Below the pieces are notes generated by a model. That model saw nothing but the letters and a program-made list of their open reading frames with translations, searched no databases and was not told the origin of the DNA. Below, piece by piece: positions 1 through 20,000 of a stretch of DNA of 20,000 nucleotides. Source of the DNA: an uncultured virus (IMG/VR IMGVR_UViG_3300010340_000980) (lineage: Duplodnaviria; Heunggongvirae; Uroviricota; Caudoviricetes); the IMG/VR virus record IMGVR_UViG_3300010340_000980. The stretch is one strand, 5' to 3'. The position numbers and the translations under genes are program-made. The first letter of the stretch is position 1. The number at the start of each line of letters is the position of its first letter.

Positions 1-1
1 A

Positions 2-625
2 TTAATTAGTGGTAGTGACTTATCTACTGAGAATAAAAAATTAGATATTTATATTTCAACAATAAACCCATTAGGTATAGCAACTGCATCGGCAACTGAT
101 GAAACAGAAATTGAAACATTAATAATAAGCGATATCGATTTACCAATTTTTTATAATAAAACAACTAGTCAACCCAATTCCGCAAAAACTTGGAAAAATT
201 TTGATTTCAAGATTGATTTAAATAGTGATATAATTTTAACATCTAATAATTTACTAGAATTAACAATAGATTCTAATCCTAATGTAGTTTATAATTCTAT
301 AAAACAGGGAGATTCATATACATTAAATAATTTATTTATTGGAACAAGTTCAGTTTTTGATTTCTCAGGACAATATTTAGTCAACTCTGTTGGATTAACA
401 TCATCATTAATTAGATTAGATATATCTAGTAACACAGATTTTATTGATTATGGAACTGGTCAATTACCATTAACAATACACTCAACAGCTTCTTCTATTT
501 TATCTAATAATCCTTATTTGGATATAAATAAAGGACAAATGATTAAGATAACAAGGATAAATGAATTAGATCAAATTCCAGTTGCTGAAAAATATCTTAT
601 AGATATAAGAGATATTCAATATTAA
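2..625 (+). CDS. 5'-partial hypothetical protein, probably virion structural
   Basis: Frame 2 is open from the window edge (LISGSDLSTENKKLDIY...KYLIDIRDIQY) to TAA at 623-625; Ser/Thr/Ile/Asn-rich; absent from the ORF track because the start lies outside the window. Confidence 0.75.
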   Translation, partial: LISGSDLSTENKKLDIYISTINPLGIATASATDETEIETLIISDIDLPIFYNKTTSQPNSAKTWKNFDFKIDLNSDIILTSNNLLELTIDSNPNVVYNSIKQGDSYTLNNLFIGTSSVFDFSGQYLVNSVGLTSSLIRLDISSNTDFIDYGTGQLPLTIHSTASSILSNNPYLDINKGQMIKITRINELDQIPVAEKYLIDIRDIQY

Positions 626-676
626 TATAGTTTAAGTTTCGGGATTTAATATATATGTTAAATTTAAAACTAAACT

Positions 677-1834
677 ATGTGTATAGGTTGTCCAGGAGCA
701 TCAATATTTGGTAACAAAAACCAGTATATTAAAATACAGAATTCTGATTTTGTGGCAATTGAAGGTGCCAATACAATAGAAAGATTAATTGGTGGGGATA
801 TTAGAATTCCCTATAAACAATTACTAAAAAGTAGAGTAGTATTGAAAGCGGGTCAAACAAACTATTTATTAAATCACTTAGGACTTGGAGATAATGCAAC
901 ATTTTTAGTAATTAAAGCTACTTATAATACAGCATCTGTAAATGAAGAAGATAATTATGTAGATTATTATTACTATGATGATCTATCATCAAGATTTTCT
1001 TTTAATCAATTAATGGTTCTAACAGGAAATTCAACTAATAGAATTAAACAATTATATTTAACTAATCCAAACATAAAATATGCAGTTACATTAGATGTAA
1101 TGGTTGCTGTTCTAGATGATACATATTCATTTTTCCCAGATATAGTTAATCAAAGTGGAACATCATTTACTGGATTATCATACACAGATATATCATCTTA
1201 TATAGTTGGTGAATCTATTGTTATTAAAGATATTAATAATAGACCTCTTATTTATATAAATTTATCAAGTATTAATTCAATATCAAGAACGTCTAATATT
1301 TTAACAATTGATGATGAAACATTAGGTACATTATTATTAATTTTTTTAACTGAATATGATGCTATTCAATCTCACTCAATATTAAATTATATTTTATCAA
1401 ATCCAAATATTGATATTGCAAATATTGATCCATTAGCAGATAGTATAGATCCAGTAATGTATTTTAAATCATACGTTGGTGGAACTGGAGCAACAATCTC
1501 ATCATCATTGACATCATCTATACCAACTTATACAGGAGGATCATCATATAGCGTTACAGGATATACATTCTCAACATCTATATCATTATCAAGTTATGGT
1601 ACATCAAGCGTAATTACTAAAAATAATTTAATTAGTCTATTAATTGATTCAGTAATCGATAATAGAGATGGTATTATGTCAATAACAGGGTCTAATTTAA
1701 TACTACTTGGAACTGAAAGTAATTTAGTTTCATCAATATTGTCGATTGGAACACACTCACTATCTTTTGACTTCTCAGATATTGCTCAGAATTACTTAGA
1801 TGGTGTAATAATCTATTTAGATATAACTTCTTAA
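677..1834 (+). CDS. hypothetical protein, probably virion structural (Ser/Thr/Ile-rich)
   Basis: 385-aa ORF preceded by TAATATATA (647-655); composition typical of phage structural proteins; no recognised family motif. Confidence 0.7.
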   Translation: MCIGCPGASIFGNKNQYIKIQNSDFVAIEGANTIERLIGGDIRIPYKQLLKSRVVLKAGQTNYLLNHLGLGDNATFLVIKATYNTASVNEEDNYVDYYYYDDLSSRFSFNQLMVLTGNSTNRIKQLYLTNPNIKYAVTLDVMVAVLDDTYSFFPDIVNQSGTSFTGLSYTDISSYIVGESIVIKDINNRPLIYINLSSINSISRTSNILTIDDETLGTLLLIFLTEYDAIQSHSILNYILSNPNIDIANIDPLADSIDPVMYFKSYVGGTGATISSSLTSSIPTYTGGSSYSVTGYTFSTSISLSSYGTSSVITKNNLISLLIDSVIDNRDGIMSITGSNLILLGTESNLVSSILSIGTHSLSFDFSDIAQNYLDGVIIYLDITS

Positions 1835-1898
1835 AAATTATAAAATATATGGCTTATAAATTAGAAAACTTTTTAATTCAAACATCGGATTCTGATAG

Positions 1899-2036
1899 AT
1901 GGCGGTAACAGAGGAAAAGGCTAATCAACTTATTGAATCTGCGAAATTTTCAATAATTGAGAAAATGAATCCTAGGGAATTTTTAGAAAAGTATAACTTA
2001 AAAAAGATTGGAAAAAATGGACCACTTGGATTATAA
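1899..2036 (+). CDS. small hypothetical protein or gene remnant (45 aa, MAVTEEKANQ...GPLGL)
   Basis: Hand-translated ORF filling the gap; overlaps a 19-codon ORF starting at 1849 (MAYKLENFLIQ...), so possibly a deletion scar. Confidence 0.35.
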   Translation: MAVTEEKANQLIESAKFSIIEKMNPREFLEKYNLKKIGKNGPLGL

Positions 2037-2643
2037 AATCAAGAAAAATTTTATTACAGATCTTGAAGCTAAACAAATAATAAATTGGATAGATTCTATT
2101 AATCATAAAGGTGATGATGGTAATCATCACCTTAAAGAACTATCTAAAGTATTGAATGGTAAATCTTATATTTTTGATATTTCAAATACTAGTTTAACCA
2201 ATTATATAACAAAATTTCAGTCTATATCAGATGTTTCATATGATATTTTACCAGAAATTATACATACAATTATTAATAGAATATCTAAAGAATTCAATTT
2301 TCCAAAAGATAATATTTTTTTACAAGCTGTTGATATGAGTAGAGGTGGTAAAATTAATCCACATTATGATCCAGCAATTAATGGATATATAAACTACAAA
2401 TGTAATATAAGTATATCATCAGAAGATTATGATTTTTTTATTGATAAAAAATCAATAAAAATACAAGAAACAGACCTTTATGGATTTGAAGCATCATTAT
2501 ATAAACATTGGACTAATGAATTCAATTCAAGAAGAATTTTTCTAAGTTTTGGATTCATATTACCATATTCAATATTAAATAGAAATGAAAATGATCCAAG
2601 AATCAGATTATCAAAAAGAATAGAGAAGTATTTTCAAAAGTGA
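2017..2643 (+). CDS. 2OG-Fe(II) oxygenase superfamily protein
   Basis: HxD (INPHYD), distal His (YKHWT) and Arg (SRRIFLSF) in the DSBH order; ATG at 2017 preferred over TTG at 2008. Confidence 0.75.
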   Translation: MDHLDYKIKKNFITDLEAKQIINWIDSINHKGDDGNHHLKELSKVLNGKSYIFDISNTSLTNYITKFQSISDVSYDILPEIIHTIINRISKEFNFPKDNIFLQAVDMSRGGKINPHYDPAINGYINYKCNISISSEDYDFFIDKKSIKIQETDLYGFEASLYKHWTNEFNSRRIFLSFGFILPYSILNRNENDPRIRLSKRIEKYFQK

Positions 2644-2654
2644 ATATATAACCA

Positions 2655-3611
2655 ATGATTAAAAAATATAGTCAATTTATCTCAGAATCATTTTCTGTCG
2701 AAGATCATCATTCACTTGGTGAGTATATTGAAAAACTAGCAGAAAATGATAAATTTATTCAAATGATTGTTGGTCAGATGACTGGTGATATAGATGTATC
2801 TATTAGAATGTCTAATGCTATTAATTTATTAGATGATTTAGAAAAAGTTGAATTACTTAAAAGAGTTGAGAATCACTTAAATGGAGTTGAAGGTGAAGTA
2901 AGTGTAAGTGCAACTGTCGATTTAGAAACCGTCGAACCAAATGAAATAAATGAGGCTTATGGTAAAAGTGTTCTAAATACATTTTTTAAATGCCTTACAG
3001 CTCTTGGATTCAAAGACAGCACCCCACAAACTAATGAAGTTCCAACTGAATTTTTAATGTTCTTTAAATTAAGTGGAGTTGAATCATCAAAAATAGAAGG
3101 TGTATTTCAACGTTTTAAATCTCTACAATCAATTAATGTTGATTATAGTCGTCCAACTATGGGATTATATTTTGGAATCAAATGTGATGGTTTATTTGAA
3201 TATGGATACTATTATGATGATTTATTACCAATTGGACAATTTAAATTGACCAAATCTATTTATAATAAAATAAGATTAACGGAATTAAAATCTGCTTCAG
3301 GTCTTAAAAAGATATTAGTTAATCTTAATTTTGAAGATATTGTTTTAATGTCAAAAATTAAAATAGAAATGGATAAGTTTAATCCAGGATATTTTGAACA
3401 AAAAATGGTTCCACAAATTAATGAGAGAACTATGACATTTGGATTTTATGGGGTTGGTAAATGGGATAATGGTCAATTGGATGCTGGTGAATTTGAAAAT
3501 GTTAAAAGTAATTTAAAAATGTTTTTATCAAAATATAAATGGTCCGAAAAGATCATGATAAGTGTTCAACCAAGTAAATTTTGGGTTTATATACAAATAA
3601 AATTGAAGTAA
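2655..3611 (+). CDS. hypothetical protein with capsid-targeting-like N-terminus (MIKKYSQFISES)
   Basis: 318-aa ORF; GAATATATA at 2642-2650 just upstream. Confidence 0.8.
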   Translation: MIKKYSQFISESFSVEDHHSLGEYIEKLAENDKFIQMIVGQMTGDIDVSIRMSNAINLLDDLEKVELLKRVENHLNGVEGEVSVSATVDLETVEPNEINEAYGKSVLNTFFKCLTALGFKDSTPQTNEVPTEFLMFFKLSGVESSKIEGVFQRFKSLQSINVDYSRPTMGLYFGIKCDGLFEYGYYYDDLLPIGQFKLTKSIYNKIRLTELKSASGLKKILVNLNFEDIVLMSKIKIEMDKFNPGYFEQKMVPQINERTMTFGFYGVGKWDNGQLDAGEFENVKSNLKMFLSKYKWSEKIMISVQPSKFWVYIQIKLK

Positions 3612-4153
3612 TGAAGTATATCCAGAGTATTTTTGAAAAATTAGATAAAACTAGAAATCAAATTCAATATGCAATAGATGAGTATAATAGATTACTTATT
3701 AGAGATGAAGTATGGAATAATTTTTATAACAAAATAGATTTAGAAAATAAAGATCCCAAATTTCTAAATGATATTTGTGAATTTGGTGAAAATAGATTAA
3801 AAGAAATAAAAAAAGAAAAAGAAGAAGATTTGCAACTAGTTAAGGATTTAGTTACAGATTATTTAGAAGATTGTGAGTCAATTAATTCAGAAGAATTAAG
3901 AATAAGAGGAGCTCAAAGAGGATCAGGATATGAAATAGAATTGACAATTGCTTTTTCAAAAAAATGTATAAAAGATAGAAAACGTGTTGATAGAGACTTT
4001 CAAATAACAGAAAATGAAATTATGGATTACTGGGAAAATTTAATTAATCTATTCAAAGTACTTAAATCAAATGGATTTGAATCAAATATAAGATATTATC
4101 AACCTAACGGTGTTGAAATGAAAATTACAATTGAAAGAAAACATGAAAATTAA
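3611..4153 (+). CDS. hypothetical protein (MKYIQSIFE...)
   Basis: ATG at 3611 overlaps the upstream TAA (TAATG), more plausible than the 3581 start. Confidence 0.75.
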   Translation: MKYIQSIFEKLDKTRNQIQYAIDEYNRLLIRDEVWNNFYNKIDLENKDPKFLNDICEFGENRLKEIKKEKEEDLQLVKDLVTDYLEDCESINSEELRIRGAQRGSGYEIELTIAFSKKCIKDRKRVDRDFQITENEIMDYWENLINLFKVLKSNGFESNIRYYQPNGVEMKITIERKHEN

Positions 4154-4664
4154 GAAATTTAACGAAAGTATAACTAAAAAAGATTCACCATTTACCAACT
4201 GGGAAATGATGGAACAACTTATTGCACCTATTATTAAATATGATTGGACAATCTATTATAAATTCTATACTATGTATGATGAAGATGTAATGCCACTTGG
4301 TCCTAAACACACTAAAAACTTTACAGACGAATTTTGGGATACTTTAGGATTAAATATAGAGGAAAATGGATATTCATTAGGATCAACAAATAAACTAATT
4401 GTATATGGATGTATTATAGATATTAATGATCAAATATTTAATGGTCTATCAAGAGATGAACAAAGAGGTGGAAGACCATTCTCAACTTATGATTCGGAAA
4501 AATTAATTCAAATATTAGAAGATATTGAAAGAATAAAAGATGATTGTGTAACAGAAGGATTGACTCTATCTATGTTTATAGGTAATGAGGGATTTAACTC
4601 AACGAGTAATTTTAATAGAGATGCTCAAATATCACTTTTGATTTTAGATGGTGTTTTTAAATAA
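4143..4664 (+). CDS. hypothetical protein (MKIKKFNES...)
   Basis: ATG at 4143 gives the shared N-terminal motif. Confidence 0.75.
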   Translation: MKIKKFNESITKKDSPFTNWEMMEQLIAPIIKYDWTIYYKFYTMYDEDVMPLGPKHTKNFTDEFWDTLGLNIEENGYSLGSTNKLIVYGCIIDINDQIFNGLSRDEQRGGRPFSTYDSEKLIQILEDIERIKDDCVTEGLTLSMFIGNEGFNSTSNFNRDAQISLLILDGVFK

Positions 4665-4672
4665 TATGAAAT

Positions 4673-5053
4673 ATGAAATACTTAAAATATCTGAAAGAAA
4701 GTATTATATCTGATAAAATTGATAGATTAGAAGATCTAACATTTAACTTAAAAGATAATGATTTGATGGTAGATTTTATAAAATCTAATCCCTATGTCTT
4801 TATACTACGTGATGGTACTGATCATATTACTTCATTCACCAATCATAAATGGGATGGTAATAAATACGTTTTTATTTTAATTTATAAAATAAAAAATAAA
4901 CAACTTGAAAAATTTAATAATGAAGAATTATTAATTATTGAAGAATTTAGAAAAACATTAAGAAGTTATAAATTAGAACGATCTATTTCGGGCGGAGATG
5001 GATTCTTTCTTTACTCTATACTAAAAAGAGATCTTTATAATTCTAATTTATAA
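4673..5053 (+). CDS. hypothetical protein (MKYLKYLKES...)
   Basis: 126-aa ORF in a tightly packed run; shared N-terminal motif. Confidence 0.75.
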   Translation: MKYLKYLKESIISDKIDRLEDLTFNLKDNDLMVDFIKSNPYVFILRDGTDHITSFTNHKWDGNKYVFILIYKIKNKQLEKFNNEELLIIEEFRKTLRSYKLERSISGGDGFFLYSILKRDLYNSNL

Positions 5054-5063
5054 TATATACAAT

Positions 5064-5390
5064 ATGAAATATCTTAGAAAATATAACGAAAATATTAATA
5101 CTTTTGATGTTGATTTTGCAATATCAAAAATAAAAGAACATTTTGATTTCAAAAAAGTTAAAGAAATGTTAGATAAAGAAGTTCTTGAATGGACACCAGA
5201 GGATGAAGATGGATCATATTATTCAGAACATTCAAATGGGGAGGCAGAAGATACAATTATCACACATTTAATTGATTGGTATTCTATAAAATATCCTTCA
5301 TCATATTCAGAAGAAAATGAAGAAGCTAGTAGTAATTATTCAGTTCTTAGAAAAGCTATTCAAAAAGAATATAATTTTTTAAATTATTAA
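5064..5390 (+). CDS. hypothetical protein (MKYLRKYNEN...)
   Basis: 108-aa ORF; TAATATATA at 5051-5059; stop codon lies in the left TSD of the IS. Confidence 0.8.
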   Translation: MKYLRKYNENINTFDVDFAISKIKEHFDFKKVKEMLDKEVLEWTPEDEDGSYYSEHSNGEAEDTIITHLIDWYSIKYPSSYSEENEEASSNYSVLRKAIQKEYNFLNY

Positions 5391-5416
5391 GGGAACTATA
5401 TACTTGTTTAACCTAA
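5391..5416 (+). repeat. terminal inverted repeat, transposase-distal end
   Basis: Exact reverse complement of 12815-12840. Confidence 0.92.
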
Positions 5417-5466
5417 ACTAATTCCATTTTTTATTATATATTAATTTTAATTTTTGTTCTTTTTCC

Positions 5467-6026
5467 TTATCTTTGAGGGATTATCTTTAAATATCTTATA
5501 TTTAAAGTATAAGATGATATTAGAGACCAAAGAAATTTTGACATCTGAGATATATAAGAGTATTCCTTTAGAGGATTTGATCCTATTAAAAGAGAAAGCA
5601 TAGTTTTTTCATCCTCTGTTATAGTACCTTCTCCCATTTTTTCAAATAGATTGTCAATGGTCTCCCTTCTATTAGTATTAGATTGATTGCTTTTTATCAA
5701 CTCTAAGAATTTCTGAAATCTGTTGTAAAGTCTATTATTCTCATCTGGTTTATTTAAGAAATCGTAACTTTCCCACCCTTCTTGCAAATATTCCAATATC
5801 TCAGTTCTAAAGTAGGTTTTTCCTAATTTCTCATATATCTCCCCATTTTTAATTTCCTTTGGGATATATCTAGTATCGCCAATATTTTTAAGAACTTCAT
5901 CTATACCTATACCAAAGTAGTCTTCTATCATCTGGACATTTCTATCCCGTTTGATATTGGTAATATATCCATAATCATCATACTCACCATGTATTGGAAA
6001 TCCAAATGGTGAGAAGAATGTTTGAC
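5467..6026 (-). pseudogene. internal fragment of a hypothetical phage gene
   Basis: Protein-like core (FFSPFGFPIHGEYDDYG...) whose nominal start lies in the antisense strand of the helicase gene; the last ~20 residues look out of frame (another frame reads ISLVSNIILYFKYKIFKDNPSKIRKKNKN*). Confidence 0.55.
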
Positions 6027-8810
6027 AACGAAGTTCATTATGGTGTTGAAACTGAAAAAACACAGGATTTCTTAAACAAGATTAAATATACAAGAATGTT
6101 AGGTTTGTCAGCAACTCCAACAAGAAATTTACTATGTGGTAGATTTTCTAAGGAACAAATTCATAACTATACCTTAGTTGAGGAAGTCAAATTGAAAAAA
6201 CAATACCCAGATTTATATCCATATGCTGATATTAACTTCCTTATTTGGAACTTATCTGGTAGTGAGAAATCGGAATTGAAATATTTTTCTGATGAAGAAC
6301 AATTTAAGTTTGATAAGTTTTTTAGAATTGAAGGTGATGAATTTTATTACAAGTCTGATATTATCTATCTTTTTAAGAAATTATCTGGTGATAGAGATAT
6401 ATGTCGTAGAGATAAATTAGGAACTTCTTATCCATTTAAAAACAATGGTGAATTTTCTGTTGTAAAATCTATATTATTATTCCTTCCAAATATTGCTGTT
6501 CAATATAAATTGAAATCATTATTGGAAGAATTGGAATCTTATGATGATTTTAATATTCATATTACAAATAGCAATGAATATTCATCTAATCAATTAATTA
6601 AAAGAATTAGAAGAGAATTTAAGTCAGGTGATAAGAGAAGTTTAATTTTAGCAGTTGATCAATTAACAACTGGAATTACATTAGATGATTGTGATATGGT
6701 CGTTTTAATGAATGATTGGAGGTCAGTTGATAAATATGTTCAAGCATCATTTAGATGCCAATCTCCAAGAGAAGGTAAAGAAAATTGTTGGGTATTGGAT
6801 TTCAATGCTGCTCGTTCATTTGAATTGATGTGGGAATATCAAAACATTATCTCAAAAAATAATGGAAAAGGAATTGCTGAAAATATCAAAGAATGGGTTG
6901 AGTGTGTAAATATCTTCAATAGAATTGAAGGTGAAATGATTAAAGTTGATTTTGATGGATTCAATAATGAATATAATAAGTCTGTTTTAGAAAGACCGAG
7001 ATTTAATTATCAATCTGTTATTTTACAAGATAAGTTGGGACATGATAATATCAGTAAGGCTTTAATGGCAATTGGTATTAAGGGTGGTTCATCATCTTCT
7101 GATGAAGATTTGAATGATGATGGTATTGATAAGGGCAAGAGTAAAAAAGGTGGAAATGTTGGTGGTAAGAAGGGAGAAAAGAAAGAGGAAATAAGTCAAG
7201 TTAAATTAATGGAGATTGCTAAGGCATTAGTCGATAAAACTATGTTGTTGAGTATTTTTACTTACTTCAAACATGATAATGTAGATGATTGTTTTAAGTC
7301 ATTAGAAGAAGATAATACAATCGTTAAAGGTATTGGTGATTTGGAAAGAAAGATGTATTTGGAGACATTATTATTAGGAATGAATGACGTTGATAAGGTA
7401 GATTTGAGTGTTATCAAGTTTATTTATGATAATATATTTGACAAAGAGATAGTCAATAAGAAGATATATTTATTCAACCAAAACGTAAATTTAATATATA
7501 ATAGTATCGGGGAAAATCCTGGTATTATTAGTGATATGTTAGGAAATTTAATGGAATTGGTGGATAGTTATTTGAAGCCTTCAAATACGGAGAAGAAAAT
7601 GCTTGGTGAAGTTTTCACAAGTTTAGAATTGGTTGAAGAAATGCTGGATAAACTTCCAGTTGAAGTTTGGTCTAATCCTGAATTGAAATTTTTAGATCCG
7701 GCAAATGGGATCGGAAATTTTCCGGTTATTCTTGTTAAGAAATTAATGGAAGGGTTAAAGGATTGGCAACCTGATTCGGAATTGAGATTAAAACACATCT
7801 TAGAGAATCAAATTTATGTTTGTGAATTACAATCTAAGAATATGTTTATTTACTTACAATTATTTGATTCGGAAAATAAGTATAAGTTGAATTTTCATAG
7901 AGGATCTTTCTTAGATGAAAATTTCAAGTATGTTATGAAGGAATGGGGAGTTGATAAATTTGACGTTGTTGTTGGGAACCCTCCTTATAATAATGATCAA
8001 AAAGCAGAAGGTAAGAGAGGCGGAGGTTCCACTTTATGGGATAAATTTGTTATAAAAGTTTTAAATTCTTTTTTAAAGGAAAATGGATATTTAGTTTTTG
8101 TTCATCCTACTCTTTGGAGAAAACCTCAATCAGATAGAAGCACTTCAAAGGAAGTTAGTGAATTAATGATGAAAAAACAAATTCATTATTTAGAGTGTCA
8201 TGATTCAAATGATGGAATGAAAGTTTTCAACGCTGGAACAAGGTATGATTTTTACGTTTTGGAAAATTGTCCGATATATAAAGAGACATTAATAAATGGT
8301 GAAGATAGAAAGGATGTTTTAGTCAATCTTAAAAATTATGATTTCATTCCAAATTATAATTTAGAACTTTTTGATAGAATAATAGCAAAAGAAGGTGAGG
8401 ATAAATGTCCTATACTTTTTAATGTTTCAAATTATGAAACTAGAAAATCATGGGTATCTGATGATAAAAATGATGAATATAAATATACTCTAATACATTC
8501 TACTCCAAAAGGAGGAACAAGATATAAATATTCTTCAAGAAATGATAATGGTCATTTTGGTATATCAAAAGTTATATTTGGTGATAGTGGAATAGGTGAT
8601 GCCATAATTGATATGATTGGTGAATATGGAATGACACAGCACTCTATGGGGATTTTAGTATCTTCACTGGAAGAGGCCAACAATATTAAAAAAGCATTAT
8701 TGAGTAATGAGTTTAATGAGTTTTTAAAAACCGTAATGTGGTCAAATTTTCAAATTGACTGGAAGTTATTTAGTTATCTAAAAAAAGATTTTTGGAAGGA
8801 ATTCATATGA
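5994..8810 (+). CDS. 5'-truncated SF2 helicase fused to Eco57I-like N6-adenine DNA methyltransferase (Type ISP/IIG-like R-M protein)
   Basis: Helicase motifs: II remnant NEVHYG, III GLSATP, V LTTGIT, VI YVQASFRCQS, but no Walker A. MTase motifs GEVFT, FLDPANGIGNF, VGNPPY, then a TRD-like C-terminus. Confidence 0.85.
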   Translation: MEIQMVRRMFDNEVHYGVETEKTQDFLNKIKYTRMLGLSATPTRNLLCGRFSKEQIHNYTLVEEVKLKKQYPDLYPYADINFLIWNLSGSEKSELKYFSDEEQFKFDKFFRIEGDEFYYKSDIIYLFKKLSGDRDICRRDKLGTSYPFKNNGEFSVVKSILLFLPNIAVQYKLKSLLEELESYDDFNIHITNSNEYSSNQLIKRIRREFKSGDKRSLILAVDQLTTGITLDDCDMVVLMNDWRSVDKYVQASFRCQSPREGKENCWVLDFNAARSFELMWEYQNIISKNNGKGIAENIKEWVECVNIFNRIEGEMIKVDFDGFNNEYNKSVLERPRFNYQSVILQDKLGHDNISKALMAIGIKGGSSSSDEDLNDDGIDKGKSKKGGNVGGKKGEKKEEISQVKLMEIAKALVDKTMLLSIFTYFKHDNVDDCFKSLEEDNTIVKGIGDLERKMYLETLLLGMNDVDKVDLSVIKFIYDNIFDKEIVNKKIYLFNQNVNLIYNSIGENPGIISDMLGNLMELVDSYLKPSNTEKKMLGEVFTSLELVEEMLDKLPVEVWSNPELKFLDPANGIGNFPVILVKKLMEGLKDWQPDSELRLKHILENQIYVCELQSKNMFIYLQLFDSENKYKLNFHRGSFLDENFKYVMKEWGVDKFDVVVGNPPYNNDQKAEGKRGGGSTLWDKFVIKVLNSFLKENGYLVFVHPTLWRKPQSDRSTSKEVSELMMKKQIHYLECHDSNDGMKVFNAGTRYDFYVLENCPIYKETLINGEDRKDVLVNLKNYDFIPNYNLELFDRIIAKEGEDKCPILFNVSNYETRKSWVSDDKNDEYKYTLIHSTPKGGTRYKYSSRNDNGHFGISKVIFGDSGIGDAIIDMIGEYGMTQHSMGILVSSLEEANNIKKALLSNEFNEFLKTVMWSNFQIDWKLFSYLKKDFWKEFI

Positions 8811-8911
8811 AATGTATAATTGATAATTGTGATAAGAAATGTATGTATGTAGATTAATGAAAAAGTATAAACTTTCCAAGAAAAATAAGATATAAAAAGA
8901 AAAAAGATAAT

Positions 8912-9151
8912 ATGAAAAAAATAACACATAAAAGAGAGGTAAAAGGGCGAATAACTCACATTAAAGTAGATGGATTGGAAAAGACAAAACAAGAGGTATT
9001 AAATGATATTCCAAACAATGATTACTACACATATCCAGATGGATTAACAGGAAGACAAGGATCAAAAGTGCATAAAACAAAATCAGGATATATTTCAACT
9101 AACCCAAATGATGATACAAGGGATAATTTAGACAATCTTCCTAATTTTTAA
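8912..9151 (+). CDS. DUF3892-like small protein
   Basis: 79 aa with ITHIK...YISTNPNDDTRDNLDNLP, the pattern I recognise for DUF3892. Confidence 0.7.
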   Translation: MKKITHKREVKGRITHIKVDGLEKTKQEVLNDIPNNDYYTYPDGLTGRQGSKVHKTKSGYISTNPNDDTRDNLDNLPNF

Positions 9152-9285
9152 AAAATAATCCTATGAAGTGGATATCCAACAATACTCCGGTAAGAATATT
9201 ACCAAATAATTAAACAAAAGTTAGAATCTAACGACTATACAAAAACTAATCCAAGAGATATAAATCCTCATTTAGAAGAAATAAA
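9151..9285 (+). pseudogene. truncated, frameshifted copy of the 5' part of the 10261-10560 ORF
   Basis: Near-identical to ~10244-10394 with a 16-nt deletion and mostly synonymous substitutions. Confidence 0.75.
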
Positions 9286-9300
9286 AATAAATAACTAAAA

Positions 9301-10245
9301 ATGAAATACATAGTTAGGTATGAAAATTTTAACGAATCAAAAGGTATATCAGATTCTTGTGAGAAAATAACAAATCAAATATGGAATGATATAGAATCTG
9401 ATATTATAGATTCTAATAATATATCAAAAAAATTCACATTTTCAGAAGAAGATTTTAAATTAAAAGATATTCAGATAGACTTTATTTTTAATAAAGGTTT
9501 GGTAAATACTTGTAATGCTATAACCGATTTGAAAAACTCAAAAATAGAAGAAGATTATTTAAAATATACAAAAATATTATTTAATGTAAAATACCATATA
9601 ATAGATGATGCTTTTCTTTATTATATAAAATCAGTTATTTTTCATGAAATTCTTCATGTTTTTCAGAACTACAATTTAAAGATCAATGATAAATTTAGAC
9701 CAGAATCTTTTTCAATTGGTAGTATAATACCACAACTTAGAAATAGTATTAAAACTGACTATGTTTCTTATATTCTGGACATATTATATTATTCACTATC
9801 TCATGAATTATCTGCACAATTACATCAATATTATATCTATAAAATAGATGGTAGAGAATATAAACGTTTAGATGAAATAAAGAATTTACTGACTAATTTT
9901 AAGATTAAGAAATTGGATGAACAAGAATCTAAGGAATTGGACTATGTGAAAAATCATATATTAAAATCAATTAAGTATTTTACAAATAATAAAAATTATA
10001 ACAAAGATATAGATTCTTCAATATGGAATAAAAATAATGAGGAATTTCTTAATGGATTATTTAATATAATTAAATATAAATTGAATTGGATAGATAAAAA
10101 AATTAAACTTATAAATAATAAGAAAAAAATAGATTATAATGAGACATTTACTTATTATGGTGATTTACAAGATTATAAATATTTAAACTTTTCCTTATTT
10201 ATTAACCAAAACTTAAACAATTGTCCAATTATTGACAATATATAA
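9301..10245 (+). CDS. HExxH zinc-metallopeptidase-like protein
   Basis: IFHEILHVFQ plus downstream HELSA glutamate; N-terminus MKYIVRYENFNESKGISD. Confidence 0.65.
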   Translation: MKYIVRYENFNESKGISDSCEKITNQIWNDIESDIIDSNNISKKFTFSEEDFKLKDIQIDFIFNKGLVNTCNAITDLKNSKIEEDYLKYTKILFNVKYHIIDDAFLYYIKSVIFHEILHVFQNYNLKINDKFRPESFSIGSIIPQLRNSIKTDYVSYILDILYYSLSHELSAQLHQYYIYKIDGREYKRLDEIKNLLTNFKIKKLDEQESKELDYVKNHILKSIKYFTNNKNYNKDIDSSIWNKNNEEFLNGLFNIIKYKLNWIDKKIKLINNKKKIDYNETFTYYGDLQDYKYLNFSLFINQNLNNCPIIDNI

Positions 10246-10260
10246 AAATAATCCTATGAA

Positions 10261-10560
10261 GTGGATATTCAAAAATACTCTGGCAAGAGTCTCACAATAA
10301 GTGAGTATTACCAAATAATTAAACAAAAGTTAGAATCTAACGATTATACAACAACTAATCCAAGAGATATAAATCCCCATTTAGAAGCAATAAACTATCT
10401 ACAATGGGAATTTATGTCAGATAGAAAAGATCCAAGAATAGATAAAGTATTCTCTGATATTTGTATTCCAAATAATATCAATGGAGGAGAACTTGATATT
10501 GATTTTTCTAAATATTCAGTTGAAGAATTTCTTAGGGAGATAATGAAATTGAAAAATTAA
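10261..10560 (+). CDS. hypothetical protein, possibly 5'-truncated
   Basis: 99-aa ORF with GTG start; synonymous differences against the upstream copy support this frame. Confidence 0.55.
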   Translation: MDIQKYSGKSLTISEYYQIIKQKLESNDYTTTNPRDINPHLEAINYLQWEFMSDRKDPRIDKVFSDICIPNNINGGELDIDFSKYSVEEFLREIMKLKN

Positions 10561-10570
10561 TATATATTTT

Positions 10571-11428
10571 ATGATAAACGAAGGGAAAGGAATATCAGAT
10601 ATTATTAAGGAAGATGTAGATAAAATATATCAACTATTTTTAGATAATTCATTCTCTACTCATACCTATAAATTTGGTAAAGAAAAGTTAGGATTTAGAG
10701 ACCTAAAAATAAATTTTAATCATCTAAACAACTATTATTCTAATATACAGATTGATAAACTAAATAACATAACCGTTAATATTGGAATACCTACCAATGG
10801 TAAGGAAAAGAGAGTTAAAGAAAATATTACTCATGAATTAACTCATGTTATGGAAATACTTGGCATAGGAAATGACAAAGAATATCCTAAATATAATAGA
10901 ATTAAATTAAGTTTAAGAGAGTTTAAAGATTATCCAATGTCAAAAGCAATGGAATTTTTAACCGATGTATTTTATAAAACATTAGATAATGAGGTTAATG
11001 CTAATGTTGCTCAAACTTATATCTATGTTAAAAGTGATGGTAGATGTTCAAAAGAACAGGCCCTAATTAGATTAAAAGAATGGGAGACCTACAGACTATA
11101 TGATAGTATTAAGAACATAAAATTGGATATATTAGAAAATAAACTGACAAGGGATGAAGTAAATAATTTCAATTCTATACTCATTAAAAATTATGTTAGA
11201 ACAATATCATCAGATAACATAATGATTTGGTTAAATTATTGGTTTAAAATATTTAAGAGAAAGGCGGATATTTTTCTAAAAAATTCAGAAAGAATTTTAG
11301 AAGAAATTCAGGAAGATTGGAAAATATATGAACAATATGTTTCATCTATTCCAAAAGATTATGATAAAGTAATAGATTATTCTCCTTATATCAAAAAATT
11401 TGATGATTTTACAGATGAAGAAAATTAA
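10571..11428 (+). CDS. HExxH zinc-metallopeptidase-like protein, paralog of 9301-10245
   Basis: ITHELTHVME plus NEVNA; N-terminus MINEGKGISD; TAATATATA at 10558-10566. Confidence 0.65.
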   Translation: MINEGKGISDIIKEDVDKIYQLFLDNSFSTHTYKFGKEKLGFRDLKINFNHLNNYYSNIQIDKLNNITVNIGIPTNGKEKRVKENITHELTHVMEILGIGNDKEYPKYNRIKLSLREFKDYPMSKAMEFLTDVFYKTLDNEVNANVAQTYIYVKSDGRCSKEQALIRLKEWETYRLYDSIKNIKLDILENKLTRDEVNNFNSILIKNYVRTISSDNIMIWLNYWFKIFKRKADIFLKNSERILEEIQEDWKIYEQYVSSIPKDYDKVIDYSPYIKKFDDFTDEEN

Positions 11429-11594
11429 AATAGGACTTGATTTAACAAAGGAAACTAAGAAAGTTGATCTTATAGTTCAAGGTGAGACAAATTCTGATAT
11501 GGATAAAATAAAGGAATCAGCAAAAAATGTAGGTTTAGATTTAACTAAAAATCAATCCAGTGTCATTGAATATTCAAGATATTTATATAATTGA
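11415..11594 (+). CDS. small hypothetical protein or fragment
   Basis: MKKIKIGLDLTK...VGLDLTK internal repeat; 3' end overlaps the convergent HTH gene. Confidence 0.4.
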   Translation: MKKIKIGLDLTKETKKVDLIVQGETNSDMDKIKESAKNVGLDLTKNQSSVIEYSRYLYN

Positions 11595-11795
11595 TTTTAA
11601 CATATCATTGAACTCAATATCAATAACTCCATCCAAATCACTATAAATTTCTCTTAAAACCATCTTTAACCTAACCAATTCATCATCCGAAAACAAACCA
11701 TCATTTAGTTTATTTCCAAAAACAACTTTTGACATACCCATTTTTTGAGCCAATAATGTTTGGTTCAATTTCCATTTTTTAATTACTTCTAACAT
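11583..11795 (-). CDS. small XRE-like helix-turn-helix protein linked to the transposase
   Basis: LNQTLLAQKMGMSKVVFGNKL HTH pattern; start overlaps the transposase end. Confidence 0.7.
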   Translation of the reverse strand: MLEVIKKWKLNQTLLAQKMGMSKVVFGNKLNDGLFSDDELVRLKMVLREIYSDLDGVIDIEFNDMLKSII

Positions 11796-12723
11796 TTTTT
11801 AATTCTTTATAGGTTAAACGATTGTTAATATTATTAAGGACATAATCAAATCTATAACTTTCTGAAAATCCACGAGTATTATATCTAAATACAAATTCAT
11901 CAACATATCTCTGTAAATGTTTCTTACTCATAGAGTGATAAATTCCCATTATTCCTCTTTTCAAAATTGCCCAAAATCCTTCAATTGTATTGGTATGAAT
12001 ATCACCTTTAACATATTCTTTACTATTGTGTTTAACAACATTATGATCAAATATTTTAGATAATCCTTTATATCCCAACCATTCGTCAGTATTTAATGGA
12101 TTTCCAACTTCTAAATTTTCATGTATAAACTTCTTTAAGATTTCACCTGATGTTCCATCTACAACATTTGCTCTTAATTCTCCACCTCTTTGTATAATTC
12201 CAACAACAGGAGTTTTGGTTTTCAAACTTCTACCTTGTGTTCCTTTTGTCTTCTTACTTTGATGTTTATTCTTTTCTTGACCACCAATATAAGTTTCATC
12301 TGCTTCACAAGTTCCTTCTAATTTACCAGTTGGTTGATTATTTAATCCTAAACTATGACGAACTCTATGAAGCATAAACCAAGCAGTTTTTTGTGTAAGT
12401 CCTAAATCTTTGTGTAATTGTAAAGAAGATATACCTTTCTTATGAGAAGTTATAAGATAAATAGCAGCAAACCATTTTTGTAGAGATATTTTACTTCCTT
12501 CAAACATTGTTCCAACTCTTACCGAAAATTGCTTCTTACATTTATCACATTTATAGACTTTACCATTACTATATTTAAAAACTTTATCATGCTTACAATC
12601 TTCATAGGGACAGGTTATATTTCCATTCCATCTAATTTGTTCCAAGTAATCTCTACATACTTGTTCATTATTGAAGTATGTAAAAAGTTGGACTAAATTA
12701 TTGAATTTCTGTAAGATTATCAT
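11779..12723 (-). CDS. IS1595-family DDE transposase
   Basis: Zn ribbon (CPYEDC...CDKC), KKGISSLQL/QKTAWFMLHR HTH, catalytic EADETYIGG, TDEWLGY, HTNTIEGFW, and EFVFRYN. Confidence 0.95.
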   Translation of the reverse strand: MIILQKFNNLVQLFTYFNNEQVCRDYLEQIRWNGNITCPYEDCKHDKVFKYSNGKVYKCDKCKKQFSVRVGTMFEGSKISLQKWFAAIYLITSHKKGISSLQLHKDLGLTQKTAWFMLHRVRHSLGLNNQPTGKLEGTCEADETYIGGQEKNKHQSKKTKGTQGRSLKTKTPVVGIIQRGGELRANVVDGTSGEILKKFIHENLEVGNPLNTDEWLGYKGLSKIFDHNVVKHNSKEYVKGDIHTNTIEGFWAILKRGIMGIYHSMSKKHLQRYVDEFVFRYNTRGFSESYRFDYVLNNINNRLTYKELKNVRSN

Positions 12724-12814
12724 ACATATTATATGATAAAATCACGAAAAAGTTTTTACAAATGTAAATAAAATAATTAAACTTTCCTAATTTTATTTAT
12801 ATAATTAATAGGAA

Positions 12815-12840
12815 TTAGGTTAAACAAGTATATAGTTCCC
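12815..12840 (-). repeat. terminal inverted repeat, transposase-proximal end
   Basis: Exact reverse complement of 5391-5416. Confidence 0.92.
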
Positions 12841-12861
12841 ATTATTAATATATAACTTTTT

Positions 12862-13137
12862 ATGAAACATATAAGTAAATTTAATGAAAATTTAGAAAAT
12901 GAACCATATATTATAATATATTTCAATATTAATTTAAAACAAGATGATAATAATCCGGAAGGTGTATTGAAAGGGGAACCAATTAGAGGTATTAAAAATA
13001 TTAAAAAATGGTTTAAAATTATAAATCATCAAAACATGATTCTAACAATGCAAGCCGGTAAAAATATCTATATACAAAAGTATAATTTTGAAAATACGGA
13101 AGATTTGGATAAATGGTTAGAAAACCATCCAGATTAA
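12862..13137 (+). CDS. hypothetical protein (MKHISKFNEN...)
   Basis: 91-aa ORF; TAATATATA at 12846-12854. Confidence 0.75.
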   Translation: MKHISKFNENLENEPYIIIYFNINLKQDDNNPEGVLKGEPIRGIKNIKKWFKIINHQNMILTMQAGKNIYIQKYNFENTEDLDKWLENHPD

Positions 13138-13167
13138 TATTTCTATAATAAAGAAAAATATCACTTA

Positions 13168-13653
13168 ATGCCTAAAGACGATTTAATGAAAAAATGGGCA
13201 CCTATCATAGATTCTATGGGTGTCACAGGATCAAAAGCAGATTGGTTATCTCAATATGCTCAAATGCACTCAAATAATGAATATATAGAAGAAAATACAC
13301 TATCATCAGATACAACAACTGAGTTTCCAAGTTTATTACCAATGGCTATGAAAGTAGCTTCAAAAACAGTAGGTTTAGACTTAGTACAAGTTAAACCATT
13401 ACCAAGTCCATTTATGACTCAAGAAGAAATTGATCGTATCAATAATGAGGTTAAAAAAGAAAACCGAGATGGTAAAATCGATGCACTTATTGAAGGAAAA
13501 GAATATAAAGAAATGAATCCTGAAGAACATCCGGATTGGAAACCAGGTCCAACTGGACGATTATTTTATATGGACTTTAAATACGAATCACAAAATGAAA
13601 AAGAAGATGAATCACCAATTAAAGGAAGAAGAGGACCAAAAAACAAAAATTGA
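13168..13653 (+). CDS. short homolog of the N-terminal region of T4 gp23-like major capsid protein
   Basis: LMKKWAPII, LLPMAMKVASKTVGLDLVQVKPL and GPTGRLFYMDFKY match the gp23-family N-terminal pattern; only 161 aa. Confidence 0.7.
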   Translation: MPKDDLMKKWAPIIDSMGVTGSKADWLSQYAQMHSNNEYIEENTLSSDTTTEFPSLLPMAMKVASKTVGLDLVQVKPLPSPFMTQEEIDRINNEVKKENRDGKIDALIEGKEYKEMNPEEHPDWKPGPTGRLFYMDFKYESQNEKEDESPIKGRRGPKNKN

Positions 13654-13774
13654 TTTACAAGTTTTCAAACCCCCAGGAATTTATGTAAACGAGCCTTGTA
13701 TATCTTTTAAATCATCAAATAGTTATAAAATTTATAAAATTGAAAAAATTTTAAATAGAATCATGAGTGTGTAA
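13595..13774 (+). CDS. small hypothetical protein (59 aa) with FKPPGIYVNE motif
   Basis: Hand-translated ORF below the track cutoff; fills the gap up to the next promoter motif; alternative start at 13607. Confidence 0.4.
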   Translation: MKKKMNHQLKEEEDQKTKIDLQVFKPPGIYVNEPCISFKSSNSYKIYKIEKILNRIMSV

Positions 13775-13788
13775 TATATACACTCATG
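13762..13788 (+). promoter_or_regulatory. hairpin sequestering the GIY-YIG start codon, with the TAATATATA motif at its apex
   Basis: CATGAGTGT (13762-13770) / ACACTCATG (13780-13788); ATG at 13786. Confidence 0.7.
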
Positions 13789-14130
13789 TATAATATTTAC
13801 CTAATTTCATCCACAATAGAAGGTGATACTTGTTATAAAATTGGATATACAAAAAGAAATCCTAGTCAAAGAATTAAAGAAATGAAGACTGGAAATGCTT
13901 CTAATTTAGAATTAGTCGAATCATTTCAATCTAAATGGGGAACTCAAATAGAGTCCAAATTACATAGATTTTTTCAAGACAAAAAAATAAGCGGTGAATG
14001 GTTTAGACTCACCGCTTATGATATTTCACAATTTAAAAAATTGTGTGAACAAACACATAATAGTTTTGAACTGTTATCCGAAAACAACACTTGGTTTCAA
14101 AAATCAAAATTGTATAAAAAGTTTAATTGA
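13786..14130 (+). CDS. GIY-YIG superfamily (T5orf172/MUG113-like) nuclease
   Basis: IYLI...YKIGYT..NPSQRIKEMKTGN...E..LH...GEWF. Confidence 0.85.
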   Translation: MYNIYLISSTIEGDTCYKIGYTKRNPSQRIKEMKTGNASNLELVESFQSKWGTQIESKLHRFFQDKKISGEWFRLTAYDISQFKKLCEQTHNSFELLSENNTWFQKSKLYKKFN

Positions 14131-14443
14131 CTTTTACAAATTCAGAACTTTCAATAGCCTTATCAATCCATCGATTCAAAAATGATCCTTTGATCTCATT
14201 ATCAAAAGGAGTAGTTCCTAAATCATCAGATAGTTTAAGACCTTCTTTAATATACTCACTTATTGAATCTTCAAATCCAGTTTGAGAATACATCCTAAAA
14301 TTATCCTCAACAGTTGAAATTGGAAATTGATATAATCCACTTTCCAATTGCACCTGATAGTATAAATTACCAGATATATAATGACTAAATTTAGCCATCA
14401 CTTTACTTTTTAAAAGTTCTTTTTTTACTTCATTTGAATTCAT
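14123..14443 (-). CDS. hypothetical protein
   Basis: 106-aa ORF adjacent to and co-oriented with 14446-14778. Confidence 0.75.
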   Translation of the reverse strand: MNSNEVKKELLKSKVMAKFSHYISGNLYYQVQLESGLYQFPISTVEDNFRMYSQTGFEDSISEYIKEGLKLSDDLGTTPFDNEIKGSFLNRWIDKAIESSEFVKVN

Positions 14444-14445
14444 AT

Positions 14446-14778
14446 TTATATTTTATTTATAGTTGGATATTTAGAATCCAATTCATCAATTACACTGAAA
14501 GGTGATCCACCCACTCCAGAATATTTAATATTTTCAAAACCATTTTCTTCTGTAATCATAGAATCTTTCTCATTGATTGCTCCTGTGAATTTATCAAAAC
14601 CTTTCTTGTTTTCGATTTTACCAGTTGACGGATTATAAGAACCCCAATCAGCAGGTCTATCAGGACCAATAGGTTCTATAAAATAAGTTTTACCAGTTCT
14701 ATACGAATTTACAATAAATCTACCCGTTTCATCACGATTAGTTAAAAAATTCTTCCTAAACTCTAACATATTTTTCAT
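14446..14778 (-). CDS. hypothetical protein
   Basis: 110-aa ORF starting directly downstream of the last tRNA. Confidence 0.8.
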   Translation of the reverse strand: MKNMLEFRKNFLTNRDETGRFIVNSYRTGKTYFIEPIGPDRPADWGSYNPSTGKIENKKGFDKFTGAINEKDSMITEENGFENIKYSGVGGSPFSVIDELDSKYPTINKI

Positions 14779-14799
14779 AATTAATTTTATTTTTTTTAG

Positions 14800-14871
14800 T
14801 AGCGATACCAGGAATCGAACCTGGTCCTCAAGGATATGAGCCGAGTGAGCTTGCCGTTACACCATATCGCC
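14800..14871 (-). tRNA. tRNA-Met(CAT), weak anticodon stem
   Basis: GGCGATA/TATCGCT acceptor, loop CT-CAT-AT, T arm CCAGG-TTCGATT-CCTGG; two mismatches in the anticodon stem; Met versus Ile2 identity unresolved. Confidence 0.7.
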
Positions 14872-14876
14872 ATTTG

Positions 14877-14957
14877 TGCCAAGAGTGGGACTCGAACCCA
14901 CAAACCTTCAGGAACAGAGGTTTGAGCTCTGCGCGTTTACCATTTCACCATCTTGGC
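14877..14957 (-). tRNA. tRNA-Leu(CAA)
   Basis: GCCAAGA/TCTTGGC; CAGAG-CTCAAAC-CTCTG; variable arm. Confidence 0.92.
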
Positions 14958-14962
14958 ATTTG

Positions 14963-15034
14963 TTCCAATGACCAGAGTTGAACTGGTGTCTCACCGATAC
15001 CAACGGTGTGTAATTGCCGTTATACGACATTGGA
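14963..15034 (-). tRNA. tRNA-Thr(GGT)
   Basis: TCCAATG/CATTGGA; CACCG-TTGGTAT-CGGTG. Confidence 0.88.
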
Positions 15035-15039
15035 ATTTG

Positions 15040-15113
15040 TAGTCCTGACCGGGTTCGAACCGATGACCTCTTGGATGTCGACCAAGCGCTCTAACCATCT
15101 GAGCTACAGGACT
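15040..15113 (-). tRNA. tRNA-Val(GAC)
   Basis: AGTCCTG/CAGGACT; CTTGG-TCGACAT-CCAAG (C at position 33). Confidence 0.9.
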
Positions 15114-15116
15114 ATT

Positions 15117-15830
15117 TTAATAACTTTTTCCTTCTTTATATCTTTCTCTTCTTTTATGTCTTCCTTTTCCTCTATTTAATGCTTTATATGTTGGTGTTAA
15201 TGAGTGGCAATTTGGACATAATAACTCAAGATTATCAAGATTATTATTTTCTGAATTACCATCTATATGTTCAAGTTCTATTGGAACTTTATTTGTTATA
15301 GGATTTTTCTCACACCATCCACACCTCATACATTTTTCACCATATATCTCAATTAGAAATCTTTTAGCCATTTTTGAACCATGATTTACACCATTTCTAA
15401 TTTCATCAAATTTAATTTTTCTTTCCAGATTTCTTTGACATTTTATAGAACAGTATTTTCTTTTTAAGAACATATAATTTCTATCAATTTCATATTCCGA
15501 ATTACAGCTTTCACAAATTCGAAATATTTTCTTATCTTTTTCTATCAGAGAATTATCTTTGTTTATTTTTTCATCACTTTCTTTTAGATTTAGAAAAGTT
15601 CTCGAACAGCTCATTGAACAAAACTTTCTTTCTTCACTTATTAGACAATCAAATTCTTTATTACATTGTGAACATATCTTTTTCTCTCTTTTTAATTCAT
15701 TATATTTTGATTTTAATTTATATTTTGATTTTATTCTAACAACCGAAGATCTCGAAATATTCAAAATGTCCGCGATTTCATTATTAGTCAATCCTTGATC
15801 CAATAGATTTTCTAAAATTTGAATTTTCAT
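15117..15830 (-). CDS. free-standing HNH homing endonuclease with N-terminal HTH and Cys zinc fingers
   Basis: GLTNNEIADILNISRSSV HTH; CxxC...CSxxC repeats; ELEHIDGNSENNNLDNLELLCPNCHS; TAATATATA at 15856-15848. Confidence 0.9.
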   Translation of the reverse strand: MKIQILENLLDQGLTNNEIADILNISRSSVVRIKSKYKLKSKYNELKREKKICSQCNKEFDCLISEERKFCSMSCSRTFLNLKESDEKINKDNSLIEKDKKIFRICESCNSEYEIDRNYMFLKRKYCSIKCQRNLERKIKFDEIRNGVNHGSKMAKRFLIEIYGEKCMRCGWCEKNPITNKVPIELEHIDGNSENNNLDNLELLCPNCHSLTPTYKALNRGKGRHKRRERYKEGKSY

Positions 15831-15882
15831 ATTTTAATTTTTTATTTTATATATTAAAAATATGAGCCTCCCGTCAAAATAG

Positions 15883-15963
15883 AGCCAAGAGCCGGATTCG
15901 AACCGGCGATGTTTGTGTTCCTCATTACAAGTGAGGTGGAGTCAACCGCTGTCCCATCTTGGC
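15883..15963 (-). tRNA. tRNA-Thr(TGT) with 12-nt variable region
   Basis: GCCAAGA/TCTTGGC; CCTCA-CTTGTAA-TGAGG; GCCGG-TTCGAAT-CCGGC. Confidence 0.85.
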
Positions 15964-15967
15964 GTTA

Positions 15968-16080
15968 ATGGAGGAAAGTTCTAAAAGTGGTTTATACTGA
16001 GGGATTTGAACCCTCTTTTATTGTGTTTAAGACAATTGTGTTAACCATTTCACGAAGTAACACTTTTAATTACCATCCAT
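15968..16080 (-). ncRNA. stem-closed ncRNA with embedded tRNA-like cloverleaf (TAA loop); Y-RNA-like candidate
   Basis: Outer stems ATGGA/TCCAT and TAAAAGTG/CACTTTTA enclose D-, anticodon- and T-like arms; 5' motif shared with 16340-16420. Confidence 0.6.
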
Positions 16081-16083
16081 TTG

Positions 16084-16166
16084 AGGTACTAACTGGATTC
16101 GAACCAGTGTGAGTGGTTTTGCAGACCACTGCCTTCCGTCTTATGACACCACTCGGCCATAGTACC
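16084..16166 (-). tRNA. tRNA-Cys(GCA) with enlarged D loop
   Basis: GGTACTA/TAGTACC, U73; GTGGT-CTGCAAA-ACCAC; D loop holds an extra GTC-ATAA-GAC hairpin. Confidence 0.85.
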
Positions 16167-16172
16167 TTGTTG

Positions 16173-16247
16173 TTGGAATAGTAGGATTTGAACCTACGAC
16201 ATTTCGCGTATCAGGCGAACGCTCTCACCAGGCTGAGCTATATTCCA
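16173..16247 (-). tRNA. tRNA-Ile(GAT)
   Basis: TGGAATA/TATTCCA; TTCGC-CTGATAC-GCGAA. Confidence 0.92.
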
Positions 16248-16252
16248 ATTTG

Positions 16253-16336
16253 TAGGTCCACCCGGATTCGAACCGGGGTTAACTTCTCGTCTCCACTTTG
16301 TAAGAGTGGGATGTTTTACCACTACACCATGGACCT
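16253..16336 (-). tRNA. tRNA-Val(TAC) with 15-nt variable region
   Basis: AGGTCCA/TGGACCT; CCACT-CTTACAA-AGTGG; CCCGG-TTCGAAT-CCGGG. Confidence 0.85.
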
Positions 16337-16339
16337 ATT

Positions 16340-16420
16340 AAGGAAAGAAAACCTTAGAAGAGTATATTTTGAGCAAATATTAAAAATCAGCGAAGTAACT
16401 CTTTCTAATTACCATTCCTT
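16340..16420 (-). ncRNA. second, shorter stem-closed ncRNA of the same family
   Basis: AAGGAATGGTAATTAGAAAGAGTTACTTCG...ACTCTTCTAAGGTTTTCTTTCCTT; stems covary with 15968-16080. Confidence 0.55.
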
Positions 16421-16423
16421 TTG

Positions 16424-16504
16424 TCGGCGTGACTGGGATTGAACCAGCATTTTCACTTACCAATTACCCGTAGCAATCTTATCAGGATTGAGGGTTACAC
16501 GCCG
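16424..16504 (-). tRNA. atypical tRNA-like gene, anticodon GAT (Ile), rearranged D region
   Basis: CGGCGTG/CACGCCG acceptor; CAATC-CTGATAA-GATTG arm only 7 nt after it; TAATTGG element 3' of the anticodon arm; T arm GCTGG-TTCAATC-CCAGT. Confidence 0.7.
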
Positions 16505-16530
16505 TTTTGTTCCAACTGGAACACTTTTTG

Positions 16531-16603
16531 CGGGTCAGGTGGGTAACGATCCCACTCTCCTCGGTTTAACAGACCGCCGCTGTACCATACTAGCTTCTGA
16601 CCC
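16531..16603 (-). tRNA. tRNA-Asn(GTT)
   Basis: GGGTCAG/CTGACCC, G73; CGGT-CTGTTAA-ACCG; atypical T loop ATCGTTA. Confidence 0.82.
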
Positions 16604-16617
16604 TTGTATTCTTTTTG

Positions 16618-16704
16618 AGGACAGGGTGGGATTCGAACCCACGATGGAACTTTCATTCACCAGATTAACAGTCTGGACTTTTCGGCCACTAAAGCAACCC
16701 ATCC
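16618..16704 (-). tRNA. tRNA with Asn anticodon (GTT) and type II long variable arm
   Basis: GGATGGG/CCTGTCC, U73; CCAGA-CTGTTAA-TCTGG; GAAT-GAAA-GTTC variable arm. Confidence 0.82.
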
Positions 16705-16709
16705 TTTTG

Positions 16710-16782
16710 TAGCCCCTGCGGGATTCGAACCCACATTCTCGCTTTAGAAGAGCGATGTCCTGTCCAGTTGGACGAAGGAGCC
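16710..16782 (-). tRNA. tRNA-Arg(TCT)
   Basis: GGCTCCT/AGGGGCT; TCGCT-CTTCTAA-AGCGA. Confidence 0.92.
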
Positions 16783-16837
16783 ATATTTGGGTTTTTACAA
16801 TACCTTTCGGATATTTTCAGTCCCAACTCTGTTTTTG

Positions 16838-16926
16838 TACACTAGAAGGGATTCGAACCCCCATTTGATACTATCGCATCTCCAATTACGTATAAGGAGG
16901 TAGAAGCTCCCCTCGGATACTAGTGC
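16838..16926 (-). tRNA. atypical tRNA-like gene, anticodon TCT (Arg), rearranged D region
   Basis: GCACTAG/CTAGTGT acceptor; GGGAG-CTTCTAC-CTCCT; TAATTGG element after the anticodon arm; GGGGG-TTCGAAT-CCCTT. Confidence 0.7.
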
Positions 16927-16989
16927 ATTTTTATTTTTTAACGGGTTTAAGTTTCACAACTAAACCCGACCAGGATTAATTCCTGTTAG

Positions 16990-17077
16990 TGCCTCAGGTG
17001 GGACTCGAACCCACAACGTTTTCCACAAGGGTATTAGTTTCTAAAACTAATGCGTTTCACCGTTTCGCCACTGAGGC
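16990..17077 (-). tRNA. tRNA-Leu(TAG)
   Basis: GCCTCAG/CTGAGGC; TTAGT-TTTAGAA-ACTAA; long variable region. Confidence 0.9.
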
Positions 17078-17086
17078 ATTTATTCG

Positions 17087-17169
17087 TACCCAAGGAGAGA
17101 CTCGAACTCTCACGTCCTTTCAGACACCGGCTTCTTAGACCGGGGTGTCTACCATTCCACCACCTGGGC
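17087..17169 (-). tRNA. tRNA-Leu(AAG)
   Basis: GCCCAGG/CTTGGGT; CCGGT-CTAAGAA-GCCGG; GTC-TGAAAG-GAC variable arm. Confidence 0.9.
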
Positions 17170-17215
17170 ATTACCATTTCGCATTTTAAGAGTGCGATAT
17201 GTCACCTTCTCTTTG

Positions 17216-17290
17216 TACTCCCCATCGGATTCGAACCGATACCTGTACAGGGTTTAAGTCTGTTGCCTCTGCCGATTGGGCTACGGGAGC
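17216..17290 (-). tRNA. tRNA-Leu(TAA) lacking a long variable arm
   Basis: GCTCCC/GGGAGT acceptor (G-G at pair 7); loop CTTAAAC; ATCGG-TTCGAAT-CCGAT. Confidence 0.82.
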
Positions 17291-17300
17291 ATTTATTATA

Positions 17301-17432
17301 CTATATTACAATATTCCATCCTATTGACATTTCTATAATTGATTTCGCCATTGGAAAACATCTTTTTATTTCTTCCTTTTTCATTCCATTTACTTGACAG
17401 AATGCCCTTCCATTTATCATTATAATTTTCAT
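17301..17432 (-). CDS. small hypothetical protein (43 aa, MKIIMINGRAFCQ...GWNIVI)
   Basis: Hand-translated; A-rich leader; exactly fills the space between the attenuator and the first tRNA. Confidence 0.55.
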   Translation of the reverse strand: MKIIMINGRAFCQVNGMKKEEIKRCFPMAKSIIEMSIGWNIVI

Positions 17433-17462
17433 CTTTATTTTTTTTAATATTGTTTTTAAAAT

Positions 17463-17496
17463 AAAAAAACCCGAACTTCTTTCGATGTTCGGGTTT
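17463..17496 (-). terminator. intrinsic terminator of the leader (attenuator)
   Basis: AAACCCGAAC-ATCGAAAGAA-GTTCGGG followed by a T7 tract on the minus strand. Confidence 0.88.
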
Positions 17497-17517
17497 GTAT
17501 TATTTGGAGTTATTACT

Positions 17518-17628
17518 TCACCTTAAGATGAATCCAAATTTTGCACAACCCGAACCAACGGTTCTAATACATAACGTATTATTCACCATTGTGAGATTCA
17601 AATTGATATTTAGATTCATTGTTTTCAT
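17518..17628 (-). CDS. attenuator leader peptide, 36 aa (MKTMNLNINLNLTMVNNTLCIRTVGSGCAKFGFILR)
   Basis: ATG 17628 to TGA 17518; ends 21 nt before the terminator; contains GTTCGGGTT complementary to the terminator 5' arm; codons mirror the downstream anticodons. Confidence 0.8.
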   Translation of the reverse strand: MKTMNLNINLNLTMVNNTLCIRTVGSGCAKFGFILR

Positions 17629-17635
17629 TATTTCT

Positions 17636-17644
17636 TATATATTA
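17636..17644 (-). promoter_or_regulatory. TAATATATA phage promoter-like motif upstream of the leader
   Basis: Same motif precedes at least eight gene starts in this window. Confidence 0.6.
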
Positions 17645-17675
17645 AAAAGTTTATGTCCCTTTTGATTTTGTTTTA

Positions 17676-17707
17676 CAAATATAAGGTGGATTTTTTATCC
17701 CACCAAA
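17676..17707 (-). promoter_or_regulatory. Bacteroidetes-type primary-sigma promoter (TTTG-N20-TATATTTG)
   Basis: Matches the -33 TTTG / -7 TAnnTTTG consensus and spacing. Confidence 0.7.
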
Positions 17708-17751
17708 TATTTTGTTTTTTAAATCTTTATGTGTTTGTTTTTATTGTATTA

Positions 17752-17782
17752 CAAATATACAATAAAGTTTTAAATTTCCAAA
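17752..17782 (-). promoter_or_regulatory. second Bacteroidetes-type promoter (TTTG-N19-TATATTTG)
   Basis: Same consensus, in tandem with the first. Confidence 0.7.
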
Positions 17783-17783
17783 T

Positions 17784-18010
17784 TTATTTTAAATTTTCAA
17801 AGAAATCAGATAACTCCTTTATTAATTTTTCATTGTTTTTAACTATATCATCTGATTCCGGACTATTATAATTAATTGGGTTATCAAAATTTAAGTTTGT
17901 GTTAAAACCCTTTTTTTGACCCAATTTAACATATCAGATAAGGCCCAAAAAACTTCATCAGGTGTGTCACTTCCCCAAGAGTGTAGTAATGTTAAGAAAA
18001 ATTTATTCAT
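17784..18010 (-). pseudogene. ~75-aa hypothetical gene with a 1-nt frameshift in an A7 run
   Basis: MNKFFLTLLHSWGSDTPDEVFWALSDMLNWVKK continues in the -1 frame as KGFNTNLNFDNP...FFENLK*; homopolymer at 17911-17917. Confidence 0.55.
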
Positions 18011-18027
18011 CTTTATAACTATTTAGT

Positions 18028-18450
18028 TTATACTACTTCTAAAACTTCAATGTCAAAAATCAAAGTTTGACCAGCTAATGGGTGATTAGCATCAACGATA
18101 ATATTATCATCATTAACTTCACGAACCATAAATGTCACCATTTCACCATTTTGCATATTTGCTTGAAGAGATTGACCAACTTGTACGCCTTGTGGCGCAT
18201 TAGTTTTTGGAACAGTAACTCTCAATTCATCTCTATATTCACCATAAGCTTCAATAGCAGGAATTTCAATAGTTTTTTTATCACCAGCAGAAAGACCTAG
18301 AATACCATTCTCAAAACCTGGGATTAGTGATCCTTCACCAATAACGAACTCAATTGGTTCTCTACCATCTTTCAATGAAGAATCAAACTCTTCATTATTT
18401 GTTAAACGACCAGTATAATGGGCTTTAACTTTACTACCTTCTTTAATCAT
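18028..18450 (-). CDS. FKBP-type peptidyl-prolyl isomerase (SlyD/SlpA-like, no His-rich tail)
   Basis: VKAHYTGRL...FDSS...GREPIEFVIGEGSLIPGFE...AYGE...VDANHPLAGQTLIFDIEV. Confidence 0.93.
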   Translation of the reverse strand: MIKEGSKVKAHYTGRLTNNEEFDSSLKDGREPIEFVIGEGSLIPGFENGILGLSAGDKKTIEIPAIEAYGEYRDELRVTVPKTNAPQGVQVGQSLQANMQNGEMVTFMVREVNDDNIIVDANHPLAGQTLIFDIEVLEVV

Positions 18451-18544
18451 TTTATTTAATTTAGTTTTTTATTTGTATAGAAAGATATTAAGAAAGTTGT
18501 GACTCTACCTTCTTTAATATTTGTAAAGATATTAAGAAAGTTTA

Positions 18545-18919
18545 TTAATAGTCAACATTGAATAAGAAGTCTTTTTCAGGAAAAATCCCTTTTCTTCTAA
18601 AGTAATTTACTATATCATTAGTAGCAATATACTCATATTTACCAAGTTTTTTATCTTTATATTTTTGAATCTTATCTTCTAATTCTTCCAGAGTAGGATA
18701 AAATTTATAAGTAGATTTAGGGTTATTGTCCATAAATTTAACTAACCCATAACAACCTGTTCCATATTCTTGACCAATCTCAAACTCTAATTCAACCCCA
18801 GTGTGTTGTTTAAAAAGATCATATAGATCATAATTATTACAATCACCTTCAATCTCAAAATACTCAGAAAGTTTTATTTTAGGACTTTCATCAGATTCAT
18901 TAAATTTTTTTATTATCAT
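18545..18919 (-). CDS. hypothetical protein (MIIKKFNES...)
   Basis: 124-aa ORF with the shared N-terminal motif. Confidence 0.78.
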   Translation of the reverse strand: MIIKKFNESDESPKIKLSEYFEIEGDCNNYDLYDLFKQHTGVELEFEIGQEYGTGCYGLVKFMDNNPKSTYKFYPTLEELEDKIQKYKDKKLGKYEYIATNDIVNYFRRKGIFPEKDFLFNVDY

Positions 18920-18924
18920 AGTAT

Positions 18925-19320
18925 TTAAACAAGTTTATTATAGAAATTCCAAAGTTTCTTTTTATCTTTTAAATTTAAAATTGTAAAACCCTCCTCAAAA
19001 AACCAATGTTCAGAATCATCATCTACACGACCATCCTCCTCAGCACTTTTTAAGTGTTCTGCAGCCATTTTATACATACTATCAAAGAACTTAACTTTAT
19101 CTTCTGTTGTATAATCACTTAACTCAATTACCGCATCATTTTCAGAATTTTGTAATTCATCAAGTTCTTTTTGTTTTCTGACAATTTCTGCCTCAATTTC
19201 TTTTCTTCTTCTGTCTTTAAAAGAACTCGTCGTGTTATCTGGCTGTCCAAAAATTTTATCATGAAGATCCTTAATCGGATCTGTTGATTCTGATTTGTTA
19301 AATTTTTTCAAGTGTTGCAT
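18925..19320 (-). CDS. hypothetical protein (MQHLKKFNKS...)
   Basis: 131-aa ORF; TAATATATA at 19348-19340. Confidence 0.78.
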   Translation of the reverse strand: MQHLKKFNKSESTDPIKDLHDKIFGQPDNTTSSFKDRRRKEIEAEIVRKQKELDELQNSENDAVIELSDYTTEDKVKFFDSMYKMAAEHLKSAEEDGRVDDDSEHWFFEEGFTILNLKDKKKLWNFYNKLV

Positions 19321-19358
19321 GTATTAAAATTATTTTAAATATATATTAAAAAGTCCAA

Positions 19359-20000
19359 TTAAAAAACTGGACTTTTAATTTTTACATCTTCACCATATAC
19401 AATTACACCAACTTTATTCTCAATAGTTGAGAGTGGTGGAAATTCTACTCGGTCAATAACCCATCTTTCAATTAGTAGATCTGGATTGAGTCTTGCTTGG
19501 TGTTTAGCTGGAAGTCTTTCAAGTTCTGAAGAACTAAACTTAGTAACAACTCGCTTTCTTTGAATATAACTACCTCTCTTAAAAAAAGATGGATAATCAT
19601 TCCAATTTACACCTTTTTGGAAAAGAAGTTCTTGTTTTTCAGAACCATTCTTACCCATAAGAAAATTATGTGAGTAGTATTCAGAAGCAGCCATTGTAAT
19701 AGAGTTCTTGGTTGCATCTTTCTCTCTCCAATAGAAAGTATTCACAGCTTCATCTACATTTGGAACATTCCAAACTCGACAGTCAAATCTTGGCATTTTA
19801 TCTTTCTTTTCTGGAAGATATTCAGCAAGTTTAGAATTGAAGAATACAGAACCCATTGAAGATAGATCTGAAATCATTTTGAAAAGTCTACCATCAAAAT
19901 AGATTTTTGATTCATGAGTATCAGAGTACCACATAAGAGTAATTTCATCACTTTGAGTGTAACCACAGTTAGCATTAGTCTCTTTTACAAGATACTTTGT
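19359..20000 (-). CDS. Thg1-like tRNA(His) guanylyltransferase / 3'-5' polymerase, 5'-partial
   Basis: Frame open to the window edge: GYTQSDEITL, FDGRLFK, FDCRV, WREKDATKNSI, GVNWNDYPSFFKRG. Confidence 0.92.
   Translation of the reverse strand, partial: TKYLVKETNANCGYTQSDEITLMWYSDTHESKIYFDGRLFKMISDLSSMGSVFFNSKLAEYLPEKKDKMPRFDCRVWNVPNVDEAVNTFYWREKDATKNSITMAASEYYSHNFLMGKNGSEKQELLFQKGVNWNDYPSFFKRGSYIQRKRVVTKFSSSELERLPAKHQARLNPDLLIERWVIDRVEFPPLSTIENKVGVIVYGEDVKIKSPVF

Follow-up and report, generated by a model that had tools for sequence, protein, structure and literature searches.

The region upstream of the tRNA array in the window (the whole stretch of 20,000 nucleotides that was analysed) is very probably a ribosome-mediated, or leader-peptide, transcription attenuator that gates the tRNA array of a huge phage. 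The attenuator reading rests on the conservation of a short open reading frame (ORF), on an antiterminator partner which lies inside this ORF and co-varies with the terminator, and, in two relatives, on leaders composed of the amino acids of their own arrays. Since an ORF matched to the array lies inside a switchable stop signal, the phage probably makes its tRNA set when its codons are decoded slowly by ribosomes. The core of an earlier, sequence-only reading, which had proposed a translated leader matching the tRNAs behind a conditional terminator, was supported by every comparative test that was run.

The tRNA array and the sensor codons of the leader

The array and the leader ORF comprise the following features.

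14799..17290, minus strand: tRNA array, 15 genes (ARAGORN): Leu x5, Asn x2, Thr x2, Val x2, Ile, Arg, Cys, Met
15117..15830, minus strand: HTH and HNH endonuclease-like ORF, 237 amino acids, inserted in the array (HTH_23 6.4e-6, HNH 1.6e-3, both weak)
16838..16926: weak tRNA-like match (Rfam, 30.7 bits, gathering score 29)
17301..17432, minus strand: 43-codon ORF between terminator and first tRNA, without a Pfam match and missing from most relatives
17518..17628, minus strand: leader ORF, 36 codons and TGA; MKTMNLNINLNLTMVNNTLCIRTVGSGCAKFGFILR
17557..17622, minus strand: sensor codons 3-24, 22 in a row that the array anticodons can read

ARAGORN confirms the 13 distinct anticodons for eight amino acids (CAT, CAA, GGT, GAC, TGT, TAA twice, GCA, GAT, TAC, GTT twice, TCT, TAG and AAG), while the tRNA-Leu genes, which had been counted as four, are actually five genes with four anticodons. 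The 237-residue ORF has blastn matches to annotated phage homing/HNH endonucleases.

The 36-codon ORF is present on the minus strand with its codons exactly as the sequence-only reading had listed them. Its readability was evaluated under assumed wobble rules in which G34 reads C or U, U34 reads A or G, C34 reads G and A34 is inosine, the modification states of the tRNAs (A34 to inosine; CAT as Met or as Ile) being likewise assumed. Under these rules the array reads 23 of the first 24 codons, which reproduces the earlier count, and 27 of all 36; across the 14 stop-to-stop frames of at least 150 codons in the window, 4197 codons in all, background readability is 38.1%, against which the binomial probability of 23 or more of codons 1-24 is 3.6e-9. 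The 22-codon readable run that begins at 17622 is the sole run of 13 or more in the six frames of the window, and it is also longer than in shuffled sequence, where the maximum in 200 shuffles of the window was 16.

Codons 3-22, which end in AGA and are the counterpart of the family's conserved sensor part, specify only Thr, Met, Asn, Leu, Ile, Val, Cys and Arg (as AGA). All 13 anticodons are sampled by the window ORF, but GGT and GAC are sampled solely by codons 23-24 (ACC GTT), which lie beyond the conserved sensor part, so that the claim that every anticodon is sampled holds for the window and not for the family, in whose leaders GTT/GTC and ACT/ACC (anticodons GAC and GGT) are almost absent.

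TTTG-N19-21-TAnnTTTG is the promoter form of Bacteroidetes, and two candidate sites precede the leader.

17752..17782, minus strand: candidate upstream promoter-like site, TTTG (17782-17779), 19 nt, TATATTTG (17759-17752)
17676..17707, minus strand: candidate proximal promoter-like site, TTTG (17707-17704), 20 nt, TATATTTG (17683-17676)
17629..17675, minus strand: 5' untranslated leader, with A/T-rich stretch CTTTTTAATATATAAGAAATA ahead of the ATG

The proximal arrangement, whose spacer contains a hairpin (GGTGGGAT..ATCCACC, 17704-17685), occurs at the same position in LR756502, LR745206 and the IMG/VR relatives. The A/T-rich stretch is kept in a three-way alignment and also precedes the other module types of LR745206.

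Conservation of the leader in related phages

The leader precedes the tRNA arrays of LR756502 and LR745206 and was found at 7 IMG/VR and 82 metagenome loci, giving 49 distinct leader peptides and 64 distinct leader+terminator sequences in related huge-phage DNA; as these sequences are related to one another, the numbers do not represent independent events. All 64 versions have the same ORF, with ATG and frame kept and length differences of whole codons, and the same restricted composition: the window's array reads 1425 of the 1456 codons in their sensor parts, and 24 of the 31 unreadable codons are AAA (Lys), which aligned leaders have at position 2. After AGA the composition of the tail is unrestricted. 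The tRNAs downstream are almost all for Leu, Asn, Thr, Val, Ile, Arg, Met or Cys (775 of 782), and of the 77 loci whose sequence continues for 200 nt or more past the terminator, 65 have the start of a same-strand tRNA no more than 60 nt from it and 76 no more than 300 nt; in the window, as in two other loci (L045 and L050), the distance to the first tRNA is 173 nt. The match between codons and array is not due to chance. Two contigs from RNA libraries overlap the leader, but contigs of this sort cannot show transcription.

Alternative RNA structures

The terminator that had been claimed between the leader ORF and the array is present, and it forms part of a set of competing segments.

17585..17619, minus strand: segment 1, a stretch of sensor codons with predicted pairing to segment A and the nucleotides after it (MFE fold)
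17565..17581, minus strand: candidate pause hairpin P1 at the tip, TAATAC-GTTAT-GTATTA, codons 16-22
17547..17555, minus strand: segment A (GTTCGGGTT), codons 25-28, copy of the terminator 3' strand; its pairing with B is the putative antiterminator
17487..17496, minus strand: segment B (AAACCCGAAC), terminator 5' strand, common to both alternative helices
17463..17476, minus strand: segment C (GTTCGGGTTT) and T run, terminator 3' strand

The window terminator (stem AAACCCGAAC/GTTCGGGTTT, 10-nt loop, 7 T) was reported by a purpose-made finder and missed by the consensus scan, whose loop limit is 8. RNAalifold predicts 11 terminator pairs over the 64 sequences, 4 of them with compensatory changes. 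The P1 stem is kept in all 64 leaders in three main forms, which include a compensatory A-T to T-A swap (AATATTAC/GTAATATT in 21, AATAATAC/GTATTATT in 7).

Segments A and B can form at least 9 contiguous pairs in 52 of 64 leaders, with A at codons ~23-29 in those, whereas a helix that long is formed by 3 of 1280 shuffles and, when B is taken from another class, by 1 of 320 pairings. A, B and C share one core in 44 of 64 leaders, and this core exists in four versions (CTGA, GTTC, ATCT and GTCT); the antiterminator partner inside the ORF changes together with the terminator. The MFE fold of the window leader makes segment 1 a candidate anti-antiterminator in a long hairpin, and pairing between segment A and the sensor codons is found in 53 of 63 relatives, compared to 271 of 1260 codon-order shuffles (21.5%). 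The computed energies favour the terminator state by a median of 5.6 kcal/mol when no ribosome is present (antiterminator favoured in 0 of 62), and placing a ribosome 4-16 codons upstream of A brings terminator and antiterminator close to parity (median -1.2 to +0.6). Because the terminator is never clearly disfavoured at equilibrium, the model requires kinetic control, which is assumed.

Leaders of other tRNA arrays

Two relatives, LR745206 and G001, bear several leader modules for other tRNA arrays or synthetase genes. Those of LR745206 are as follows.

..HKNFSKSHKWF.., before His/Phe/Trp
KTKLKYK, before 4 tRNA-Lys (found by eye; hairpin without a T run)
SKSSSRSSS (Arg as CGN), before Arg(ACG)/Ser
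YESYYEE, before Glu/Tyr
ISIAVIGNGAGAI (Ile as ATA), before Ile(TAT)/Gly/Ala and GlyRS- and AlaRS-like genes
PVNPQPQDQDP, before Pro/Asp
QQIQQQQ, before 3 tRNA-Gln and GlnRS
NNRNR, before AsnRS and an ArgRS-like gene

The module-wise pattern is repeated in G001, where the Glu/Tyr and Ile/Gly/Ala arrays are fused and served by one fused leader, IYIGYIAEGGYEAG. Leader codons follow array content across modules: among 362,880, among 40,320 and among 720 permutations, no assignment of leaders to arrays does as well as the true one. Synthetase genes also agree with the leader of their own module (Asn/Arg-like, Gly/Ala, Gln, Pro and Lys/Trp). In G001 one leader, G001_a, agrees with its own set only at background level (2 of 16), and the A:B helix in the other module types is short, at 5-8 pairs.

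The matching extends in part to codon choice. Arg is AGA in 90 of 91 cases in window-type leaders (tRNA-Arg TCT) and CGN in Ser/Arg leaders (tRNA-Arg ACG/GCG), while Ile is ATA in the leaders of Ile(TAT) arrays and only 3% ATA in window-type leaders, compared to 44% in genes. The leaders also make frequent use of codons ending in G that phage genes seldom contain (GTG 96% vs 3%, ACG 29% vs 2%). The one-to-one indexing of isoacceptors proposed in the sequence-only reading is not conserved, however: within the family, the presence of Leu, Thr, Val and Ile codon types does not track that of the matching anticodons (Fisher tests: CTC/CTT vs AAG/GAG, p = 0.70; TTG vs CAA, p = 1; 29 distinct leader/array combinations from 39 loci), a comparison weakened in either direction because ARAGORN misses some tRNAs.

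Proposed mechanism

In the proposed model, the transcript would begin at a host-type promoter with the 36-codon ORF, and the RNA would have four interacting segments: 1 (sensor codons), A (codons 25-28), B, and C with the U run. In the absence of a ribosome, 1:A and B:C would form and transcription would stop; a ribosome running through would cover A while B and C were being made, so that B:C would again form and stop transcription. A ribosome stalled on a sensor codon would instead mask segment 1 and leave A free to pair with B before C exists, and RNA polymerase would read through into the tRNA genes. That the ORF is translated, that ribosomes stall on it and that read-through responds are predictions from the sequence, and the shortage that causes stalling may arise from a codon-usage mismatch with the host, host shut-off or a tRNA-targeting defence; in the last case the array may serve, as the sequence-only reading proposed, in counter-defence against anticodon nucleases. 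If the model is correct, it constitutes a feedback loop in which poor decoding of a codon set raises exactly the tRNAs that read that set and, in relatives, the matching aminoacyl-tRNA synthetases.

Alternative explanations

The switch anatomy described above would answer any slowing of the leading ribosome, and it is conceivable, but improbable, that the element is a translation-coupled general attenuator which responds to how fast or how available ribosomes are in general, for instance after host shut-off, with the codon match as a by-product. The lack of conserved isoacceptor-level matching fits such a sensor, and the rare G-ending codons might be slow ones of a generic kind or be imposed by RNA pairing. 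A general sensor would nonetheless have no reason to use each module's own amino acids, and the leaders differ sharply between modules, neither the 40,320 nor the 720 permutations improve on the true assignment, the Arg and Ile codon boxes follow the module's anticodons, and synthetase genes match their leaders. Strong nucleotide-level conservation of the P1 block in a structured leader could point to an untranslated RNA, either a riboswitch- or T-box-like leader that binds tRNA or another ligand or a signal for tRNA-precursor processing. This is less likely still: the conserved ATG and open frame in DNA of 28% G+C, the whole-codon indels and the synonymous Leu and Asn changes all point to translation, and the match spans about 20 in-frame triplets instead of one specifier. 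No Rfam family except tRNA reaches its own gathering score at E <= 1 in the window, and there is therefore no T-box and no known leader family.

The conserved reading frame would also be expected of a small functional peptide with the hairpin merely as its terminator and the tRNA array transcribed from elsewhere. A sigma-70-like site found by consensus scan (17447-17419) and the 43-codon ORF both lie 3' of the terminator in the window, before the first tRNA, so some transcription could begin behind the attenuator. This explanation is very unlikely, because the first half of the peptide keeps only its composition and codon choice and the tail varies freely, because the terminator and its partner inside the ORF vary together, and because leaders of the same layout but with unrelated peptides stand before other arrays and follow what these contain; the first tRNA within 60 nt of the terminator in most loci leaves no room for a promoter there. 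Chance resemblance in AT-rich sequence would be favoured by the fact that the ORF and the 24-codon cut-off were picked after the data had been seen, but it is rejected as extremely unlikely on the basis of the run statistics of the window, the readability of the family's sensor codons, the tRNA positions and the module permutations, with 64 distinct conserved versions and replication in other module types. The leader-peptide attenuator is accordingly the preferred explanation.

Comparison with known systems

Phage tRNA arrays are viewed as an adaptation of codon usage or as replacing tRNAs lost to shut-off or anticodon nucleases. The tRNAs and synthetases of these huge phages, the same kind of cargo in the same genomes or relatives, have been reported, in a main text in which attenuation, leaders and terminators each have 0 occurrences (Al-Shayeb et al. 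2020). A literature search found no description of such control of tRNA genes. It is the regulation of phage tRNA arrays that is new; the logic is known for amino-acid synthesis genes.

T-box riboswitches switch a terminator and antiterminator upstream of synthetase and amino-acid genes; they are untranslated and bind uncharged tRNA directly via one specifier codon. The phage element is likewise a candidate sensor of the state of specific tRNAs that switches terminator and antiterminator, but it has an ORF with about 20 matched codons and no T-box match in Rfam. The pheST attenuator (pheM leader) controls phenylalanyl-tRNA synthetase in E. coli, so that in E. coli, as proposed for the phages, part of the decoding apparatus is governed by a leader with cognate codons; NNRNR before AsnRS and QQIQQQQ before tRNA-Gln and GlnRS are of this type, although tRNA genes are the first and main cargo in the phages and the window's module has no synthetase.

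Enterobacterial attenuators of amino-acid operons include the thr leader (Thr and Ile) and the ilvGMEDA leader (Ile, Leu and Val), as well as trp, his, leu and pheA. Like the phage element, they have a short ORF (in the phage predicted to be translated) in which regulatory codons for more than one amino acid are frequent. In both, the 5' strand of an intrinsic terminator can pair alternatively with a segment upstream of it, a second upstream pairing, in the phage a predicted one, makes transcription terminate when the ORF is not translated, and a hairpin stands at the place of the pause hairpin; the enterobacterial leaders have no sequence similarity to the phage leader (no Rfam leader family matched). 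They differ in that the genes regulated here are tRNAs, with synthetases in relatives, and not biosynthetic enzymes, so that the product would act directly on the signal, and in that the element is phage-encoded, samples eight amino acids in the window, and occurs in one genome as a set of leaders, one per tRNA block.

Codon match between the leader and the tRNA array

The arrangement of the candidate attenuator region in the window, which has a G+C content of 28%, is as follows, all features lying on the minus strand.

Layout of the leader, terminator and array
Upstream of the leader ORF (-): two promoter-like sites, TTTG-N19/20-TATATTTG
Between these sites and the leader ORF (-): A/T-rich untranslated stretch
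17628-17518 (-): leader ORF, 36 codons
Leader ORF to terminator (-): spacer, 21 nt
17496-17463 (-): terminator, AAACCCGAAC-10 nt-GTTCGGGTTT then seven T; G+C-rich stem of 10 bp
17301-17432 (-): 43-codon ORF of no family, between the terminator and the first tRNA
17290-14799 (-): 15 tRNA genes with 13 different anticodons (ARAGORN)

All 15 tRNAs are confirmed by Rfam. Five of the genes are for Leu and two each for Asn, Thr and Val, the others being for Ile, Arg, Cys and Met, and the array is interrupted by an HTH/HNH endonuclease-like ORF. The terminator was missed by a scan for consensus promoters and terminators because of the loop limit of that scan.

The sequence-only reading held that nearly all of the first 24 leader codons can be decoded by the tRNAs of the array, and the calculation bears this out. 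When readability is defined by standard wobble, with A34 taken as inosine, 23 codons are readable by the window array; these rules cover 23 of the first 24 leader codons and 27 of all 36, compared to a background of 38.1% for the 4197 codons in the 14 long open frames of the window (P = 3.6e-9 for 23/24). Since the ORF and the cut-off had been freely chosen by the earlier reader, a six-frame scan was run to offset that choice. The 22 consecutive readable codons beginning at 17622 form the only run of at least 13 in any frame, and the longest readable run in 200 shuffles of the window did not exceed 16, so that the match also surpasses what shuffled sequence produces. The codon match is real and far beyond chance.

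Two gaps in the array hold sequences that resemble tRNAs. The stretch 16838-16926 (-) gives a weak match to the Rfam tRNA model (30.7 bits) and is called by ARAGORN at a low threshold only, with an odd anticodon loop, while at ~16420-16500 (-) a T-arm and acceptor-like pairing can be seen by eye and neither ARAGORN nor Rfam calls a tRNA; both may be decayed or unusual tRNAs. Running ARAGORN with introns and low thresholds added calls outside the array, which were discarded as spurious. Just upstream of the candidate attenuator are a Thg1-like ORF (tRNA-His guanylyltransferase family; 19359-19934, -) and an ORF for an FKBP-type peptidyl-prolyl isomerase (18028-18450, -), and because these adjoin the attenuator the neighbourhood appears devoted to translation. 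A 314-aa ORF at 11779-12723 (-) carries IS1595-family DDE transposase and zinc-ribbon domains (Pfam 2.3e-45 and 1.7e-9), which identify it by sequence as an insertion sequence within phage-like DNA.

Conservation of the leader and the array

The part of the window that holds the promoter and the first 22 codons (17715-17563) is ~79% identical to stretches of two related uncultured huge phages, LR756502 (642 kb) and LR745206 (635 kb), found by blastn of phage records, and in both genomes the matching stretch lies immediately 5' of a tRNA array. Alignment of the three sequences shows that the ORF is retained, with whole-codon gaps and synonymous changes at Leu and Asn codons, and that the terminator stem is altered on both strands (CCCGAAC/GTTCGGG versus CCCTCAG/CTGAGGG); a third copy of the terminator 3' strand, located within the ORF, covaries with the stem.

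Pattern scans extended the family to 7 loci in IMG/VR and 82 in metagenome contigs. A looser DNA pattern gave 10 loci, three of which (L011, L012 and L019) were chance matches and were removed, and it gained nothing else. After exclusion of the 10 loci that are cut by a contig end, the 92 pattern loci yielded 49 distinct peptides and 64 distinct leader-plus-terminator sequences. The expectation that the leader would be conserved in related phages is upheld: the start (ATG-A(A/C/G)A or ATG-GAA) and the frame are kept in all 64 versions, and the indels are whole codons. In the “sensor” part, from codon 2 to a conserved AGA, 1425 of 1456 codons across the family are readable by the window array, and AAA (Lys), which aligned leaders carry at position 2, accounts for 24 of the 31 that are unreadable. 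The tail 3' of the AGA is unrestricted in composition (Phe, Ser, Gly, Val, Glu, Lys etc.).

Among the 77 loci that extend 200 nt or more past the terminator, 65 have a same-strand tRNA start within 60 nt of it and 76 have one within 300 nt. Among the tRNAs counted within 3 kb, 775 of 782 are specific for Leu, Asn, Thr, Val, Ile, Arg, Met or Cys, and the amino acid alphabets of leader and array therefore coincide family-wide. The 43-codon ORF produces a gap of 173 nt between terminator and tRNA in the window and also in L045 and L050, two contigs with an identical leader. It looks like an insertion, because relatives mostly have a close tRNA and because a contig from an RNA library skips the stretch, running from the leader end across the terminator to the first tRNA of a relative that has no such ORF.

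The proposed terminator/antiterminator switch

A transcription attenuator requires mutually exclusive RNA structures. Segment A (17555-17547, codons 25-28), which lies inside the ORF, is complementary to the terminator 5' strand, B, and would thus compete with the 3' strand, C. An A:B helix of at least 9 contiguous pairs is present in 52 of the 64 leaders, at codons ~23-29 in those 52; shuffling the upstream part gave a helix this long 3 times in 1280, and substituting a B strand from another sequence class did so in 1 of 320 trials. In 44 of 64 leaders, A, B and C share the four bases beside the GGG/CCC core, and these bases occur in four versions (CTGA in 32, GTTC in 9, ATCT in 2, GTCT in 1); most of the remaining leaders differ by one or two bases, in A alone. 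RNAalifold, applied to a MAFFT alignment, recovered the terminator alone (11 pairs, 4 of them with compensatory changes in 13-21 sequences). Since that alignment does not keep A and B in register across sequence classes, A:B pairing was counted with a dedicated script.

A further hairpin, P1 (17581-17565, loop GTTAT), is present in 64 of 64 leaders. Its 8-bp forms, AATATTAC/GTAATATT in 21 leaders and AATAATAC/GTATTATT in 7, are related by a compensatory swap which also trades Asn and Ile codons. When the transcript preceding B is folded, A is predicted to pair with the sensor codons (segment 1) in a long hairpin tipped by P1 in 53 of 63 leaders, compared to 271 of 1260 (21.5%) codon-order shuffles of the sensor part. 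This predicted arrangement of segments is the four-segment layout of classical attenuators.

The energies of the two states were computed on the RNA 3' of a stalled ribosome only; equilibrium energies that allowed pairing across the bound ribosome gave mixed signs and were replaced by this folding. In ribosome-free RNA the terminator state has a median advantage of 5.6 kcal/mol, and the antiterminator is favoured in none of 62 leaders. When a ribosome is placed with its A site 4-16 codons 5' of A, the difference between the states nearly vanishes (median -1.2 to +0.6). A:B would then win kinetically, by forming before C exists, and P1 would act as a pause hairpin.

Isoacceptor indexing and leader codon choice

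The sequence-only reading went beyond amino acids and proposed that individual leader codons index individual isoacceptors one to one. This stronger claim is not supported within the family, where no association between leader codons and anticodons is seen among 29 distinct leader/array combinations (39 loci; ARAGORN may miss genes). A tRNA-Leu(AAG/GAG) is detected for 7 of 16 leaders that contain CTC or CTT and for 4 of 13 that do not, and TTG codons are equally flat against the CAA anticodon over the 29 combinations. The related claim that every anticodon is sampled is true of the window, where GAC and GGT are sampled by codons 23-24 only, in a local stem outside the conserved sensor, but it does not carry over to the family leaders, in which the codons of tRNA-Val(GAC) and tRNA-Thr(GGT) are nearly absent (GTT+GTC 2%, ACT+ACC 2%).

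The leaders have marked codon preferences compared to genes: GTG supplies 96% of Val codons (3% in genes), ACG 29% of Thr codons (2%), and CTG+CTC 34% of Leu codons (3%), while ATA supplies 3% of Ile codons (44%). The preferred G-ending codons (GTG, ACG, CTG), which hardly ever occur in the phage's genes, may be slow and hence sensitive ones, or they may be imposed by RNA pairing. The avoidance of ATA fits a modular logic, since tRNA-Ile(TAT) belongs to another module.

Other modules in LR745206 and G001

LR745206 contains 61 tRNA matches in several arrays. When its fetched stretches were searched with a terminator-plus-small-ORF finder, strong terminators were found almost only behind small ORFs that precede tRNA blocks. 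The same finder, run on the minus strand only, gave one leader/terminator unit of this kind in the window. A second, diverged genome, G001 (508 kb, 68 tRNA matches), has the same scheme.

Leaders and blocks of the other modules
LR745206, MTTNSTHKNFSKSHKWFSNQSF..: before tRNA-His, Phe, His, Phe, Trp
LR745206, MKTKLKYKR (spotted by eye; hairpin without a T run): before four tRNA-Lys
LR745206, MKTINNTSKSSSRSSSMSEIRLYS, Arg as CGC/CGA: before tRNA-Arg(ACG) and tRNA-Ser
LR745206, ..SYESYYEEG..: before Glu and Tyr tRNAs
LR745206, ..ISIAVIGNGAGAI.., Ile as ATA: before tRNA-Ile(TAT), Gly, Ala and GlyRS-like and AlaRS-like genes
LR745206, ..APVNPQPQDQDP..: before Pro and Asp tRNAs
LR745206, MTTTQQIQQQQINQTD: before three tRNA-Gln and a GlnRS gene
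LR745206, MKTMTINNRNRLTDII: before an AsnRS gene (NCBIfam equivalog, exceeding its cut-off) and an ArgRS-like gene (weak match)
G001, ProRS gene: inside the Asp/Glu/Pro block
G001, LysRS-like and TrpRS-like genes: inside the His/Lys/Trp/Phe block
G001, Ser/Arg(CGN) leader: before Ser and Arg(GCG, ACG) tRNAs
G001, ..IYIGYIAEGGYEAG.., one leader: Glu/Tyr and Gly/Ile(TAT)/Ala tRNAs joined in a single array

Co-variation of leader and array, the test that had been proposed beforehand, was evaluated by scoring each leader against the codon set of each module and permuting the assignments. For the nine LR745206 modules, no other of the 362,880 permutations scores as well as the true assignment. With the sensor part objectively delimited, which was done for eight modules, the true pairing is the best of 40,320, and a leader's own set is the best for 7 of 8. 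In G001 the true pairing is the best of 720, and the own set is the best for 5 of 6 leaders. Leader and array thus co-vary in their amino acids and codon boxes.

Some of the LR745206 modules are nested (L102 1381-3300; L104 1204-2621; L002 3048-8207). The first leader of a run of several blocks also holds codons of blocks further downstream, such as K and S in the His/Phe/Trp leader, Q in the Pro/Asp leader, and N and R before the AsnRS/ArgRS-like unit, and the later blocks each have their own leader too, which suggests hierarchical gating along one transcript. A motif, AAAGGGA..CTTTTTAATATATA, which lies between promoter and ATG in the window (17629-17675, -), is common to different LR745206 module types (L102 ~1330-1380, L104 ~1150-1203, L103 ~1310-1370) and also immediately precedes a tRNA-Met lacking a leader ORF; its role may be that of a second, perhaps phage-specific, promoter or of a shared 5' element. 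Two tRNAs of G001 called by ARAGORN have the anticodons TTA and CTA, which would read the stops TAA and TAG (L107:1121, L110:1031), and one stop-reading tRNA is located in the His/Lys/Trp/Phe module; they may serve stop-codon suppression or recoding. In the Glu/Tyr block of LR745206, a 124-nt Rfam tRNA match without an ARAGORN call (L103:2025-2148) may represent a tRNA interrupted by an intervening sequence.

RNA libraries, known leader families and literature

The window stretch occurs as DNA in public runs of several metagenome types. Two RNA libraries each contain one short contig over the leader, and such contigs, which cannot show transcription, its ends or its strand, weigh on neither side of the attenuator reading. 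One, X17, spans 17513-17658 at ~93% identity; the other RNA-library contig, X18, fuses 17212-17290 to 17513-17547 with 61 other letters between them. In 14500-18100, cmscan at E <= 1 gave no match to the T-box model or to Rfam leader families (His, Leu, Thr, Trp etc.); only tRNA reaches its gathering score, and other models are far below theirs. A full-text search of a limited paper collection found no published description of attenuators before tRNA genes. Passages of the huge-phage paper by Al-Shayeb et al. (2020) mention tRNAs and synthetases and five genomes of >634 kb predicted to replicate in Bacteroidetes, and a term search of its main text gave 0 occurrences of “attenuat-”, “leader” and “terminator”.

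Discussion

Phage tRNA genes are usually treated as cargo only, and, to our knowledge, little has been established about the mode and timing of their expression. The window contains a short ORF with a start codon in a 5' leader, enriched in cognate codons; an intrinsic terminator between this ORF and the tRNA genes; and an alternative helix that uses the terminator 5' strand and excludes the terminator. As judged from sequence, the best explanation of these features is a leader-peptide transcription attenuator through which production of a tRNA set would depend on how its own codons are decoded, and the window element is best explained as belonging to a series of such modules that huge phages carry.

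It is probable, in our estimation, that the translation toolkit of these huge phages of Bacteroidetes-type hosts, including the window element, is organized into amino acid-specific regulons, each of which gauges and tops up its own codon set and provides an automatic response to defence. A regulon would consist of a tRNA block and matching aminoacyl-tRNA synthetases behind a codon-matched leader and terminator switch of its own, and the window element would be the Asn/Leu/Thr/Val/Ile/Arg/Met/Cys member. The phage would gauge the decoding capacity of the infected cell for each codon set and top up only those that are scarce, and the regulons would double as an automatic answer to depletion of host tRNAs or to their cleavage by defence nucleases.

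If this is true, these would be the first tRNA genes described, as far as the literature search shows, whose expression responds to the decoding of the codons that they read, and the codon-matched attenuator would form a direct supply-and-demand loop for translation capacity. Such attenuation would explain the sorting of arrays by amino acid, and it offers a testable handle on the dozens of tRNAs and synthetases of huge phages, whether these serve codon mismatch, host shut-off or anti-defence. It would also mean that short ORFs overlooked by gene callers in front of tRNA arrays can have a function, and the leaders could provide compact, orthogonal, amino acid-specific sensors for Bacteroidetes-type hosts.

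The closest known systems are the multivalent thr and ilv attenuators, whose working is the one proposed for the window element, and the features of that family which can be examined in silico, a leader ORF with cognate codons, an intrinsic terminator and an antiterminator helix, are present here. The differences from them lie in the target, which is tRNA genes, in the phage setting and in the modular, genome-wide use, all of which are new as far as was found in the literature.

Follow-up and report, generated by a model that had tools for sequence, protein, structure and literature searches.

The window (the whole stretch of DNA analysed, 20,000 nucleotides of an uncultured Caudoviricetes virus, IMG/VR IMGVR_UViG_3300010340_000980) looks like part of a huge phage genome, with its small AT-rich genes, its Thg1, HNH and T5orf172 proteins and its tRNA array. 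On the minus strand, an intrinsic terminator with a U-tract (a hairpin of -16.5 kcal/mol followed by T7) sits between a short leader uORF and the tRNA genes (Table 1); a simple terminator scan missed it because the loop limit of that scan was 8 nt. Two boxes of the form TAnnTTTG, which the promoter sections of PMC6847099 give as the Bacteroidota consensus, stand upstream of the leader, and transcription by a host-type RNA polymerase would start at the sigmaA-like promoter. The spacer of the leader-proximal promoter contains an inverted repeat (17704-17685, minus), a possible operator or weak terminator; inspection by eye shows comparable repeats in the promoters of homologues.

Table 1. Coordinates of the leader, its alternative folds, the tRNA array and other genes of the window
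Feature	Position	Strand	Remarks
Thg1 tRNA-His guanylyltransferase gene	19359..19934	-	
FKBP-type isomerase gene	18028..18450	-	
Upstream Bacteroidota sigmaA-type -7 box (TAnnTTTG)	17752..17759	-	TTG-type element ~20 nt before it; consensus from the promoter sections of PMC6847099
Leader-proximal sigmaA-type promoter, predicted	17676..17707	-	putative TTTG 17707-17704 and -7 box 17683-17676
AATATATA motif	17636..17643	-	8-15 nt before leader ATG; recurs before many window genes
Leader uORF, 36 codons	17518..17628	-	A at -3; AT-rich upstream
Sensor codons 2-24	17557..17625	-	effective end near Arg22 (17563)
Long 1:2 protector hairpin, predicted	17528..17619	-	17619-17608 with 17539-17528; 17605-17596 with 17555-17546; apex 17591-17556
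Small hairpin GAACC-GTT-GGTTC	17552..17564	-	minor; conservation does not extend to distant homologues
Segment 2, antiterminator 5' strand	17547..17555	-	read directly in the sequence
Inner and apical hairpins, which lengthen 2:3 and include the stop codon	17502..17539	-	predicted to fit the terminator state too
Segment 3, shared strand	17487..17496	-	read directly in the sequence
Segment 4 and U-tract of intrinsic terminator	17458..17476	-	T7 at 17469-17463, then A, T4
43-codon ORF between terminator and first tRNA	17301..17432	-	among fetched loci, only in two identical to the window
tRNA array, 15 genes, proposed to be controlled	14799..17290	-	13 anticodons, 8 amino acids
HNH endonuclease gene	15117..15830	-	inside the array; own AATATATA motif at 15855
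IS1595 transposase gene	11779..12723	-	
Helicase-methylase fusion gene	5994..8810	+	

The array runs in the order Leu TAA, Leu AAG, Leu TAG, Arg TCT, Asn GTT (twice), Val TAC, Ile GAT, Cys GCA, an atypical Leu TAA, Thr TGT, the HNH gene, Val GAC, Thr GGT, Leu CAA and Met CAT; Rfam at gathering score reports tRNAs only. Its first tRNA starts ~180 nt past the terminator, after the 43-codon insert, as against 14-18 nt in most homologues of this leader type. The signal before the HNH gene may uncouple the last four tRNAs through separate transcription. The first tRNA (17290-17215, minus) has a TAA anticodon with a short variable arm, unusual for Leu, and the same gene stands first in many homologous arrays. 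A tRNA-Leu(TAA)-like gene at 16082-15968 (minus), with a decayed copy at 16418-16338, has a long extra stem around the acceptor and a conserved AAAGTGTTACTTCG motif that is present in 25 other fetched loci (some duplicates), and may represent an unusual tRNA class. Two further elements on the minus strand are a tRNA-like fold that has a GAT loop and whose arms are rearranged (16515-16420), missed by ARAGORN and Rfam, and a tRNA-like element with an enlarged anticodon arm (16929-16832), which ARAGORN calls undetermined at a relaxed threshold. Rare anticodons of the ANN and TAT kinds (Leu AAG, Val AAC, Gly ACC, Thr AGT, Ser ACT and Ile TAT) occur in the arrays of L009, L029, L101, L106, L146, L206 and others, implying inosine or unusual decoding.

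The putative switch is built around a 9-mer, GTTCGGGTT, that occurs twice on the minus strand, at 17555-17547 (segment 2) and at 17476-17468 (the 3' arm of the terminator), with AACCCGAAC at 17495-17487 (minus) as the strand that both can pair with. When the stretch upstream was dinucleotide-shuffled 5000 times, 4 of the shuffles contained the 9-mer. Segment 2 begins at the second base of leader codon 25, the codon named by an earlier, sequence-only reading of this locus, whose sequences and coordinates are all correct on the minus strand and stand above shuffle controls. The 2:3 helix is extended by an inner hairpin, in which ATTTGGA (17539-17533) pairs with TCCAAAT (17508-17502), and by an apical hairpin (17532-17517) that contains the leader stop codon, TGA (17520-17518; all minus).

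Folding energies place these structures in two partly overlapping states. The stretch 17455-17570 folds with z = -3.98 (1 of 200 shuffles is equally good), and the 2:3 hairpin, at -24.9 kcal/mol, is equalled by 7 of 300 spacer shuffles. The whole antiterminator comes to -24.6 kcal/mol, its basal 9 bp alone to -12.2, and the inner and apical hairpins together with the terminator to -25.7. The claim that the two folds are mutually exclusive should thus be limited to the basal 2:3 helix, for which it stands; the inner and apical hairpins are predicted to fit both states, and for them it does not. Naked RNA including segment 3 is predicted to be in 2:3 (P 1.00 in the window, 0.44-1.00 across 20 aligned homologues), and full-length naked RNA at equilibrium favours protector plus terminator by ~9 kcal/mol. 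With the terminator the usual winner once the full-length RNA is at equilibrium, the switch has to work kinetically.

As segment 1, the part that would shield segment 2, the small hairpin proposed in that reading was rejected: it is worth -4.8 kcal/mol alone, has probability 0.00 in naked RNA, forms in the model mainly with a ribosome on codons 11-18, and pairs in only 60% of the cells of the 20-row alignment. A long hairpin, in which segment 2 and the strand beyond it fold back onto codons 4-11, is predicted to be the better protector. In the window it reaches -31 kcal/mol (z -3.3), with 2 of 300 codon-order shuffles as stable; across the 20 rows its z lies between -0.4 and -5.6, more than 8 of 100 shuffles are as stable in 8 of the rows, and its register is not alignable across subfamilies.

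The codons of the leader correspond to the tRNAs of the array. When the AAG anticodon is taken to carry inosine, 22 of the 23 codons at positions 2-24 are readable by the array (Lys2 is the sole misfit), every one of the 13 anticodons is sampled by at least one leader codon, and four different Leu codons face four Leu anticodons. Background readability is 0.369 (4437 codons in 20 window ORFs), the binomial probability of the leader match against the window's own codon use is 4.5e-9, and the best of 3977 sliding 23-codon windows in the 20 ORFs has 16 of 23 codons readable. From segment 2 onward the match drops to 4 of 12 codons. Most leader codons of the window occur once, and with most codons present once the sensitivity to any one tRNA may be low.

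Homologous loci were collected with patterns of differing strictness. The three-strand pattern gave 15 viral loci, 14 of them directly before tRNA arrays (several are duplicates); a looser pattern gave 81 matches, 40 with a tRNA within 800 nt and the other 41 left unclassified; and a type-specific pattern gave 30 metagenome loci, 29 of which precede this array type. Two metagenome loci are 100% identical to the window and not independent of it, and the leader was not found in cultured phage records. A search with the sensor codons only placed 12 of 53 matches before tRNAs (41 were left unclassified), and 9 of the 12 have a different core helix, TGAGGG / CCCTCA / TGAGGG versus TTCGGG / CCCGAA / TTCGGG. 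An automatic finder blind to codon content returned 61 unique candidates, of which 55, in 15 classes, were kept; the six left out were two with a stop-to-arm distance of 75-78 nt, one on a truncated contig and three lying 570-660 nt before a lone tRNA, and some finder candidates inside arrays were regarded as noise. Mixed-codon leaders with terminators occur 570-660 nt before a lone tRNA-Leu(TAA) in L102, L103 and L105. Unrelated leader classes have unrelated helices in the same layout. Examples of the leaders are MYATTKTTKTTKTTKKR, which precedes three Thr and three Lys tRNAs, and MHSRRQDRMWDRM, which precedes Arg, Met, Asp and Trp tRNAs.

Twenty homologues chosen to span both core-helix types were aligned. 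Segments 2, 3 and 4 have changed jointly in 9 of the 20, which probably represents one or two evolutionary events and not nine. The 2:3 strands are paired in 92.7% of cells, as compared with at most 57.8% in slid controls, and include three pairs in which both sides have changed. 3:4 tracks the change in 2:3: once each sequence was re-registered, all 20 rows pair at the eight outer positions and 18 of 20 at the loop-proximal one. Before re-registration, terminator pairs stood at 77.5% in alignment A2, in which nine rows were displaced by one column at the 3' end. Two type-counting covariation measures showed no gain over shuffles (488/500 and 439/500), and RNAalifold found double changes in 0 of 17 pairs of the pattern-selected set. 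The reading frame of segment 2 is kept in all 20 rows. The strand changes in these rows answer the covariation check that had been suggested for homologues, and probably reflect those one or two events.

The correspondence between leader and array extends beyond the window. In 16 leader-array pairs, amino-acid recall is 0.97 for matched and 0.43 for mismatched pairs, and none of 100,000 permutations pairs leaders with arrays as well, in all eight score variants. These pairs comprise one for each of the 15 classes plus one hand-located class, a Pro/Asp/Gln leader with a weak 2:3 duplex (-5.3); the Leu/Val/Cys class is represented by L085 and not by L053, whose array runs on into five unmatched tRNAs, a choice that favours the match. 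Position along the leader matters as well: between 12 and 5 codons ahead of segment 2 the 55 leaders match their arrays at 0.76-1.00, over the last four codons the match falls to 0.59, 0.58, 0.49 and 0.16, and it is also low at codons 2-7.

A ribosome covers ~12 nt ahead of its P site, and the decay of the match over the last four codons fits such coverage. Footprints of 11, 13 and 15 nt ahead of the P site were tried in a footprint model, in which 2:3 is free for stalls up to codon 22-24, the limit varying with the footprint chosen, and blocked from there to codon 32-33, and in which the terminator is the outcome of stalls at codons 13-14 and 19-24 as well. Model and match drop together put the end of the sensor codons about one footprint before segment 2. 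The caveat raised earlier, that a ribosome at codons ~21-24 may itself cover segment 2, is thus upheld by the fall in match, and the end of the sensor, formerly placed right at codon 25, moves to near codon 22. The stop codon comes 35 nt after segment 2 begins, and without steric hindrance the model allows 2:3 to form with the ribosome on codons 34-37, so the notion that full translation melts 2:3 is too simple. The general proposal of a 2:3 / 3:4 switch coupled to translation of the leader is supported both by the joint change of the strands and by the footprint model. The distance from stop to terminator arm is 18-33 nt (median 24) in all 55 kept leaders; this range was no requirement of the finder, and the two candidates at 75-78 nt were dropped as false.

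Sister modules were examined in relatives of the window. The leader region and a 385-aa protein match LR756502.1 (642,428 bp) and LR745206.1 (634,780 bp); the genome descriptions in PMC7162821 assign its largest genomes, which are of such sizes, to the Mahaphage clade and predict Bacteroidetes hosts for them. Seven leaders occur in LR756502.1, before Phe/His/Trp/Lys, Arg/Ser, Glu/Tyr (read by eye), Ile/Gly/Ala, window-type, Pro/Asp and Gln blocks, and with sensor stretches trimmed by hand the true pairing of leaders with blocks is the best of 5040. Several antiterminator duplexes in these 635-642 kb genomes are weak (-2.6 to -5.3). Two contigs that share the leader type of the window, G003 and G004, have three and five leaders.

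Such modules are also present in five Bacteroidota-type genomes. The strict pattern has five matches in genomes, four of them leaders that sample nearly all amino acids with the same helix, in Microscillaceae/Cytophagaceae-type records; a 506-aa gene is in view for three of the four, and its homologue in L088 is TROVE/Ro60. In G006 (L206:2660-11100, C27) a near-all-amino-acid leader attenuator, TROVE/Ro60, tRNA-Met repeats, an RNA ligase and further tRNAs form an operon-like run, a candidate unit for tRNA repair and resupply; the same genome has four block-specific leaders as well, for example MNWNNNKYKNYKKWWGNCLE before Asn, Trp and Lys genes. A search of 31 genomes added 11 loci, with Leu-rich leaders before Leu blocks in four genomes (G008, G010, G014 and G030) and, within the same set, no leader at five lone Leu genes or at the tuf-operon tRNAs of G006, and two loci lacking upstream DNA.

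Taken together, the anatomy, the codon-anticodon match, the joint change of three strands and the geometry point to a ribosome-mediated transcription attenuator that would exert negative feedback on a phage block of Leu, Asn, Thr, Val, Ile, Cys, Arg and Met tRNAs, a reading to which we assign a probability of about 0.86; transcription, translation and regulation are proposed on the basis of the sequence. The attenuator appears to be real and is very probably functional, with a known mechanism and tRNA genes as the target, a target that the earlier reading did not name. In the proposed mechanism, host-type RNA polymerase would start at the sigmaA-like promoter, and the nascent leader is predicted to fold into the long protector hairpin, which an initiating ribosome would melt. 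With the sampled tRNAs plentiful, the ribosome would lie over segment 2, or on the stop codon within the antiterminator's top, as segments 3 and 4 are emerging; the terminator would then form and transcription would end near 17460. A ribosome at the stop, already past segment 2, would presumably cause termination by steric exclusion, and its release may determine a basal leak. Were any one of the 13 isoacceptors to run short, the ribosome would stall at about codons 5-22, 2:3 would form before segment 4 exists, and polymerase would read into tRNA genes whose products read the stalled codon. The sections of PMC1183508 on this mechanism likewise describe how, when the ribosome stalls within the control region, II:III is able to form while IV has yet to be made. 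The separate sampling of isoacceptors and a product that would relieve the stall seem to fit loss of tRNA better than amino-acid starvation.

The same switch could instead read general failure of translation (host shut-off, antibiotics, no initiation), codon content adding little. The predicted 2:3 pairing of naked RNA with segment 3 suggests that an untranslated leader might read through, and leaders with the same helix that sample nearly all amino acids do exist; class- and position-specific codon matching and the partition of leaders within single genomes are left unexplained, and we consider this alternative unlikely. A constitutive terminator, or one overcome by a phage antitermination factor, with the uORF as a relic, is less likely again: segment 2 changes along with segments 3 and 4, the frame is preserved and so is the spacing of the stop, and the match tracks array content (two leaders have Ser TCG codons where their arrays carry Ser TGA), even if the terminator dominates the full-length equilibrium and the AATATATA motifs could be phage promoters. 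The leader peptide itself might be the effector, through nascent-chain arrest or in trans, as the nearly invariant N-T-L-C-I-R coding stretch of this leader type (partly a product of how the search patterns were constructed) could suggest; this is very improbable for sixteen leader classes that share no peptide motif and each match their own array. Chance likeness of an AT-rich ORF with a duplicated 9-mer, in DNA whose composition does favour Asn, Ile, Leu and Lys codons, is refuted by the homologue data, with the layout recurring in dozens of loci; the binomial test above also speaks against it.

The attenuator preferred here resembles trpL and hisL as presented in the mechanistic sections of PMC1183508: a uORF with regulatory codons, a I:II / II:III / III:IV layout in which I:II is here a predicted fold, an intrinsic terminator and a stop codon placed so that it can determine basal read-through. 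In Flavobacterium psychrophilum, the candidates ilvE and hisG, in the part of PMC9723704 dealing with them, belong to the same class of amino-acid operon attenuators. Unlike that class, the modules described here have tRNA genes and not enzymes as the putative target, with a product that directly reads the sensor codon; they sample 13 anticodons once or a few times, in place of a single-amino-acid run, and are repeated within one genome.

In attenuation of the pheM/pheST type, ribosome stalling feeds back on the supply of charged tRNA through an aminoacyl-tRNA synthetase; one amino acid is sensed and the target is protein-coding, whereas here tRNA genes would be controlled.

The T-box, as outlined in the relevant sections of PMC4052509, also lets tRNA status decide termination, but it binds uncharged tRNA directly and has no uORF; the Rfam T-box has no match in the window at gathering score or at E up to 10. 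Rfam biosynthetic leaders score below gathering (Thr_leader 18.4 of 55 bits, Trp_leader 17.2 of 41 bits), and the downstream genes are tRNAs. The Anabaena trn L-array is, in the main text of PMC8421152, an accessory tRNA array induced under impaired translation and co-regulated with an RNA ligase gene; it differs in having a repressor that acts at initiation and is not codon-specific (TrcR, PMC10272220), and the words 'attenuat' and 'leader' occur 0 times in that main text. Phage tRNAs that offset tRNA-cleaving defences such as PARIS (PMC12409363) offer a plausible purpose for the array; the opening of that paper's abstract mentions no conditional, codon-sensing expression of the kind proposed here. 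We found no account of leader-peptide attenuation of tRNA genes in the literature searched, which lay largely outside the older comparative attenuator surveys, and none in the relevant sections of PMC2965389, PMC8421152, PMC4052509, PMC7162821, PMC9723584, PMC9723704 and PMC6847099.

It has long been asked why phages carry tRNA genes, and both codon bias and counter-defence have been put forward as explanations. Were tRNA genes switched on only when their own codons are read slowly, their use would be demand-driven, a 170-nt reporter in a cultured host from the Bacteroidota would make the question testable, and attenuation would reach beyond enzymes to tRNA genes, in a direct feedback loop. 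Such a switch would also suggest in general terms why some bacterial tRNA arrays seem silent, and would supply natural isoacceptor-specific sensors of tRNA depletion. A tentative extension, to which we would give slightly less than even odds, is that these loci belong to a widespread unpublished class of tRNA-gene autoregulators in huge phages and some Bacteroidota, with leaders that test codons block by block; in the phage they might serve as an inducible counter-defence that resupplies only the tRNAs that have been cut or exhausted by the host, and in the bacterium an all-amino-acid version might couple resupply to Ro60 and RNA ligase. If so, leader sequences would record which sets of tRNAs come under attack together.
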